NCBI GenBank assembly: GCA_016192455.1
Contig: JACPUC010000012.1
Coordinates: forward strand, 62,001-126,000
Direction of reading: 5' to 3'
DNA length: 64,000 bases
DNA from: Candidatus Tectimicrobiota bacterium
GTDB lineage: Bacteria > JACPUC01
Both the position numbers and the translations under genes were made by a program. Numbering within the stretch: position 1 is the stretch's first letter; each line of letters starts with the position of its first letter. The notes beneath the pieces were generated by a model. It worked only from the letters and a program-made list of their open reading frames with translations. It had not been told where the DNA came from and ran no database searches. Positions 1-64,000 of this stretch are shown here, in pieces.

Positions 1-1335
1 ATCGGCGCGCGGCACGCCTCCCTCGACTTCCAGCTTGCGGAAGACCCTGCATTCCAGCAGCTCATGACCTACATCGAGCCGGCCACAGGAGAGCGCTGCA
101 GCCGTTTCTTCAAGCTCCCCGAGAGCGCCGAGGACCTGCTGCGGCGGCGGCTGATGATCGAGACCTCGACGCGCGAAGGCGCCGGCCTGGTGCTGCTGGT
201 GAAGGAGATCGGCACCGATGCCCTCTTCGCCCTGCACGCCGTGGCGCGGCGCCTCGACGCGGCCTGCGGCACCTCGTACCGCGAGCGCGTCGCCGCCTAC
301 CACGCCGCCTGCCGCGACCACGACTGGAGCATGGCGGTGGCGCAGTCCGACGTGAAAGGGGACCGCAGCCTGCGCCCCTCGCAGCAGGCGCATCCCGACT
401 ACTACCTGCACATCGTCGAGGAGCGCCGCGACGGCATCGTGGTGCGCGGCGCCAAGGCGCACACCTCGCACGCCCCGTACGTGAACGAGATCATCGTCCT
501 GCCGACGCGCGCCCTGGGGGAGGCCGACCGCGCCTACGCCGTGGCCTTCGCCGTGCCCGCCGCCACCCCCGGCCTGCGCTTCATCGGCAGTCCCTTCTCC
601 GCGGCCGCCACCAGCACCTTCCACCACCCCCTGAGCGCCGAGCACAAGATGATCGAGACGGTGACGGTCTTCGATAACGTCCTCGTTCCCTGGGAGCGGG
701 TCTTCATGAAGGGGGAGCACCAGTTCGCCGGCGACCTGGCGAACTCCTTCGTCGAGTACCACCGCTTCACCGCGGTCTCCTACAAGACCCCCTGGCTGGA
801 GCTGATGCTGGGCGCGGCCGATCTGATGGCGGAGTACAACGGCATCGAGCGCGCCGCCCACGTGCGCGAGAAGCTCTCCGCGCTCGTCGGCTACCTGGAG
901 GCGGTGCGCGCCCTCATCCAGCAGGCGGCGCTCGGCTGCCGCCCCACCGGCGCCGGTACGGTGGCGCCCGATTCGGTGCTGACGAACATCGCCAAGTGCT
1001 ACTTCGCCACCCACTACCACCAGATGGTGTCGTACGTGCAGGACATCGCCGGCGGCCTCCTGGTGACGGGTCCGTCCGAGGAGGATTGGCTGAACCCCGA
1101 GACGCACGCCGACCTCGAGCACTACCTCGGCGGCAAGGCCGGCGTCAGCACCGAGGCGCGCCTGCGCCTGCTGAACTTCATCCGCGACATGTGCGCCTCC
1201 GACTACGGCGGCTACCACGAAATCCTCAACCTCCACGCCGAGGGCGGCCTGGAGGCCCAGAAGATGACCATCCTGCGCAACTACGACCGCACCTTCTGCC
1301 GCGACGTGGTGAAGCGGTTCGCAAGGCTCGCGTGA
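1..1335 (+). CDS. 4-hydroxyphenylacetate 3-hydroxylase / 4-hydroxybutyryl-CoA dehydratase family flavoprotein (5' partial)
   Basis: Frame is open from base 1. Motifs AQSDVKGDRS, DGIVVRGAKAH, VFDNVLVPWERVF, QDIAGG and HAEGG are typical of the HpaB/AbfD family. Confidence 0.85.
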   Translation: MGARHASLDFQLAEDPAFQQLMTYIEPATGERCSRFFKLPESAEDLLRRRLMIETSTREGAGLVLLVKEIGTDALFALHAVARRLDAACGTSYRERVAAYHAACRDHDWSMAVAQSDVKGDRSLRPSQQAHPDYYLHIVEERRDGIVVRGAKAHTSHAPYVNEIIVLPTRALGEADRAYAVAFAVPAATPGLRFIGSPFSAAATSTFHHPLSAEHKMIETVTVFDNVLVPWERVFMKGEHQFAGDLANSFVEYHRFTAVSYKTPWLELMLGAADLMAEYNGIERAAHVREKLSALVGYLEAVRALIQQAALGCRPTGAGTVAPDSVLTNIAKCYFATHYHQMVSYVQDIAGGLLVTGPSEEDWLNPETHADLEHYLGGKAGVSTEARLRLLNFIRDMCASDYGGYHEILNLHAEGGLEAQKMTILRNYDRTFCRDVVKRFARLA

Positions 1336-1382
1336 GCGCCCGGCGTCTTGCGGCGTGCTCCGCCTCCAGGAAAGGTCAGCCG

Positions 1383-2075
1383 ATGCCCGACCCCTCTCCG
1401 GGCGCCCCGGCCCTGGCGCTCTTCCCGTACTACGAGCAGCTCGTCCCCTGGTTCGAGGAGGAGCTGGCCGGGATCACGGATGAGCAGCTCGACTTCACCA
1501 ACCCCGCGCAATGGTTCGCCGTCTGGAGCATCCGCCGGCAGGTGAGCCACGTCTGCTACGCGCACTTCTTCTGGAGCGGCATCCAATGGGGGAAGGTGCT
1601 GCGGGCCGACGACCCCGTGGACATCAAGGCTCACCTCGACCGCCGCTACGACCGCGTGCTGCGCGAGGACCGCTGGTGGGCCATCGCGGACCTGAAGACC
1701 AAGCTGCGCGACTGCGTCGGGCGCAGCCTGGCGCTGCTGCGGGGCGAGACCGTGGCGGGGGCGCAGGCGCGCGAGGTGTCGATGAAGATCCCCGCCGGCA
1801 CGCCGGTGGGGCTGGGCGACCGCGAGGACGTGCATACTTTTTGGCAGCGCTACGCCGCCTATCACCGGCGCGGCATCCGCCGCGATGCCGACGACCCGGA
1901 GAGCTGGCGCTTCAGCCTCGAGATGAGCATGCGCCACATCCTCTGGGAGGGGACGACGCACCTCTACGCCATCCAGCTCATCAAGAAGGAGCTCGGCCTG
2001 GCGACGCACGTGACCCTCCCCGCCGAGGGCTACGTGGTGAATGACATGAAGAAGGCGGCGGCTGGTTCGCAGTGA
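1383..2075 (+). CDS. DinB/YfiT-like superfamily protein
   Basis: ATG at 1383 follows AGGAAAGG. WSIRRQVSH and RHILWEGTTH resemble the DinB metal-binding His pattern. Confidence 0.6.
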   Translation: MPDPSPGAPALALFPYYEQLVPWFEEELAGITDEQLDFTNPAQWFAVWSIRRQVSHVCYAHFFWSGIQWGKVLRADDPVDIKAHLDRRYDRVLREDRWWAIADLKTKLRDCVGRSLALLRGETVAGAQAREVSMKIPAGTPVGLGDREDVHTFWQRYAAYHRRGIRRDADDPESWRFSLEMSMRHILWEGTTHLYAIQLIKKELGLATHVTLPAEGYVVNDMKKAAAGSQ

Positions 2076-2181
2076 TCGTCCGATGCGGGGGTAAAGCCTG
2101 GCGCAGGAATGGCTGGGCTGGAGAGGAGGGGAGGGGGGGATCGCCATCGGACCGGGGGCGAGACACGTCGGAGGTAGGGCG

Positions 2182-2928
2182 ATGGATGACCTGGTGCGGC
2201 GCACCTCTGAGGCGATTCTGGCGGCCACGCACGTGGTGGCGCTGACCGGCGCCGGCATCTCGGTGGAGAGCGGCATCCCGCCGTTCCGCGGCAAGGGCGG
2301 CCTGTGGACGAAGTACGACCCGGCGGAGTACGCCGACATCAGCGCCTTCCGCCGCAACCCCGGCAAGGTGTGGGAGATGCTGCGGGAGATGCGGCGGGTC
2401 ATTCAGCAGGCCAGGCCCAACGCCGCGCACACCGCCCTGGCGCAGCTCGAAACGCTCGACCTTCTGAAGTGCATCGTGACGCAGAACGTCGATGGCCTGC
2501 ACCAGCAGGCCGGCAGCCGCAACGTCGTGGAGTTCCACGGCAACGACCGCGCCGTCGTCTGCCAAAGCTGCGGCCGGGAGCAGCCGAGCGCCGATCTCTC
2601 CGTCGAGGTGCTGCCGCCGCGGTGCGCCTGCGGCGGCGTCCTCAAACCGAGCGTCGTCATGTTCGGCGAGATGATCCCGCGCGACGCCCTGCTGCTGGCC
2701 AGCGCGGCGGCCCAGAAGGGCGACGTCGTCCTGGTGATCGGCACCACCGCCGAGGTCTATCCCGCCGCCGAGCTCCCATTCACCGTGAAGCGCAACGGCG
2801 GGATTGTCATCGAGTTCAACCTCGAGCCGACCGTCCTCACCGACAGCATCGCCGACTGGTCGCACCTCGAATCGGCCTCAGCCTCGTTGCCCGCCGTGCT
2901 CGTGGCGCTGCGGGCGCGGCTCAATTGA
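2182..2928 (+). CDS. cobB: NAD-dependent protein deacylase (sirtuin)
   Basis: GAGISVESGIPPFRG, TQNVDGLHQ, HGN and CxxC...CxC zinc ligands; GGAGG RBS. Confidence 0.92.
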   Translation: MDDLVRRTSEAILAATHVVALTGAGISVESGIPPFRGKGGLWTKYDPAEYADISAFRRNPGKVWEMLREMRRVIQQARPNAAHTALAQLETLDLLKCIVTQNVDGLHQQAGSRNVVEFHGNDRAVVCQSCGREQPSADLSVEVLPPRCACGGVLKPSVVMFGEMIPRDALLLASAAAQKGDVVLVIGTTAEVYPAAELPFTVKRNGGIVIEFNLEPTVLTDSIADWSHLESASASLPAVLVALRARLN

Positions 2929-3037
2929 AGCCGCCCCGGCAGGTCTGGTTCCGCGGCGGCAGCGCTGGGGTCGCCGGGCGACGGGGCGGCGTGAACTCTC
3001 ACAAGGAACGAAGGGGAGGAAGGTGCAGGTACCAGGC

Positions 3038-4342
3038 ATGGCGCGGAGACATCGAGCGCTCTACTACGGCTGGATCGTGCTGGGCGTCTGCACGCTCCTC
3101 AACTTCGTCTTCTATGGCGGGCGCTTCTCCTTCGGGGTCTTCTTCAAGCCGATGGCCCAGGACTTGGGCTGGAGCCGCACCCTGACGGCGGGCGCCTTCG
3201 GGCTCAACCTGCTCCTGTCGGGAGTCTTCGCGCCGTTCCTCGGCTGGCTGATGGATCGCTTCGGCGCCCGCGCCGCCATCAACGTCGGCGCCCTCGTCGG
3301 CGCCGTCATCACCGGCCTCATCGCCTGGACGCAGTCGGCCTGGTACTTCTACCTCGTCTTCGGCGTCCTGCAGCCGCTCCTGCTGGCGGGCGCCTCGATC
3401 AACATCTGCTCGGCTTTGGCCGCGCGCTGGTTCGTGCGCTTGCGGGCCACGGCATTGGCGATCATCTCTTCCGGCGCGTCGCTGGGACAACTGGCGCTGG
3501 CGCCCCTCCTCGGCTACCTCGTGGTGCAGACCGGTTGGCGCGCCTCGATCATGGTGCTGGCGGCGATCATGATCGCCACGGCCCTGCCGGGCTTCTTCCT
3601 TTTGCGTGAGCATCCCGCCGACCTCGGCTTGCGCCCCGACGGCGCCGCAGCGGGCGACTCCCCAGCCCACCCTGGCGCCGCCGCGTCGCCGGCGCCCGCC
3701 GCGGCCGCCAGGAGCGTAGCGCCGGGGCTCGGCCTGGCGGCGGTGCTGCGCAGCGCGGCGTTCTGGCAGCTCAGCGCCGGGTTCTTCGTCTGCGGCTGGT
3801 CGGTCGGCGTGGCGCTGACGCACCTCCCCGCCTTCACCACCGACGTGGGGTATTCGACGGAGATGGCCGGACTGCTCCTTGCCATTATCGGGGGGATGAA
3901 TGTCCTCTCCACCCTGCTCTACGGCGGGCTGTGCGACAGGAGCGGGAAGAAATCGCTGCCGCTAGCGTCGGTCTACTTCATCCGCGGCATCGCGCTGCTC
4001 TTCCTCTTCGCTTCTTCCGCGGCCTGGGCGCTTTACGTCTTTGCCGTGCTGGCGGGCATCTCCTGGCTGGCCACCGTTCCCATGACGTACGGGCTGGCGG
4101 GAGATCACTTCGGGCTGCGCAACATCGCCACGATCATCGGCATCGTCTTCTTCTCCCACCAAGTTGGAGCGGCGGTCAGCTCCTGGCTGGCGGGCTGGTG
4201 GTTCGACCAGTACCAGAGCTATGCCGCCATGTGGCTCCTGGCGGCCCTCCTCTGCTTCGCCGCCAGCGCCGTCAGCGCCATCGTCAAGGAGGGAAGCGCC
4301 ATCCGCGCACCGCTGCCGGCGGAGCAGCCGGCCACCCCCTAG
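3038..4342 (+). CDS. MFS transporter (oxalate/monocarboxylate-like)
   Basis: About 12 hydrophobic helices, YYGW N-terminus, motif A GWLMDRFGAR. Confidence 0.9.
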   Translation: MARRHRALYYGWIVLGVCTLLNFVFYGGRFSFGVFFKPMAQDLGWSRTLTAGAFGLNLLLSGVFAPFLGWLMDRFGARAAINVGALVGAVITGLIAWTQSAWYFYLVFGVLQPLLLAGASINICSALAARWFVRLRATALAIISSGASLGQLALAPLLGYLVVQTGWRASIMVLAAIMIATALPGFFLLREHPADLGLRPDGAAAGDSPAHPGAAASPAPAAAARSVAPGLGLAAVLRSAAFWQLSAGFFVCGWSVGVALTHLPAFTTDVGYSTEMAGLLLAIIGGMNVLSTLLYGGLCDRSGKKSLPLASVYFIRGIALLFLFASSAAWALYVFAVLAGISWLATVPMTYGLAGDHFGLRNIATIIGIVFFSHQVGAAVSSWLAGWWFDQYQSYAAMWLLAALLCFAASAVSAIVKEGSAIRAPLPAEQPATP

Positions 4343-4537
4343 CGTTACGTTTCACAAGTTCTATGATCAATGTGATGCTTTCCTCGTGCCATTTAGGAGG
4401 GGGAATTTTTGTGGGGGACCCTTGCTCCCCCACACCCCCAATCCCCGCGAGCTGCGCAGCAGCTCGCGTAAGGGGGGTGGGCAAGGGGAGATGGTTCCCT
4501 CGCCCACTATGTGATATACTTTGAGAAACAGCACATG
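4339..4537 (+). mobile_element. ~195-bp MITE-like dispersed repeat, copy 1
   Basis: Aligns end-to-end with 8798-8997. Starts at CTAG overlapping the MFS stop codon. Central hairpin CGCGAGCTGC-GCA-GCAGCTCGCG at 4446-4468; imperfect terminal inverted repeats. Confidence 0.75.
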
Positions 4538-4553
4538 ACCGCCACGCGCCTCC

Positions 4554-5585
4554 TCAAGCCGCACCGCTGAGCTCGCGGCGGACGATCTTCGCCCCTTCGA
4601 CCAGCGCCTTCAGCTTCGCCTTGCCGAGGTAGCGCGGGATGCGCGCCAGGCCGCAGTCGGGGCTGAGGAAGAGCTTCTCCGCCGGCACCGCCTTGAGGAG
4701 GAGGCGGATGCGATCCGCCACCTGCTCCGGCGTCTCGATGGCGAAGCTCTTCAGGTCGATGACGCCGGCGGTCAGCTCCTTGTCGCACTTCACCTCCGCC
4801 CACATTCCCGCTTCCGACATCTCGCGGTTGGCGAACTCGAGGGCGAGGTTGTGCGCGGCGCAGTCGTTGAGGGCCGGGAAGAGCGGTCGATAGGTGCGGG
4901 CGCTGTAGCCGAAGCCCCCCAGGGTGCCGAAACAGATGTGCAGGCCGAGCTTGGCCTTGACGCCGTCCACGCAGCGGTTGTAGCAGTCAACGAGAATTTC
5001 GGGCCGCATCGAGAAGACCTGGAAGACCTCATCCACCTGGACGTACTCGGCGCCCGCCTCCACCACGGCGCGCAGCTCCTCGTTAATGATCTTACAGAGG
5101 TCGTAGGAGATGTCGCGGCGGCGGCCGTAGGCGGCGCCTTTCTCGATGTGCGTCGCCAGCGTCAGCGGACCCGGCACCGGCACCTTGATGGGGTGCGTCG
5201 TGCGCGTCTTCGTGTAGGCGAACTCCTCGCGCAGCCCCAGCCCGTTCGGCGCCGTGACGCGCTCCATGGCGTCGAAGTGGTGCTGGCCGTCATAAGCGAG
5301 GACGCCCACCTTGCGCGGCAGGTCGCGCTTGCGCAGCCCCGCGAAGTGATCGTAGAAGCTCAGGATGTAGCCGACGCGGCGCATCTCGCCGTCGCTGACG
5401 ATGTCGAGGCCGGCCTCCTCCATGTCTTTCAGGGCCGTATCGACGGCGTCGTCGTACGCCTCCTTTGCGTCCACCTCGCCGAACTCGCCGCCGGCCATCT
5501 TGTCATAGACGGCGTACATCCAGCTTGGGATGGAGTGGCTGCCGATGGTGGCGGTAGGGAGGAGGGGAAGGTGATCGAGGGCCAT
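4554..5585 (-). CDS. Cobalamin-independent methionine synthase II family protein (MetE catalytic domain only)
   Basis: DIVSDGEMRR, QVDE, zinc ligands HICFG and PDCGL; 343 aa single barrel. Confidence 0.88.
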   Translation of the reverse strand: MALDHLPLLPTATIGSHSIPSWMYAVYDKMAGGEFGEVDAKEAYDDAVDTALKDMEEAGLDIVSDGEMRRVGYILSFYDHFAGLRKRDLPRKVGVLAYDGQHHFDAMERVTAPNGLGLREEFAYTKTRTTHPIKVPVPGPLTLATHIEKGAAYGRRRDISYDLCKIINEELRAVVEAGAEYVQVDEVFQVFSMRPEILVDCYNRCVDGVKAKLGLHICFGTLGGFGYSARTYRPLFPALNDCAAHNLALEFANREMSEAGMWAEVKCDKELTAGVIDLKSFAIETPEQVADRIRLLLKAVPAEKLFLSPDCGLARIPRYLGKAKLKALVEGAKIVRRELSGAA

Positions 5586-5699
5586 GGAAAACTCCTTCTA
5601 CACGCCTCGGCGAACGGATTCTCACGTCGCTCGGACGTGCCGCGGTACTTCAGGATTACTGCGGGCGCCCGCGCCGCCAGGCGGAGAGAGACGCCCAAT

Positions 5700-5825
5700 C
5701 TCACGACGCTTCCACCGGCGAGCTGCGCCGCATCTCGCGTAAACGGGATGCGCCCAATTCCCTGCGGATGGGGGGCGCGGCTCCCTCTCGGAACTACGTG
5801 ATGGAACGTGGGAACACGACGGTAG
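5700..5825 (+). repeat. Degenerate partial copy of the MITE-like repeat
   Basis: GCGAGCTGCGCCGCATCTCGCGTA, GCGCGGCTCCCTC and ACTACGTGAT...GGGAACACGACGGTAG match the right half of the family. Confidence 0.55.
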
Positions 5826-5833
5826 GATAGCTG

Positions 5834-6283
5834 ATGCCCGACACCCCGCCAAGCAGTCCAACCAATCTTCGCGCCGGCGGGCCACCGCAGGCGGCCGGTC
5901 CTGCCCAGGTTCCCCTGCCGGGGCGGCTGGTCGGCCTCTACCTCCTGGCGCACCCCGTCCTTAAAGTCCTCGTTCTCTGGAGCGGCAGGAGTTTCCTCAA
6001 CCTGCAGCCCGCGCGGGGCCGCGGCTGGATCATCTACGGCCTGGCCGCGCCGTTAGTCGGCTGGCTGGTGTGGCGCCGCCATCCGCGGGCGCGCTTCGCT
6101 CTCTACGTCTTCATGACCTTGGAGGCCTGGCGCGCCTTCGACCGCGCCACCTTCGCCCTGGAGCGTCCCCTGGCCCTGGCCATGGCGGCGGCGATCCTTC
6201 TTCTCTTCCAGATGCCGGCGCTGCTCCGCGCCTACCCCGCGATTGAGCGCGACCGCTACCGGCGCATCTTCAGCCGCAGGTGA
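5834..6283 (+). CDS. Hypothetical membrane protein
   Basis: 149-aa ORF with 3-4 hydrophobic segments; AGGA upstream of the ATG. Confidence 0.6.
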   Translation: MPDTPPSSPTNLRAGGPPQAAGPAQVPLPGRLVGLYLLAHPVLKVLVLWSGRSFLNLQPARGRGWIIYGLAAPLVGWLVWRRHPRARFALYVFMTLEAWRAFDRATFALERPLALAMAAAILLLFQMPALLRAYPAIERDRYRRIFSRR

Positions 6284-6424
6284 GGGTCTGTGCCGCGGGG
6301 CCGGGCGCTCCCTGGCCTGGAACCCATTTGCATACTGCTTCCTGACGCGCGCACAAAAAAGGCCGGGCAGCTCCCCGGCCTCGAACCTCCGACGCACCTT
6401 TCCCCACAGCAGGGGCAGGCGGCG

Positions 6425-6877
6425 TCAGGACCCCACCGCGGCCTCTTCCTCCTCTTCCTCCGGCTGGCGGAGGTGCAGCACGCCCTTGATGCAGGCATCC
6501 TCGCAGATGTAGCAGCTCACGCAGCCCTTCGGGTCCTTCAGCACCGCCACGCCGAACGGCGGGAACTCGTCCTTCCTGCCGATCTCCAGGCAATCGAAGG
6601 GGCAGTAATCGACACAGTAGCGGCAGCCGGAGCCGGTGCAGGAGTCCAGGTCGATGACCGGCTTGGGGCGCTCCTTCGGCTTCAGGCGGTCCACTACCAC
6701 ACCGGTTTGATCCTCGATGGCGGGCTCGGGGCAGACCATGCCGCAGGCGCCGCAGTCGATGCACTTCAGCGGGTCAATGATGTGCAGCAGTTTGCTCTCG
6801 CCCGTGATCGCCTCGGTGGGACAGACCTTCACGCAGGCCGTGCAGCCGACGCATTCCTCATTGATCACAAAAGCCAT
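6425..6877 (-). CDS. Polyferredoxin (four [4Fe-4S]-type motifs) with acidic tail
   Basis: CVGCTACVKVCP, CIDCGACGMVCP, CTGSGCRYCVDYCP, CVSCYICEDAC; C-terminal poly-Glu. Confidence 0.9.
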   Translation of the reverse strand: MAFVINEECVGCTACVKVCPTEAITGESKLLHIIDPLKCIDCGACGMVCPEPAIEDQTGVVVDRLKPKERPKPVIDLDSCTGSGCRYCVDYCPFDCLEIGRKDEFPPFGVAVLKDPKGCVSCYICEDACIKGVLHLRQPEEEEEEAAVGS

Positions 6878-7011
6878 GGCGGCGGAAACCTTTCATTTTC
6901 TTCGACGCTCGACCTGCCGGCTCGCCGAAACATACGTCCAAGCGTTCTGCCACAAGCTGCGTGCTGAGCAGCCGTTTCCTTCCCGGTTGGTCGCCTCTCG
7001 CGCACACTCTG

Positions 7012-7039
7012 AGTATAGGCAACGAGATCGGCGTGTCAA
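7012..7039 (-). promoter_or_regulatory. Sigma70-type promoter for the polyferredoxin gene
   Basis: Minus strand reads TTGACA-N16-TATACT. Confidence 0.65.
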
Positions 7040-7189
7040 ATGCGTTCGGGGAGCGGCCGCCTTTGGCGTGATGTGTCTGCCGCCTGGAAGGCCGCGCCGC
7101 CGGCGAGGGGAGCACGGCGCCCAATGGCTCACCCTCACGACTGCCACCGCGCTTTTCGCTGTCAGGCGAAACGCCAGGAGTTGCGTTCC

Positions 7190-7582
7190 TCAATGACGCA
7201 CCGAATTCTCTCGGAACCAACCCGCCAGGACGGCTTCGTCAGCCTGTCCCGAGGCGGCAGCCATCATGACGTGATAGGGTCTGCCTTGCGGCGGGCGGAA
7301 GGTCCAGCCGTTCAGGGCCAGGAAGGCGACTCCGGCCAGCAGGGCCGTGCGCTTGTTGCCGTCAATGAAGGGGTGATTCTTGGCCAGGGAGAGGCTGAGA
7401 GCGGCGGCGAGATCGAACAGGGTGGGGCGGTCGCCGTAGTGCCAAAGCTGACGCGGCCTCTGGAGCGCGCTCTCCAGCAGTCCCGCGTCCCGCAAACCCG
7501 ATCTGCCTCCGAAGCGCATCACGTGTTCGGCGTGGATCGCCCGCACCATCGGCACGGTGAGCCATCTCGGCTGCCGTTTCAT
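7190..7582 (-). CDS. doc: Type II toxin, Fic/Doc (death-on-curing) family
   Basis: HPFIDGNKRT Doc motif; GLRDAGLLESALQRP. Confidence 0.92.
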   Translation of the reverse strand: MKRQPRWLTVPMVRAIHAEHVMRFGGRSGLRDAGLLESALQRPRQLWHYGDRPTLFDLAAALSLSLAKNHPFIDGNKRTALLAGVAFLALNGWTFRPPQGRPYHVMMAAASGQADEAVLAGWFRENSVRH

Positions 7583-7818
7583 TCAGCCAGGGCCTTGAGG
7601 TCGTCACGGTACTGCCGCATGAACTCCCGTGACGCCTCGAGCGCCTGAGCGAAATCGGGATCATAGGGAGTGAGCAGCAGCCCATCCGCTGTGCGCACGA
7701 TGAACACCTCGTCACCCTCGCGCAGGTTGAGGGCCTCCAGCAGATCCCGATTAAGAATCATGCCCAGGGATGAGCCGATCTTGCGGACCTTCGTGGCGGC
7801 GTTCTTGCGGCGAGCCAT
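7579..7818 (-). CDS. AbrB/MazE/SpoVT-family antitoxin
   Basis: KVRKIGSSLGMIL...LNLREGDEV; ATGA overlap with the toxin gene. Confidence 0.9.
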   Translation of the reverse strand: MARRKNAATKVRKIGSSLGMILNRDLLEALNLREGDEVFIVRTADGLLLTPYDPDFAQALEASREFMRQYRDDLKALAE

Positions 7819-7837
7819 AGTCTACTCCTCGTTTGGC

Positions 7838-7859
7838 TATTATAATATACATTATAATA
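7838..7859. promoter_or_regulatory. Tandem palindromic operator / -10 region of the TA operon
   Basis: TATTATAATA-TAC-ATTATAATA: two ATTATAAT palindromes just upstream of the antitoxin RBS, in an otherwise GC-rich context. Confidence 0.65.
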
Positions 7860-7979
7860 CCCTCGCCCGCAACCCACCTCCCAGCGTCTCGTTGCTCGGC
7901 GCGCGCCCGTCATGCAACGGAGTGGACTGTTGCCGATGGTCCACCAAAGTGGGCGTCTCAACCAGGCCGCCCACGTCGG

Positions 7980-8747
7980 CTACTCAATATACAGCGGCGC
8001 CGTGGGAAGTTGCAGCCAGTCTCGCATGTCGTGGCCGACGACGACGCGGGCCTTCTTGGCGGTGTGCAGGTCGTGCAGGCGCTGCATGCTGGCGAGGTTC
8101 TCCTCGGCGCGCCACGATACCTTCGGGAGGATGCAGGTCTCGAGGTTCTCCAGCATGTAGCAGCTATCGGCGGCCAGCACCCAGACGCCGCTCTCCCCCA
8201 TCTCCAGACGCAGCGACTGGTGCCCCGGCGTGTGGCCGTAGGTGGGGAAGACAATTACCCGCCCATCACCGAAGAGGTCGTGCTCGCCGTCGATGAAGGT
8301 GTACTGCAGCGGGTGGTCGTAGTCGTCGGGAATGAAGGCGTTTCTCTTGATCTCCGCGGCGTCGTGAGCGGCGTCCCACTCACGCCGGTTGACGATGACC
8401 GTCGCCTTCGGGAAGAAGGCGTTGGCGCCGGCGTGGTCGAAGTGCAGGTGGGAGTTGATGACGACGTCGATGTCGGCGACGCTCATGCCGAGCTGGCGGA
8501 GCTGGCTCATGGCGTCGTCGCCGGGACGCAGGCGGGGCGCGAAGACCTTGTCCAAGCCGCGCCAACGGCTGGCGGCATCGGTGATCGCGTCGGGGTGGAT
8601 GCCGGTATCGAAGAGGACGTTTCCCTTCGGGTGGACGATGAGGAAGAACGGCAGCGGCGCCTGCACCCGCAGGCCCTTCGGCGCGCTCGGCACGAAGACG
8701 CGCTTCTCGTGCTCGACGTAGCCTGCCGACATGGCATAGAGCTTCAC
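7980..8747 (-). CDS. N-acyl-homoserine lactonase family metallo-beta-lactamase-fold hydrolase
   Basis: SHLHFDHAG, TYGHTPGHQS, LAAD and GHD motifs. Confidence 0.88.
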   Translation of the reverse strand: MKLYAMSAGYVEHEKRVFVPSAPKGLRVQAPLPFFLIVHPKGNVLFDTGIHPDAITDAASRWRGLDKVFAPRLRPGDDAMSQLRQLGMSVADIDVVINSHLHFDHAGANAFFPKATVIVNRREWDAAHDAAEIKRNAFIPDDYDHPLQYTFIDGEHDLFGDGRVIVFPTYGHTPGHQSLRLEMGESGVWVLAADSCYMLENLETCILPKVSWRAEENLASMQRLHDLHTAKKARVVVGHDMRDWLQLPTAPLYIE

Positions 8748-8797
8748 GACCCGCTGCTCCTCACGCGCCTTGTCGGCGCAGCCGCACCCGCCACTGG

Positions 8798-8997
8798 CTG
8801 GCGTTACCTTTCACAAGTTCGACCAAGAATTTGATGCCTTCCTCGTGCCATTTGGTGGGGGGATTTTATGGAGGGGACCTTCGCTCCTCCACACCTCCAA
8901 GCCCCGCGAGCTGCGCAGCAGCTCGCGTATATGGGGTGCGCGAGGGGACGCGGTTCCCTCGCAACATATGTGATGTAATTTGAGAAACAGCCCACTA
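8798..8997 (+). mobile_element. ~195-bp MITE-like dispersed repeat, copy 2
   Basis: Colinear with copy 1 with an identical central hairpin. Right end (...CCCACTA) overlaps the TAG stop of the nitrilase on the minus strand. Confidence 0.75.
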
Positions 8998-10023
8998 TTC
9001 GTCCCCGCCGTGCTCTTCCTCGAGCAGGAAGGGGTTGCCCTCGAGCATGTGGGGGTTGCGGGGTGGCTCCTCCTCCACGAGGACGCGCTGGCGCTTTGGG
9101 TTCAGGTGCAGGGAGAGGACCTCGGGACGGGCGTAGTCGCCCACCGCGTTGCGAATCTGCCGGGCGGAGATGGCATCCTCGAGATCGAGATCGGCGAAGA
9201 TGACCCCTTCCTTATCTTCGATCGGGCCGGCCAGCACCTCGCCGCTCGGGCCGAAGATCGCCGAGCGCCCGCCGCCGACTCGCATCATCTCCGGTCGATC
9301 GGCATAGCCCAGCTTCGCCACCGTGGCCTCGTCCGCCACGCCGTAAGCGCTGACCGTGAAGACACCGCCGGCGATGGCGTGGTGGCGCGACGAGACCTCG
9401 GTGAAATCGTTGAAGTAGCGCTCGTAGCGGGGGAAGTGGGTGATGGCGCTGACCCCCGGCCAGAGGGCGGCGTGCACCTGCTCGCCCATGGCGTAGAGCG
9501 AGTAGCGGCAGAGGTCCATGAAGTGCTCGCCGCACATCATGCCGCCGAAGATGCCGAAATCCCCCTCGACCGTGAACAGGTCCGAACCGTCGCCGTCGCC
9601 CCAGACCAGCTTCTCGGCGTGGGTCGGGCGCAGCTTGCGGCGCCGCGCCGCCAGTTCCCCCTCGCGGTTGAAGAAGAAGATGCTGTTGAAGAGGGCCGTC
9701 CCCTGGCGCTCCGTGCAGCCCATGACGACATAGGCGCGCGCCGCCCGCGCCGCCTCGCCGAGCCGCTGCGTCGCCTCGCTGCCGGCGACCAGGGCGTTTT
9801 TGTACAGCTCCTTGGCGAAGTCCATGCCCTCGAAGGAGGGGAGGAGCCAGACCCAAAAGGGGTAGCCGGGGATGTAGGACTCGGGGAAGACGATGAAATC
9901 GGCGCCTTTGGCACCGCACTCGCGGATGAGGTGGCACGCCTTCTCGACCGTCGCCTCGCGGTCAAGATAGACCGATGCCGCCTGCACCGCCGCCGCCCGC
10001 AGCTTGCCGAGTGAGTCGCCCAT
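8995..10023 (-). CDS. Nitrilase (carbon-nitrogen hydrolase, branch 1-like)
   Basis: AAVQAA, FPESYIPGYP, RRKLRPTHAE, MCGEH: E-K-C triad present. Confidence 0.9.
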   Translation of the reverse strand: MGDSLGKLRAAAVQAASVYLDREATVEKACHLIRECGAKGADFIVFPESYIPGYPFWVWLLPSFEGMDFAKELYKNALVAGSEATQRLGEAARAARAYVVMGCTERQGTALFNSIFFFNREGELAARRRKLRPTHAEKLVWGDGDGSDLFTVEGDFGIFGGMMCGEHFMDLCRYSLYAMGEQVHAALWPGVSAITHFPRYERYFNDFTEVSSRHHAIAGGVFTVSAYGVADEATVAKLGYADRPEMMRVGGGRSAIFGPSGEVLAGPIEDKEGVIFADLDLEDAISARQIRNAVGDYARPEVLSLHLNPKRQRVLVEEEPPRNPHMLEGNPFLLEEEHGGDE

Positions 10024-10078
10024 CGCCGCCGCTCCTCCAGCCTGGGGTTGTTTTTGAGAGAAAGACTGGGCTGGGGGG

Positions 10079-10108
10079 AGTATAGGGTGCGGCCCGAGGC
10101 TGGGTCAA
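10079..10108 (-). promoter_or_regulatory. Sigma70-type promoter for the nitrilase
   Basis: Minus strand reads TTGACC-N18-TATACT. Confidence 0.5.
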
Positions 10109-10257
10109 GAAGCGGCGCAGCGCCACGGGTTCGGTTGCTTGGCATGCCCTCCCTTAGGTAAGATTGCGGATAGAGTCTTGACGGTGAGAAGGGCGTGTGG
10201 CCTGTCCCCATGGTTTTGGGCGCGGCAGGGGCGAGGCTGAGCTACAAGGAGGAATTC

Positions 10258-11124
10258 ATGGCGTCAAGAAATCCGGAGTCCGCATCCCCCTTTCCCCCCG
10301 GCTACGACAGACAGGCGCGCCTGGCCCACGCCGACGAGGTGTACCGCGCCATCCGCTCACGCCGCACCTTCAAAGGGGGATTGAGCTCGGAGCCCATCCC
10401 TGATGAGTACGTCGAGCGCATCCTCGAGGCGGCGCGCTGGGCGCCCTCGGGGGCCAACACGCAGCCGTGGGAAGTGATCGTCGTGAAAGAGCGGGAGCTG
10501 ATCCAGCAGATCGGCCTCTTCTTCACCGACGGCTTCACGAAGATGAAGACGGCCCAGCCGGATTTCCCCGTCGATAACAAGAAGTACATGTGCCACGTGC
10601 CGCTCATGCTCGTGGTCATCGGCGACAAGCGCTTCATCAACTGCTATCCCCAAGTCGGCGGCTGGGACGGCTGCGTGGAGATCTTCTACTCCAGCCTCGC
10701 CGCCTTCGTGCAGAACATCCACCTCATGGCCTGCGCGCTGGGGCTGGGCAGCACCTGGGGGACCTGCTTCTCCTTCCACGAGATCAACCTGAAGAAGCTC
10801 CTCGGCATCCCGGATATCTACCGCACCTTTGCCGTCATCCCCATCGGCTGGCCGCGCGCCAAGCGCAAGGATAGCTGGCGCAAGCCGGTGGCGTCGTTCG
10901 TGCACGCCGAGCGTTACGACCCGGCGCGGCTGAAGTCCACCGCCGAGTTCAGGGAGTGGATCGGCCCGGTGCGCTACTCCCGCCTGCGCAGCGACGGCCG
11001 CGTGCATGCCGACCCGGCGCCGGCGATCGAATACGGCTCGCTGGTGGCTTGGGACGTGAACCTCGACTCACGCTACGGCGACAGCTTCCCCGCGCCGAGC
11101 CGCGCCAACGGCGGGGCGGCGTAA
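10258..11124 (+). CDS. Nitroreductase family protein with C-terminal extension
   Basis: IRSRRT, ARWAPSGANTQPW, LGLGSTW; AAGGAGG RBS before ATG 10258. Confidence 0.88.
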   Translation: MASRNPESASPFPPGYDRQARLAHADEVYRAIRSRRTFKGGLSSEPIPDEYVERILEAARWAPSGANTQPWEVIVVKERELIQQIGLFFTDGFTKMKTAQPDFPVDNKKYMCHVPLMLVVIGDKRFINCYPQVGGWDGCVEIFYSSLAAFVQNIHLMACALGLGSTWGTCFSFHEINLKKLLGIPDIYRTFAVIPIGWPRAKRKDSWRKPVASFVHAERYDPARLKSTAEFREWIGPVRYSRLRSDGRVHADPAPAIEYGSLVAWDVNLDSRYGDSFPAPSRANGGAA

Positions 11125-11209
11125 GCGCTGCCTGCCGCGCCGCGGCTCAGGGCCGCGTTCCACGGCACACCCTGATCATGCGCAAGGCGCCAAGCAAAAA
11201 GGAGTGAAC

Positions 11210-12808
11210 ATGCCGGAGACCTTCGATCTTGTGGTGTTGGGGGGAGGGCACAACGGCCTGGTGACGGCGGCGCTCTTTGCCAAGGCGGGCTGGAGCGTGT
11301 GCGTGCTTGAACGGCGGCACAATATCGGCGGCGGCTGCTGCACGGAGGAGGTGACGCTGCCCGGCTTCCGCCACAACCTGCACTCCCAGGGGCACGTCTA
11401 CATCACCGGCGGGCCGGTGTTCAAGTCGCTGGAGCTCGACAAGTTCGGCTGCCAGTACGTCTTCCCCGATCCCACCTGCGCCTGCGTCTTCAAGGACGGC
11501 CGCAGCATCGTCTTCTACCGCGACCTCAAGGCGACCTGCGAGACCATCGCGCAGTTCTCGAAGAAGGACGCGGAGGCCTACCGCCAGATGGTCAACAACT
11601 TCGAGCCGCTCAACCGGCTCTTCGTGGCCTCGTGGTACCAGCCGCCGCTGCCCCCCTCGAAAATCTACGCCGCCTTCGAGAAGAGCCCCGGCGGCCTGGA
11701 GCTGTTGCAGATGTGGAACGCCTCCTGCCAGGACATCGTGAACGAGTACTTCGAGAGCGACCAGCTCAAGATCGCCGTGCTCCTCATGGCCATGCAGGGG
11801 GCGAACCTGGCGGACCTCTACGGCGTCGGCGCCTACGTGCCGATCCTCTGCTCCGGCATGCACTCGAAGCCCTATGGCCTCTGCGTCGGCGGCTCGCGCT
11901 ACCTCGCCGAGGCCATCGCCCGCTGCCTGGAGGCCAACGGCGGCGTCATCCGCAAGAACGCCAGCGTCGATCGCATCCTCATCGAGAAGGGCGAGGCCAA
12001 GGGGGTGCGCCTCGATGACGGCACGGAGATTTTCGCCCGCCGCGCCGTCGCCTCGAACACGAATGTGAAGACGCTGATGCTGCGGCACGTCGGCGAGGAG
12101 CACCTCGAGGCAAACTTCCTGCGCAGGGTGCGCGCTTACAAGCCCGACGAGGTCACCCCCTTCACGCCGCACTACGCCCTGAGCGAGCCGCCCCGCTACC
12201 TCGCCAGCGAGAAGAATCCCGACGTGCAGAAGGCGATGTTCGTCTCCTGGGGCTGCGAGGACATGGGGGCCTTCGCGCGCCACGCCGGCGACGTGCGCTC
12301 CGGTCGCCTGCCACAGGATGTCACCGGCTTCTCCATTGCGCCCTCCGTGCACGATCCCAGCCAGGCGCCGCCGGGGAAGCACACCGCCTTCGTCTGGCAG
12401 TACGCCTGCTACCACCTGGCGGGGGGGGCCGGCAAGTGGGACGCGGTGAAGGAGGAGTACGCGGATTACGTCGAGGGGGTGTGGCGCGGCTACGCGCCGA
12501 ACATGGCGGGGACGAACATCCTGAAGCGCTTCGTCTACACGCCGCTGGAGATCGAGCGCACGAACATGGCGATGTTCGAGGGCTCCTTCCACCACGGCCT
12601 TTGCAGTCCCAACCAGATGGGGAGTTTCCGGCCCTTCGCCGGCTGGTCGCACTACCGCATGCCGATCAAGAAACTTTACCTCTGCGGCTCCTCATCGCAC
12701 CCGGCTGGCGGCGTCACGGGTGCGCCGGGCTTCAACTGCGCCGGGGTGATCGCGGACGACGCGCAGACCAAGAAGTGGTGGTGGCGCGCGTCAAAAAGCC
12801 TTGCCTGA
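11210..12808 (+). CDS. Phytoene desaturase-like FAD-dependent oxidoreductase (PYROXD2-like)
   Basis: GGGHNGL, LERR..IGG, HDPSQAPPGKH, LYLCGSSSHPAGGVTGAPG. Confidence 0.88.
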   Translation: MPETFDLVVLGGGHNGLVTAALFAKAGWSVCVLERRHNIGGGCCTEEVTLPGFRHNLHSQGHVYITGGPVFKSLELDKFGCQYVFPDPTCACVFKDGRSIVFYRDLKATCETIAQFSKKDAEAYRQMVNNFEPLNRLFVASWYQPPLPPSKIYAAFEKSPGGLELLQMWNASCQDIVNEYFESDQLKIAVLLMAMQGANLADLYGVGAYVPILCSGMHSKPYGLCVGGSRYLAEAIARCLEANGGVIRKNASVDRILIEKGEAKGVRLDDGTEIFARRAVASNTNVKTLMLRHVGEEHLEANFLRRVRAYKPDEVTPFTPHYALSEPPRYLASEKNPDVQKAMFVSWGCEDMGAFARHAGDVRSGRLPQDVTGFSIAPSVHDPSQAPPGKHTAFVWQYACYHLAGGAGKWDAVKEEYADYVEGVWRGYAPNMAGTNILKRFVYTPLEIERTNMAMFEGSFHHGLCSPNQMGSFRPFAGWSHYRMPIKKLYLCGSSSHPAGGVTGAPGFNCAGVIADDAQTKKWWWRASKSLA

Positions 12809-13094
12809 TACGACGGTGTCGTGCATAAGCTGAGCTGAGGGTACGGGCGCGACGCCAATCGCTGCGCCGCTCGTCGCCAACGCCGCCGGGGACGACGCGG
12901 CGCTGCCGTCAGTGGTGCGGTGTGCTTGGCACGCAGGAGAACCGCCAGGCCGCCCTCACGGTGACGCCGGCGCACGAAGCCGTCCGCATCCCTGCCGCCG
13001 CGAGTGCGAAGCACCGGCAGAAGCGGAGTGCGCGAGGGAACCATGCTCCCTCGCGCCTCTCCTCCTACGTGAACTCCCGCCCCACGCTCCTCGT

Positions 13095-14135
13095 TCAATC
13101 CCGCGCCGGTCGCGTGTAGACGCCTTTTTGGTAGCGCTCCTCGACGATCTGGCCGAAGAGCTTGCGGGTCTCGTCGGTCCCTTCGATCGGCTTGTGCAGC
13201 CAGGTATTGAGGGGCCAGCCGGGGGCCTCGGCGTACTCCCTGGCGAACATCTGGGAGCGCAGGGTGGTGGGCCAGAAGGGCACGGCGCGCGCCTCGCGCA
13301 CGGAGTTCACGTCGACGACGGCCTTGATGACCGCCTCGCCGGCGCCGGGCACCTGAACGAGCTCGCGTCCCTCGAAGTCAATAACCGAGGACCCACCCTG
13401 GCTCTGCTGGGCCGCCATGCCGCAGCCGAGGTAGGCGCCGACGTTGGTCCCCAGCACGTAGCACTTGTTCTCGATAGCGCGGGCGACGCGCAGGTAGTGC
13501 CACTTCCACAGCTCCATCAGCTCGGCGGTCATGTGCACCAGCACCTCGGCGCCGTTCAGGCAGGTGCAGCGGGCGTTCTCGGGGTAGGCGATCTCGCCGC
13601 AGGTGATGATGCCGATCTTGCCCAGCGGCGTGTCGGCCACCGGAAAGAGCGCCTGGCGGCCGTAGCGCTCCACGAACTCATCGTAGATGTCGCTCGGCGT
13701 CGTGTACGGCAGAATCCAGGAGTTGTTGTTGTTCTTCCAGTGCTTCAGGGCGAAGTCGCCTTGCGGGCTGATGAGCAGGGCGGTGTTGAAGAAGCGCCCC
13801 GGCCAGTCCTCGTGCAGCTCGAGGAAATGGGCGGCGATGTAGACGTTCAGCTCCTTGGCGCGCTGGGAGAGGAGCTCGGTGCACTTGTTGGGGAGAGTGA
13901 CGGCGACCTGCAGCCACTCTTTCATCGGAATCTCCTGCCAGACACCGTTCAGGCTATACTCCGGCAGGGTGATGAGCCGCACCCCTTCGCGGGCGAAGGC
14001 CATGTGGAAATCAATGAGCTCGAGGATGCGGTTGAGGTTGTCCATCATATCGGTGTCGCGCCGCCGCGGCGTCGTGCTGACCTGCTTCGGGCAGGACTGG
14101 ATACACATGACGCGATATGGTTTGAGTGAGCTCAT
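13095..14135 (-). CDS. Nitrilase-related carbon-nitrogen hydrolase
   Basis: TLPEY, KHWK, ITCGEIAYPE triad. Confidence 0.85.
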   Translation of the reverse strand: MSSLKPYRVMCIQSCPKQVSTTPRRRDTDMMDNLNRILELIDFHMAFAREGVRLITLPEYSLNGVWQEIPMKEWLQVAVTLPNKCTELLSQRAKELNVYIAAHFLELHEDWPGRFFNTALLISPQGDFALKHWKNNNNSWILPYTTPSDIYDEFVERYGRQALFPVADTPLGKIGIITCGEIAYPENARCTCLNGAEVLVHMTAELMELWKWHYLRVARAIENKCYVLGTNVGAYLGCGMAAQQSQGGSSVIDFEGRELVQVPGAGEAVIKAVVDVNSVREARAVPFWPTTLRSQMFAREYAEAPGWPLNTWLHKPIEGTDETRKLFGQIVEERYQKGVYTRPARD

Positions 14136-14266
14136 CTCGTCACCTCCCGAGGCGCGGAGTGGCGGCGGGGATTGGCCCCCCCGTGACCCTGCGCCGCAAC
14201 CCAGGTTGAGCGCCGGCGGCGGCCGAATGCCGGGGAGATCAGCCGCCCCGGCTGCCCTCGCTTCCC

Positions 14267-14990
<724 letters not shown>

Positions 14991-15004
<14 letters not shown>

Positions 15005-15749
15005 CGAGGTACGCCTCCATCACCTTCGGGTCGTTGCGGACCTCCGCGGGCGCCCCTTCGGCGATCTTCTGCCCGAAGTCGAGCACGGTGACGCGGTCGC
15101 AGATGCCCATGATGACCCGCATGTTATGTTCAACGACAATGAGCGTGATGCCTTGCTCGTTGAGCTTCTTGATCAAGCGGTTCAGATCCCCCACCTCGTG
15201 CAGGCTCATGCCGGCGGCCGGTTCGTCCAGGAGCAGCACCGCCGGCTGCGACATGAGCGCCCGGGCCATCTCCATCAAGCGCGTGTGCCCGTAAGAGAGG
15301 CTGTCGGCCCGCAGTGCCGCCTCCGGCTCGAGGCCCACGAACGCAAGCTGCGCCTCGGCGCGGCGGCGAATCTCCCGCATCTCCCGCCGCACCGACCGCA
15401 GACCCAGGAGCACGGCGCCCAGCCCGGAGCTCACGTGGGCCTGACAGCCCATCATGACGTTCTCCAGGACCGTCATCTCGGGAAAGATCTGCGGCGTCTG
15501 GAAGGTGCGCGTGATCCCGGCCTTGACGCGCAGGGGCGGGCTGAGGTGGGTGATCTCCCGGCTCTGGAAGAGGACTCGCCCATGGCTGGCGGGCAAAAAG
15601 CCGCTCAAGAGATGGAAAAGGGTCGTCTTCCCCGCGCCGTTGGGCCCCACGAGGCCGCGAATCTCACCGGTCTCGATGGTCACCGAGACGTGGTCGATGG
15701 CGCAGAGCTTGCCGAAGTAGCGCGTCAGGTTCTCGGTCACGAGCAGCAT
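14991..15749 (-). CDS. livG: Branched-chain amino acid-type ABC ATPase (LivG-like)
   Basis: GPNGAGKTT, LSYG, LLDEPAAG, VEHNM. Confidence 0.9.
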
Positions 15750-15860
15750 GCCGCAGCCTTTCGGTCAGGAGAAAGGGCGGCAGCTCTCTCCCCCACACCG
15801 CCTGGACCTCGTGCGCCGCTGCGCGGCGCAATTCCCTGCAGGAACAAATGAGGCGCTTCG

Positions 15861-16895
15861 CTAGCCATCCGCCGGGGTCTCGGGCCGCATCTGCAGCAGC
15901 GCGGACGGCGGCGCCGCCTTCACCATGCCGAAGCGTCGTCGCGCCGCCTCGCCCACCTGCCTCGAGAAGCCCACAATCCCCTTCGGCATAAAGATCATGA
16001 ACACCGCCAGGATCACGCCGTAGCTCAACATGGAGTACTCGGCGAGGATGCGCAGGTAATCGGTGAGGAAGAGGAGAACGCTGACGCCGACGATGGCTCC
16101 GCCGAAGCTCTGCAGCCCGCCGACGACGATCATGGCGAGGATCGCCACCGACTGCACCCAGGAGAAGGAGAGCGGGCTGACCGAGCCGTTGAAGTGGGCG
16201 AAGAGGCTCCCCGCCGCCCCGGCGGACACGCTGCCGATCAGGATGACCTTCACCTTCAGGACGGCCAGGTTCACCCCGCAGGCCTGCGCCGCCGTCTCAT
16301 TCTGGCGAATGGCATTGAGCGCCAGGCCGAGGTGTGACACCAGCAGCCGGCGGAAGAGGAGGTACTGCCCCAGCAGGAGCAGGAGCGCGAAGTAGTAGAA
16401 GCGGCCTGACGTATCAAAAGCGAACGGCCCGAGGCCGGCGGCCGGCAGCATGGGAATGCCGTCGTGCCCCCCGGTGAGGGACGACCAATGCAGGAACACC
16501 TGCGTGGCGATGATGCCGAAAGCGAACGTCGCCATGGCGAAGTTGATGTCGCGCAGCCGCACGGTGGGGGTCATGATGAGCCCGAAGAGGAAGGCGGTGG
16601 CGAGGGCGGCGAGGAAGCCGACGCTGAACGGCAGGCCGAGCTTCTTCGTGAGAATGGCAGAGGCGTAAGCGCCGACGCCGAAAAAGGCCGCGTGGCCGAG
16701 GGAGATGATGCCGGCATACCCCAGGATGAGCTGCAGCCCCATGGCGAAGATCGAGTAGATGAGCACGCTGACCAGGAACGACACGAAGTAGCTGTCGATG
16801 CCGATGACGAGGGGGACCAGGGCCGCCAGGGCGGTGTAGAGCAGGGCCCGTCCCATGGAAGGGTCCCATCGCCAGGCCGGGATCGTCTTTGGCAT
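15861..16895 (-). CDS. livM: Branched-chain amino acid-type ABC permease (LivM-like)
   Basis: GYAGIISLGHAAFFGVGAY, TGGHDGI, MIVVGG. Confidence 0.9.
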   Translation of the reverse strand: MPKTIPAWRWDPSMGRALLYTALAALVPLVIGIDSYFVSFLVSVLIYSIFAMGLQLILGYAGIISLGHAAFFGVGAYASAILTKKLGLPFSVGFLAALATAFLFGLIMTPTVRLRDINFAMATFAFGIIATQVFLHWSSLTGGHDGIPMLPAAGLGPFAFDTSGRFYYFALLLLLGQYLLFRRLLVSHLGLALNAIRQNETAAQACGVNLAVLKVKVILIGSVSAGAAGSLFAHFNGSVSPLSFSWVQSVAILAMIVVGGLQSFGGAIVGVSVLLFLTDYLRILAEYSMLSYGVILAVFMIFMPKGIVGFSRQVGEAARRRFGMVKAAPPSALLQMRPETPADG

Positions 16896-16920
16896 GGAGG
16901 AGCGCTCCGCTCGCCGTCGC

Positions 16921-17799
16921 TCAGGCGACGCTGCCGCCGCTGCTGCCGAGCAGCCCTGCGGGCCGGATGAGCAGCACCAGGATGAGGATGAGGTAGGCGA
17001 TGATGTCGCTGTAGGTCGAAGAGATGTAGGTCGAACCGAGGTTCTCGATCACGCCGAGCGCGATCCCCCCGAGCATGGCGCCGGGGATGCTGCCGAACCC
17101 CCCAAGGACCGCCGCCGCCAGGCTCTTCAGCCCCAGGATGCCCATGTCGAAGGAGGCGTAGTAGAGGGAGGCGATGAGCATCCCCGCCAGCCCGGCCATG
17201 GCCCCGCTGATGGCGAAGGTGACGGAGATGACGTAGTTCGTCGGCACGCCCATGAGCTGCGCGGTGCTCGGCTTTTCGGCCGAGGCGCGTATGGCGAGGC
17301 CGAGCATGGTCTTCTTCAGGAGGAGCTGCAGCAGCACCATGACCAGGGCCCCCACCCCGAAGATGAAGAGGTACTGCGGCGCCAGGGCGATGCTGCCGAG
17401 ATGCAGCGGCTTGAGCTGCGAGAAGGTGGGATAGGAGAGCGAGTACGGCCCCCAGATGAACATGGAACCGTTGCTCATGATGATCCCCCAGCCGATGGTA
17501 GCCACGATGGCATTGATGAGCGGGCCGCGCCGCGCCCGAATCGGCCACAGGCCGACCTTATCCAGGACGATCGCCCCTGCGCCGCACGCCGCGGTGATCA
17601 GCAGGAGGGTGACCGGCAGCGGAAGCCCCAGACGTGTTAGCACGGAGTAGCCGAGCAGCCCCCCGATCATCATGAACTCCTGGTGGGCGAAGTTCAGCAG
17701 GCCGACGGCGCGGAAGACCATGCTGAAGCCGAGGGCGATCAGGGCGTAGACCGCGCCGATGGTGCAGCCGTAAATGATCTGGGTGATGAGCTGGCTCAT
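16921..17799 (-). CDS. livH: Branched-chain amino acid-type ABC permease (LivH-like)
   Basis: YALIALGFSMVF...NFAH, AVLGGFGSIPGA; start taken at MSQLITQ. Confidence 0.9.
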   Translation of the reverse strand: MSQLITQIIYGCTIGAVYALIALGFSMVFRAVGLLNFAHQEFMMIGGLLGYSVLTRLGLPLPVTLLLITAACGAGAIVLDKVGLWPIRARRGPLINAIVATIGWGIIMSNGSMFIWGPYSLSYPTFSQLKPLHLGSIALAPQYLFIFGVGALVMVLLQLLLKKTMLGLAIRASAEKPSTAQLMGVPTNYVISVTFAISGAMAGLAGMLIASLYYASFDMGILGLKSLAAAVLGGFGSIPGAMLGGIALGVIENLGSTYISSTYSDIIAYLILILVLLIRPAGLLGSSGGSVA

Positions 17800-17905
17800 C
17801 CGGGTACGCTCTCGTCCTCGCTGCCACGCACAACGCCTGGGGAGGTGGACAACGCACCGTACGGCCGCGCCACCTCCCCAATACCGCCTCATGCCCGCAA
17901 TCGCT

Positions 17906-19078
17906 TTAGTCAGTCTTCTCAATCGCCACGACCGGCGTGAGGTTCCCCGCCTTCCACTCGGAGACCACGAGCGACTTGCGGATGTCGCCAGTGGGCAGGA
18001 AACTGTAGATGCCCGCGGCGCCCGGCCAGTTCTTCAATCCGGCAAGGTAGTCGCGGATTTTCTGCCGGTCCGGCCCCACCTTGCCGATCGCCTCGGCAAG
18101 CATGTTCATGGCATCGTAGCCGTGCGCCTCGAGGTCCTTCGGCATGCGCTTGAACTTCGCCTGCCACTCCTTCACGAACTCCTGCGCTTCCTTGTGCTTA
18201 AAAAGGCCGGGGGCGTAAGTGGTGACGATGAGGGTGCCGTCGCCCGCCGGGCCGGCGACGTCGCGGTACTGCTGGATACCCTGGTAGCCGCCATGACCAA
18301 GCAGGGCAACATTCCACCCCATCTCCCTGGCTTGTCGGGCCACCAGCCCGGAGACGGGCGCCGCCGCCGCCATCACCAGAGCGTCGGGGTTCTGCTGGCG
18401 CATCTTCGCCAGCACGCCTTTGAACTCCTTCGCGTCAAGGGGCACAACTTCGCGGGCGACGATCTCTCCCTTGCCTTTCTCCTTGACGGTCTTCACGAAG
18501 ACCTCGATAGAGGAGAGACCACCTTCGTCATTGTACGCCAGCGTGGCAAATTTCTTGTGTCCTAGCTTGTCAATGGCGTAGTGCGCTAATGAGCTGTACG
18601 TGAGGATCACTGAGGGATAGGTGCGGAAGATCCACTGGCTGCCCATCTCGGTGATCTTCGGCGTGCCGGCGAGGCCGGCGATCTGCGGCACCTTCAAGCG
18701 GGCCGTCTCTCCCACGGTGGCGATGGTCACCGCGCTCGAGATGCCGCCGATGATCGCCGCCACCTTGTCCTGCTGGGCAAAGCGTCGCACCGCCTGCACC
18801 GAGGTGTTGATGTCGAACTTGCTGTCGGTGTAGATCATCTCAACCTTGGCGCCCTTGATGCCGCCGCCGGCGTTGATCTTCTCGACGGCGTACTCCACCC
18901 CGGTCTTATGCTCGATGCCGTACGGAGCGAGGGTGCCTGAAAGAATGCCTAACCAGCCAACCTTGATCGGCCCCGCCTCGGCCGCCATGGCCCCCCCTGG
19001 CGGCAGCAGCAGAACCAGCGCCAAAACCGCCGCCAGCAAAACGATGCCGAGTTTCCCGACCATCCCACGCCGTTGCAT
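17906..19078 (-). CDS. ABC substrate-binding protein (LivJ/K-like)
   Basis: Signal peptide, INAGGGIKG, WIFRT, GYDA; GGAGG upstream of MQRRG. Confidence 0.9.
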   Translation of the reverse strand: MQRRGMVGKLGIVLLAAVLALVLLLPPGGAMAAEAGPIKVGWLGILSGTLAPYGIEHKTGVEYAVEKINAGGGIKGAKVEMIYTDSKFDINTSVQAVRRFAQQDKVAAIIGGISSAVTIATVGETARLKVPQIAGLAGTPKITEMGSQWIFRTYPSVILTYSSLAHYAIDKLGHKKFATLAYNDEGGLSSIEVFVKTVKEKGKGEIVAREVVPLDAKEFKGVLAKMRQQNPDALVMAAAAPVSGLVARQAREMGWNVALLGHGGYQGIQQYRDVAGPAGDGTLIVTTYAPGLFKHKEAQEFVKEWQAKFKRMPKDLEAHGYDAMNMLAEAIGKVGPDRQKIRDYLAGLKNWPGAAGIYSFLPTGDIRKSLVVSEWKAGNLTPVVAIEKTD

Positions 19079-19149
19079 GATGCCGCCTCCTTCCTGGTGG
19101 TGAAATCCCCTGCAGTCACGTGAAAGCTTGAACCTGGAGTGTGAACGCC

Positions 19150-20214
19150 TCACCTCGCCTCGCCAAGACCCTGGATGAGGTCCCATTTCTCCTGGCGGGT
19201 CTGCGGGCGCTCCTTCCAGAGGTTGGGCGGATAACAGCCCTTCCCCCAGTAGTCGTACACTTCGGGACGGTAGAGTGGCAACCCCCGGACACCCTGCACG
19301 GGGACGGACTTGGCGAGGTAGTTCGAGCCTTTGCCGCGCACCCGGCGCAGGCGCTCCACGTCGATGACCGCTGCGACGAGCGTCTCGCCGGTGGTGTGCG
19401 CCTCCGCCAGCACCGTGCCGTCGTAGCCGATGATGGTCGAGGCGCCCGACCACTCGTGCGAGGCCCAGGCGTACTTGGACGGCCCCAGGTGGGGGACGAC
19501 GTAGTAGGCGACGTTCTCGATGGCGCGGGCCCGGTCGAGCACCTGCGAGACTTTGCGCGGTTCGTGCTGGAAGAGGTCCATCTCGGCGGTGGGGCGGATG
19601 ATGACCTCGGCGCCGTTGGAGACGAGCTGCCGGTGCAGCTCCGGCACGATCATCTCGTAGCACATGCACATGCCGAGGTTGCCGATGGGCGTCTCGACCA
19701 CCGGGAAGATCGTCTCGCCGACGCTGCGGCCTTTGCTGTAGAGCTCCACGTAGCGGTCGAGCACGTCGTGCGGGCTGGCGTACATGAGGAAGCCGGCATG
19801 CTCGGTTTTGTGGCGCTTGTAGATCAGGTCGCCGTTCGGGTCGATAATGAAGCCGCAGTTGAAGAAGTAGCCGGGGAAGTCCTTGGTGACCTCGAGAGCC
19901 TGGGCGACGATGTAGATGCCCTTCTGCCGCGCCTTCTCGGCGATGCGGTCGGTCTCTTCGCCGGGGATGGTGATGCAGACCTCGAGGGGATCGACCGGCG
20001 CGTCCCACCAGGGGGCCGTCACGCCGCGCCAGTCCTGCAGGTGGTACTCCGGGAAAGCCACCAGCCTCACCGGCTCGCCGAGCTGGCGCTCGAAGAACAT
20101 GGCGCAGCGATCAATCAGGGTCAGGCAGCGGTCGAGATTGGTCTTGATCTCGGAGCGCTTCGTGCACGGCGCCACCTCGTTCTGAATGGCCACGGCAACG
20201 TAGGGTTCCATCAT
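19150..20214 (-). CDS. Nitrilase-related carbon-nitrogen hydrolase
   Basis: AFPEY, RHK, CMCYE triad; heads the liv-like operon. Confidence 0.85.
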   Translation of the reverse strand: MMEPYVAVAIQNEVAPCTKRSEIKTNLDRCLTLIDRCAMFFERQLGEPVRLVAFPEYHLQDWRGVTAPWWDAPVDPLEVCITIPGEETDRIAEKARQKGIYIVAQALEVTKDFPGYFFNCGFIIDPNGDLIYKRHKTEHAGFLMYASPHDVLDRYVELYSKGRSVGETIFPVVETPIGNLGMCMCYEMIVPELHRQLVSNGAEVIIRPTAEMDLFQHEPRKVSQVLDRARAIENVAYYVVPHLGPSKYAWASHEWSGASTIIGYDGTVLAEAHTTGETLVAAVIDVERLRRVRGKGSNYLAKSVPVQGVRGLPLYRPEVYDYWGKGCYPPNLWKERPQTRQEKWDLIQGLGEAR

Positions 20215-20334
20215 GGCTCCTTCCCTCCGCGTGCTCTCGGGCTCCCCGGCTTGCCACCTCTCCACACGTCTCCGCGGCGCCTGCGGCCGCGCGCTTGCCC
20301 GCCGGCGCCACACGCCCCACCCGCCGCGCCCGCT

Positions 20335-20370
20335 TTCTGTTGACAGATTATGGCATAGTTATGACAGATC
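20335..20370. promoter_or_regulatory. Putative regulator-binding site upstream of the nitrilase-liv operon
   Basis: Near-palindrome TCTGTTGACAGA and a repeated TGACAGAT in an AT-rich intergenic region. Confidence 0.4.
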
Positions 20371-20504
20371 GACCCCTCTGCCGTCAAGAATCAAACACTA
20401 ATCCGTTAATTCACTCCACTAATTTCAATACTTTCTGCATCAATTGCGGTTTGCCTCCAAACGCCTGAATGTGAGAGTCTTTCGGTGTCCAGGCGGTGCT
20501 GCGC

Positions 20505-22184
<1,680 letters not shown>

Positions 22185-22271
22185 GATTGCTTCCTCTGGC
22201 CGTAGCTTCTCCCGAAGGGTTTGACTGAGGACCGACAACGATCCGCGGGGCCCGTGGGCTTGCGGGAGGCG

Positions 22272-22709
22272 TTACGAGGCGGAACGCAGGTGCCGCCGGA
22301 TGATCTGTTCCATCTCGGGGGGCAGGGGTACTTCATCGCCGAGGGTGCCGTCGCGCCTCCGGCAGACGCACTTCACGTAGCCCGACGCCAGCGTCTCGCC
22401 CCCCCGCTTGATCTGGAAGTGGTTCGTGAAGCGGCTGCCGTCGAGGTCGGAGTAGGCGCTGTGCACCTCGAGCAGATCATCGTAGACGGCGGGGCTGCGG
22501 TAGCGGCACTCCGACTCCAGCTTCGAGATCGTGGCGTTGTACTTCGCCTTCAAGTCCTTGTACGACCACGGCGACGCGCGGAACATCTCCTCCTCCGCCT
22601 GCTCCAGGTACTTGAAGTAGTTCGCGTAGTAGATGATCTGCGCGGAGTCGCAGTCCTCCCAGCGGACACGCCGTTGAAACAGAAACTCGCCCATGGCGGG
22701 GATCTCCAT
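22272..22709 (-). CDS. Acyl-CoA thioesterase (4HBT/YbgC hotdog fold)
   Basis: RVRWEDCDSAQIIYYANY, YRSPAVYDD; start may instead be 22694. Confidence 0.85.
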   Translation of the reverse strand: MEIPAMGEFLFQRRVRWEDCDSAQIIYYANYFKYLEQAEEEMFRASPWSYKDLKAKYNATISKLESECRYRSPAVYDDLLEVHSAYSDLDGSRFTNHFQIKRGGETLASGYVKCVCRRRDGTLGDEVPLPPEMEQIIRRHLRSAS

Positions 22710-22920
22710 CTCTGCCGCCGGTCGGGTGGCCGCGCCGCCGCAGTCCCGAGTCCTTCGGGTCATCAACTAGGAATTTCCTATACTATGCCATTCCCGCTGG
22801 AGCCACAAGCCTGGCTGGGCGTGCGCCTCGCACCCGACGCGCCGCTGCGCTATACTCTCCTCGCGAAAGAACGACCTGGCGAACGGCCTTGGCGGTACGA
22901 GGCGCGATGAGGAAGGTTCG

Positions 22921-23882
22921 ATGGCGCGCTACATCACTGAAGCGCAAGTGCGGCAGCTTGTGGATATGCGGGTCGCCCTGGCGACCGTTGAACGCGTCTT
23001 CGCCGAGCTTGGCACCGGCGCGGCGGAGAACGTTCCCCGCCAGCGCCTCTACCTGCCCCGCGGCACCATGCACCACATGATGGCCGCCTGCCGAGCCTGT
23101 CGGTGATGGGTCACAAGGTCTACACCACTTACCCGGAAGGCTCGCGCTTCCATCTCTTCCTCTACCACACGGAGACTGGGGATCTCCTCGCCATCATCGA
23201 GGCGAGCTGGCACGGCCTGCTGCGCACCGGGGCCGCCACGGGGGTGGCCACGAAGTATCTGGCGCGCAGGGACGCGCGGAGCGTCGGCATCATCGGTTCG
23301 GGCGCCCACGCGCGGACGCAGCTCGAAGCGGTCTGCGCCGTGCGCCCCATCCGTCGCGCCCACGTTTACAGTCCCACGCCCGAGCACCGGCGGCGCTTTG
23401 CCGCGGAGATGGCGGCAAGCCTCGACATTGAGGTGGCGGCCGTGGAGTCGGCTCAGGAAGCCGTCGGCGGCATGGACATCGTCATCACCGCAACGAAGTC
23501 GCCGGCGCCGGTGCTGCGGGGTGACTGGCTGGAGCCGGGGGCGCACCTCAATGCCATGGGATCGAACTCCTTGTTGCGGCGCGAGCTCGACCCGCTGAGC
23601 GTCGAGCGCGCCACCCTCATCGTCGCCGACTCCGTGGAGCAGCTTCGCCTCGAGGGGGGTGACCTGCTCGCCAGCATTGTTTCGGGCAAGCTGCGCTGGG
23701 GACAGATCGTGCCGTTGGGGAGCATCGTGGCGGCTCGCCACCCTGGACGCCAGGCGGAGAGCGACATCACCCTCTTCAAGTCCTCCGGCCTCGGCGCGCA
23801 GGATGTGGCCCTGGGCGCCGTGATCTACCAGCGCGCCGTGGAACGCGGTGTTGGCGCGGAGCTGCCGGAATCTGCACGGTGA
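22921..23882 (+). pseudogene. Ornithine cyclodeaminase/mu-crystallin family protein, split by a 1-nt frameshift near 23088
   Basis: ORFs 22921-23106 and 23103-23882 join into one ~320-aa protein (RTGAA, IIGSG, FKSSGLGAQD) if one C is added. Could be a sequencing error. Confidence 0.8.
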
Positions 23883-24023
23883 GCATCCGCTCACTTGCCC
23901 CGTACTGCTTTGTATGAGCCCAGGAGGGCGAGATTCATCCGTTTTCTCGCCAGAGTTCGTGATGAAGGCGGTGTTTTTCCTCTAGTCGCCGCCTTCCGAC
24001 GGCAAACCCGGAAGAACGTTGTA

Positions 24024-24719
24024 ATGACCCACCGCCAGCCCAAATTGCTCCTCTTCGACATCGACGGCACCCTCATCCTCAGCGGCGGCGCCGGCGGGGC
24101 GGCGCTCAACCGCGCCTGCGAGGAAATCCTCGGCGTGCAGAACGCCATGGCCGCCGTCAACCCCGGAGGCATGACCGACGGCGCCATCGTTCGCCGGATC
24201 ATCACGACCGTCCTTGGGCGGCCGCCCGAGGACGGTGAGATCGAATGCATCCTGCGGCGCTACCTCGAGCACCTGCCGCGCAGCCTCGACGGCTCGACGC
24301 GCTTCCGCCTCCTGCCGGGGTTCCCTCGCCTCCTCGATGCCCTGGGGGAACGGCCTGACATCGTGCTGGGGCTTGGCACCGGCAACCTCGCGGAGGGAGC
24401 CCGCATCAAGCTCGAGTTCGCCGGCCTCTTCCACTACTTTCGCTTCGGCGGCTTCGGGTCGGACGCCGAGGACCGCGCCGAGCTGTTGCGCCGCGGCATC
24501 GAGCGCGGCAAGGCGTTGAGCCCGCAGCCTGTCGCGCCGGAGCACATCTTCGTCATCGGTGACACGCCGCACGATGTCGAGAGCGGGCGGCGCGCCGGCG
24601 CGCGCACGGTGGCCGTGGCGACGGGAAGCACCTCGCGCCAGGAGCTGGCCCGCCACCAGCCGGATTACCTCTTCGACAGCTTCGCCGATGCCAAACCGTT
24701 CATGGAGCTGATGGCGTAA
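24024..24719 (+). CDS. HAD-superfamily hydrolase (phosphoglycolate phosphatase-like)
   Basis: FDIDGTL, TGN, IGDTPHD motifs. Confidence 0.9.
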   Translation: MTHRQPKLLLFDIDGTLILSGGAGGAALNRACEEILGVQNAMAAVNPGGMTDGAIVRRIITTVLGRPPEDGEIECILRRYLEHLPRSLDGSTRFRLLPGFPRLLDALGERPDIVLGLGTGNLAEGARIKLEFAGLFHYFRFGGFGSDAEDRAELLRRGIERGKALSPQPVAPEHIFVIGDTPHDVESGRRAGARTVAVATGSTSRQELARHQPDYLFDSFADAKPFMELMA

Positions 24720-25167
24720 CCGGCGTCTCCCTGGGCTTCTCCTCTCTCCTCCTCCGCTGGCCTCCTGCAAGGTCGCGGCCCGCCGCTCCCCCGGCCCTCG
24801 CGCATTCCCCGCTTCTCAAGCGGCGGGGCCCGGTGTTGCGAGCCTTGGAGGGGCCGTGTATATTGAGCCTCAGCTTCTCTCCTCCGGCGCGGGACGCGCC
24901 GCGACCGAGGTTCGGGGAAGCGCTCTGGGGGCTGCGCTCCTCCTCGCAGGCTGGGGGTCATCCACTGGCGGGGGACGAAAAGGTGGCGCCGCGCTTCTCG
25001 TCCGCTGCGGTGTGGCGGACGGCGCGTTTCCTTACCTCTCACCTGCCCTGAGCTTCCTGCTTCCGGCTCGTGCCCTCTCGGGGTTTCGGTCTTGGCGGTT
25101 GGGTGCCGCGTCGGCTGACGCTGGTCCCCCCACGTTTGATCACTCCGGTGCATAGGGAAGCCTGCTC

Positions 25168-26202
25168 ATGAGCATTCGGGTTGGAGTCAACGGCTTTGGC
25201 CGCATTGGGCGGAACTTGCTGCGAGCCTGCCATGGGCATGCCATCGAGATCGTCGGCATCAACGACCTCGCCGAACCGAAGACCCTGGCGCATCTCTTGA
25301 AGCACGACAGCAACTGCGGGCGCTATCCCGAGCCGGTGGAGGCGAGCAACGCGGGCATCAGGGTGGGACGGCAAGAAATCCCAACGTTCCGCATGGTGGA
25401 CCCGCGCGATCTCCCCTGGCGCGAGCTGGGGGCGAGCATCGTGGTGGAGTCGAGCGGCCACTTTCGCTCCCGCGAGGGAGCCGCGCAGCATTTCCAGGCG
25501 GGCGCCCGCAAGGTCATCATCTCGGCCCCGGGAAAGAACCCCGACCTCACGGTGGTCATGGGGGTGAATGAAGAGCGCTACGATGCGGCACACCATCACA
25601 TCGTCAGCAATGCCTCGTGCACCACGAACTGCCTGGCGCCGGTGGCCCTGGTGCTGCACCGCGAGTTTGGGATCGTGCACGGCTTTCTGACCACGATCCA
25701 TTCCTATACGAACGATCAGCAGCTCCTTGATTTTCCCCACAACGATCTGCGGCGCGCCCGCGCCGGCGCCATCTCGATGATTCCCACCACCACCGGGGCC
25801 GCGCGGGCGCTCGCGCAAGTGCTGCCGGAGCTGGCCGGAAAGCTTGACGGCCTGTCGGTGCGCGTGCCGACCTCGAATGTCTCGCTGATCGACCTCGTCC
25901 TGGAGGTGCAGCGGCCGGTGACGGTGGAGGAGGTGAACGGCGCCTTCCAGAAGGCGGCCGCCGGCAGCTTGAGCACCATCTTGGCCTACTGCGATGAGCC
26001 CCTCGTTTCAGTGGATTTCAACCACGATCCGCACTCGGCCATCATCGACGGCCTGAGCACCAACGTGGTGGGCGACACGCTCGTCAAGGTGCTGGCGTGG
26101 TACGACAACGAGTGGGGGTATAGCTGCCGCCTGCGCGATCTCATTGAGTACATGGTGCAGCACTCGCCGGAGCTGGCATCGGAGGATGGGGGCGGACGCT
26201 GA
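25168..26202 (+). CDS. gap: Type I glyceraldehyde-3-phosphate dehydrogenase
   Basis: GVNGFGRIGR, SNASCTTNCLAP, WYDNEWGYS. Confidence 0.97.
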   Translation: MSIRVGVNGFGRIGRNLLRACHGHAIEIVGINDLAEPKTLAHLLKHDSNCGRYPEPVEASNAGIRVGRQEIPTFRMVDPRDLPWRELGASIVVESSGHFRSREGAAQHFQAGARKVIISAPGKNPDLTVVMGVNEERYDAAHHHIVSNASCTTNCLAPVALVLHREFGIVHGFLTTIHSYTNDQQLLDFPHNDLRRARAGAISMIPTTTGAARALAQVLPELAGKLDGLSVRVPTSNVSLIDLVLEVQRPVTVEEVNGAFQKAAAGSLSTILAYCDEPLVSVDFNHDPHSAIIDGLSTNVVGDTLVKVLAWYDNEWGYSCRLRDLIEYMVQHSPELASEDGGGR

Positions 26203-26335
26203 TGGGAGGGCGGCGTTGCTCTGGCGCGGCCGCCGCGTCCCTGCGGTGCAGGGTTCTCCCCTTGCACCATGGCGGGGAAAGGCCGGCTGCGCCACATCCC
26301 TGAACCTCCCCGGCGGTTGGAGCCACGGGACCCGG

Positions 26336-27532
26336 ATGCAGTACCGAAAACGCGGCATCGACTCACTCGACCTCGCCGGCAAGCGCGTTTTCGTGCGCGC
26401 CGACCTCAACGTGCCGCTCGATGCCGAGGGCCGGATCACCGACGACACCCGCCTGCGGGCGGAGCTGCCGACGCTGCGGGCGCTCCGCCAGGCGCGGGCG
26501 CGCATCATCCTGGCCTCGCACCTCGGCCGGCCGAAAGGCAGGCGCGCCCCCTCGTTCAGCCTGCGCCCCGTCGCGGCCTACCTGCGGGAGGCGCTCGGCT
26601 GCCCTGTCGCCTTCGCAGATGACTGCGTCGGCCCGGAGGCGGAGCGCGCCGCGGCGGCCTTGCGGAAGGGTGACCTCCTGCTGCTGGAGAACCTGCGCTT
26701 CCATGCCGAGGAGGAGGCGAACGATCCCCGTTTCGCGCGGCAGCTCGCCGCCCTCGCCGAGGTCTACGTGAACGACGCCTTCGGCACGGCGCATCGGGCT
26801 CACGCTTCCACCGAGGGAATCGCGAAGCACCTGCGGCCGGCGCTGGCCGGGCCCCTCATGCAGCGGGAGCTGGAGTACGTGACGCGCGCCTTCGTGGAGC
26901 CAAAGCGCCCGGTCGTGGCGCTCCTTGGCGGCGCCAAGGTCTCCGACAAGCTCGGGCTGCTGCGCAACCTCCTCAGCCGGGTGGACAGCCTGCTCATCGG
27001 CGGCGCCATGGCGTTCACCTTCTTAGCGGCGCGGGGCGTCGGCGTGGGACGCTCGCTTGTCGAGCCGGAGAAGCTGGCGGAGGCGCGCGCCCTCCTCGAT
27101 CTCGCCGCCCACCAGGGCATAGCGATCCTCCTTCCCGAGGATGTGGCGGTGACGGAGCAGCCTTCGATCCCAGCCTCGCAGCGCACGATCGTGGCGGTCG
27201 CCGCCATCCCCGCAGAAGCCGCAGCCCTCGATATCGGCCCGGCCACCTGCCGGCTCTTTGCCGGCGTCCTGCGCGACGCCGGCACGATCATCTGGAACGG
27301 CCCGCTGGGGAAGTTCGAGACGCCACCCTTTGACCACGGCACGCTGGACATTGCCAGAGCCGTCGCCGCTTCGCCGGCGCTTTCGATTGCCGGCGGGGGC
27401 GACACCGCGAGCGCCATCCACCAGGCCGGCGTGGCTGAGCGCATCTCCTTCATCTCGACGGGGGGCGGCGCCTTCCTCGAGCTTCTGGAAGGACTGGAAT
27501 TGCCCGGCGTGGCGGCGCTCGACGACGCATAG
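26336..27532 (+). CDS. pgk: Phosphoglycerate kinase
   Basis: RADLNVP, SHLGRPKG, LENLRF, NDAFGTAHRAHAS, GGAKVSDK, STGGGA. Confidence 0.97.
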   Translation: MQYRKRGIDSLDLAGKRVFVRADLNVPLDAEGRITDDTRLRAELPTLRALRQARARIILASHLGRPKGRRAPSFSLRPVAAYLREALGCPVAFADDCVGPEAERAAAALRKGDLLLLENLRFHAEEEANDPRFARQLAALAEVYVNDAFGTAHRAHASTEGIAKHLRPALAGPLMQRELEYVTRAFVEPKRPVVALLGGAKVSDKLGLLRNLLSRVDSLLIGGAMAFTFLAARGVGVGRSLVEPEKLAEARALLDLAAHQGIAILLPEDVAVTEQPSIPASQRTIVAVAAIPAEAAALDIGPATCRLFAGVLRDAGTIIWNGPLGKFETPPFDHGTLDIARAVAASPALSIAGGGDTASAIHQAGVAERISFISTGGGAFLELLEGLELPGVAALDDA

Positions 27533-27721
27533 TCCTGTATTTCCGCGAGGGAGCCGCGCCTCCTCGCGCACCCCTCATCGTAGGGGCGGTTCGCGAACCG
27601 CCCCTCCCGCTCGCGGGGACTGGGGGTGTGGGGGAGCGAGGGTCTCCCCAATGAAATCTCCCTGCCAATAGCATGAGCAATGCACCGAATTTATCAGGGA
27701 ACTTGGGAGACGCGACACTAG
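27530..27721 (-). mobile_element. MITE-like repeat, copy 3 (inverted), carrying a REP-like palindrome
   Basis: Reverse complement starts CTAGTGTCGCGTCTCCCAAGTTCCCTGATAAAT and aligns with copies 1 and 2; the other end abuts the pgk TAG. Confidence 0.7.
27580..27605 (+). repeat. GTAG-type REP-like palindrome
   Basis: Begins GTAG; perfect 24-bp palindrome AGGGGCGGTTCGCGAACCGCCCCT at 27582-27605. Confidence 0.65.
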
Positions 27722-27842
27722 GGAGGGAGCGCCGCGCGGGCTCGCGGCACCGCGCGCGGTAGGGAGGCCAGCTCCACCTGCCGGCGAGCGGTGGGGGGAG
27801 AGATGGGGATGAGAGTGCGAGAGCCCAAGCACAGTGGGTAGG

Positions 27843-28622
27843 ATGGCGATGCGGAGACCACTCGTAGCCGGAAACTGGAAGCTGCACAAGACGGTCGCGG
27901 AATCGGTGGCGTTGGCCGAGGAACTGCTGCATCTGCTGGGGGAGGTGCGCGAAGTCGACATCCTTGTCGCGCCCACCTTCGTCGCGCTCGATGCCGTGGC
28001 GCGGGTGTTGCGGGGCACGCGCCTTGCCGTCGCGGCCCAGAACCTTTTCTGGGAGCCTGCCGGCGCCTATACTGGTGAGGTGTCGGCCCCCCTCCTCACA
28101 GCGGTGGGGTGCAGCGCGGTCATCCTAGGGCACAGCGAGCGCCGGCAGCATTTCGGCGACTCGGAGGCGCAGATCAGCCGGCGCGTGCAGGCGGCGCTGG
28201 CTTCCGGCTTGACGCCGATCGTCTGCGTGGGCGAAACCCTCGCGGAGCGACGGGCAGGGCGCACCGCCGCCATCATTGGGCAGCAGCTCGAGGGGACCCT
28301 CGGCGCCTTGACGCCGTCGGAGTTGCGCAGTATCGTGATCGCCTACGAACCGGTCTGGGCGATCGGCACCGGAGTTTCCGCCGGGCCGGCGCAGGCCCAG
28401 GAGGTTCATGCGCTCATTCGCGCCTGGGTGCGCGCGCGCGCCCCTGAGGTGAGTGCTGCTCTCCGGCTCCTTTACGGCGGCAGCGTGAAAGCCTCGAACA
28501 GCGCCGCGTTGCTGGGGGAGCCGGATATTGACGGCGCGCTGGTTGGCGGCGCCAGCCTGGACGCGCGTGAGTTCGCCGCCATCGTGCGGTCAGGAGTGCC
28601 AGCCTCGTGTACACAGCCTTGA
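27843..28622 (+). CDS. tpiA: Triosephosphate isomerase
   Basis: AGNWK, GHSERR, AYEPVWAIGTG, YGGSVK, LVGGASL. Confidence 0.97.
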   Translation: MAMRRPLVAGNWKLHKTVAESVALAEELLHLLGEVREVDILVAPTFVALDAVARVLRGTRLAVAAQNLFWEPAGAYTGEVSAPLLTAVGCSAVILGHSERRQHFGDSEAQISRRVQAALASGLTPIVCVGETLAERRAGRTAAIIGQQLEGTLGALTPSELRSIVIAYEPVWAIGTGVSAGPAQAQEVHALIRAWVRARAPEVSAALRLLYGGSVKASNSAALLGEPDIDGALVGGASLDAREFAAIVRSGVPASCTQP

Positions 28623-28999
28623 TCATCCTCCACGTCCTGGTGAGCCTTGCCCTCATCCTCATCGTGCTGCTGCAGACCGGCAAGGGGGCTGCCCTTGGGG
28701 CCATGTTCGGGGGCGGCTCCAATCAAACCATCTTCGGCAGCCGCGGCGCCGCGACCTTCCTCAGCAAGCTGACCACCGCCGCCGCGATCATCTTCATGTT
28801 GACCTCTCTCTCCCTCTCCATGCTCTATAGCCGCGCCCCCCGGACCTCCGTGATCCAGCCCGAATCATCCGAGTCCGGGCCCGCTCCCCTCGCCCCGCCG
28901 TTGACGGAGTCGCAGCCGACGCCTGGCGCTCCAGCCGGTCAGACCGGCGCGCCGCCTGGCGCTCCGACCGGCGCCCCGGCTCCGGAACCGCAGAAGTAA
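28607..28999 (+). CDS. secG: Preprotein translocase subunit SecG
   Basis: VLLQTGKGAALGAMFGGG...FGSRGAATFL; usual position after tpiA; Pro-rich tail. Confidence 0.93.
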   Translation: MYTALIILHVLVSLALILIVLLQTGKGAALGAMFGGGSNQTIFGSRGAATFLSKLTTAAAIIFMLTSLSLSMLYSRAPRTSVIQPESSESGPAPLAPPLTESQPTPGAPAGQTGAPPGAPTGAPAPEPQK

Positions 29000-29234
29000 G
29001 GCCGGCTTACTCTGCGCGCCCTCCGACGCGACGGGTAGAGAAGGGGGGAGAGGCGAGCGCGTGGTGCCGGGGCCCACCTGCGAGAGGTTCGAGCCCCCTC
29101 CCCGAAGCGCTGGAAACAATTGCTCCAAACGCTGCCGCAGGGGGCCCCTTGGTGTTGACCTGTGACCAAGGACGCCGCACGGCGCCGAGCCGCGACCGAG
29201 GTGGGATACGGGTGCGGGCGCGGAAAGGCCGCCC

Positions 29235-31394
29235 ATGATTATTAAACGGCTCCTCATCCTCACGCCGCTGGCGGTGTTCCTCTTCTTCCTCGTTTCCTTC
29301 CTCGTCGCCTCCCGAAACTTTGACCGCAAGATCAACCAGCTCATCCTCAGCTCGTCCGGGGATGCCGAGAAGCTGAACCCGGTCCTCTCCCTGGACAGCG
29401 CCTCGAGCGACATCAACGGCTTCGTCTTCAACGGCCTCGTCAAGTACAACGAGCATCAGGAGCTCGTCGGCGACCTGGCCACCGGCTGGCGTATCGAGCA
29501 GGAGAGCTGGTTCTACCTGAAGCCCGACGCGGAGCTGGCGCCGGAGGAGGCGGTGGCGCGCCTGCGGCAGGAGCTGGCGGGGGGCGGCCTCGAGGCGGCT
29601 CAGATCGTCAGCCTCGAGGTGGCGCCGAAGCGCGGCGTGCACCTGCTTGCCCGGCGGGCCGGGAAGTTCATCGAGAGCGAGCTGCGGAAGGTGGTGCCGG
29701 AGCAGCTCCTGCGGCCGGTGCATACCCTGCCGATCATGGTGGAGACCTCGCGCAAGCTGGCGGACGGCCAGCCGGCGAACGCCGCGGCGGTCATCGCGCG
29801 GCTCACCGCGGCCCTCGCCGCCCACCCAACCCTTGGCGCACAGCTCCTCGAGGTGATCCCCGACGCCTCCTATCGCTTCGAGGTCGTGGCCCTGGGCGAG
29901 GTGGGGGAGCTTCGGGCCTGGCTCGAGGCGTTCGGCGAGGAGCTGGCGGAGAAACCCGCGACCCCTGCCGCGGCGAAAAAGCCAGCCCCCCTCCTGCGCA
30001 TCGCCGCCGCCGGTCGCGAGCTCTTCGTGCACGAGCCGATCATCACCTTCTCGCTGCGCGACGACGTTCGCTGGCATGACGGCAAGCCGTTCACGGCGGA
30101 GGACGTTGAGTTCACCCTGCAGGCCATCCTGGACGAGAAGACGAACACGGTGCGCCGCCCCATGTTCGATCTGGTGAAGTCTTTCACCATCGTCGACCCG
30201 CAGACCGTGCGGGTGCGCTACAAGCGCCCCTTCTCGGCCAGTCTGCCCAACTGGAGCATGGGGATCATCCCGAAGCATCTCTTCGCGGGGCAGGACATCA
30301 ACAGCAGCCCCTACAACCGCCGCCCCATCGGCACCGGCCCGTTCAAGTTCGAGGAGTGGGTTTCAGACGAGCAGATCACCGTGGTGGCGAATCCCGACTC
30401 CTTCGAAGGCCGCCCGTACCTGGACCGCATCGCCTACCGCATCATCCCCGAGGCGCCGCTGACGGAGCTCGAGTTCATGACCAAGGGCGTCGACCTGCAC
30501 GCGCCGCAACCGCAGCAGTACGCGCGCATCTCCGCGGATGAACGCTTCCAAGTTCTGGAGCGCCTCGCCAACGGCTACACCTACATCGGCTACAACCAGA
30601 AGGTCGAGCTCTTCAAGGACGTGCGCGTGCGCCGCGCCCTCACCATGGCGATCAACCGGCAGGAGATCGTCGATTTCCTCCTCTACGGCCTGGGGGTGAT
30701 CAGCACCGGCCCCTTCCCGCCCCAGATGTGGTACGCCAATCCCGATGTGCCGCCCATCCCGTACGACCCCGCGCGGGCCAAGGCTCTGCTCGCCGAGGCG
30801 GGTTGGAGGGACAGCGACGGCGACGGCATCCTCGACAAGAACGGCAAGCGCTTCTCCTTCGTCCTCATGACGAACAACGGCAACATCGTGCGCCAGAACG
30901 TGGCGGTGCTGGTGCAGCGCGCCTTGAAAGAGATCGGCATCGAGGTGGAGATCGAGCTCTACGAGTGGTCGGTCTTCATCCGCGACAAGATCAACCCGCG
31001 CAACTTCGAGGCCTGCGTCCTCGGCTGGTCGCTGAGCCTCGACCCCGACGTCTACGAGCTCTGGCACTCGAGCCAGATCGAGAAGGGGTTCAACTTCATC
31101 GCGTACAGCAACCCGGAGGTGGACCGCCTCCTGGAACTGGGCCGCACGACCTACGACCAGGGGGAGCAGGAGAAGGTCTACCGCCGCATCCACCAGCTCA
31201 TCTACGACGACCAGCCCTACACCTTCCTCTTCGTCGCCAAGGCCACCCCGGCCCTGCACCGCGATGAGTTTCGCATCCGCCGCCAGGTCGACCACCAGGT
31301 CATCACCGAGCCGATCCGGATGACCGAGGTCGGCCTTCTCTACTACCTGACAAAATGGTATCGTGCGCGCTACGGAGCCATGCTGGCGCAGTAG
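29235..31394 (+). CDS. Peptide/nickel ABC substrate-binding protein (family 5) with ~180-aa insertion
   Basis: LRDDVRWHDGKPFTAEDV, PIGTGPF, DSDGDGILDKNG; N-terminal TM anchor; 719 aa. Confidence 0.9.
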   Translation: MIIKRLLILTPLAVFLFFLVSFLVASRNFDRKINQLILSSSGDAEKLNPVLSLDSASSDINGFVFNGLVKYNEHQELVGDLATGWRIEQESWFYLKPDAELAPEEAVARLRQELAGGGLEAAQIVSLEVAPKRGVHLLARRAGKFIESELRKVVPEQLLRPVHTLPIMVETSRKLADGQPANAAAVIARLTAALAAHPTLGAQLLEVIPDASYRFEVVALGEVGELRAWLEAFGEELAEKPATPAAAKKPAPLLRIAAAGRELFVHEPIITFSLRDDVRWHDGKPFTAEDVEFTLQAILDEKTNTVRRPMFDLVKSFTIVDPQTVRVRYKRPFSASLPNWSMGIIPKHLFAGQDINSSPYNRRPIGTGPFKFEEWVSDEQITVVANPDSFEGRPYLDRIAYRIIPEAPLTELEFMTKGVDLHAPQPQQYARISADERFQVLERLANGYTYIGYNQKVELFKDVRVRRALTMAINRQEIVDFLLYGLGVISTGPFPPQMWYANPDVPPIPYDPARAKALLAEAGWRDSDGDGILDKNGKRFSFVLMTNNGNIVRQNVAVLVQRALKEIGIEVEIELYEWSVFIRDKINPRNFEACVLGWSLSLDPDVYELWHSSQIEKGFNFIAYSNPEVDRLLELGRTTYDQGEQEKVYRRIHQLIYDDQPYTFLFVAKATPALHRDEFRIRRQVDHQVITEPIRMTEVGLLYYLTKWYRARYGAMLAQ

Positions 31395-31436
31395 CGGCGC
31401 GCTCTCCCGAGGCTGCCGCGGTCGGAGCGCTCGACC

Positions 31437-32396
31437 ATGTCCTCGTACCTCATCCGGCGCATTCTGCAAAGCATCCCGGTGCTCATCGGCATTACGGTGC
31501 TGTCGTTCGCCATGGTGCACATTGCGCCGGGCTCACCAATGGGGCAGTACCTGGACCCGAAGGTCCCCCAGAAGGTGGTGGAGCAGTGGGAGAAGAACTT
31601 CCACCTCGACAAGCCGCTCCACGTGCAGTACTGGCACTGGCTGCGCGACTTCGTGAGCGGCGACCTGAAGAGCTTCAAGGACGGCCAACCGGTCATCACC
31701 AAGATCCTTCAGCGCCTGCCGGCCACCATCCTGCTCAACGTCGTCGCCACCATCATCATCTTCTCCCTCGCCATCCCACTCGGCGTCTTCTCTGCCACAC
31801 GCCAGTACTCCGCCGCCGACCACATCTTCACGTTCTTCGCTTTCTTGGGCATCTCGCTGCCGAGTTTCTGGATCGCCTACATGCTCATCCTCCTCGTCGT
31901 GCAGGGGTTCGGTCTGCCGGTGCTGGGAGCCCGCACCTTCGGCCTCGTCGAGCTCGCCCCCATGGCGGGCTTAGCCGACCGTCTCTGGCACCTCGTGCTG
32001 CCGGCGACGATCGCGGCGATCACCGGTATCGCCAGCCTGTCACGCTACATGCGCGGCAGCATGCTGGAGGTGAACCGGCAGGACTACATCCGCACCGCCC
32101 AGGCCAAGGGCCTCTCCGAGCAGGACGTGCGCTACCGCCACGCCATGCGCAACGCCCTCCTCCCCATCGTGACGATCTTCGGCTTCCTCATCCCCAGCCT
32201 CATCGGCGGCTCCGTCATCATCGAGTCGATCTTCGCCTGGCCGGGCATCGGCCGCCTGGGCTACCAGGCCGTCCTGTCGCGCGACTACCCGGTCATCATG
32301 ACCCTCAACACCATCTCCGCCGTCCTCGTGCTGGCGGGCAACCTGGTCGCGGATGTCCTCTACGCCTGGGTCGATCCGCGCATCCAGTACCGATAA
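31437..32396 (+). CDS. Peptide ABC permease (OppB/DppB-like)
   Basis: DYIRTAQAKGL, HAMRNAL, FAWPGIG. Confidence 0.93.
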   Translation: MSSYLIRRILQSIPVLIGITVLSFAMVHIAPGSPMGQYLDPKVPQKVVEQWEKNFHLDKPLHVQYWHWLRDFVSGDLKSFKDGQPVITKILQRLPATILLNVVATIIIFSLAIPLGVFSATRQYSAADHIFTFFAFLGISLPSFWIAYMLILLVVQGFGLPVLGARTFGLVELAPMAGLADRLWHLVLPATIAAITGIASLSRYMRGSMLEVNRQDYIRTAQAKGLSEQDVRYRHAMRNALLPIVTIFGFLIPSLIGGSVIIESIFAWPGIGRLGYQAVLSRDYPVIMTLNTISAVLVLAGNLVADVLYAWVDPRIQYR

Positions 32397-32405
32397 GGGA
32401 GTCCA

Positions 32406-33308
32406 ATGTCTGCCGCCGATGCCCTCGCCCTCGATGAGACGGCGCCGCCGTACAGCTTCTTCGGCGAGTTCAAGAAGCGCTTCCTGCGCAACCGCCTGGC
32501 GATGGGCGGCATGGTGGTGGTACTGGCGCTCTTCATTCTCTCCATCATGTGGTGGGTTTTCGAACTCAAAGACCTCAACATCCCCTACGATCCCAACGCC
32601 ACGAACGTGGCCGCGCAGCTCCGGGGGCCATCCCTGGCGCACCCGCTGGGGACCGATCAGCTCGGCCGCGATGTCCTCTCGCGCACCCTGCGGGGCGCCC
32701 GCATCAGCCTCACGGTGGGCTTCGTCGCCGTCGGCATCTCGGTCAGCATCGGCGTGCTCGTCGGCAGCCTGGCAGGGTTCTTCGGCGGCTGGGTGGACTC
32801 CCTCCTCATGCGCCTCGTCGATATCGTCATCGCCTTCCCCAGCTTCTTCCTCATCCTCACGGTCGTGGCCCTCTTGAAGCCCAACTTCTGGAACGTCATC
32901 ATCGTCATCGGCATCACCGGCTGGACGGGGACGGCTCGCTTCGTGCGCGCCGAGTTCCTGTCGCTGAAGGAGCGCGACTTTGTGCAGGCGGCCTTCGCCA
33001 TCGGGGCGCCCTCGCGGCGCATCATCCTCCTCCACATGCTGCCGAACGCCCTGGCGCCGGTCCTCGTCTCCGCCACGCTGGGGGTGGCCGGGGCGATCCT
33101 CACCGAGGCCGGCCTCAGCTTCCTCGGCTTCGGCGTGCAGCCGCCGCGGCCGACCTGGGGGAACATCCTCTCCGAAGGCCGGCTCTACATCTTCGACGCC
33201 TGGTGGCTGACGGCTTTCCCGGGCCTCGCCATCCTCCTCACCGTCCTCGCCTTCAACCTCTTCGGCGAAGGGCTGCGCGACGCCCTCGACCCGCGCCTGA
33301 AAACGTAG
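32406..33308 (+). CDS. Peptide ABC permease (OppC/DppC-like)
   Basis: HPLGTDQLGRD, EAGLSFLG, GLRDALDPR. Confidence 0.93.
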   Translation: MSAADALALDETAPPYSFFGEFKKRFLRNRLAMGGMVVVLALFILSIMWWVFELKDLNIPYDPNATNVAAQLRGPSLAHPLGTDQLGRDVLSRTLRGARISLTVGFVAVGISVSIGVLVGSLAGFFGGWVDSLLMRLVDIVIAFPSFFLILTVVALLKPNFWNVIIVIGITGWTGTARFVRAEFLSLKERDFVQAAFAIGAPSRRIILLHMLPNALAPVLVSATLGVAGAILTEAGLSFLGFGVQPPRPTWGNILSEGRLYIFDAWWLTAFPGLAILLTVLAFNLFGEGLRDALDPRLKT

Positions 33309-33429
33309 CCGCCATGCAGCCCGGCGCTCCACTCCCTATGGTGACATCGCCCCCCGCCGGCGTCGCCAGGCTTCGCCAAGCACGAAGCCGAGCGCCTCAG
33401 GCCGGGGCCGAGGCAGGAGAGAGCAAACG

Positions 33430-33753
33430 ATGGATGTGATCAGGGTTTTTGAGAAGCAGCAGTTCGCCGCCGAGAAGATGAAGAAGGTGGGCCTTTTTGA
33501 TACGCAGAACCTCTTCTGCGACCTCTACTGCCTGGAGCCTGGGCAGGAGCAGAAGAGTCATACCCATGCGCATGAGGACAAGGTCTACTTCGTGCTCGAG
33601 GGCAAGGTTCGCGTGCGCATCGGAGGTGACGAGAAAGAGCTGAGCGCCAACATGCTCACGCTGGCGCCGGCGGGTTCGGAGCACGGCGTGGCGAACCATA
33701 CCAACACCCGCAGCACGCTCCTTGTCTTTATGGCGCCGAAGCCGCAGCACTGA
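33430..33753 (+). CDS. Cupin domain protein
   Basis: HTH..EDKVYFVLEG and PAGSEHGV motifs. Confidence 0.85.
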   Translation: MDVIRVFEKQQFAAEKMKKVGLFDTQNLFCDLYCLEPGQEQKSHTHAHEDKVYFVLEGKVRVRIGGDEKELSANMLTLAPAGSEHGVANHTNTRSTLLVFMAPKPQH

Positions 33754-33884
33754 GGCGCGCCGCCGAGACGCCCCTGCGGCGCAGCGCGGCGCCGCCACAT
33801 CAGCTCCCTCCCGTCAAGCCGGTCCTCCCCTTCACGCCGCCGCGGGCCACACCGGCTCGCTGCGGCGCCCCCCCTTTCTGCGGG

Positions 33885-34910
33885 CTAACTCCCCGGTCGC
33901 TGCCAGATGCCCGCCTCCAGCAGGCGCTCGATGCTGGCGCGCACCGCTTCCGCCCGCACCTTGAGATCGTGCGACAGGGGCGAGTCGAGGGCGGCGTTGA
34001 CGGGCATGATGGGACGCTCGTAGATTTTCCGGTAGACCTCGGTGCGCAGGTCCTTCAGCCAGTTGCCGAAGGTGGTCTGGGCGCGGAAGCGCCGCTGCGC
34101 CTCGATGTCGATCTGCGCGGCGGCGAAGGTGGAGCCGGGCGCCGAGGCGTCGGCCAGGACGTTGCCGCGGAAATCCACCACCATCGAGTGGCCGCCGAAA
34201 ATGCTGACCGCAGCCCGGCTCTCTTGCCTGGGGTAATAGTCGCCGGAGTTCGGCGAGACGACGTAGCAGTTGTTGTCGAGCGCCCGCGAGCGCGTCTGCA
34301 GCTCATAGGTGCCGCGGCTGGGGAAGGGCTCGTGCGCCGTCGGGATGCAGAGGACCTCGGCGCCGTTCATGGCGAAGCCGCGCGACATCTCCGGGTAGTA
34401 GCGGTCCACGCTGACCATGGCGGCGAGGCGGCCGATGGACGTGTCGACCACCGGGAAGAAGGCGTCGAGGTCGTCGCCGTACTCCTCCACCCAGCGGTCC
34501 CAGATGTCGTGCGGCGAGGCCAGCGCCTCGCGCGGGAAGAGGTTGATCTTGTGGTAGCGGAGGATGATGTCGCCGTTCGGCGCGATGATGATGGCGGTGT
34601 TGAAGACGCGGTCCACCTTGGCGTTGCGGGCGGTGAGCTGGGCCATGAGGTAGCAGCCGATCTCCTGGGCCTTCTTGCCGAGGGCGTCGGTCTCCGGCCC
34701 GGGAATCTCGGTGGAGTAGCCCTTCGACGGCAGCCCCATGACGACGCACTCCGGCAGCGCAATGAGCTTCACCGGCAGCTCCAGGGAGGTGAAGAAGACC
34801 GCCAGCTCGAGGCAGTCGTTGATGTGGTCGAGGTTGCGCCGCACGTCCTCGCGTCGGTCGAGCGCCCAGAACGTCGGTTGCAGAGCGATGGCTGAGTAGA
34901 GCGGGACCAT
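33885..34910 (-). CDS. Nitrilase-related hydrolase with Ser at the catalytic Cys position
   Basis: LPE and YHK present; MVSVDRYYPE aligns with ITCGEIAYPE and CMCYEMIVPE of its paralogs. Confidence 0.82.
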   Translation of the reverse strand: MVPLYSAIALQPTFWALDRREDVRRNLDHINDCLELAVFFTSLELPVKLIALPECVVMGLPSKGYSTEIPGPETDALGKKAQEIGCYLMAQLTARNAKVDRVFNTAIIIAPNGDIILRYHKINLFPREALASPHDIWDRWVEEYGDDLDAFFPVVDTSIGRLAAMVSVDRYYPEMSRGFAMNGAEVLCIPTAHEPFPSRGTYELQTRSRALDNNCYVVSPNSGDYYPRQESRAAVSIFGGHSMVVDFRGNVLADASAPGSTFAAAQIDIEAQRRFRAQTTFGNWLKDLRTEVYRKIYERPIMPVNAALDSPLSHDLKVRAEAVRASIERLLEAGIWQRPGS

Positions 34911-35229
34911 GATCACAACTCCTGACGAGGCTCGTGGGAGCAAGGCTGGCGCGGGGCGCTCGCGAAAGGAGCCGCCGCTCGTCCCGCCTGATCGGCACGG
35001 TGATGAAGCTTACCGGGGTTAAGGGTGCGGGATCAAGCTGAAGGAGGGCGCCCCTGCCGCCCCATGCGCCGCACGCGCGGTGGAAGGGGGCTCTCCGCGC
35101 CCGGCGGCGCGGCGGCGGCCGGGTGCATCGCGCTCAGGCGGAGGGGACCAACGATCTCCCGCAGCGACATCTCCTCGGAGATTCCTCTTGCCGAACCTCG
35201 AAAGCGTCTGCTGCATTCCGAGACGCAGC

Positions 35230-36072
35230 CTAGCGGACCGTCACCTCGCTGGGCCGCAGGGTGATCTTCTCCGCGCAGGTGCCGAAGAGGTGGTAGGCCG
35301 AGCCGGCCTCGGCGAGGAGGTCGAGGAGGAGGTCCGGTTCGTAGATGGAGATGCCGCCGAGGCAGGTGACGCCGCGCGCGAAGTAGGCGGTGGGCACCAT
35401 GCTCGCGGTGGGGCCGGCGATGATCACCTCCGTGCCGGGTTGCACGTGCGCCAAGAGGCCGTCGATGGTGTTGTTCACGATGGTCGTGCCGGTGAGGATG
35501 ATGAGGTCGGCCTTGGGCAGCACCTCGCCGGCCTGCTCGGGCCAGCGGTGCAGCGGCAGTTCATCCTGCTTCAAGGCGGCGGGGTTCTTTTCGAGCACCA
35601 GAAAGGAAGCCTGCTGCCGCTTCAGCTCGCGGATGAAGGGCGTGAAGGCGCCGACGAGGACGACGCTGCGGAAGCTGCGGAAGTCGATCTCCTCGATGGC
35701 GTCGCGCCGCCGCTCGATGATGTAGCCGTGCGGTTCGTGCCCCGCCCAGAGGTGGGCCGAAAGCGCATTGAGGAGGGCCACGGCGATGCTGCTCTTCAGG
35801 ACGTTGGCATCGCCCGCGTAGGAGAGCAGTTCGACGGCGGGCAGGCCGCGGAGCTTCCCCGCCTTCGGCATGCGGGCCGCCGTGGTCGGGCAGCAGACCG
35901 CCTCCGGGATGTCGCCGATCGCCGTGAAGGCGATGCCGGCTCGGCCGGAGCTGAGCTTCAGGCCGGTGAAGAAAATGCCGACGACGACGCGCTCGACCCT
36001 GAGGCTCTCCAGCTCACCTCCCAGCTCCTCTCGCAGTAGCGCGACGGTCTCCTGGGTGCTGCTCATCATCAT
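35230..36072 (-). CDS. DUF364 family (Rossmann-like, putative metal-handling) protein
   Basis: ADLIILTGTTIVNNTID, GPTAS, N-terminal CCP; real start at MMMSST after GGAGGAG. Confidence 0.75.
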   Translation of the reverse strand: MMMSSTQETVALLREELGGELESLRVERVVVGIFFTGLKLSSGRAGIAFTAIGDIPEAVCCPTTAARMPKAGKLRGLPAVELLSYAGDANVLKSSIAVALLNALSAHLWAGHEPHGYIIERRRDAIEEIDFRSFRSVVLVGAFTPFIRELKRQQASFLVLEKNPAALKQDELPLHRWPEQAGEVLPKADLIILTGTTIVNNTIDGLLAHVQPGTEVIIAGPTASMVPTAYFARGVTCLGGISIYEPDLLLDLLAEAGSAYHLFGTCAEKITLRPSEVTVR

Positions 36073-36106
36073 CTCCTCCCGTGGTGGCACGCCCGAGCGT
36101 CGTATC

Positions 36107-36329
36107 CCTAGTGATCTCCGACACCAAGCGCCGGCACCGCTACCGCGGGGGACGTGGTGTCGGCGCCGCGGAGCCCCGCCGGCCATGTCTCTCGCAAGAG
36201 GCGCACCCCTCTCTGCGAGCTGCTTGCAACGCGCGGCGGGGGAGGGGAGTGGGAATCCCCCAGGGAACCCGCGTACCCATGGCGCCTGCAACGCCCCGAC
36301 CTCGTCGGAAAAGGTAGCAGACTGACGAC

Positions 36330-36332
<3 letters not shown>
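36107..36332 (-). repeat. Highly degenerate relative of the MITE-like repeat
   Basis: Minus strand CGCGCGTTGCAAGCAGCTCGCAGAGAGGGGTGCGC resembles the family core; CTAGTG at one boundary. Confidence 0.35.
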
Positions 36333-39380
<3,048 letters not shown>

Positions 39381-39983
39381 ATGATCTGCCCTCCTGTAGG
39401 GGCTGGGACATGGTCGGAGGCGTGGAAGGGAAGCGGGAACCTCATGCGAAGCGCTGTCGTTCCTATTGATTAGTCTGCCATCTCGCCCCTGTCAACGCCT
39501 TTCCTCCCCGAACGCGCACCCTCGTCGCAGGCTGCCCGCCGCAGCTCCGAGCGCGCCCTCCGCAACCAAACAGGCCCGGCCGCCGGCCGCCGGTCCGTCC
39601 GACCTGGCACGCCGACGTGCAAAGCCGACACGCCTCACCTCCCTGGCGGCGCTACGGCGCACTTCTCGGCGGGCGGGACGAAACGGATGCAACGACGTTC
39701 CCTGAGGCGGGATCATCTGGGATGACGAAGAGGGGATACGGGTAGCATCCCCTCCTCCTCGAACACCTCGCAGACGCCTTGGCCTGCGTCAACCAGCAAG
39801 CCTCGGAGCCGCCTCTGCGCTTCTCCACCTGACCCCCGCCCCCCGCGGCCCCTCGTCCGCGCCCTGTGCGTTCCGGGGAGGGGGGGATCGCGCTTCCCTC
39901 GCCTGGCTCTGCACGACCTCGCCGCGCTGCCCCGGCCGGTTCAGAGCCGGGAGCGCCTCCCGGATACCAGATCGGCCTCTCCC

Positions 39984-41027
39984 CTACTTCGGCACGAAAG
40001 CGAAGGAGAAGGTGTCGGGGAGGAAGCGGGGTGGAAATCCCTTGCAAGCGCTGGCGGAAACCTTCCCTTTCTCCCCGCCAACCTCGGCGGAGCAGAAGAG
40101 CTTCTGCACCTCATCGGTGAAGCCCCGTAGGTCATCGAGGGAGCTCTGATTCCAGGTCGTCAGGTACTGGCCCGTGAGGGCTTTCTGGAGCATCTCGCGG
40201 CCCGCCTCATCTTCAATGCCGACGATCTTGGCGAAATCCTTCCACACCTCGGGATGGCTGTTGATGTACCCCACCGCTTCCTTGTAGGCGGCCACAAAGC
40301 CACGCACCGCCTCGGGGTGCTTGGCGATGAAGTCCTCGTTCGTGGTGATGGTGACGAGGAGCATATCCTGCCCGGTCTTCTCCTTCCAGAACTTGCCGAT
40401 ATCCATAATGGAGCGGAACGGCTTGGTGGTGAGGAACTTCGACGTGAGAGGGTGGAGCGTCAAGACGGCGTCGAGTTCACCTTTCTCCAGCAGGTTCGCC
40501 TGGAGAACGGGCGAACCGTAGCGCAGCGACGCATCAATGAGGGGATCGAAGCCGAAGTACTTCTTGCCAATGGTGCGGAACACCATCGACGTGGTGCCGG
40601 CTGGTCCGCCGAAGACACCGAGGCGCTTCCCCTTCAGATCGGCAAAGGTCTGAATCGGCGAGTCCTTGCGCACGAGGATGTCATTGACGAAGCCGATGAG
40701 GGGAAAGACCGTGACGAGCTTCATGCCCTGGGAACGGAAGAGCACATTCGAGGCCCAGGCGGGAAAACTGATGTCGACCTCATTCCCTGTCAACGCCGTA
40801 TAGAGAGCCGACACCGAGACCACATCGCGGCGGATGATGCGGAGGCCGTGCTTCTCCGCAATCTTCTGGCGTTGCATGATCTCCACCGGGAACATCTGCG
40901 TCCCTTGCAGGACGTAGACCCGCACATCGACCAGCCCTTGCGCCCGAGCCGCGAGGCCCATCCCCAGCAGCAGCCCAAGCATGACGCCGCACGTGATGGT
41001 TCGCCGTAGCCAGGTTGTGTGCCGCAT
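39984..41027 (-). CDS. ABC substrate-binding protein, SsuA/TauA/NMT1-THI5-like
   Basis: Signal peptide, SPIQTFADLKGKRLG, FIAKHPEAVRGFVAA; GAGGAGGAG RBS. Confidence 0.85.
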   Translation of the reverse strand: MRHTTWLRRTITCGVMLGLLLGMGLAARAQGLVDVRVYVLQGTQMFPVEIMQRQKIAEKHGLRIIRRDVVSVSALYTALTGNEVDISFPAWASNVLFRSQGMKLVTVFPLIGFVNDILVRKDSPIQTFADLKGKRLGVFGGPAGTTSMVFRTIGKKYFGFDPLIDASLRYGSPVLQANLLEKGELDAVLTLHPLTSKFLTTKPFRSIMDIGKFWKEKTGQDMLLVTITTNEDFIAKHPEAVRGFVAAYKEAVGYINSHPEVWKDFAKIVGIEDEAGREMLQKALTGQYLTTWNQSSLDDLRGFTDEVQKLFCSAEVGGEKGKVSASACKGFPPRFLPDTFSFAFVPK

Positions 41028-41217
41028 ACGCTCCTCCTCCCGATACCTCAAGAGCCACAGCCTGTGAGACGGCTCGCCCCCCGAGGTCCATGTTCCCTGC
41101 CAAGCCGCAGGACTCCTCGCGGCCGTTCCAGCGCCCACCCTCGACCCGCCCGTCGGTGTCGCAACACTGCCGCCCGTACACTCAGCCCTCGTCGCTGGCG
41201 ACTCTGCCGACCCATGC

Positions 41218-42336
41218 TCACACCAGGTGATCCCGCTCCCCCTCCAGCAGGTGCCGCACTTCATGGATGAGGGCACGCTCACGGGCATGCGTGGGAGCCT
41301 GACGCAGGTCCTCGAGGAGCCGCCGGAGGCTGGCCGCGGCGCCGGCGTCCAGGCGCTCCGCCGCGCGGCGCACGCCGCCTTCGTCCACGATCTCGAGCGG
41401 CCCATGGCTCGCCCTGTTCACCTGCAGCCGGAAGACATCGAAGCGATTGTAGTGGCCGATGAGGTCGTGGGTGATCTTCCCCTCGATGATCTGCTCGAAA
41501 TCGAGATCACCGTAGACGATGCACTCGCCCTCCTCGATCGGTCCCGCCAGGTAGCGTCCGGCGGGGTCCACGATGGCCGAGTAACCGCCGCCGTTGACGG
41601 CGATTGGCGGCGGCTGGCGGTCCGTGAAGATGCTGTCGACCATTTCCTGCGAGAAGACGCCCGAGGAGCTGACCACGAAGACCTTGCCCTCGAAGGCGTG
41701 GTAGCGGATGCGGATGCCGATGCCCTGGCGCATCACCTCGAGGGCCGGCGAGGCGAAGGCTGGCCAGCTTGCCACGTGCACCTTCTCCCCCTGGGCCAGC
41801 AGAGCGAAACGCGCCAGGCTGTTGGTGTTTTCGCCGCAGATGAGGGCGCCCACCTCGCCGAACGAGGTCGGGAAGGTGCGCAGGCTGCTGCCGTCGCCGC
41901 CGGTATGCACGAGACGTTCGCCGAAGGTCGGCATGAGCTTGCGGTGCTTGCCCAGGATGCTCCCCTCGGCGCCGATGACGAGCTGGGTGTTGTAAAGCGT
42001 GCCGAGGGTGCCGGGGTCCTTCTCATTCAAGCCCATGACCACCACCACGCCGGCATCCCGCGCGGCGCGGCAGAGGGTCTCGGTGGCGGGGCTGGGAATT
42101 TCGACGGCGTTCTTGAACAGATCGAGGAAGAAGCGGCGCCCTTCGAGCGGCGACAGGAAGCTGTTCCAGTGCGGGAAGGCGGGGATGAAGCACTCCGGGA
42201 ACGCCGCAAGCTGCGCGCCGTTCGCGCCCGCCTCACGGATCAGCCGGCAGGCTTTCTCCACCGTGGCTTCGCGGTCGAGGAACACTGGCGCGGCCTGCAC
42301 GGCTGCGGCCCGAATCTTCGGATAGCTGTCGCCCAT
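41218..42336 (-). CDS. Nitrilase (branch 1-like) with short C-terminal helical extension
   Basis: AAVQAAP, FPECFIPAFP, HRKLMPTFGE, ICGEN, GHYNRFDVF. Confidence 0.9.
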   Translation of the reverse strand: MGDSYPKIRAAAVQAAPVFLDREATVEKACRLIREAGANGAQLAAFPECFIPAFPHWNSFLSPLEGRRFFLDLFKNAVEIPSPATETLCRAARDAGVVVVMGLNEKDPGTLGTLYNTQLVIGAEGSILGKHRKLMPTFGERLVHTGGDGSSLRTFPTSFGEVGALICGENTNSLARFALLAQGEKVHVASWPAFASPALEVMRQGIGIRIRYHAFEGKVFVVSSSGVFSQEMVDSIFTDRQPPPIAVNGGGYSAIVDPAGRYLAGPIEEGECIVYGDLDFEQIIEGKITHDLIGHYNRFDVFRLQVNRASHGPLEIVDEGGVRRAAERLDAGAAASLRRLLEDLRQAPTHARERALIHEVRHLLEGERDHLV

Positions 42337-42581
42337 GCTTCCTCCCATTCGCCCTGCTTCACGTCGCCCGGGGCTGATTCGCGCCGCCAAGCCGCGCGTC
42401 TCCCGGCTTCTTCCCAAGAGCACTCTAGCACAAGCACAGCATCCTCTCAACCCTGCGCTCACAATCGCGGTTGTGTCAAGAAAAACGGCGCGTTGCAGTC
42501 GCGCCGCCGCCAGGACAGCGGGCCTGGCGAGAGGGGGGCGGCGAAGGTAAAAGGCCGAAATCCAAGCGGTTCAAGCCGTTC

Positions 42582-42610
42582 TGGACAGTGGACAGGGCTT
42601 GTGGTATACG
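42582..42610 (+). promoter_or_regulatory. Putative sigma70 promoter of the ABC/QueG-like operon
   Basis: TGGACA-N17-TATACG with an extended TG; tandem TGGACAG repeat. Confidence 0.4.
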
Positions 42611-42677
42611 AGGGGGTGAGGGGACGCTTTGCCTGCGCCACGTCCCCTTCTTCTACTCCAAGGGGGGTTGCGAATTC

Positions 42678-43511
42678 ATGCGCGCTGACGTTCGGGAGGC
42701 GGCTGGAGCGCACCTGGAGATCGTGGAGACCCAGGCCATGGCGCGGAGCACCGTGATCATGGGTCGGAGTCTTGCGAAGGTTGCCTCGGCGATCCTCATC
42801 GTGCTCGTCTGGTGGCTCCTCGCCCTCACCCTCTCCCCTGATGTCCTCCCCGGCCCCCTGCCGACCTTCCGGGTCTTCTGGAACAACCTCATCACCGGCC
42901 AACTCCACACCCACTTCTTCGCCACCATGATCCGTGTGGGGTTGGGGTTCCTCTTCGCCATGCTGCTCGGCATCCTGGCCGGCACCATCATGGGGTTGTA
43001 CCAGCGCGTTGAGCTCGTCGCCGACCTCTGGGTGATGGTCGCCCTGACCATCCCCGGGCTCTGCTACACCTTCCTCTCGTTCATGTGGTTTGGTCTCAAT
43101 GAGGCGGCCGCCATTATCGCCATCTCGATTACCGTCTTCCCCTCGATCACCATCAACATGTGGGAGGGGGTGAAGGATATCGACTCGCGGCTCATCGACA
43201 TGTCGAAGACCTTCCAAGCCTCGCCGCTGCGGCGCTTCTTCCAGGTCATCATCCCGCAGATTCTGCCGTACATCCTCGCCGCGTCGCGCTTCGGCCTGGG
43301 ACTGATCTGGAAGGTCACCGTGCTCATCGAGCTCATCGGCATGGGCGACGGCGTCGGCTACATGCTGAACTTCTGGTTCCAGGTCTACGACATGCGGCAG
43401 GTGCTGGCCTGGACGCTCTTCTTCACGATCATCATGCTGGTCATCGAGCTTGGTATCCTGAAGCAGGTGGAGAACCGCATCTTCGCCTGGCGTCCGCGCA
43501 TCAAGGTCTAG
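42678..43511 (+). CDS. ABC permease (SsuC/TauC-like)
   Basis: LPGP, six TM segments, EAA-like loop, ELIGMGDGVGY; start may be 42738. Confidence 0.9.
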   Translation: MRADVREAAGAHLEIVETQAMARSTVIMGRSLAKVASAILIVLVWWLLALTLSPDVLPGPLPTFRVFWNNLITGQLHTHFFATMIRVGLGFLFAMLLGILAGTIMGLYQRVELVADLWVMVALTIPGLCYTFLSFMWFGLNEAAAIIAISITVFPSITINMWEGVKDIDSRLIDMSKTFQASPLRRFFQVIIPQILPYILAASRFGLGLIWKVTVLIELIGMGDGVGYMLNFWFQVYDMRQVLAWTLFFTIIMLVIELGILKQVENRIFAWRPRIKV

Positions 43512-43543
43512 CCCCGGCCGCGCCGCTCCCGGTGGTCTCACGC

Positions 43544-44338
43544 ATGGCAGCCCACATCGAAGTCCGCAACCTGCGCAAGGTCTTCCAGTTCGGCAGCTCG
43601 AAGCGCGGCCTGCTGGCGCTGAGCGAGGTGAACTTCGCCATCAAGCCCGGCGAGTTCGTCTGCATCCTTGGCCCGTCGGGGTGCGGCAAGTCCACCATCC
43701 TTAATATCCTCGGCGGCCTCGATGCGACCTACGAGGGGGAGGTCCTCGTCGACGGCGTATCGCTGAGCAGCACCCCCAGCCAGAAGCGGCGCATCGGCTA
43801 CATCTTCCAGGAGCCGCGACTCTTGCCGTGGCGCAGCGTGCTGCGCAATATCACCTTCGCCCTCGAGTCCGTGGGCCATCCGCGCAGCGCCGCCAGGGAG
43901 ACCGCGCAGAGCTTCATCAACCTGGTCGGCCTGACGGGGTTCGAGCACCACTACCCCTACCAGCTCTCCGGCGGCATGCAGCAGCGCACCTCAATTGCCC
44001 GCGCCTTCGCTGTGGACCCTGACATCCTCTACATGGACGAGCCGTTCAGCTCCCTGGACGAGATCACCGCCCGCTCCCTGCGCGAGGAGCTCCTCGAGAT
44101 CTGGCGCAAGACGCACAAGACGATCCTCTTCGTCACCCACAACTCCATGGAGGCCACCTTCCTCTCCGACCGCATCTTCCTCATGACCCGCCGCCCGGGT
44201 CGCATCTACGAGGAGGTGACGGTGGACCTCCCCCGCCCGCGCGCCCTCGACGACCCGCGCCTCTTTGCCCTGAACAACCGCATCGTCACCAACTTCCTCA
44301 GCACCATCGGCGAGCTGCGCGGCGCCAGGGGAGCCTGA
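43544..44338 (+). CDS. ABC ATPase (SsuB/TauB-like)
   Basis: GPSGCGKS, FQEPRLLPW, LSGGMQQR, MDEPFSSLD. Confidence 0.92.
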   Translation: MAAHIEVRNLRKVFQFGSSKRGLLALSEVNFAIKPGEFVCILGPSGCGKSTILNILGGLDATYEGEVLVDGVSLSSTPSQKRRIGYIFQEPRLLPWRSVLRNITFALESVGHPRSAARETAQSFINLVGLTGFEHHYPYQLSGGMQQRTSIARAFAVDPDILYMDEPFSSLDEITARSLREELLEIWRKTHKTILFVTHNSMEATFLSDRIFLMTRRPGRIYEEVTVDLPRPRALDDPRLFALNNRIVTNFLSTIGELRGARGA

Positions 44339-44661
44339 GGGGCCATGCGCCGCCGCTGCAGCCTGGCGCCGCCGTCGGCGAGGCCGACCCACGGCTTGCC
44401 CGCTGCCGGGCGCCTCCGCTTGCCGCCCTTTCCTCGCCGCCGAGACGCTGCAACCGCGCGACGGCCTCCTCGGCGTTGCATCGCGCCAACCCGGCAGAGG
44501 TCGCGGGAGCCGGCCGCGGCGGGTGCGTTTCGCCTTGCATCGCCGCGGCAGTTGCGCCATATCAAGGTGGCGGACCGTGCGCCACGCCGCGGTTCGACCG
44601 GCGCAGCCCCGCCGCTCCGCGGTCCAGCCGCCCCGCGCCGTGCGCGCAGGAGAACGCCACC

Positions 44662-45630
44662 GTGGAACTCACCGCCGAGACGGTCAAGGCGAAGGCGCTG
44701 GAGCTGGGCGCCGACGTCGTGGGCATCGCCAGCGGGGCCGTGCTGGATCAGTTCCCGCCCGATCCGAGCCTGCCGCAAACCCCCTCCAGCATCAGCGACC
44801 ATGACAACAAGAGCGTCATCGTCCTGGCCCGCAAGTTCGCCTGGGGGCTGACTCGGGTGCCGAAGGCCGACCAGAACAAACTCTACACGGCGCAGCTTGA
44901 ATTGCAGGGCCTCGAGGAGCTCGCCTACGACCTCGTCATCTTCCTCGAGGACCACGGCTACCCGGCCATCACCGTGCCCGCCGTGCACACCATGTGGGAG
45001 ATGCGCCAGGGACTCTACGGTCCGCTGTCGCTGCGGCACGCCGCCGTCGAGGCGGGGCTGGGCACCCTGGGGCTGAACCTGCAGCTCCTGACGCCGCGGT
45101 ACGGGCCGCGCGTCATGCTCATGGGCGTGCTCACCTGCGCGCCGCTCGAACCGGATCAGCCGATGCACGAAGCGCTCTGCAAAGGACCGGAGTGCGGCCG
45201 CTGCCTCCTTACCTGTCCGGGCGACGCGGCCTTGCACTGGAACATCGACAAAGAGAAGTGCTCCCCGCATGCCTGGCCGTATGGCTGGCAGTACCTCACG
45301 AACCACATCAAGGATCTCATGACCGCCGGCTCCTTCGACGAAAAGTGGGCGCTCGTCAAGGGGAAAGCCACCTTCGAGCTGTGGCAGAGCATGCTCCAGG
45401 GGGTGGGGGTGAACTCCGGCTGCACGCGCTGTCTGGAGGTCTGCCCCGTCGGCGAGGACTACGAGCTCTTCCTGAAGGAGGCGCAGGAGGAGATCCCCGA
45501 GGCCACCCCGGAGAAGCAGGCGCGCCTGCAGGCGATGCGCGACGCCGAGGAAGCAGGCGATCTGGGGCCGAGCTTCGCGGCCTCGCGGCGGTGGATCGGC
45601 GCCTACCCGGCCCTGCGCGTCATCCCATAG
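44662..45630 (+). CDS. Epoxyqueuosine reductase/reductive dehalogenase-like cobalamin, 2x[4Fe-4S] protein (paralog 1)
   Basis: GADVVGIA, RHAAVEAGLG..G...TPRYGPR, CX4CX2CX3CP and C-X53-CX2CX3CP; GTG start after AGGAG. Confidence 0.8.
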   Translation: MELTAETVKAKALELGADVVGIASGAVLDQFPPDPSLPQTPSSISDHDNKSVIVLARKFAWGLTRVPKADQNKLYTAQLELQGLEELAYDLVIFLEDHGYPAITVPAVHTMWEMRQGLYGPLSLRHAAVEAGLGTLGLNLQLLTPRYGPRVMLMGVLTCAPLEPDQPMHEALCKGPECGRCLLTCPGDAALHWNIDKEKCSPHAWPYGWQYLTNHIKDLMTAGSFDEKWALVKGKATFELWQSMLQGVGVNSGCTRCLEVCPVGEDYELFLKEAQEEIPEATPEKQARLQAMRDAEEAGDLGPSFAASRRWIGAYPALRVIP

Positions 45631-45700
45631 CGAGGAGCCAGTTGCCTGGCGGCGGGTCGGTCTCGAGTTGGGCTGAAGAAACGAAGGAAAGGAACCCAGC

Positions 45701-46690
45701 GTGCACCTCACCGCTGCGATGGTGAAGAAGGCGGCGCGCGAGGCGGGCGCCGATGACGTGGGCATCTGCAAGGTGGAGACGCTCGAAACGTTCCCGCCGA
45801 ACCCCCAGGCGCCGCAGGTGCCGTCGCGCACGAGCACGAAGTTCAAGAGCGCCGTGGTGCTCCTCGTGCGCATGGCAGTCGGCGAATTCCGCGCCAAGAA
45901 CAAGCTCTGCATCATGCACGTCAGCCAGATGGCCCTGCGCCGCATGGACCGGGCGGCGAACCGCCTCATCCGCTTCCTCGAGCGGCAGGGCTACCCCGCC
46001 TTGCAGACGGCGGCGCAGGAGACCGCCTGGGACCTCAAGGGGGGAAGCTACGGGCTGCTGTCGACGCGCCACGTGGCGGTGGAGGCCGGCCTCGGCAACC
46101 TGGGGCTGGAGATGAACCTCCTGCACCCGCGCTTCGGGCCGCGCTGCGACGTCACCGTCGTGCTTACCGACGCGGACCTCGAGGCCGATCAACGCATGAC
46201 CGAGACCCTCTGCATCGGCGAGTCGTGCGGCCGCTGCCTCCTCGCCTGCCCGCCGGACGCCGTGCTGCACTGGAACCTCGACAAGCGGCGCTGCGCCACC
46301 TACGCCCAGCCCCTCGGCATCTCCGGCCTCTTCCGTTACTTCCGCGAGGCCCTGCGCGCCGAGACGCCGCAGAAGAGCTGGGAGTACCTCAGCGCGCCGG
46401 CCTTCTACGACAAGTGGAAGAGCCTGCACTGGCAGATCGGCGCCTTCGCGAGCTGTCCCCGCTGCATCGAGGTCTGCCCCGTCGGCGACGACTACCTCCC
46501 CCACCTGGCGGACCGCCATCGCACGATCGAAGAGAAGACGGACGACAAGGTGGTGAAGCTGAAGCTCTACCGCGACGCCCGCAAGCACAACGAGCCGATC
46601 CCCGGACTCGATCCCTGGCGCCTGCGCTGGATCGGCGAGGAGGGCTACAAGCCGAAGAAGAAGGAGAAGGCAACGAGCCGCGAAGCGTAA
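45701..46690 (+). CDS. Epoxyqueuosine reductase/reductive dehalogenase-like protein (paralog 2)
   Basis: GADDVGI, RHVAVEAGLG, HPRFGPR; same Cys spacing as paralog 1. Confidence 0.8.
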   Translation: MHLTAAMVKKAAREAGADDVGICKVETLETFPPNPQAPQVPSRTSTKFKSAVVLLVRMAVGEFRAKNKLCIMHVSQMALRRMDRAANRLIRFLERQGYPALQTAAQETAWDLKGGSYGLLSTRHVAVEAGLGNLGLEMNLLHPRFGPRCDVTVVLTDADLEADQRMTETLCIGESCGRCLLACPPDAVLHWNLDKRRCATYAQPLGISGLFRYFREALRAETPQKSWEYLSAPAFYDKWKSLHWQIGAFASCPRCIEVCPVGDDYLPHLADRHRTIEEKTDDKVVKLKLYRDARKHNEPIPGLDPWRLRWIGEEGYKPKKKEKATSREA

Positions 46691-47047
46691 CCGGGGCCGC
46701 TCACCTTCGCTTCGGCGCACAGGACCTGGCTGCTCGTCTGAGCGCCGCCGCGGCGCTACGACCTCGCCTTCTCTCTCCCCCCTGCCTCCGCCCCCCTTAG
46801 CCGCGCACCGCCCGCCACCCCTTGACGCTGCGCTTTCTGTAGCCCTGCCCGCGCAAGTAAGGTATGATAGCAACCAGGGTTTGCCCCAGGAGGTGACCAG
46901 GGGAGGCGCGCCACCTCTCGCGACATGCTGACGTGGTCACTCCGGGAGGCTTCCCGCCGCCGGACCTCGTCGCCTGGCGTGCCGCGCGCGCGGCGCCGGC
47001 GGCCGCCGCTCTTTCCGCGTTCCCCACTCGGATCTGGGGGTGCCATC

Positions 47048-48082
47048 ATGTTGCCAGATGTCTCAGCAGAGCGCTTGGTCGCGATCGGGCGCCGGATGCT
47101 CCTCATCCGACGATTCGAGGAGCGCCTTATCACGCTCTTCCAAGACAAAGTCTTCGTCGGCCACTACCACGTCTACATCGGCCAGGAGGCCACCGGCGTG
47201 CCGGCCATCGCGCAGTTGCGCCCCGATGACTTCCTCTTCTCGACGCACCGCAACCACGGCCATAACCTGGCGCGCGGCGTTGACCCGAAGATGCTGCTGG
47301 CGGAGATCCTTGGGCGCGTCGGAGGGATGAGCCGGGGCAAGGCCGGCACCCTGCACCTGAGCGATCCGCAGCGCGGCATCTTCCACACCTCGGCGGTGGT
47401 CGGCGGCTCGATGCCGCTGGCGACCGGCGCCGCCCTGGCGGGGAAGCAGCTTGGCAAGCAGCAGGTGAGCGTCTGCCTCTTCGGCGATGGCGCCCTCGAG
47501 GAGGGAGCCGCCTACGAGGCGATGAACCTCGCCTCGCTCTGGAAGGTGCCGATCATCTTCATCTGCGAAAATAACTGCCTGGAGGCGCGCGAGGACATCC
47601 CCGGCGCCTGGCATACCACCTGCCTCACCACCCAGCGCCTCATCGACATCGCCGCGGCCCTTGGACACTCCACCGCGGCCATCGACGGCGGCGACGTGGG
47701 CGCGATGTGGTCGGCCATGTCGCAGGCGCTCGATCGAGTGCGCGGCGGCGAAGGCCCCTGCTTCATCGAAGCCGCCACCATCCGCTGGCCCGGCAACTTC
47801 GGCTTGTGGCCGGAGCTGCCGATGGGGCTGACGAATTTGGCCTGGGTCTGGGGCGCCGGCGAGGGCCCGGCAGCGTACGAGGGCTGGTTCCGCGAGCAGG
47901 ACCCCCTGCTGCGCTACCTGCGCGAGCTGCAGGCCGCCGGGATCGCCGATCGCGACACCATCTTGGCGTGGGATGAGGCGGTGAGGAAGGAGGTCGACGC
48001 GGCAGCGCAGTTCGCCCTCGGCAGTCCCTCACCCGAGCCGGCCGAAGCCCGGCGGCATGTCTTTGTGGAGGCCGGACGATGA
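47048..48082 (+). CDS. TPP-dependent dehydrogenase E1 alpha subunit-like
   Basis: HVYIGQEA, THRNHGH, GDGALEEG...ENN TPP motif. Confidence 0.9.
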   Translation: MLPDVSAERLVAIGRRMLLIRRFEERLITLFQDKVFVGHYHVYIGQEATGVPAIAQLRPDDFLFSTHRNHGHNLARGVDPKMLLAEILGRVGGMSRGKAGTLHLSDPQRGIFHTSAVVGGSMPLATGAALAGKQLGKQQVSVCLFGDGALEEGAAYEAMNLASLWKVPIIFICENNCLEAREDIPGAWHTTCLTTQRLIDIAAALGHSTAAIDGGDVGAMWSAMSQALDRVRGGEGPCFIEAATIRWPGNFGLWPELPMGLTNLAWVWGAGEGPAAYEGWFREQDPLLRYLRELQAAGIADRDTILAWDEAVRKEVDAAAQFALGSPSPEPAEARRHVFVEAGR

Positions 48083-49056
48083 GCGAAATGACTTACGCCG
48101 AGGCCAAGGCGGCTGCACTGCGGCAGGTTCTGGAAGAGGATGAGCGCGTCACCCTCATCGGTTCCTCCTTTTTCGGGTTGAGCCCTTTTCGGCGCCTCAC
48201 CGATAGCCTGCCGGCGGAATACCCGACGCGCGTCTACAAGATTCCCATCGCCGAACTGGGCGCCTGCGGCTGCGGGGTGGGGGCGGCAATGGCGGGGCTG
48301 CGTCCCATCGTGGACATCTCCACCGCCAGCTTCATTTTCGAAGCCTGGCCGCAGGTGGTGAACGAAGCCCCGCACGTGCACTACATGTCCGGCGGCCGCG
48401 CCCGGGCGCCGGTGGTCTTCCATGTCCTCCACGGCCTGCGCGGCGGCGGCGCGGCGCAGCACTCGCACAGCCCCCAGTCGATGCTCTGGAACACGCCGGG
48501 GCTGGAGATCGTGCTGCCGGCCTCGCCGGCCGACGTCAAGGGTCTGCTGATCAGCTCCGTGCGCAGCGATAACCCCACGGTCTTCCTGGATCAGCCGGTG
48601 CTCTTCGGCATGCGGGGCGAGGTGCCGGAGGGGGATGCCGCCATTCCCCTCGGCAAGGCCGAGGTCAAACGAGCGGGCAAGGATGTCACGGTGGTGGCCA
48701 CCTCGGCGGCGGTGCAGCAGTGCCTGAAGATTGCCGCGGCGTTGGCCGGCGAAGGGATCGACGTCGAGGTCGTGGACCCGCGCACCCTCGTCCCCTTCGA
48801 CGCGGAGACGATCTACGCCTCGGTCGGCAAGACCGGGCGGCTCGTCATCGTTGATGAGACGCACCAAAGCTGCGGCGTCGCCAGTGAGATCGCCGCGCGC
48901 GTCGCGGAGGAGGCCTTCGACGCCCTGCGCGGGCCGATCCGGCGGGTCTGCACGGAGGATGTGCCCATCCCCTTCGCGCCGGTGCTGGAGACGGCGATCA
49001 GCCCGAACGAGGAGAAGATCATCCGGGCCATCAAGCTGGCGGTGGGCGCCGCGTAG
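48079..49056 (+). CDS. TPP-dependent dehydrogenase E1 beta subunit-like
   Basis: PIAELG, GLRPIV, AAQHSHS, DPRTLVP, SVGKTGRL; ATGA coupling with alpha. Confidence 0.9.
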   Translation: MSEMTYAEAKAAALRQVLEEDERVTLIGSSFFGLSPFRRLTDSLPAEYPTRVYKIPIAELGACGCGVGAAMAGLRPIVDISTASFIFEAWPQVVNEAPHVHYMSGGRARAPVVFHVLHGLRGGGAAQHSHSPQSMLWNTPGLEIVLPASPADVKGLLISSVRSDNPTVFLDQPVLFGMRGEVPEGDAAIPLGKAEVKRAGKDVTVVATSAAVQQCLKIAAALAGEGIDVEVVDPRTLVPFDAETIYASVGKTGRLVIVDETHQSCGVASEIAARVAEEAFDALRGPIRRVCTEDVPIPFAPVLETAISPNEEKIIRAIKLAVGAA

Positions 49057-49312
49057 CAGGCTGGGGAGGTGGCCCGTCGGCTGGGAGAGAGCCTTGCCCA
49101 CGTGAAGTGGTCGGTGCCGGTCCATTCAGGTGGTGCATCCAGGCCGAAGCTTCCTGCTACGCTCGCCAGGTTCACGAAGGTTGCTCGAAGCGCACAATGT
49201 CAACCTACAAGGCTTGACCCTACGTATGCGCACACTGGGGTGACGCTTCGCTGGTTTCGAACACGTAACCGAAGGCGTTGAAGTCCTAGAGGCGATGGAG
49301 TAGGAGTCTTCA

Positions 49313-49765
49313 ATGAAGAAAATCAAAGATGTCATGACAGACAGGCCCATAGTAATCAATAGCAATGCTACAGTCTTGGAAGCGCTAAAGCTCATGAGCA
49401 GCGCTGGCGAGATTCGGCACCTTCCGGTCATGGATGGGCAACAACTCGTTGGCATCGTTACGTCACGAGATCTGAAATCCTATGTCGGTCACTGGTCCAG
49501 CATGTCTATAGATGGGCTCTTAAAAAAGGAGCGTCTGGATCGTCCGATCTCGCGCTTGATGACGAGGAATGTAACAACGGTATCGCCCGAGGACTCTGTT
49601 GTCAAAGCAACCAAACTTTTTGGCAGTAAAAAGATTGGAGCGCTGCCTGTTATTGAAGATGGGAAGCTCGTCGGCATCATCAGCTATGTCGATCTCCTGA
49701 ATCGTTTCATCGTGCCTTCTATTTTAGAGACACAAGAGAAGAACCCGGAAACCAAGGAGGGGTGA
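49313..49765 (+). CDS. Stand-alone CBS-pair protein (AcuB-like) in a low-GC patch
   Basis: IRHLPV...LVGIVT and IGALPV...LVGII; AGGAG RBS; AT-rich codon usage. Confidence 0.88.
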   Translation: MKKIKDVMTDRPIVINSNATVLEALKLMSSAGEIRHLPVMDGQQLVGIVTSRDLKSYVGHWSSMSIDGLLKKERLDRPISRLMTRNVTTVSPEDSVVKATKLFGSKKIGALPVIEDGKLVGIISYVDLLNRFIVPSILETQEKNPETKEG

Positions 49766-50205
49766 TGCGCGCGTTCAGTAAGAGGAAGTTGAGCTGGGCG
49801 ATTATTGTGATGGTTTGGAGAATGAAAAGGAGTCAAATCTTCTCTTAGTTGGGCAGCAACCCGTTCTCTCACACTGACACGTAGCTTCTTTGTCAGCCCC
49901 TATTTTGATCGCATCGGATCGCACCCTCTTCTCCCACTCCAGAGATTCAAACGCCAAAGCACGCAGCAGTTACTCGCACGGTCAGGTCGTAGAAACGCTG
50001 CTCGAAAAGCATCGTGACCTTCCTCGGCGCATTTCCTGGAAATTGAATGCAAAGCGGGCAAGCCCGAAGGGCGCCAAAAGGCGCCCGGGGAGAACTTCGT
50101 GTCACTATCGAGACTGAGATTAAGACCCAGCCTTCGCAGCCGTTTGGGCCAGAGGAACTTCTTCAAAGTTTCAGTTTCCAGTTGCCTATGGCGTAATGGG
50201 ACAAC

Positions 50206-51495
50206 TCATGAACCGCGTGCTGCCGCGGCAGCGGTGGCGGCGGCCGCCACCGGGAGGATGGGGCTGACGGTGAAGCGCAGGGCGCGGTGGGCTTGGCGCA
50301 GAGCCTGCTCGACCTGCTGCGGCGAGTCGCCGCGGGCGAAGATGAAGCCGAGGTAGCTCCCCCCCTCCGGCAGCGGCAGGAGCGCCTGCGAGCTCTTCGC
50401 GGTGATGGTCACCTCGTCAATGCCGTCGACGGCGCGGGCGGCCTCAATCCCCTCCACCCGCTCGTAGATGCCGGGCCGTTCAATCGGCAGCATCATCACC
50501 CCGACGGCCCGATCCTCCCGCCGCGGCTCGATCTCCAGGCCGAGGGCGTGGCGGATGATGAGCTCCTCCAACGACATGCCGGTGCCGAAGCGCAGGGTGC
50601 GCGAGCAGAGTCCACCGATGGCGCGCGCGGCGATCTCGAGGATGCGCGGCCCCTGCGGCGTCAGGCGCAGCTCGGCGTGAATCGGTCCGCGCACGAGCCC
50701 CAGGGCGCGGCAGGCGCGGTCGACCTCCTTGACCATGGCGGCCTGCGTGGCCGCGTCTTCGCGTGACGGCGTGACGAAGAGCGTCTCCTCGAAGAACGGC
50801 CCCTCGAGCGGGTCGGGCTTGTCGAAGATCGCCAGGACGCGCAGCACGCCGTTGTCCAGCAACCCCTCCAGCGTCGCCTCGCGCCCCTCAAGGTAGCCCT
50901 CGACGAGAATCCAGTCGTCCGCCTCATCGCGCCGCACGCGCACCTCCGCGGTCCGCAGGAGCGCCGCAACGCGGCGGAAGGCGACGACGAACTCCGCCGG
51001 CCCGCCGGCCCGCACCACCCCGCGGCTGGCGGAGAGCGCCAACGGCTTCAGCACGCAGGGGTAGGCCACCTGGCGCGCGGCGTCCGCCGCATCGGCGTCC
51101 AGGGGGAAGCGCGCGAACGGCGGCACGCTCACGCCCGCGGCGCGCAGGAGCCGGCGCGCCAGGTACTTGTTGCGGCAGGCCGCGGCCGCGGTACTCGGGT
51201 TGTGGGGCAAGCCGAGCCGGGCGCTGGCCAGCGCCGCCGTGCGCACCGGCAGGTCGCCCACCGCCACGATGCCGTGGATGGGATGCTCGCGGGCGTACCG
51301 TTCGATGACGCGCGCCGCCGTCCGCGGTTGGTTGAACCGCAGCGCCAGGGCGCCATCGTGCCAGGGGTCGTCGAGGGAGTGGCAATGATCGGTGCCGAGG
51401 GTCACCGCCACGCCGAGCCGCTGGGCGGCGGCGGCGAAGTCGCGTCCCTCGTACCCCGTCGTGGCGAAGAGGAGGAGGAGCCGTTTCTCATCCAT
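50206..51495 (-). CDS. ATP-grasp protein, L-amino-acid-ligase-like
   Basis: CRNKY, YPCVLKP..LSASRGV, LVEGYLEG, HAELR, ILEIAAR..GG, C-terminal YLGFIFARG segment. Confidence 0.88.
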   Translation of the reverse strand: MDEKRLLLLFATTGYEGRDFAAAAQRLGVAVTLGTDHCHSLDDPWHDGALALRFNQPRTAARVIERYAREHPIHGIVAVGDLPVRTAALASARLGLPHNPSTAAAACRNKYLARRLLRAAGVSVPPFARFPLDADAADAARQVAYPCVLKPLALSASRGVVRAGGPAEFVVAFRRVAALLRTAEVRVRRDEADDWILVEGYLEGREATLEGLLDNGVLRVLAIFDKPDPLEGPFFEETLFVTPSREDAATQAAMVKEVDRACRALGLVRGPIHAELRLTPQGPRILEIAARAIGGLCSRTLRFGTGMSLEELIIRHALGLEIEPRREDRAVGVMMLPIERPGIYERVEGIEAARAVDGIDEVTITAKSSQALLPLPEGGSYLGFIFARGDSPQQVEQALRQAHRALRFTVSPILPVAAAATAAAAARGS

Positions 51496-51618
51496 GGCGC
51501 CGATCTTCCCGCGGGAACGTGAGGTCATCCTGATTGAGCCGGCAGCCATGCTACCCCGGCGCACCTAGGCCTCGGGCGTACCCGATCATCCCTCTGCTGC
51601 CAGTCGATCTCTACGCGG

Positions 51619-53034
51619 TTACAGGAGAGCTACCTGCTCTTCGGTCGGTTCAGCTCAGCAGTACCAGGGCTCGTTCAGGAAGGGGATGCCCTGCCTCAGC
51701 GTGCCGCGCATCGCCAGCGACGGCGGCGTCCGCCCCGCCGCCTCGTGGGCCGCCTGCCAGAGCTGCGCAAAGAGCCGCCGCCGCGTCAGGCCCTGCTGCT
51801 CCCCCTCCTTGACGAGCGCCTGCAGGGTCCAGCAGAGCGTATCCAGGCGGGGATCGCTGTGCGACCAGGGGTAGGAGAGGGAGTCGGGAGCAAAGTCGCC
51901 GACCAGGCGCTGCACCTCCTGCAGCTCCAACAGCCGCGACCCGGCAGGGAGGAGGAGACGCATGGCGAGCTGGATGGGCGCCACGTTCTCGACCAGGTCG
52001 AGCTCGACGAGCACCCGCAGGAGCTCCAGGTAGGTCTCGAAGGTCGTCCAGGGCGAGAAGGGAACGAAGGTCGGCGCCAGCGTCACCCCCGCCTCGCGGC
52101 AGCGCGCCGCCACGCGGTGGAAATCGTCGCGCGTATGCCCCTTGTCGAGGAGGCGGAGGAAACGATCATCGACCGACTCGACGGCGCTGGTCACGAAAGC
52201 GCAGCCGGTGCGGCGCAGCGTTTCGAGGTGCTCCGCATGCCGCAGCAGGTGCTGCACCTTGATCGTCACATCGTAGGTGAGGGCGGGGAACTCGTCGTGC
52301 AGCGCTTCCACCAGGGCCAGCGCGTGCCGCACGCCGTTGAAGAAGTCGGGATCGCCGAAAGTGAGGTGCCGCGCCCCCGCCGCCACCTGCTGCCGGATGT
52401 CGGCCAGGACCACCTGGCGCTGCACGATGCGGAACTGTCCGTTGTAGACGGGCACGATGGGGCAATGCCGGCAGCGGTGCTTGCAGCCGCGGCTCGCCTC
52501 GGTGTAGCCGGCGAGGCGCGTCTCGCCATCGGGGAGGAGGAGCTGGGCGTAGCGATGCAGGGGGGGCAGCCCACGGCGCTCGGGCACCTTGAAGGGGAGC
52601 TTGTCGAGGGAGATGACCGGCTCGCCCTGCGATTGGTCGCGGCGCGCGGCGCCCGGGGAGGCGCCGGCGAGACGCAGGCGCTCCACCATGCGCACCAGGC
52701 CGGGTTCGAACTCGCCGCCCAGGATGGTCTGCGCCCCGAGCCGCCTGAGGTACGCCTCGTTCATCGGCGCGTAGAGTCCGTAGAAGCAGAGGTGCGCGCG
52801 GGGATTGAGTTGCCTCACCCTGTCGAGCAGGCGCGCCGCCAGCTTGGTGGCGGTGTGCATCGGCACGTAGAAGGCCACCGCATCGGCACAACTCACCTCG
52901 TCCTCGCGCAGCGGCTCCTTCGCCAAGTCCTGGCAGGAGACGGCGACGCCCGCCTGCGTCAGCCACGCCGCGGGCGAGGCGAGGCCGAAGGGCTGGCGGC
53001 CGAGGTCGTAGGTGGAGATGAGGACAACCCGCAT
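51619..53034 (-). CDS. CUAEP-tail radical SAM selenoprotein (B12-binding-like N-domain); in-frame TGA at 51655-51657 read as Sec
   Basis: SRGCKHRCRHC motif. Past the TGA the frame continues AEPTEEQVALL-TAA, giving ...EPWYC-U-AEP...; SECIS-like hairpin follows. Confidence 0.88.
51626..51640 (-). promoter_or_regulatory. Putative bacterial SECIS hairpin
   Basis: mRNA reads UGA-N14-AGAGC-AGGUA-GCUCU, with apical GGU about 21-23 nt after the UGA. Shares GCAGGU with the E. coli fdhF SECIS as I recall it. Confidence 0.6.
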
Positions 53035-53106
53035 GGGATCGGACGTTTCTGAACGGCGCTCGGGTGAGCCTAATGAGGGATGGGAGGCCGGCCTCGCGGC
53101 GCCGGC

Positions 53107-53412
53107 TTACATCTTGCCTTGCGGCGGCACATAGCCCGGCGGCAACGCGGCATCCTCGCCAAAGAAGAACTCTTCCATCTGAGAGAGGATGAGCTCGTCC
53201 GATTCAGGCTCCGACGGCGTGAGCCGATACTCATTGATGACCATGATGAGGAACTCCTTCCACATCTCCCACGCCCGCTGCGAGACGTTCTCGTAGATGC
53301 GCGCGGCCAGCTCTTCCGGAGCCATCAGCTTGACGATCTCGTAGGTCGTCTCATCAATGCCGGGGAGCTCTTCTGACAGCTTGATGCACTTCACCATGCG
53401 CGGCTCGGCCAT
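53107..53412 (-). CDS. yggX: Fe(II)-trafficking / oxidative damage protection protein (YggX-like)
   Basis: RMVKCIKL...RIYENVSQRAWEMW..MVINEYRL...GYVPP. Confidence 0.88.
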   Translation of the reverse strand: MAEPRMVKCIKLSEELPGIDETTYEIVKLMAPEELAARIYENVSQRAWEMWKEFLIMVINEYRLTPSEPESDELILSQMEEFFFGEDAALPPGYVPPQGKM

Positions 53413-53544
53413 ACCGTGTCTCCTTGTGGCGAAACCCTTGCGCCAACGACCATGCGAAGGCGGCCCATCCTGAGCTTCAGTATAGTACACGAGCGGGGGG
53501 GAACAAGCGCTTCTGCCGCCGCGATGTCGCGCCGCCCCGCCCCC

Positions 53545-54405
53545 TCAGCGGAAGAGCGTCACCAGGCTGGCGCCCAGCACGATCAGGCAGGTGGCGGCGA
53601 CCACCCGCGTCGTGATGAACTCGCTGTCGCGCAGCAGCAGGAGGCTGAGGACCATCGAGAAGAGCGGCGCGGTGTTCATGAGGGTGGTCACCACGATGAT
53701 GTTGCCGAGCTGCAAGGACTTGAAATTGGCGTAGACCGCGACCAGGGAGAAGACGCCGGCGCCGCTGAAATGCAGGAGACTCCGCCTGTCGCCGACGAGA
53801 CCGCGGCCGTGGCTGCGCAGCAGGGAGACGCCGACGAGGCAGAGCATGCCGCTCGTGATGGTGATCGCCGCGCCGGCCATGGCATGCGGGTAGAGCTGCA
53901 GGCCAAGCTGGCGGAGATTGACCGACACGCCGAAGGTCAGGGCCGAGAGAATCGGGAAGAGGAAGGCCGCCCGTTGCCTCCGGCCTTCCTCGCGTGGCGC
54001 CGTGAGCAGCGCCACGCCACCCACGCAGACGAGGGTCCCGAGCACCAGCGGCAGCCGCGCCGGCTCGCCGAACGCCGCGATGGCGACCAGCATGGTCACG
54101 ATCGGCATGGTGGCGATCACCGGGTGGGCGCGCGTGACGCCCAGCCGGGCGATGCCAAGGAAGCCGAAGTACCTCCCCAGCGCCGGCGAGAGCAACCCGG
54201 CGAGGATGAAGATGACGAGGGCCTTGGCGGGGATGCTGTCGATCCCACCCGTCCCCAGGAGGATCGACCAGTAGACGAGAATGTTCACGAAGGTGGAGAT
54301 GACCGTTGCGGAGATCGGTGAGGCGGTGCGCATGCCCCACTTGGCGAAGATGTTGCTGGCGCCGAACCCGAAGGCGCTGAGCAGGGCGAAGGCCACCGCG
54401 AGCAT
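53545..54405 (-). CDS. DMT/EamA family transporter
   Basis: About 10 TM helices in two repeats; start taken at MLAVAF. Confidence 0.85.
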   Translation of the reverse strand: MLAVAFALLSAFGFGASNIFAKWGMRTASPISATVISTFVNILVYWSILLGTGGIDSIPAKALVIFILAGLLSPALGRYFGFLGIARLGVTRAHPVIATMPIVTMLVAIAAFGEPARLPLVLGTLVCVGGVALLTAPREEGRRQRAAFLFPILSALTFGVSVNLRQLGLQLYPHAMAGAAITITSGMLCLVGVSLLRSHGRGLVGDRRSLLHFSGAGVFSLVAVYANFKSLQLGNIIVVTTLMNTAPLFSMVLSLLLLRDSEFITTRVVAATCLIVLGASLVTLFR

Positions 54406-54626
54406 GGTTGCCTCGACAGCGGAGAGCAGGGTGCGGCGCCGAGCGAGGCCGCGGAGGCGCCCGCGCGGCCGCCGGGCAGGCGAGCGCCGGTGGACCGCCG
54501 CGAAGTTTCGCGCCATACTTCCGGCCGGCGTTGCCGGCGACGGCCCCTGAAGGGGATCGGGGCGCCCCCCACCGGGCCGGGCAGCTCCGCAGGCCCGCCC
54601 GCCGCCCTCGGCCGCGAGGAGGTACG

Positions 54627-56018
54627 ATGACCGTCGATCTCGCCATTGTCAATGGTACGGTGGTCACACCCGCCGGCCCTCAGCCGCTCACGGTCGCGGT
54701 GCGCCAGGAACGTATCGTTGCCCTCAGCGATCGGGCGCATTGCCCCGCGGCGCGCGAGATCCTCGACGCGAGCGATCTGCACGTGCTTCCCGGGCTGGTG
54801 GAGGGGCACGTCCACTTCCGTGAACCGGGCCTGACTCAGAAGGAGGACTTCGGCAGCGGCTCGGCGGCCGCGGTCTGCGGCGGGGTGACGACGGTGATCG
54901 ACATGCCGAACACCGTGCCGCCCACCGCCGACGCGCAGAGCCTGCGGCAAAAGCAAGCCCTGGCGGAGGCCAAGTCGTTGGTTGATTTCGGGCTGCTGGG
55001 GGTCATCCTGCCGAACAACCTGCGGCAGCTCCGCGGCCTGGTGGAGGCCGGCGCCCTGGGGTTGAAGGTCTTCATGGGGATGACGGTGGGCAATCTGCCG
55101 GCGCCCGAGGACGGCGACATCCTCGAGGCCTGGAGGCTGGCCGCAGAGCTGGGAATTCCGGTGGCGGTGCACGCCGAGAGCAGCGTCCTTGTGCACCACT
55201 GCACCGAACGGCTGCGCGCCGGCGGCCGCAGCGACGCCCTGGCGCACTATGAAGCCCGCCCCGAGATCGCCGAAGAGGAGGCGATCCAGCGCGCCATCCT
55301 CCTGGCGGCGGCGGCGGGCGCGCGCCTGCACGTCCTGCACGTCAGCACGGCCCAGGGGGCGGCGCTGGTGGGGGCGGCGAAACGCCGCGGCGGCGCGGTG
55401 AGCGCCGAGACGACGCCGCACTACCTGCTCTTGCAGAGCGCCGACGCCGCGCGCCTCGGCAACACCATGAAGATCAACCCGCCGGTGCGCGCCGCCGGCC
55501 ACGCGGAGCAGCTCTGGCAGGCCCTGCGGGGCGGCGCGATTGACAGCATCGCCACCGACCACGCTCCCCACCTGCCGGAAGAGAAGCGCCGGCGGAACGT
55601 CTGGGAGGCCCCGTCGGGGTTCCCCGGCGTGGAGACAGCCCTCCCCCTCATGCTCACCCAGGTGAACGCCGGGCGCATGCGCCTCGAGGAGTACGTGCGC
55701 TGGCACTGCGAGAACCCGGCGCGCATCTGGGGACTCTACCCCCGCAAAGGGGTGATCCAGGTCGGCAGCGACGCCGACCTGACCCTCGTCGATCTCTCCC
55801 GCCGCGACGTCATCAGGGCGGCGAACCTGCACAGCAAGAGCAAGGTAACGCCCTATGAGGGGTGGGAGGTGCAAGGCGTGCCGGTCTGCACCCTGGTGCG
55901 GGGCCAGATCGTCATGCGGGAGGGACAGCTCGTGGGCAGGCCGCGGGGACGGATGCTCTGGCCAAGCCGCGAGGCAAGGGCGGGCAGGGCCTCTGATGAC
56001 GCCGCGCGACTCGCATGA
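54627..56018 (+). CDS. Allantoinase/dihydroorotase-family cyclic amidohydrolase
   Basis: [51 protein letters not shown]. Confidence 0.9.
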   Translation: MTVDLAIVNGTVVTPAGPQPLTVAVRQERIVALSDRAHCPAAREILDASDLHVLPGLVEGHVHFREPGLTQKEDFGSGSAAAVCGGVTTVIDMPNTVPPTADAQSLRQKQALAEAKSLVDFGLLGVILPNNLRQLRGLVEAGALGLKVFMGMTVGNLPAPEDGDILEAWRLAAELGIPVAVHAESSVLVHHCTERLRAGGRSDALAHYEARPEIAEEEAIQRAILLAAAAGARLHVLHVSTAQGAALVGAAKRRGGAVSAETTPHYLLLQSADAARLGNTMKINPPVRAAGHAEQLWQALRGGAIDSIATDHAPHLPEEKRRRNVWEAPSGFPGVETALPLMLTQVNAGRMRLEEYVRWHCENPARIWGLYPRKGVIQVGSDADLTLVDLSRRDVIRAANLHSKSKVTPYEGWEVQGVPVCTLVRGQIVMREGQLVGRPRGRMLWPSREARAGRASDDAARLA

Positions 56019-56080
56019 ATGTCGCAGCGCTGCCGTCGACCGGAGGGATTCCGCCGGCAGCGGCGCCTCGCGCGACTGCC

Positions 56081-57499
56081 TTACGCCGACGTGGATGCGG
56101 AGATCGAGGCTGCTTCGCGCAGTCGATTCACGCAGTCGAGGGCGGCCACCTTGTAGCACTCCGCCAGGGTGGGGTAGTTGAAGACCATGGTGAGGAAGTA
56201 GTCGATCGTCCCCTGGAAGTACATCACCGCCTGACCGATGTGGATGATCTCCGTGGTGCCGGTGCCGATGCCGTGCACCGCGAGGAGGCGCCGCGTGTCC
56301 TGGTGCACGAGGACTTTCAGCATCCCCACGTCCTCGCCGAGGAGCTGGCCGCGGGCGATCTCGCGGTAGCGGGCCCGGCCTTGCTCGTAGGGCACTCGCG
56401 CCTTGGTGAGCTGCTCCTCCGTGGGGCCGATCATGGAGATTTCGGGGATCGTGTAGATGCCGAAGGGGAGCAGCTCGGGCGTCGAGGCGCACTGCTCGCC
56501 GAAGGCGTGGCAACTGGCCAGGCGGCCCTGCTCCATGGCCGTGGCGGCCAGGCTCGGGAAACCGATGACGTCCCCGGCGGCATAGATGGTGGGGACGCTC
56601 GTCTGGTAACACTCGTTGACCTTGATGCGGCCGCGCTCGTCGACCTCGATGCCCACCTTCTCCAAGCCCAGGCCGTCGATGGCGCCGGTCCGTCCCACCG
56701 CGTACAGCGCCGTGTGGGCGGTGATGCGCTTGCCGCTCAGCAGCTCGGCGACGACGCGGCGCTCGGCGCTCTTCGCCAAGCTCGCCACCTCCTCGCCCAG
56801 CAGCAGGGTCACCCCTTTCTGGCGCATGTGGTAGGAGAGCGCTTCAGAGATCTCGAGGTCAAGGAAACCGAGCAGGCGCGCCGACCGTTCCACCAGGGTG
56901 ACCTTGACACCGAGGGCGGCGAACATACTGGCGTACTCAGCGCCCACGATGCCGCCGCCGATCACCAGGAGGGTCGGCGGAATTTCCGCCAGGTGCAGGA
57001 TGCCCTTCGAGTCGACGATGATCTCATCATCGAAGGGGATATGGCTGGGTCGGGTGGGGCTGCTGCCGGTGGCGATGACGATGAAGTCGGTGCTGCAGCG
57101 ACGGTCTCCATCACCGCTTTCGATAAAGAGGGTATGGGGGTCGATGAGGGCGGCGGCGCCGTAGATCACCTCAACGTTGTTGCGGGTGAGCTGCGACCGC
57201 ACCACGGCGATCTCGTTGCGGATCACCTGCTCGCAGCGCGCCAGGAGGTCCGCCATCGCGATGCGCCGTTTCAGAATAAGGTTGGAGTCGTAGAAGGAGC
57301 GCTCGCGCAGCCCAGCCAGATAGATCACCGCTTCGCGCAGGCTCTTGCTGGGGATGGTGCCGGTGTTGATGCAGACGCCGCCGACGACGTGCTGGCGCTC
57401 GATGACCGCCACACTCTTGCCGAGCTTCGCCGCCTGAATCGCGGCTTTCTGACCGCCCGGCCCGCTGCCGATGACGACAAGATCATAGTGCTGAAGCAC
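56081..57499 (-). CDS. sthA: Soluble pyridine nucleotide transhydrogenase
   Basis: GSGPGG, GGVCINTGTIPSK (CxxxxT), GDVIGFPSLA, FNYPTLAECYKVAALD. Confidence 0.93.
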   Translation of the reverse strand: MLQHYDLVVIGSGPGGQKAAIQAAKLGKSVAVIERQHVVGGVCINTGTIPSKSLREAVIYLAGLRERSFYDSNLILKRRIAMADLLARCEQVIRNEIAVVRSQLTRNNVEVIYGAAALIDPHTLFIESGDGDRRCSTDFIVIATGSSPTRPSHIPFDDEIIVDSKGILHLAEIPPTLLVIGGGIVGAEYASMFAALGVKVTLVERSARLLGFLDLEISEALSYHMRQKGVTLLLGEEVASLAKSAERRVVAELLSGKRITAHTALYAVGRTGAIDGLGLEKVGIEVDERGRIKVNECYQTSVPTIYAAGDVIGFPSLAATAMEQGRLASCHAFGEQCASTPELLPFGIYTIPEISMIGPTEEQLTKARVPYEQGRARYREIARGQLLGEDVGMLKVLVHQDTRRLLAVHGIGTGTTEIIHIGQAVMYFQGTIDYFLTMVFNYPTLAECYKVAALDCVNRLREAASISASTSA

Positions 57500-58025
57500 G
57501 GTCCGGCATCCCTCATTGCGATGGGTTTCCGGCTCGCCCCTCGGCTGCGGGCGGTCGGGGACCTTCCCGGGCGGAGCGCCCGGCTCGTACCAGCGTCGCC
57601 GCCTCAGCTACCGGGAAGACGCGACCGCCGTCGGCTGCTCCTCGGGCTCGCCCTCCTCGATGCAGTGTGCGGGAAAACCGCGTTCATCGCAACCCTTCGT
57701 CAACGTCGGGCAAGGAGCGCCCGCGCCCTTCCAGGTGGCAAGCTCCGGGGAGCCGGAGTGGACCCCAGGGCCACCCCGAGCGGCGCAGCTCCTCGGCCGC
57801 GGGCGCCGCGCACCTCGGCCCTGCCTGCCGCGACCGCGGCCCAGGCCGGCCGCCACCGGCAGGCGCGGAGAGGCGCCCCTTCTCTTGATCCCGGCGTCTC
57901 CGGCACTCGCCGTGCTCGGAAGTGTGGGAGATGCGTGGTCAACGACCGCCTGGCAGCGTGACGAGAGCGGCTGGAAGGGGATGCCTCTCAGCCGAGGCAC
58001 GCCGTGTCACGAAAATGCTTGAGAC

Positions 58026-58117
58026 ATTCTACGGTCAGTATTACTCTTTGGCCATCACTTCTCTCGTGAAACGTTGACAGATTCCTCTAGCTGCGTGCTT
58101 GGAAACTACGGTAGAAT
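58026..58117. promoter_or_regulatory. Promoter region of the RND operon with an inverted-repeat pair
   Basis: ATTCTACGGTCAGT (58026) and ACTACGGTAGAAT (58105) are imperfect inverted copies flanking a TTGACA. Confidence 0.4.
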
Positions 58118-58280
58118 TTGGGTAAACAAAAACCTCTTCGTTCTGGACCCTTCCTCGTGCACTGTTGTCTCTTTGGGTAGTGCCCCATCCCACCCCCAGG
58201 AAGAGGAAGCAGCGACGCAGCGCCCTGGCGGGAGAAGGCGGCTGCATGCACCCGAGAACGCCCTAAGGTGAGGCTAGACG

Positions 58281-60191
58281 ATGTACCTCTCGGCGCCCCT
58301 TGCACATTGGTCGGCGCGTCGTGCCCTGATGTTCCTCGCCCTCCTACCGGCCCTCCTTGCCGGCTGCACGTCCGACACCTCCCCCGGCGCTGGGGGCCCT
58401 CGTCCGCGGCTGATCGCCGTGCGCGCCGTGCCCGCCAAGCCAGGACAGCTTGAGCGCTCCATCACCAGTACCGGGACGACCTTCCCGCTCGCCGAGGTGA
58501 AGATCATGCCGCGCACTGATGGGCAGATCGCCACGATCACGGTGCGCGAGGGGAGCGCGGTGCGGAAAGGCGACCTCCTCATCCAGCTCGATGATGCCAT
58601 TGCCAGCCACCAACTGGCGCTGGCCGGGGCCGAGCTGGGAGCGGCGCGGGCGCGCCTGAAGAAGCTGCGCGCCGGGAACCTGCCCGAGGAGATCAAGCGG
58701 GCCGAAGCCGAGATGCGCCAGAGCCGCGAGGCGGTGAACCGGACGAAGGCCGAGCTGGCCTCGGCGCAGGCGCAGCTCCATGAGGCGAAGGAGAACCTGG
58801 CCGCCTTCGAGGACCTCTTCCGGCAGGGGGTCGTGAGCTCGCAGCGCCGACTGAACTGGCAGACGACGGTGGGGACCACGACCGCGCTCCTCGCCGAGAA
58901 AGCCGCCAAGCTGCGCGAGCAAGACGAGCAACTCGCGGTGGCCGAGGAGAAGCTGGTCCTGGTGCGACGCGGCTCGCGCAGCGAAGATATCGAAGCGGCG
59001 GCCAACGAGGTGCAGCGCGCCGAGGCGAACGAGCGGCTCCTGCGGACGCGGCTCGAGTACACGAAGATCACTGCTCCCTTCGCCGGCATCATCGCTGAGC
59101 GACTCGTCGAGGAAGGCGATCTCGCCTCCCTCGGCAAGCATCTGCTGACCCTCGTCGATCTTGCCGAGCTGCGCGCGCGCGCGCCGGTCTCGGAGATCGA
59201 CCTGCCGGACCTGCGCGTGGGCCAGGACGCGACGATCCACTTCGACGCCTTCCCCAAGGGGGTGTTCCATGGCCGCATCGCCAGCATCTTCCCCACCATC
59301 GATCCGGTCTCCCGCCAGGGGACCGTGGAGGTGGTGTTGCCGAATGCGAGCGGGGAGCTCAAAGCGGGCCTCTTTGCGCGCCTGAGCATGAGTCTCGGCA
59401 AGCGATCGTCGGCGCTGCTCATCCCGCGCAGCGCATTGGCCCGATTGGCGGACGGGGAGATGTCGGTCTTTGTGCTTGATCCGGCGGCTGGCGAGGGAGG
59501 CCCCCCTGGCGGCCCGCGCGCGCAGGGGGCCGGAGGAGGCGCGGCGGGAGCGGGGGGAAAGCCGGGGGGGAGGCAGCGACCGCCGAGCCAGGGAACCGCC
59601 GAGGCTCCCGGCCTTGCGGCGAAGCGTCCGCAGGATGTGGCGATGCGCCCGCCCGGCGCGGCAACCGCTGACCACGGTGGCCCCGCCGCCGAGGGAGGGA
59701 GGGGGGAATTACCCGCGAACCGGGAGAGTGCCTCGGAGCGGCAGGAGCGCGTCACCATGCAGTTCGGCGTCGATGGCGTGGTGAGCCAGGCGGAGGCCGC
59801 GGACCCCGGCGCCTCCCAGGGACGGCCGCAGGCGACACGCGGAGAGGCGCCGGGCGGGGCGGCGCCGAGCGACGGCCAGAAGGGCGGCGCGCCGGCTGGC
59901 GAAGGCCGGGCGAGGCCGCGTGGGCAGGCGGTGCAACCGGGCGCTGCTGGGGGAGCGCCGCGGGGTGGTCCCCCGAGCCGCGTCCCTGGGCAGGCAGGAG
60001 GCGGGCCGGGCGGAGGCGGACCGGGCGGGCCGCAGGGACCGCTCTACACCGTGCGGCGCGTGGTCGTGCAGGTGGGTCTGGTGCAGGACAACACCGCCGA
60101 AGTGCTGGGCGGCCTGGGCGAGAATCAGCTCGTCCTGCTCTCTGGGCTCAGCGAGATCCCTGTCGGCGCGCGCGTCCGCGTGCGTGAGTAG
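58281..60191 (+). CDS. RND efflux periplasmic adaptor (MFP) with long coiled coil and ~185-aa low-complexity insertion
   Basis: LLAGC lipobox-like motif, VREGSAVRKGDLL, ITAPFAG, ELKAGLFA, EVLGGL. Confidence 0.9.
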   Translation: MYLSAPLAHWSARRALMFLALLPALLAGCTSDTSPGAGGPRPRLIAVRAVPAKPGQLERSITSTGTTFPLAEVKIMPRTDGQIATITVREGSAVRKGDLLIQLDDAIASHQLALAGAELGAARARLKKLRAGNLPEEIKRAEAEMRQSREAVNRTKAELASAQAQLHEAKENLAAFEDLFRQGVVSSQRRLNWQTTVGTTTALLAEKAAKLREQDEQLAVAEEKLVLVRRGSRSEDIEAAANEVQRAEANERLLRTRLEYTKITAPFAGIIAERLVEEGDLASLGKHLLTLVDLAELRARAPVSEIDLPDLRVGQDATIHFDAFPKGVFHGRIASIFPTIDPVSRQGTVEVVLPNASGELKAGLFARLSMSLGKRSSALLIPRSALARLADGEMSVFVLDPAAGEGGPPGGPRAQGAGGGAAGAGGKPGGRQRPPSQGTAEAPGLAAKRPQDVAMRPPGAATADHGGPAAEGGRGELPANRESASERQERVTMQFGVDGVVSQAEAADPGASQGRPQATRGEAPGGAAPSDGQKGGAPAGEGRARPRGQAVQPGAAGGAPRGGPPSRVPGQAGGGPGGGGPGGPQGPLYTVRRVVVQVGLVQDNTAEVLGGLGENQLVLLSGLSEIPVGARVRVRE

Positions 60192-60502
60192 GAACTTCTT
60201 CCCCGACCCGCCGCGCCTCCGCATGGTGGCCGCGCGGCTGCCGCAGGGTGGCGCCGAGGCGCCGCCCCGAGGCCACAACCGTGGGGGGCGATCCTGGCGG
60301 CAGCAGTGGCACGGGGGAAAGCTCTCTTCCCGGAGGTCCGCGGGACAGGGTCGTGGTGCGGCACTCCTTCGCGGGAGGGAAAGCCGACATCCCGCAGCTA
60401 ACCTGAGAGCTTGTCGGAGCGTGGTGATTGCGGCGCCGGGCGGCGACCTTCGCCCCGTGAAGGCGGACCGGTCATCCCTGCTGCCGGTGAGGAGGTTGAA
60501 GG

Positions 60503-63500
60503 GTGTCAGTCAGTGGGCTCTCCATTCGTCGCCCCGTGGGCGTTCTCATGCTTGGGCTCTGCGTCCTGGTGCTCGGCGGTTTCTTCCTGGCGCGCCTCCC
60601 CGTCGATCTCCTGCCGTCCATCGTCTACCCGCGCATCGTGGTGATCGTGCCGTACCCCGGCGCCGATCCCGCCATCGTCGAGGAGCAGGTGACAAAGGTC
60701 CTGGAGCGCGAGCTCGCCACCACCGACGGCGTGGCGAAGATTCGCTCCACCACCCGCGAGGGGATTGCCTTCGTCAACCTCTTCTTCAACTTCGGCCGCA
60801 ACATCGACGTGGCGCTCCAGGATACCGTCGCCCGCCTGAGCGTCGCCCAGGGGAACCTGCCGGAGGACGTGGACCCCGCCCGCGTCTTCAAGTTCGATCC
60901 CTCGCAATTGCCGATCATCGAGTTCGCCCTCAGCTCGGCGACGGTGACGGGCTCCGAGCTGCGCATCTATGCCGACGAGATTCTCTCCCGCCAGCTCGGC
61001 ACGGTTCCCGGTGTGGCGGCGGCCCTCGTGCTGGGCGGCCAGAAGGAGGAGGTGCGGGTGCTGGTTGATTTCCCGCGCCTGCAGAGCTACGGCATCGGCG
61101 TGACCCAGGTGCTCGAAGCGCTGCGCAAGGAGAACCTCGATGTCGCCGGGGGCCGGGTGACCACCCAGCTCCAGGAGTTCCAAAGCCGCACCTCCGGGAA
61201 GTTCGCCTCGGTCGATGAGATCGGCGGGATTCCTTTCCTGACGCGGGCCGGCAAGAAAATCTACCTGCGGGACTTCGCCGAGGTCGTGGACCTGGGGGCG
61301 GAGCAGCGCGTCTTCGCCTGGTTCGACGGCGCCGAGGCGATCAAGCTCTCGATTCTGAAGCAGCCGGACGCGAACACCGTCAGCGTCGCCGATGCCATCC
61401 GGGAGCGCATCCGGGAGCTGCGCGCCAGCGGCATCCTGCCGCCGGCGATGGAGCTGCGACCGATCTACGACCAGAGCTGGTACGTGCGCACCTCGATCGA
61501 TAACGTGTCGGTGGCGGCGGGTCTCGGCGGCCTGCTGGCGACGCTCATCGTCTTCTTCTTCCTGGGCAGTCTGCGCCGCACCTTCATCATCGCCCTCTCC
61601 ATCCCCCTGGCGATCTTCGTCACCTTCATCTTCATGGGGCTGGGCGGGCTGACCCTCAACATCTTCAGCCTCGGCGGCCTGGCGCTGGGGGTGGGGATGC
61701 TGGTGGACGGCGCCGTGGTGATGCTGGAGAACATCCATCGCCACCAGCTCCACAAGGAGGAGCCCCTGCACGCCGCCCAGGTCGCCGGCAAGGAGGTCGA
61801 GTCGCCCCTCGTCGCCTCGACGCTCACGAACATCGTGGCCCTGGCGCCCTTCCTCCTCCTCGGCGGCTTCACCTCGCTCCTCTTCAAGGAGCTGATCCTC
61901 ACCGTCATCTTCGCCTTCGCCGGCGCCCTCGTCGTGGCGCTCACCCTGGTGCCGATGCTGAGCGCCCGCTTGCTCGCGCTGCCGCGCACCAGCGGCTTGA
62001 ACCGCACCCGCTTCTTCCGCGCCATCGAGCGCCTGCAGATCGCCATGACGACACGCTACGTGGGGGCCGTCGGGCGCGTCATCCGCCACCCCGCCCCATT
62101 CCTCATCGTGGCCCTCCGCCTCTTCGCCGCCAGCCTGCCCCTGGCAACCCAACTGGGCGCTGAACTCCTGCCGCAGAGCGATGACCATCGCGGCTCGATC
62201 TTCATCCGCCTGAAGCCCGGCGTGCGCCTGGCGGAGAACATCGAGACGGTGCGCCGCGTGGACAGCGTCGTGCGGCGCGATCCGAACGTGCTCGCCACCT
62301 TCGCCGTGGCCGGCGGGCGCATTTTCTCGCGTTCCACGTCGGAGGATGTGACGCGCGGCCAGATCGACTTCGAGGCGCGCCACACTGTCCCCACGTCGGT
62401 CGTCGCCAGCCAGTTGATGCGCAAGCTGCAGACGCTCGGCATTCCGGACACGCGCATCTTCGTCCGCGCCGCGAAAATCCGCGGCGTCGCCACCTCCTTC
62501 TCTACCCATAACAAGGACATCGGCTTCATGATTCAGGGCCCCGAGCTGCCGGTCTTGACCCAGCTTGTCTCCCTGGCCATGGACGCCGTGCGCCGGGTGC
62601 CCGGCCTGCTCAACGTCGATACGGAGGCGGACGAGCCCTCGCCGGAACTGCAGGTGGTCGTTGATCGGGAGCGGGCCATCGAGCTGGGCTTGCGGGTGGA
62701 GGACGTGGGGAACATCGTGAAGACCGCAGTGGATGGGGTGGTGCCGACCCGCCTGCGGCGCGGCGACCGCGAGGTGGACCTGCGCGTGGAGTTCGCCAAC
62801 ACGAAAATCCGCAGCCCGAGCGACCTCGAGCGCTTGGCCCTGTTCACGCCAGGCGGGCAACGGGTGCCGCTCTACCATCTGGCGCGTGTCGTGGCGGCGA
62901 TCGGCCCGGCCAGCATCACGCGCAACGACCAGTCGCGCATGATCGAGATCGCCGGAGATATCCGCGGTCGCAGCCTGGGCGAGGTGGCAGCGGACATTCG
63001 CGCCGCGCTGCGCACCCTTGATCTGCCCCCCGGCTACCACGTCGTGGAGGGGGAGGAGGAGCGCTCCCTGCGGGAGACGAACCGGAACCTCTTCATCATT
63101 GGGCTGCTGGCCGCCTTCCTCGTCTACGTCGTCATGGCGGTGCAGTACGACTCCGTCATCAATCCGCTCGTCATCATGGGGACCGTGCCGCTGGCGCTGA
63201 CCGGCAGCATCGTGGGCCTCTACGTCACGAAGACGCCGCTGGGGGCGACGGTGCTCCTGGGGGTTATCCTCCTCGTCGGCATCGTGGTGAACAACGCCAT
63301 CATCATGATCGAGTACATCGAGCAGCTCCGCAAGGAGCACGGCTACCCGCGCGCCCAGGCGGTGGTGACGGCGTGCGGTCTGCGCCTGCGACCCATCCTC
63401 ATGACGAGCATCACCACCGTCGTCGGTCTGGTGCCGCTGGCGCTGGGGGTCGGGGAGGGCTCGGAGATGACCGCCCCGCTCGGCATCGTAGTCCTCTCCG

Positions 63501-63922
63501 GCGTTTCGGTCTCACTCCTGCTCACCCTCTTTATCATCCCCTGCCTCTACCTCACCTTCGAGGACCTCGCGAACCTCGTGCGCCGCCTCGTCGGCGTGGC
63601 GCCACGCCTTGCCGCGGCGGGCCCCACTTTCGATCCCGCCAACGTGCTCAATCCCATTGAGGAGCTGCGCATCAGTCTCAGAAGCGCGGCGAACGGCCGA
63701 CCGTCCCCGGCGGTTGCGGCGCTGCCGGTCGACGGGATGGGCGACGGGATGGGCGACGCGGCGGCGTCTGCCGCGGGCAAGGAGGTTGGCGGCGCCGCCG
63801 CGGAGCCGCCTGAAAGCGCTGCCGCGCAGTCGCTTGCGAAGCCTGCTCAGGAAGCGGAGCACGACCACGATGGCGCGCCCACTAGCTCGTCGAAGCTGGA
63901 ACGGGGGCAGTGGCTGATCTGA
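60503..63922 (+). CDS. RND efflux permease (AcrB/AcrD/AcrF family)
   Basis: SIRRPV, YPGA.P..VE, GMLVDGAVVMLENI, GIVVNNAI, RLRPILMTS; GAGGAGG RBS. Confidence 0.95.
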   Translation: MSVSGLSIRRPVGVLMLGLCVLVLGGFFLARLPVDLLPSIVYPRIVVIVPYPGADPAIVEEQVTKVLERELATTDGVAKIRSTTREGIAFVNLFFNFGRNIDVALQDTVARLSVAQGNLPEDVDPARVFKFDPSQLPIIEFALSSATVTGSELRIYADEILSRQLGTVPGVAAALVLGGQKEEVRVLVDFPRLQSYGIGVTQVLEALRKENLDVAGGRVTTQLQEFQSRTSGKFASVDEIGGIPFLTRAGKKIYLRDFAEVVDLGAEQRVFAWFDGAEAIKLSILKQPDANTVSVADAIRERIRELRASGILPPAMELRPIYDQSWYVRTSIDNVSVAAGLGGLLATLIVFFFLGSLRRTFIIALSIPLAIFVTFIFMGLGGLTLNIFSLGGLALGVGMLVDGAVVMLENIHRHQLHKEEPLHAAQVAGKEVESPLVASTLTNIVALAPFLLLGGFTSLLFKELILTVIFAFAGALVVALTLVPMLSARLLALPRTSGLNRTRFFRAIERLQIAMTTRYVGAVGRVIRHPAPFLIVALRLFAASLPLATQLGAELLPQSDDHRGSIFIRLKPGVRLAENIETVRRVDSVVRRDPNVLATFAVAGGRIFSRSTSEDVTRGQIDFEARHTVPTSVVASQLMRKLQTLGIPDTRIFVRAAKIRGVATSFSTHNKDIGFMIQGPELPVLTQLVSLAMDAVRRVPGLLNVDTEADEPSPELQVVVDRERAIELGLRVEDVGNIVKTAVDGVVPTRLRRGDREVDLRVEFANTKIRSPSDLERLALFTPGGQRVPLYHLARVVAAIGPASITRNDQSRMIEIAGDIRGRSLGEVAADIRAALRTLDLPPGYHVVEGEEERSLRETNRNLFIIGLLAAFLVYVVMAVQYDSVINPLVIMGTVPLALTGSIVGLYVTKTPLGATVLLGVILLVGIVVNNAIIMIEYIEQLRKEHGYPRAQAVVTACGLRLRPILMTSITTVVGLVPLALGVGEGSEMTAPLGIVVLSGVSVSLLLTLFIIPCLYLTFEDLANLVRRLVGVAPRLAAAGPTFDPANVLNPIEELRISLRSAANGRPSPAVAALPVDGMGDGMGDAAASAAGKEVGGAAAEPPESAAAQSLAKPAQEAEHDHDGAPTSSSKLERGQWLI

Positions 63923-64000
63923 GGCGGAGCGCCCGACGAGGTGCGGCGTCCCGCTTCCGAGCGAGGCGGCGGGCGCCTGGCGGCAAATTCCGCACGGAGC

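Follow-up and report, generated by a model that had tools for sequence, protein, structure and literature searches.

Within the window, by which we mean the whole stretch of 64,000 nucleotides that was analyzed, we found four co-oriented genes on the minus strand. From high to low coordinates, they encode an EamA/DMT transporter (53545-54405, with an in-frame start possible as far up as 54516), a YggX-type Fe(2+)-trafficking / oxidative-damage-protection protein of 101 aa (yggX, 53107-53412), a CUAEP-tail radical SAM selenoprotein of 471 aa (51619-53034, ending in a TAA stop at 51619-51621), and an L-amino-acid-ligase-type ATP-grasp protein (50206-51495; 429 aa from the ATG at 51495, with in-frame starts up to a GTG at 51564). 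The intergenic gaps are 132, 72 and 123 nt in the same order. The coordinates agree with the original prediction, which had described four minus-strand genes with gaps of about 70-130 bp, and the four-gene observation is confirmed. According to a simple scan, the four genes are not separated by any terminator-like site, and the EamA gene may be co-transcribed with yggX in the window. Given the conservation counts across genomes, the arrangement is not due to chance.

We searched the window for ars genes with tblastn (queries ArsM, ArsN1, Acr3, ArsC, ArsD, ArsR and ArsI; E<=1e-8) and found none, as had been claimed for arsM and the ars resistance genes. Matches to Acr3, ArsC and ArsR sit on other contigs of the same genome.

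The radical SAM selenoprotein

The radical SAM protein scored 628.7 bits against the NF040546 model (cut-off 500), with the match spanning profile positions 1-466 of 468; the same protein scored 622.6 bits in the genome search. With the defining tail also present, it is a full-length representative of NF040546, which is sister to the ArsL family, and its earlier identification as a CUAEP-tail selenocysteine (Sec) radical SAM enzyme and ArsL paralogue was correct. The single paper found to name NF040546, Haft 2022 (10.1101/2022.07.06.499078), calls the family uncharacterized. Its passage on this family mentions neither a ligase nor a YggX partner; the term “ATP-grasp” occurs 0 times in the text. 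The cluster-binding motif CX3CX2C corresponds to C184/C188/C191, all three invariant (PF04055, 51.8 bits), and a further cysteine, C278, is invariant within the family. With the in-frame TGA translated as U, the C-terminus reads ...PWYC-U-AEPTEEQVALL, which places the Cys-Sec pair twelve residues from the end of the protein. Among 56 read-through sequences, A461 and E462 are invariant, while P463 and T464 reach 90% conservation or more.

The TGA codon (51655-51657, minus strand) would make the pair Cys459-Sec460. Across 80 related loci, a TGA followed by AEP was found in 65, and a Cys codon occupied the same position in 13. Downstream of the TGA we identified a SECIS-like hairpin (51624-51642, minus strand, 16-34 nt past the U of the UGA), with an AGAGC/GCUCU stem, one more G-C pair past a mismatch, and an AGGUA loop. 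At this place 52 of 67 TGA sequences have 4-8 contiguous pairs, against a median of 1 pair and a maximum of 4 in the 13 Cys-codon sequences. No Rfam family matched in the window. The same genome encodes the Sec machinery, with selA (596 bits), selB (366 bits), selD (389 bits) and tRNA-Sec. Since the AEPT..Q tail is conserved, the hairpin follows TGA and not Cys codons, and the machinery is present, this TGA very probably encodes selenocysteine.

No solved chain was matched to the radical SAM protein by sequence. Its AlphaFold2 model (mean pLDDT 93) gave AprD4, OxsB, TsrM and MgmA as best structural matches in Foldseek (E 1e-18 to 1e-14, TM 0.59-0.66). Like it, these proteins have a Rossmann-like domain at the N-terminus and the radical SAM barrel after it, but they are only 12-19% identical to it.

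Conservation of the enzyme pair and its Fe-S helpers

We analyzed a sample of 400 bacterial genomes, counting as positive those with a protein above the NF040546 cut-off. All 21 positive genomes had an orthologue of the ligase, at 36-56% identity. Of the 379 negative genomes, only three gave any ligase match at E<=1e-40, namely two at 33% identity and a fragment at a contig end with 53% identity. The two enzyme genes share a locus in 12 of the 21 positive genomes and are separate in the remaining 9. In 67 of the 80 related loci, no more than 4 kb separates the ligase gene from the radical SAM gene, and in 65 the ligase gene is downstream on the same strand, the median gap being 137 nt. Where the radical SAM locus lacked a ligase gene, an orthologue was found elsewhere in 8 of 10 genomes. 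The neighbourhood check thus showed conserved adjacency, and the radical SAM and ATP-grasp genes form a real pair, inherited together across bacteria.

The yggX gene starts with an ATG at 53412, 6 nt past AAGGAGA, and its product matches PF04362 and scores above the cut-off of NF003817 (90.7 bits vs 74). It is the sole copy in the genome (one PF04362 match), and its C9 is invariant in 53 sequences. The YggX of the window carries a 7-residue insertion absent from 52 homologues.

YggX had been regarded as a possibly incidental neighbour. This view did not hold: in 19 of the 21 positive genomes at least one of the two enzymes has YggX or an Nfu-type Fe-S carrier as a neighbour, which indicates that YggX belongs to the module. 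YggX itself is present in 9/21 positive versus 21/379 negative genomes. In positive genomes, the distance to the radical SAM gene is 43-236 bp for 8 of the 9 YggX genes. The whole 400-genome sample has 30 YggX genes, 8 of which directly adjoin a radical SAM gene of the CUAEP type. This context differs from that of enterobacteria, in which yggX adjoins mutY. In other genomes the place of YggX is taken by Nfu-type carriers (PF01106, with or without PF01521), and 4 of the 19 genomes have a short Nfu gene placed between the genes of the two enzymes. Helpers also accompany ligase genes located apart from the radical SAM gene, namely Nfu in four genomes (G112, G213, G271 and G311) and YggX at three loci (L092, L093 and L096). 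A simple reading in which the helper serves the radical SAM enzyme does not cover these cases.

The DMT gene had likewise been considered a possible incidental neighbour, and here our data agree. Its product matches Pfam EamA in two stretches (E 1.4e-24) and has at least 10 paralogues elsewhere in the genome. None of the 80 related loci carries a relative within 10 kb, nor was the gene among the recurrent neighbours in 30 diverse genomes. We also found no arsenic, mercury or selenium-metabolite gene, methyltransferase, resistance gene or transporter among the conserved neighbours, either in the 80 related loci or in diverse genomes; in this respect the locus resembles neither ArsL loci nor an antibiotic cluster. 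The yggX, radical SAM and ATP-grasp genes, without the EamA gene, are one conserved functional module that recurs in many bacterial groups. We found no paper describing such a radical SAM-ligase-YggX module.

Possible chemistry of the module

The ATP-grasp protein had been described as an amino acid ligase of the BacD/RizA kind, and the L-amino-acid-ligase type is borne out by its domains. Pfam matches were above cut-offs for ATP-grasp_4 (PF13535, 91.4 bits), LAL_C2 (PF18603, 64.0 bits) and ATPgrasp_N (PF18130, 41.5 bits). It aligns end to end (residues 24-402 of 429, E 1.2e-42) with the closest solved chain, 3VOT, which is BL00235 of Bacillus licheniformis. The products of BL00235 are Met-Gly and Met-Met, dipeptides with an N-terminal methionine, according to PMC6920838; such products fit a methionine-like substrate for the window ligase. 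BL00235 is nevertheless a remote relative, and the window ligase falls in no named equivalog, with no NCBIfam ligase model reaching its cut-off (BacD 45.7 vs 850 bits, DdaF 36.3 vs 840 bits).

ArsL belongs to the biosynthesis of arsinothricin, an arsenic antibiotic. It is a C-As bond-forming enzyme whose tail binds As(III) and which releases MTA (10.1101/2024.02.01.577332), the binding and the release being reported also in a second source (10.64898/2026.04.29.721666). The window protein has the same two-domain architecture and CX3CX2C motif, and shares 29-35% identity over ~410 residues, as well as core motifs, with five RCCLKC-tail proteins. The CC of the RCCLKC tail aligns with the CU of the window protein, near the C-terminus. 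However, the window protein remained below the cut-off of the ArsL model NF040542 (287.7 vs 450 bits), and its tail is C-U-A-E-P-T..Q instead of RCCLKC, offering two putative ligands, one of them selenium, instead of three. Cys278, invariant in its family, is Val in ArsL. The surroundings differ as well: ArsM, ArsR, ArsN, an aquaporin or an arsenic pump are not found nearby, and Fe-S helpers are the constant neighbours instead. The CUAEP family is also far more widespread, occurring in 21/400 genomes, and no additional match at E 1e-40 or better was a candidate ArsL.

We tentatively favour, with slightly less than even confidence, a pathway in which the Cys-Sec pair of an ArsL-like enzyme binds a substrate, on which the enzyme builds a methionine-like amino acid; the ligase would then form a dipeptide from it, with YggX keeping the cluster intact. 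[quoted passage not shown] The product would be a 2-amino-4-X-butanoate, where X may be methylated or inorganic As(III), another metalloid, Se or S, and the ligase would couple it to a second amino acid. YggX would give iron to, or repair, the oxygen-labile [4Fe-4S] cluster, a role that Nfu-type carriers may have elsewhere. A metalloid substrate receives some indirect support from the CU/CC alignment with ArsL, from the ligase-type ATP-grasp genes in ArsL loci, and from an engineered two-cysteine ArsL tail variant, described in PMC13598754 as the most efficient on methylarsenic; it is disfavoured by the lack of arsenic, selenium-metabolite or mercury genes as conserved neighbours. The pathway as a whole is weakened by the ArsL score below cut-off and the missing RCCLKC tail, and by the separation of the enzyme genes in 9/21 genomes.

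The helper genes could also point to another explanation, which we consider rather unlikely. Cys278, Cys459 and Sec460 would hold a sacrificial auxiliary Fe-S(e) cluster that donates S or Se, giving a thio- or seleno-amino acid, e.g. a homocysteine-like one, from which the ligase would make a small dipeptide bearing a thiol or selenol; Nfu or YggX would rebuild the cluster at each turnover, as NfuA rebuilds the sacrificed cluster of lipoyl synthase. Such a role would be consistent with Fe-S carrier or iron-donor genes as near-obligate neighbours (19/21, with Nfu between the enzyme genes in 4 genomes), with three more conserved Cys/Sec residues beyond CX3CX2C, of which C278 is absent from ArsL, and with MiaB and RimO among the structural neighbours, though ranked behind AprD4, OxsB and TsrM. 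Yet removal of the ArsL tail left the iron and sulfide content unchanged (10.1101/2024.02.01.577332), the natural Cys-for-Sec variants (13/80) imply that the tail atom itself is not the transferred element, and homocysteine from SAM would be a circular route. The two-domain fold of AprD4, OxsB, TsrM and MgmA is, in turn, what would be expected if the enzyme performed ordinary 5'-deoxyadenosyl or methyl-transfer chemistry on a small molecule. The Cys-Sec tail would then act as a redox or hydrogen-donor arm, like the C-terminal Cys-Sec of thioredoxin reductase, and the ligase would belong to the same pathway without acting on an ACP-derived amino acid. Weak NCBIfam matches to B12-binding radical SAM families, precomputed PF02310 annotations on some homologues and the ArsL-model score under its cut-off agree with this explanation. 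As to cobalamin binding, the fold points both ways, resembling OxsB and TsrM but with the cobalamin-free AprD4 as its top match. PF02310 was, however, undetected in the window protein (E<=0.001). ArsL, the only characterised close relative (29-35% over the whole catalytic core), cleaves SAM non-canonically, and the tail CU is aligned with the substrate-binding CC of ArsL; we regard such chemistry as improbable.

We give very little weight to an explanation in which both enzymes modify a protein or peptide (YggX, Nfu, the tail of the radical SAM enzyme itself, or a ribosomal peptide) instead of producing a free amino acid. The radical SAM and ATP-grasp superfamilies both include peptide-modifying members, and the constant neighbours YggX and Nfu are small proteins with invariant cysteines. 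Nonetheless, YggX and Nfu interchange and are missing from 2 of the 21 genomes, so that neither can be an obligate substrate. No short conserved ORF was found in the 72-132 nt gaps of the window, nor any further conserved small protein besides YggX/Nfu among the neighbours, and the ATP-grasp protein both contains LAL_C2, a ligase-specific domain, and shows an end-to-end alignment with an enzyme that ligates free amino acids.

With regard to the favoured pathway, all five annotated RCCLKC-tail loci that we inspected contain an ATP-grasp gene. Four of the five products are ligase-like, by comparison with the window ligase or by Pfam scan; the fifth, from Priestia, was searched by BLASTP and against PDB only, and its top match is again 3VOT. 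Against that pathway, identity between the ligases of ArsL loci and the window ligase is only 25-28%. BL00235 is the closer relative, and the two pairings may therefore have separate origins. Identities of 58-67% across phyla also weigh against it and suggest a housekeeping-like role rather than one in secondary metabolism.

The gene row and its in-frame TGA

G+C is high in the window (61-72% in each 2-kb bin), and four long ORFs lie on the minus strand between 50206 and 54516. These bear out the predicted row of genes for an EamA/DMT protein (53545-54405, assigned by Pfam), YggX (53107-53412), a radical SAM protein (51619-53034) and an ATP-grasp protein (50206-51495), in this order and with intergenic gaps of 132, 72 and 123 nt. 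The YggX gene starts at ATG 53412, 6 nt past an AAGGAGA, and scores 90.7 bits (cut-off 74); its product has a 7-residue insertion (approximately EIVKLMA) that is absent from 52/52 aligned homologs. The ATP-grasp gene, downstream of the radical SAM gene, has the Pfam domains ATP-grasp_4, LAL_C2 and ATPgrasp_N and is referred to here as the ligase gene. We set its start at ATG 51495 because homologs align with the longest ORF from its residue 24 or so onward. An amidohydrolase gene (54627-56018) is divergent from the row and a gene with two CBS domains (49313-49765) is convergent on the ligase gene; the row is therefore a four-gene operon at most. G+C falls to 0.61 in the bin that contains the CBS-pair gene (48001-50000), versus 0.64-0.72 elsewhere. 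The sequencing runs listed included no RNA run, the DNA runs being groundwater and soil metagenomes, four of which may be the source. A phylum-restricted genome search gave the window's own genome (G000) alone, and all its relatives carry the label "same domain"; the lineage is therefore without close kin among the species genomes searched. The nearest homologs of the radical SAM protein are just 66-67% identical to it.

Under translation table 11, the radical SAM ORF stops at a TGA (51655-51657) right after NEPWYC. When this TGA is read as selenocysteine (Sec), the frame extends through AEPTEEQVALL to a TAA at 51619-51621. A 469-residue version of this read-through scores 628.7 bits against NF040546 (cut-off 500), the family of radical SAM (seleno)proteins with a CUAEP or CCAEP tail, and 287.7 bits, under the cut-off of 450, against NF040542, the model of the sister family ArsL. 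A contig scan identified 516 relatives, and the best 80 of the 516 loci (58-65% identity) were analyzed. They are mainly MAGs labelled Acidobacteriota, with others labelled Methylomirabilota, Nitrospinota, Tectomicrobia, Latescibacterota, Chloroflexota, Dormibacterota, Eremiobacterota, Verrucomicrobiota and Proteobacteria. At the homologous tail position, 65/80 loci have TGA followed by AEP and 13/80 a Cys codon; the other two fall outside the search pattern, L009 at a contig edge and L036 reading AEA. Both the motif A-E-P-T-x-[DE]-Q after the TGA and a hydrophobic true C-terminus are conserved across the loci.

We searched for a hairpin downstream of the codon in 67 TGA sequences, from the window and 66 loci (L009 was too short). 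A hairpin of 4-8 contiguous pairs with a loop AGUU or AGGUN, starting about 16 nt past the UGA, was found in 52 of the 67, and in the remaining 15 the same hairpin was broken by one mismatch. At the same site, the 13 Cys-codon sequences had 1 pair at the median and never more than 4. Pairing was kept despite divergence of the stem between loci (e.g., GGGGACC/GGUCCCC versus GAAGAGC/GCUCUUU). The window hairpin (51624-51642, minus strand) has five contiguous pairs and the loop AGGUA. Folded alone, the 76 nt around the window's UGA did no better than shuffles (z +1.64), and the hairpin is persuasive solely through comparison across loci. Rfam at gathering thresholds gave no match in the window, thus no curated SECIS model backs the hairpin. 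The G000 genome has selB and selA side by side, selD and tRNA-Sec. From the sequence evidence, the in-frame TGA of the radical SAM gene very probably encodes Sec. The selD match of G000 (C3:190907-191827, outside the window) also contains one in-frame TGA, which makes SelD too a probable selenoprotein in this genome.

Among plasmid records, a protein search gave 37, with one CUAEP gene and 36 genes with the RCCLKC tail of the ArsL family. The CUAEP gene (L100:8935-10460), on the megaplasmid of the cultured thermophile Thermomicrobium roseum DSM 5159, encodes a protein 43.6% identical to that of the window. As annotated, it stops at a TGA, after which come AEP and a GGACCC/GGGUCC hairpin; it is probably a selenoprotein gene annotated short. 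We did not find a ligase ortholog on that replicon. Genes of the CUAEP family are routinely annotated short at the Sec codon, as in T. roseum and in the 459-aa ORF of the window.

Partners of the radical SAM gene

The best 80 of the 516 loci are close kin and not independent, and their counts are to be read as such. A ligase ortholog lies within 4 kb of the radical SAM gene in 67/80 loci (on the same strand and downstream in 65, upstream in 2; gaps of 17-945 nt, median 137). Among the 13 loci without a ligase gene, the flanks extend 3 kb or more on each side in just 4. For ten genomes without the ligase at the radical SAM locus, we found an ortholog elsewhere in eight (51-53% identity, E<=1e-117), one of which, G103, is flagged unpublished; no ortholog was found in the other two, G102 and G109 (a 1.7-Mb assembly). 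YggX genes are present in 62/80 loci, 56 convergent beyond the ligase gene and 6 placed as in the window, upstream and on the same strand, and a gene for an Nfu-type Fe-S carrier in 5/80, upstream on the same strand; one or the other is found in 67/80. In 13/80 loci (e.g., L080:4302-5018), labelled Acidobacteriota and Latescibacterota, and also in genomes G169 and G319, a DUF169 gene (PF02596) stands between the radical SAM and ligase genes or next to them. EamA was found in none of the 80, consistent with the original suggestion that this gene may be an incidental neighbour.

In about 40 of the 80 loci an aconitase gene, confirmed by Pfam, is divergent from the radical SAM gene (e.g., L010:7215-9989); aconitase is an oxidation-sensitive Fe-S enzyme too. 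Two further neighbour clusters, which from their sequences we take to be glucose-6-phosphate dehydrogenase and glucokinase, occur almost wholly in Acidobacteria-labelled loci. We took all three as lineage synteny and set them aside as module partners, and an ABC ATPase cluster proved to be an artefact of clustering.

We also searched 400 relatives of G000. All bear the label "same domain" and each family contributes 1-3 genomes, so that they serve as a bacterial sample. The NF040546 cut-off was passed in 21/400 genomes (19 with one in-frame TGA, 2 without), with no further match down to E 1e-40. The window ligase had matches at E<=1e-40 in 24/400, including all 21 radical-SAM-positive genomes (36-56% identity). 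The ligase matches without the radical SAM gene were a fragment of 269 residues where a contig begins (G323, 53% identity; assembly of 630 contigs) and those of G253 and G400, both at 33%. A first pass over 100 of these genomes had given 4 that were radical-SAM-positive, and the same 4 were ligase-positive. The two genes share a locus in 12/21 genomes, in co-directional, convergent and divergent arrangements; the window order (yggX, radical SAM, ligase) is repeated in G117 and G276, and in G040, G077, G282 and G169 the enzyme genes have a short Nfu gene between them. In 19/21 genomes, at least one of the two enzyme genes has a YggX or Nfu-type gene no more than about 1 kb away, the exceptions being G283 and G284. 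Clustering of the neighbours at these diverse loci gave no further family in at least three genomes.

The Fe-S helper could be read as serving the radical SAM enzyme. YggX (PF04362) is present in 30/400 genomes, 9/21 radical-SAM-positive and 21/379 others, and 8 of those 9 YggX genes are separated from the radical SAM gene by 43-236 bp, among them those of three genomes with a distant ligase. The same reading does not account for helpers beside separated ligase genes. Away from the radical SAM gene, Nfu stands beside the ligase gene in G112, G213, G271 and G311, and YggX does so at loci L092, L093 and L096, with a partial match at L095; overall, L109, L108, L135, L137, L092, L093 and L096 have an Nfu-type or YggX gene adjoining a ligase gene unlinked to the radical SAM gene. 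G112 has both situations at once, with YggX by the radical SAM gene and NfuA by the ligase gene. We conclude that EamA is a local neighbour and that the module comprises the radical SAM enzyme, the ligase and YggX or Nfu, to which DUF169 is sometimes added; that the three-gene module is real we hold to be highly probable. The outline first proposed for the row, its chemistry being hypothetical, stands, except that YggX, then regarded as a possible incidental neighbour, belongs to the module. A three-chain complex prediction (radical SAM, ligase and YggX) scored 0.00, which is uninformative either way.

G117 and G276, which belong to one family, each have another ligase copy (50% identity) at a distance from the module, with no helper gene (L115/L139, L123/L140). 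The close ligase paralogs of G253 (33% identity) and G036 (32%) have UvrA, a GltD-like oxidoreductase and a diguanylate cyclase as neighbours, which gave no lead.

Comparison with ArsL and its loci

The CUAEP family has at least 8000 protein clusters at E<=1e-10, much larger than its sister family ArsL, and is termed uncharacterized in the available text of 10.1101/2022.07.06.499078. [quoted passage not shown] The term "CCAEP" is absent from a 2026 review of prokaryotic selenoproteins.

A sequence search of solved structures detected no relative of the radical SAM protein. An AlphaFold2 model built from 56 read-through sequences had a mean pLDDT of 93 (63-79 in the last 30 residues), and Foldseek ranked AprD4, OxsB, TsrM and MgmA at the top (E 1e-18 to 1e-14), thus indicating an N-terminal Rossmann-like domain followed by a radical SAM barrel. 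Invariant in the CUAEP family are the cluster cysteines C184/C188/C191, C278, C459 and position 460, together with a striking N-terminal block, GxQPFGLASPAAWL. We aligned five RCCLKC-tail proteins with twelve CUAEP-family sequences using MAFFT. The catalytic core motifs are common to both, and the CU of CUAEP is aligned column for column with the CC of RCCLKC, a match at the end of the alignment that is to be read with care. Both families have six conserved Cys/Sec residues; however, the third non-cluster residue is at a different place, C278 being Val in 5/5 ArsL-family proteins.

[quoted passage not shown] It releases methylthioadenosine and the ACP radical, with As(III) bound by the tail, whose deletion leaves SAM cleavage intact and abolishes product formation (10.1101/2024.02.01.577332). 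The available portion of a later report has arsenic bound by all three tail cysteines (10.64898/2026.04.29.721666). Methylated arsenic is also a substrate, on which a two-cysteine tail variant was the most efficient, according to the accessible part of PMC13598754. This engineered tail resembles the natural two-residue CU/CC tail.

The nearest solved relative of the window ligase is by far BL00235 (PDB 3VOT), the L-amino-acid ligase of Bacillus licheniformis (E 1.2e-42, versus 5e-14 for BacD), which is listed as a maker of Met-Gly and Met-Met in the available text of PMC6920838. Five of the 36 RCCLKC-tail plasmid records were opened (L101-L105, from Priestia megaterium, Bacillus cereus AH820, Alicyclobacillus acidocaldarius, Klebsiella pneumoniae and Pantoea agglomerans; the gene tables of plasmids are not complete). 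In 5/5, the radical SAM gene has a gene for an "ATP-grasp domain-containing protein" no more than 3.3 kb away. The Bacillus protein reaches 32.9 bits for LAL_C2 (cut-off 29.4) and that of Alicyclobacillus 27.1, just under, and 3VOT is the top solved match of the Priestia protein; judged by these matches, the ATP-grasp proteins of ArsL loci are ligase-like. The sister family thus repeats the association of such a radical SAM enzyme with a ligase of the dipeptide type, there in plain arsenic surroundings, with ArsR, ArsN1 and arsenic pumps encoded nearby. The ArsL-locus ATP-grasp proteins are 32-69% identical to each other and 25-28% to the window ligase. Because BL00235 is closer to the window ligase than they are, joint divergence of radical SAM enzyme and ligase cannot be asserted.

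The ArsL-family clusters in L101-L105 also include an MFS transporter, a CobW-like GTPase and a small protein of 90-100 aa, besides the ligase-type ATP-grasp. The Klebsiella and Pantoea loci have the order radical SAM, 90-aa protein, ATP-grasp, MFS transporter, ArsM, CobW-like GTPase and aquaporin, and in Bacillota a small carboxymuconolactone-decarboxylase-family protein precedes the ATP-grasp gene. Since ArsL loci also carry ligases, the arsinothricin-type plasmid clusters of Bacillus, Priestia, Alicyclobacillus, Klebsiella and Pantoea may produce the arsenic amino acid in peptide form.

Possible products of the module

Three results make the question of what the CUAEP family does a defined three-protein experiment: a dedicated amino-acid ligase and an Fe-S helper accompany the family, its Cys-Sec pair is located where ArsL binds arsenic, and such ligases occur in ArsL loci too. 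By analogy with ArsL, the enzyme might transfer ACP to a soft heteroatom bound by the tail, with dipeptide formation following; we give this mechanism slightly less than an even chance. Arsenic as the heteroatom appears considerably less probable than the mechanism itself, because no arsenic gene travels with the module. A RiPP reading was rejected, there being no conserved short ORF.

A broader reading, which we consider improbable, would have about one in 20 bacterial species, mostly of uncultured soil, sediment and groundwater lineages, making an unseen dipeptide whose N-terminal residue is a methionine analogue with Se, S or a metalloid. The radical enzyme would consume or damage an Fe-S cluster at each turnover, and the product would be a low-molecular-weight selenol or thiol, or a metal carrier, for iron and Fe-S homeostasis, and not an antibiotic. 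Such a role would explain why Fe-S carriers are the sole constant neighbours, and why they stay with the ligase when the radical SAM gene is elsewhere.

Follow-up and report, generated by a model that had tools for sequence, protein, structure and literature searches.

An in-frame UGA codon near the end of a radical SAM (rSAM) gene in the window, by which we mean the whole 64,000-nt stretch of DNA analysed here, is most probably decoded as selenocysteine (Sec), at a probability of about 0.93. SelB and tRNA-Sec, guided by a short hairpin behind the codon, would insert Sec as residue 460, giving the protein a vicinal Cys-Sec tail, ...E-P-W-Y-C-U-A-E-P-T.... Judged from sequence, the codon almost certainly stands for Sec, as coding conservation continues past the UGA, a SECIS hairpin follows it, and the genome encodes the Sec machinery. 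Taken overall, an enzyme of the NF040546 family with a Sec-containing tail is very likely the best explanation of the locus; the chemistry and the ligase link proposed below are put forward tentatively. The features of the gene are as follows.

51619..53034, minus strand: full coding sequence of the CUAEP-tail rSAM selenoprotein, 471 aa with Sec460 (U460), from the NF040546 profile match
51655..51657, minus strand: UGA read as Sec, residue 460, right behind Cys459, from the codon counts in homologues
51619..51621, minus strand: TAA, the true stop codon, from the sequence
52462..52485, minus strand: rSAM cluster motif C184-x3-C188-x2-C191, from the sequence, PF04055 and conservation among homologues

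Coding sequence and conservation of the tail

The minus strand reads TGG TAC TGC TGA GCT GAA CCG ACC GAA GAG CAG GTA GCT CTC CTG TAA, exactly the W-Y-C-*-A-E-P tail given in a preliminary description of this DNA. The open reading frame 53034-51658 (-) begins with ATG at 53034 and runs to ...PWYC-TGA (TGA at 51657-51655), after which AEPTEEQVALL-TAA follows in frame (TAA at 51621-51619). Up to the TGA the product has 459 aa, with read-through 471 aa. TGA is otherwise an ordinary stop in this DNA, where window ORFs that reach 250 aa and have a GC3 above 0.75 end in TGA (20), TAG (15) or TAA (9).

The read-through product scores 629.2 bits against NF040546, the profile of the CUAEP/CCAEP-tail family (curated cut-off 500 bits), compared with 606.8 bits for the truncated form. 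Read-through thus gains 22 bits and profile positions 458-467, and the match spans positions 1-467 of 468; a genome-level profile search gave 622.6 bits with one TGA within the match. The rSAM domain is recognised by PF04055 (51.8 bits), and the cluster ligands C184, C188 and C191 (CxxxCxxC) are conserved as Cys by 119-120 of 120 close homologues and by 60/60 diverse ones. An AlphaFold2 model of the protein has a mean pLDDT of 90.6, with the tail (residues 441-471) at only 53-66.

The window protein is a member of NF040546: it matches the profile over its full length and above the cut-off, has the CxxxCxxC motif and the E-P-W-Y-C-U-A-E-P-T tail, and carries TGA where the family has U. It departs from the family in no defining respect, its peculiarities being a short tail and a weak 5-bp SECIS stem. 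The gene therefore belongs to an already curated family, and its Sec site is likewise curated. The family was named as uncharacterised in the preprint by Haft & Gwadz (bioRxiv 10.1101/2022.07.06.499078), where it is listed beside the vicinal CC/CU metal-handling proteins HgcA, HgcB, SAO-locus proteins and MerT. The preliminary description had called this selenoprotein hidden, which holds for ab initio gene callers; it does not hold beyond them, since the name of the curated NCBI model already contains (seleno)protein. The predicted truncation by gene callers is widespread: EPW[YF]C is the exact end of 107/119 database homologues, the database entry of the window's own protein is the 459-aa form, and the record of a cultured organism, Thermomicrobium roseum DSM 5159, is a TGA form whose CDS was likewise ended at the TGA.

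The C-termini of homologues, which the preliminary description expected to read CCAEP or C*AEP, were readable in 158 loci, comprising 80 genome loci (set 1) and 78 of 80 metagenome loci of a remoter clade (set 2). The codon after W[YF]C was TGA in 120 and TGC or TGT in 38, never TAA or TAG, and [A/V/T/S]EP followed it in 158/158. Set 1 has TGA 51, TGC 22, TGT 7 and no TAA or TAG, followed by AEP in 79 loci and VEP in one; set 2 has TGA 69, TGC 6 and TGT 3, followed by AEP in 76 and by TEP and SEP in one each. The conserved tail motif is E-x-W-[FY]-C-[CU]-A-E-P-T-x-x-Q. Behind the U/C position, homologues carry up to ~50 residues; the 11 residues of the window protein represent a short type common to loci L023 and L049 and Methylomirabilota-like loci. 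Among 60 diverse members, the vicinal Cys-Sec or Cys-Cys is the only conserved chalcogen pair outside the cluster motif, while C34, C83 and C278 never vary among close relatives but are retained in only 18, 21 and 41 of the 60.

The family comprises 623 clusters at 50% identity (E<=1e-30), and two scans confirmed at least 595 and at least 580 family loci. Of 40 other genomes, related at the domain level only, one carries the family, also with TGA. In contigs from four DNA runs, an identical contig spans the TGA site; it comes from another run of the source's own study and is thus not an independent confirmation. Two other studies provide further contigs, 92-93% alike, over the same site, with no alternative letter at 51655-51657 among the matches listed.

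The SECIS-like hairpin and the Sec machinery

Counting the U of UGA as nt 1, the hairpin noted in the preliminary description is present as described, with five base pairs and an AGGUA loop, beginning 14 nt past the TGA.

51626..51640, minus strand: SECIS-like hairpin of 5 bp (nt 18-22 with 28-32), loop AGGUA including G24, from position, pairing and covariation

Its pairs are A18-U32, G19-C31, A20-U30, G21-C29 and C22-G28, and its local minimum free energy (MFE; nt 12-38) of -6.9 kcal/mol lies at the weak end of the range. By itself, a fold of the 76 nt behind the TGA did not stand out from its shuffles (z +1.64, with 192/200 shuffles equal or better). Rfam yielded no relevant match either, whether the SECIS region was scanned (E up to 10) or the window as a whole (at gathering thresholds). 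The hairpin acquires its significance because one at the same place occurs in the TGA homologues and is absent from the Cys homologues. The mean local MFE of nt 12-38 is -10.87 kcal/mol in 51 TGA sequences versus -4.43 kcal/mol in 29 Cys sequences (Mann-Whitney p 2e-12). Loop G24 comes from a Gln codon, which is CAG in 51/51 TGA forms, versus CAG 21, CAA 7 and GAA 1 in Cys forms, and the Asp codon is GAC in 33 and GAT in none of the TGA forms, versus GAT 9 and GAC 4 in the Cys forms.

The hairpin keeps its position and covaries in 52 TGA sequences, has decayed in the 29 Cys sequences, and is specific to the TGA forms. Across the alignment, 83.2% of cells pair, compared with 35-58% when the partners are slid, and the 19 double-change cells were reached by 0/500 shuffles. 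In the window's own hairpin class the corresponding values are 94.4% and 41.7-62.5%, and A18-U32 is a compensatory variant of a G-C pair at the same position. In the family consensus, a contribution of the present analysis, the 5' arm extends to 22 nt from the U of UGA, and the loop is AGUU or AGGUN with an invariant G24. The window hairpin has the features asked of a bacterial SECIS, a stem-loop at a short fixed distance 3' of the UGA and a G in the apical loop. Bacterial SECIS elements of the fdhF type are stem-loops shortly after the UGA with G/U in the apical loop. The family hairpin resembles them in lying within the CDS, in the 22-nt distance from the U of UGA to the end of the 5' arm and in the loop G24, and differs in being very short (5-7 bp), in being made of the codons of the conserved tail and in having no Rfam match.

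The genome also encodes all the Sec genes that the preliminary description proposed to look for: selA (596 bits), an adjoining selB (366 bits), selD (389 bits), which itself contains an in-frame TGA, and tRNA-Sec (75.5 bits) with the anticodon tca (UCA). The conservation of the tail, the TGA-specific hairpin and this machinery together support the 471-aa, Sec-containing product put forward there.

Genes linked to the rSAM gene

Three genes in the vicinity of the rSAM gene are listed here.

50206..51564, minus strand: ATP-grasp enzyme of the L-amino-acid-ligase type, downstream of the rSAM gene (Pfam ATP-grasp_4, LAL_C2, ATPgrasp_N; structure 3VOT)
53107..53490, minus strand: YggX-type Fe(2+)-trafficking protein, the upstream gene (PF04362 86.7 bits, NF003817 90.7 bits; PDB 2MZY, 1T07)
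53545..54516, minus strand: EamA/DMT-family transporter upstream of yggX, a possible exporter (PF00892 87.4 bits, GC3 0.90)

Between yggX, the rSAM gene and the ATP-grasp gene no terminator-like site was found in the window, and the rSAM gene is probably co-transcribed with the other two. The ATP-grasp protein is closest among solved structures to 3VOT, BL00235 (E 1.3e-42), which according to Table 2 of PMC6920838 makes Met-Gly and Met-Met. With several neighbours assigned by BLASTP to one Pfam-checked representative, an ATP-grasp homologue adjoins the rSAM gene in 53/64 loci of set 1 and 11/40 of set 2, and YggX is linked to it in 46/64 and 15/40, respectively. The absence of the ATP-grasp gene from 11/64 and 29/40 loci indicates that the ligase partner is not obligatory. 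In three further set-1 loci (L029, L047, L071) an NfuA-like protein takes the place of YggX, and in set 2 a YggX or NifU-domain protein occurs in 26/40 loci, both together in none. The yggX gene of the window lies upstream on the same strand, whereas at other NF040546 loci it lies downstream and convergent.

Aconitase is encoded near the rSAM gene in 43/79 loci, and this wide syntenic distribution beside housekeeping genes is more in keeping with a core function than with an antibiotic pathway. DUF169 is an occasional neighbour and an HgcAB-like corrinoid system a rare one. The window's own genome (88% complete) yielded no DUF169, and the HgcAB-like search in it gave only ferredoxin-domain matches below the cut-off. 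Further neighbours in the window are a CBS protein and an amidohydrolase. No other locus showed a homologue of the EamA transporter close to its rSAM gene, so the transporter is specific to the window locus. The conserved neighbourhood, like the SECIS consensus a contribution of this analysis, offers testable leads to function in the form of the L-amino-acid ligase, YggX or alternatively NifU, DUF169 and the occasional HgcAB-like system.

Several candidates were rejected. A divergent ligase was considered for the seven loci without the ATP-grasp cluster, and their downstream ORFs proved unrelated (oxidoreductase, glutamate-synthase domain, integrase, arginase, aminotransferase, deacetylase and one unknown). 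Other recurrent set-2 neighbours (formyltransferase, enoyl-CoA hydratase, AtuA, subtilase) are lineage-specific housekeeping genes, and the window ORFs 53477-54667(-), 54285-56612(-), 47914-49125(-) and 53416-54321(+) have no family matches and low GC3, being shadows of genuine genes that lie in another frame or on the opposite strand.

Relation to ArsL and possible roles of the Cys-Sec tail

This large and functionally uncharacterised family is the closest relative of ArsL found in the present searches, in agreement with the relationship proposed in the preliminary description. The ArsL profile NF040542 scores 287.7 bits on the window protein, under its 450-bit cut-off, and a Priestia protein with the RCCLKC tail is 35% identical over 420 residues. 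As sister families, the two share an N-terminal Rossmann-like domain, the rSAM core and a Cys-rich C-terminal tail. They differ in the tail itself, which is CU-AEP instead of RCCLKC, offers two conserved chalcogen ligands instead of three and is preceded in the window protein by ~45 extra residues. They also differ in context. The arsenic-operon genes of ArsL (arsM, arsQ, ArsR) are absent around the window gene, and neither ars genes nor a methyltransferase gene lie beside it within the window, whereas the Priestia ArsL-family locus has ArsR, ArsI and ArsN1. The 623 clusters of the CUAEP/CCAEP family compare with 147 ArsL-family sequences quoted in the ArsL literature consulted.

ArsL makes a 3-amino-3-carboxypropyl (ACP) radical, and its tail is described in the ArsL literature consulted as binding the As(III) acceptor via three Cys; a statement in a 2026 ArsL preprint has it as the only rSAM enzyme of canonical fold known to make this radical. 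By analogy, the window enzyme may cut SAM at the C-gamma-S bond and couple the resulting ACP radical to a soft atom that the Cys-Sec tail holds out, which could be a metal or a metalloid, or else S/Se arriving as a persulfide or in an Fe-S cluster. A methionine-like 2-amino-4-X-butanoate would result, to which the neighbouring ligase would join a second amino acid, and the YggX or NifU-type partner would keep the Fe-S chemistry of the rSAM enzyme supplied. The presence of only two conserved chalcogen ligands, compared with the three-Cys arsenic site of ArsL, counts against this mechanism, and we advance ACP transfer to an atom on the Cys-Sec pair tentatively, as the best guess but at less than even odds.

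In its broadest form, the proposal makes the CUAEP/CCAEP family a second and far larger ArsL-type branch of 'non-canonical' rSAM enzymes. The ACP radical would build a carbon-heteroatom bond on a tail-borne atom, either S/Se from an Fe-S species serviced by YggX/Nfu or a soft metal(loid), and the partner ligase would turn the methionine-like product into a dipeptide. This extension is speculative and, on balance, doubtful; if true, it would mean that a small-molecule pathway widespread among bacteria of soil and groundwater has gone unrecognised.

The putative binding of a soft metal or metalloid by the Cys-Sec pair, as suggested in the preliminary description, would also find an analogy in other proteins with CU motifs. 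MerA has a C-terminal CC. The window protein shares with the vicinal CC/CU metal-handling proteins (HgcA, HgcB, SAO-locus proteins, MerT, MerA) the rare CU dipeptide near the C-terminus, and two family loci place the rSAM gene beside CpaM and an HgcAB-like fusion in an rSAM-DUF169-CpaM-HgcAB-like arrangement. These proteins, however, have no sequence homology to the window protein, and no mercury or SAO genes were found in the window, nor above the cut-off in its genome.

Alternatively, the Cys-Sec pair may be a redox tail that cycles between selenol/thiol and selenenylsulfide as in thioredoxin reductase, with an H atom or electrons quenching a product radical; the enzyme might then use the 5'-deoxyadenosyl radical. 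Exchange of Sec for Cys is typical of redox sites, and thioredoxin reductase ends in -Gly-Cys-Sec-Gly (-GCUG-COOH), with its Cys and Sec side by side on a flexible C-terminal extension. The window tail likewise seems flexible in the model (pLDDT 53-66) and contains the only conserved non-cluster chalcogen pair, and the nearest solved folds (AprD4, OxsB, TsrM, MgmA, MiaB) mostly perform other chemistries. However, the pair of the window protein sits in an rSAM enzyme instead of a flavoprotein and is not penultimate, being followed by AEPTxxQ and 11-50 residues beyond the pair (11 in the window), and the conserved motif is long and, unlike GCUG, does not lie at the extreme C-terminus. No conserved reductase partner was found near the rSAM gene, and the closest characterised sequence relative, ArsL, makes the ACP radical and binds the acceptor atom by its Cys tail. 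A redox role is rather unlikely.

Less probable still, the tail might ligate an auxiliary or inter-subunit Fe-S cluster, each of two subunits giving two ligands, and this cluster would be spent as a sulfur donor as in LipA, BioB or MiaB. NfuA re-supplies the sacrificial clusters in LipA and MiaB, and MiaB and RimO are among the structural neighbours of the window protein. A sacrificial cluster on the tail would explain the near-constant Fe or Fe-S delivery neighbour, with YggX or a NifU/NfuA-type protein in 46/64 plus three further loci of set 1 and in 26/40 of set 2, in a mutually exclusive manner. Against it, each chain offers only two conserved ligands, Sec is unusual as a cluster ligand, and the ArsL tail, as far as the ArsL literature consulted describes it, binds no extra cluster. 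This explanation is improbable.

That the TGA is a real stop, an assembly error or a pseudogene lesion, with the enzyme ending at Cys459, is highly improbable. In its favour, table-11 calling gives 459 aa at still 606.8 bits and the hairpin taken alone is not significant; against it, the eleven codons past the TGA are conserved at the protein level in 158 loci, TGA swaps only with Cys codons, the SECIS hairpin covaries with TGA, and the Sec machinery is in the genome. With UGA460 read as Sec, the annotation lacks 12 codons, which should be added, and the gene should be labelled a selenoprotein. Most database homologues need the same change, 107/119 of them ending at the Sec codon, and so does the Thermomicrobium roseum record.

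Predicted selenocysteine codon and conserved tail

The radical SAM gene reads on the minus strand as the preliminary description had it: an in-frame TGA directly follows a TGC codon, and eleven further sense codons lead to a TAA. Translation with Table 11 gives a product of 459 aa, and reading the TGA as selenocysteine (Sec, U) gives 471 aa.

Features of the radical SAM gene and its probable operon
53545-54516, minus: EamA/DMT transporter, immediately upstream of yggX
53107-53490, minus: YggX, Fe2+-trafficking protein, upstream of the radical SAM gene
53034 (ATG) to 51619, minus: radical SAM ORF; ...CCC TGG TAC TGC, TGA, then AEPTEEQVALL and TAA
51657-51655, minus: in-frame TGA, with 11 sense codons before the TAA
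51640-51626, minus: small hairpin; A18-U32, G19-C31, A20-U30, G21-C29, C22-G28, loop AGGUA (U of UGA = 1)
51621-51619, minus: TAA stop, end of the read-through frame
50206-51564, minus: ATP-grasp enzyme with L-amino-acid-ligase domains, downstream of the radical SAM gene

The read-through protein matches NF040546, "CUAEP/CCAEP-tail radical SAM (seleno)protein", with 629.2 bits over profile positions 1-467 of 468 (cut-off 500), and the truncated form matches it with 606.8 bits over positions 1-457. The second-ranked NCBIfam family is ArsL (NF040542), the arsinothricin C-As bond-forming enzyme, at 287.7 bits and under its cut-off of 450, in agreement with the family and the kinship proposed earlier. 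The family name itself gives the Sec reading, and several NCBI records among the homologues bear it. The family and its Sec site are thus already known and curated, and the present gene is a further member. A literature search of limited scope for "CUAEP" or "CCAEP" in this sense gave only Haft & Gwadz (bioRxiv 10.1101/2022.07.06.499078), whose available text calls the structure and function of the family not well known.

As suspected, gene callers truncate these proteins: 107 of the 119 best database homologues (59-67% identity) stop exactly at EPW[YF]C, and the remaining 12 continue with CCAEPT. In the DNA of homologous loci, the tail continues as the Sec reading predicts. In set 1, the best 80 of at least 595 confirmed genome loci (595 of the 600 pattern matches listed), W[YF]C is followed by TGA in 51, TGC in 22, TGT in 7 and TAA or TAG in none, and the next residues are AEP in 79 and VEP in one. 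Set 2 comprises 80 metagenome loci of at least 580 confirmed (580 of the 600 matches listed) in a scan seeded with distant family members; two contigs stop short of the tail, and the other 78 have TGA (69), TGC (6) or TGT (3), followed by AEP (76), TEP (1) or SEP (1). Where a codon alternates with Cys codons alone and the protein sequence 3' of it stays conserved, this is the signature of Sec. We consider this TGA to be a Sec codon, as certain as sequence analysis allows, since four independent lines support it, namely the database homologues, the DNA of homologous loci, the TGA-tracking hairpin and the Sec machinery. The original observation is confirmed and its interpretation as a 471-aa selenoprotein supported, and the chief yield is a corrected annotation.

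A cultured organism with a putative Sec form is Thermomicrobium roseum DSM 5159, in whose megaplasmid (NC_011961.1, 7935-9440) AEP and a further 20 sense codons stand after the TGA and a GGACCC/GGGUCC hairpin occupies the usual family position; its own record truncates the CDS at the TGA. The flanking genes there encode a PLP aminotransferase and an MFS transporter, the ATP-grasp ligase is missing, and selB is absent from that replicon.

Hairpin and Sec machinery

The five-pair hairpin with an AGGUA loop is present as first described. Taken alone it is unremarkable: the 76-nt region folds no more stably than shuffled sequence (z +1.64), nt 12-38 have a local MFE of -6.9 kcal/mol, and none of the Rfam models matches it. 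Across the family, the mean MFE of nt 12-38 is -10.87 kcal/mol in 51 TGA sequences (50 loci and the window) versus -4.43 in 29 Cys sequences (Mann-Whitney p 2e-12). The Gln codon is CAG in all 51 TGA forms, versus 21 CAG, 7 CAA and 1 GAA in Cys forms, and the Asp codon is GAC in 33 and GAT in none of the TGA forms, versus 4 and 9 in Cys forms, which is the difference that an RNA structure would demand. Two registers occur, an AGUU-loop class (40 sequences) and an AGGUN-loop class (12, including the window). Pairing cells amount to 83.2% in the former (34.8-58.2% with partners slid), with 19 double-change cells reached by 0 of 500 shuffles, and to 94.4% in the latter (41.7-62.5% slid); the slid and shuffled controls do not amount to probabilities, and the hairpin region also codes for protein. 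Pair 18-31 of the AGUU class is GC in 26, AU in 7 and CG in 3, and pair 18-32 of the AGGUN class is GC in 7, AU in 3 (window included) and GU in 2. This contrast between TGA and Cys forms at the same encoded peptide is hard to explain otherwise than by a SECIS-like hairpin that tracks the TGA.

The machinery sought in the source genome (31 contigs, 88% complete) is all there: adjacent selA (596 bits) and selB (366 bits), selD (389 bits) with one in-frame TGA, and tRNA-Sec (75.5 bits; anticodon tca by ARAGORN). A reassigned genetic code is excluded, since TGA ends 20 of 44 high-GC3 ORFs in the window and is also the final stop of many homologues' read-through extensions. The selD gene (contig 3, 190907-191827) is itself a probable selenoprotein gene, and a small ferredoxin-like ORF with one in-frame TGA (contig 15, 107513-107698) is another candidate. 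The source genome seems to be without near kin among the 40 species representatives compared, none being nearer than "same domain"; DNA runs containing the stretch are labelled groundwater metagenomes.

Gene neighbourhood

The transporter, YggX, radical SAM and ligase genes lie head to tail, and no terminator-like sites were found between them. The transporter is a possible exporter of the operon product; a search of the other loci turned up no homologue near the radical SAM gene. The nearest solved relative of the ligase is BL00235 (3VOT, E 1.3e-42), which is reported to form Met-Gly and Met-Met (Table 2 of review PMC6920838).

Among the 64 of 79 set-1 loci with enough flank (15 left out; locus L089 not included), the ligase occurs in 53 and YggX in 46, all of which also carry the ligase. 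YggX usually lies convergent and downstream of the ligase; its place is upstream, on the strand of the radical SAM gene, in the window and in loci L024 and L034. Since the linkage survives rearrangement, it is meaningful. An NfuA-like protein (Fe-S_biosyn and NifU) replaces YggX, between the ligase and radical SAM genes, in three set-1 loci. Among the 40 of 78 set-2 loci with enough flank, YggX occurs in 15 and a NifU-domain protein in 11, either in 26 and both in none, with the ligase in 11, DUF169 in 5, HgcAB-like proteins in 2 and CpaM (corrinoid-protein-associated methyltransferase) in 1; these neighbours were identified by BLASTP against reference proteins, and Pfam confirmed one Nfu representative. 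YggX and NifU/NfuA-type proteins thus substitute for each other in both sets. By these counts, a protein for iron or iron-sulfur delivery accompanies the radical SAM gene most constantly, with the ligase second.

DUF169 immediately follows the radical SAM gene in 8 set-1 loci (10 in total). Two loci have the order radical SAM (TGA), DUF169, CpaM, HgcAB-like fusion:
L058, 8375-11279: NF043040 244.9 and NF043039 332.2, both over cut-off
L054, 8378-11252: proteins assigned via 63-65% identity to those of L058
This order links a CUAEP enzyme with a system paralogous to that of mercury methylation. Aconitase lies divergent from the radical SAM-ligase pair, ~100 bp upstream of the radical SAM start, in 43 of 79 set-1 loci, most of them from Acidobacteriota. 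Lineage synteny is the probable reason, though an iron or oxidative-stress theme would fit too.

The available text of Haft & Gwadz mentions neither ATP-grasp, DUF169 nor CpaM, and our limited literature search did not find the neighbourhood and SECIS patterns in print. What keeps the gene of interest is the function of a large family related to ArsL, together with these two patterns.

Relation to ArsL and possible chemistry

Radical_SAM is the sole Pfam domain seen in the protein. In the AlphaFold2 model (120 sequences), the mean pLDDT is 90.6 and the last 30 residues are at 53-66; the Foldseek neighbours AprD4, OxsB, TsrM, MgmA, MiaB and RimO combine an N-terminal Rossmann-like domain with a radical SAM core. 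Beyond CxxxCxxC, only the tail residues E-x-W-[FY]-C-[C/U]-A-E-P are conserved in 60 diverse members. Cys34, Cys83 and Cys278 are invariant in close relatives, but are Cys in just 18, 21 and 41 of the 60, and their equivalents are absent from a Priestia RCCLKC-tail protein that is 35% identical to the window protein over 420 residues.

According to the available text of two preprints (bioRxiv 10.1101/2024.02.01.577332; 10.64898/2026.04.29.721666), the sister family ArsL converts SAM to MTA and a 3-amino-3-carboxypropyl (ACP) radical, and puts ACP on As(III), to which the three Cys in the RCCLKC tail are bound. Given this chemistry, the Priestia identity and the tail as the only conserved residues beyond CxxxCxxC, the simplest model, which we hold tentatively (probability roughly one in three), is that the Cys-Sec pair would present an acceptor atom for ArsL-like ACP transfer, which would give a methionine-like amino acid for extension by the neighbouring ligase. 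The same conserved tail might instead serve as a thioredoxin-reductase-like redox tail, which we regard as unlikely beside the ArsL kinship, and its ligation of a sacrificial cluster seems more doubtful still. For the ACP transfer model, a metal or metalloid acceptor is suggested by the HgcAB-like, CpaM and DUF169 neighbours and by the CU motif, which metal-handling proteins share; sulfur or selenium via iron-sulfur chemistry is suggested by the near-universal YggX/Nfu partner and by the kinship of the ligase to a Met-specific enzyme.

The Priestia megaterium RCCLKC-tail gene lies in an arsenic island (ArsR, aquaporin, ArsI, ArsN1) on plasmid NZ_CP064271.1 (1483-6275). Since an ATP-grasp protein with 27% identity over 240 residues to the window ligase is encoded 2.3 kb upstream, ArsL-family loci too may pair with an ATP-grasp ligase.
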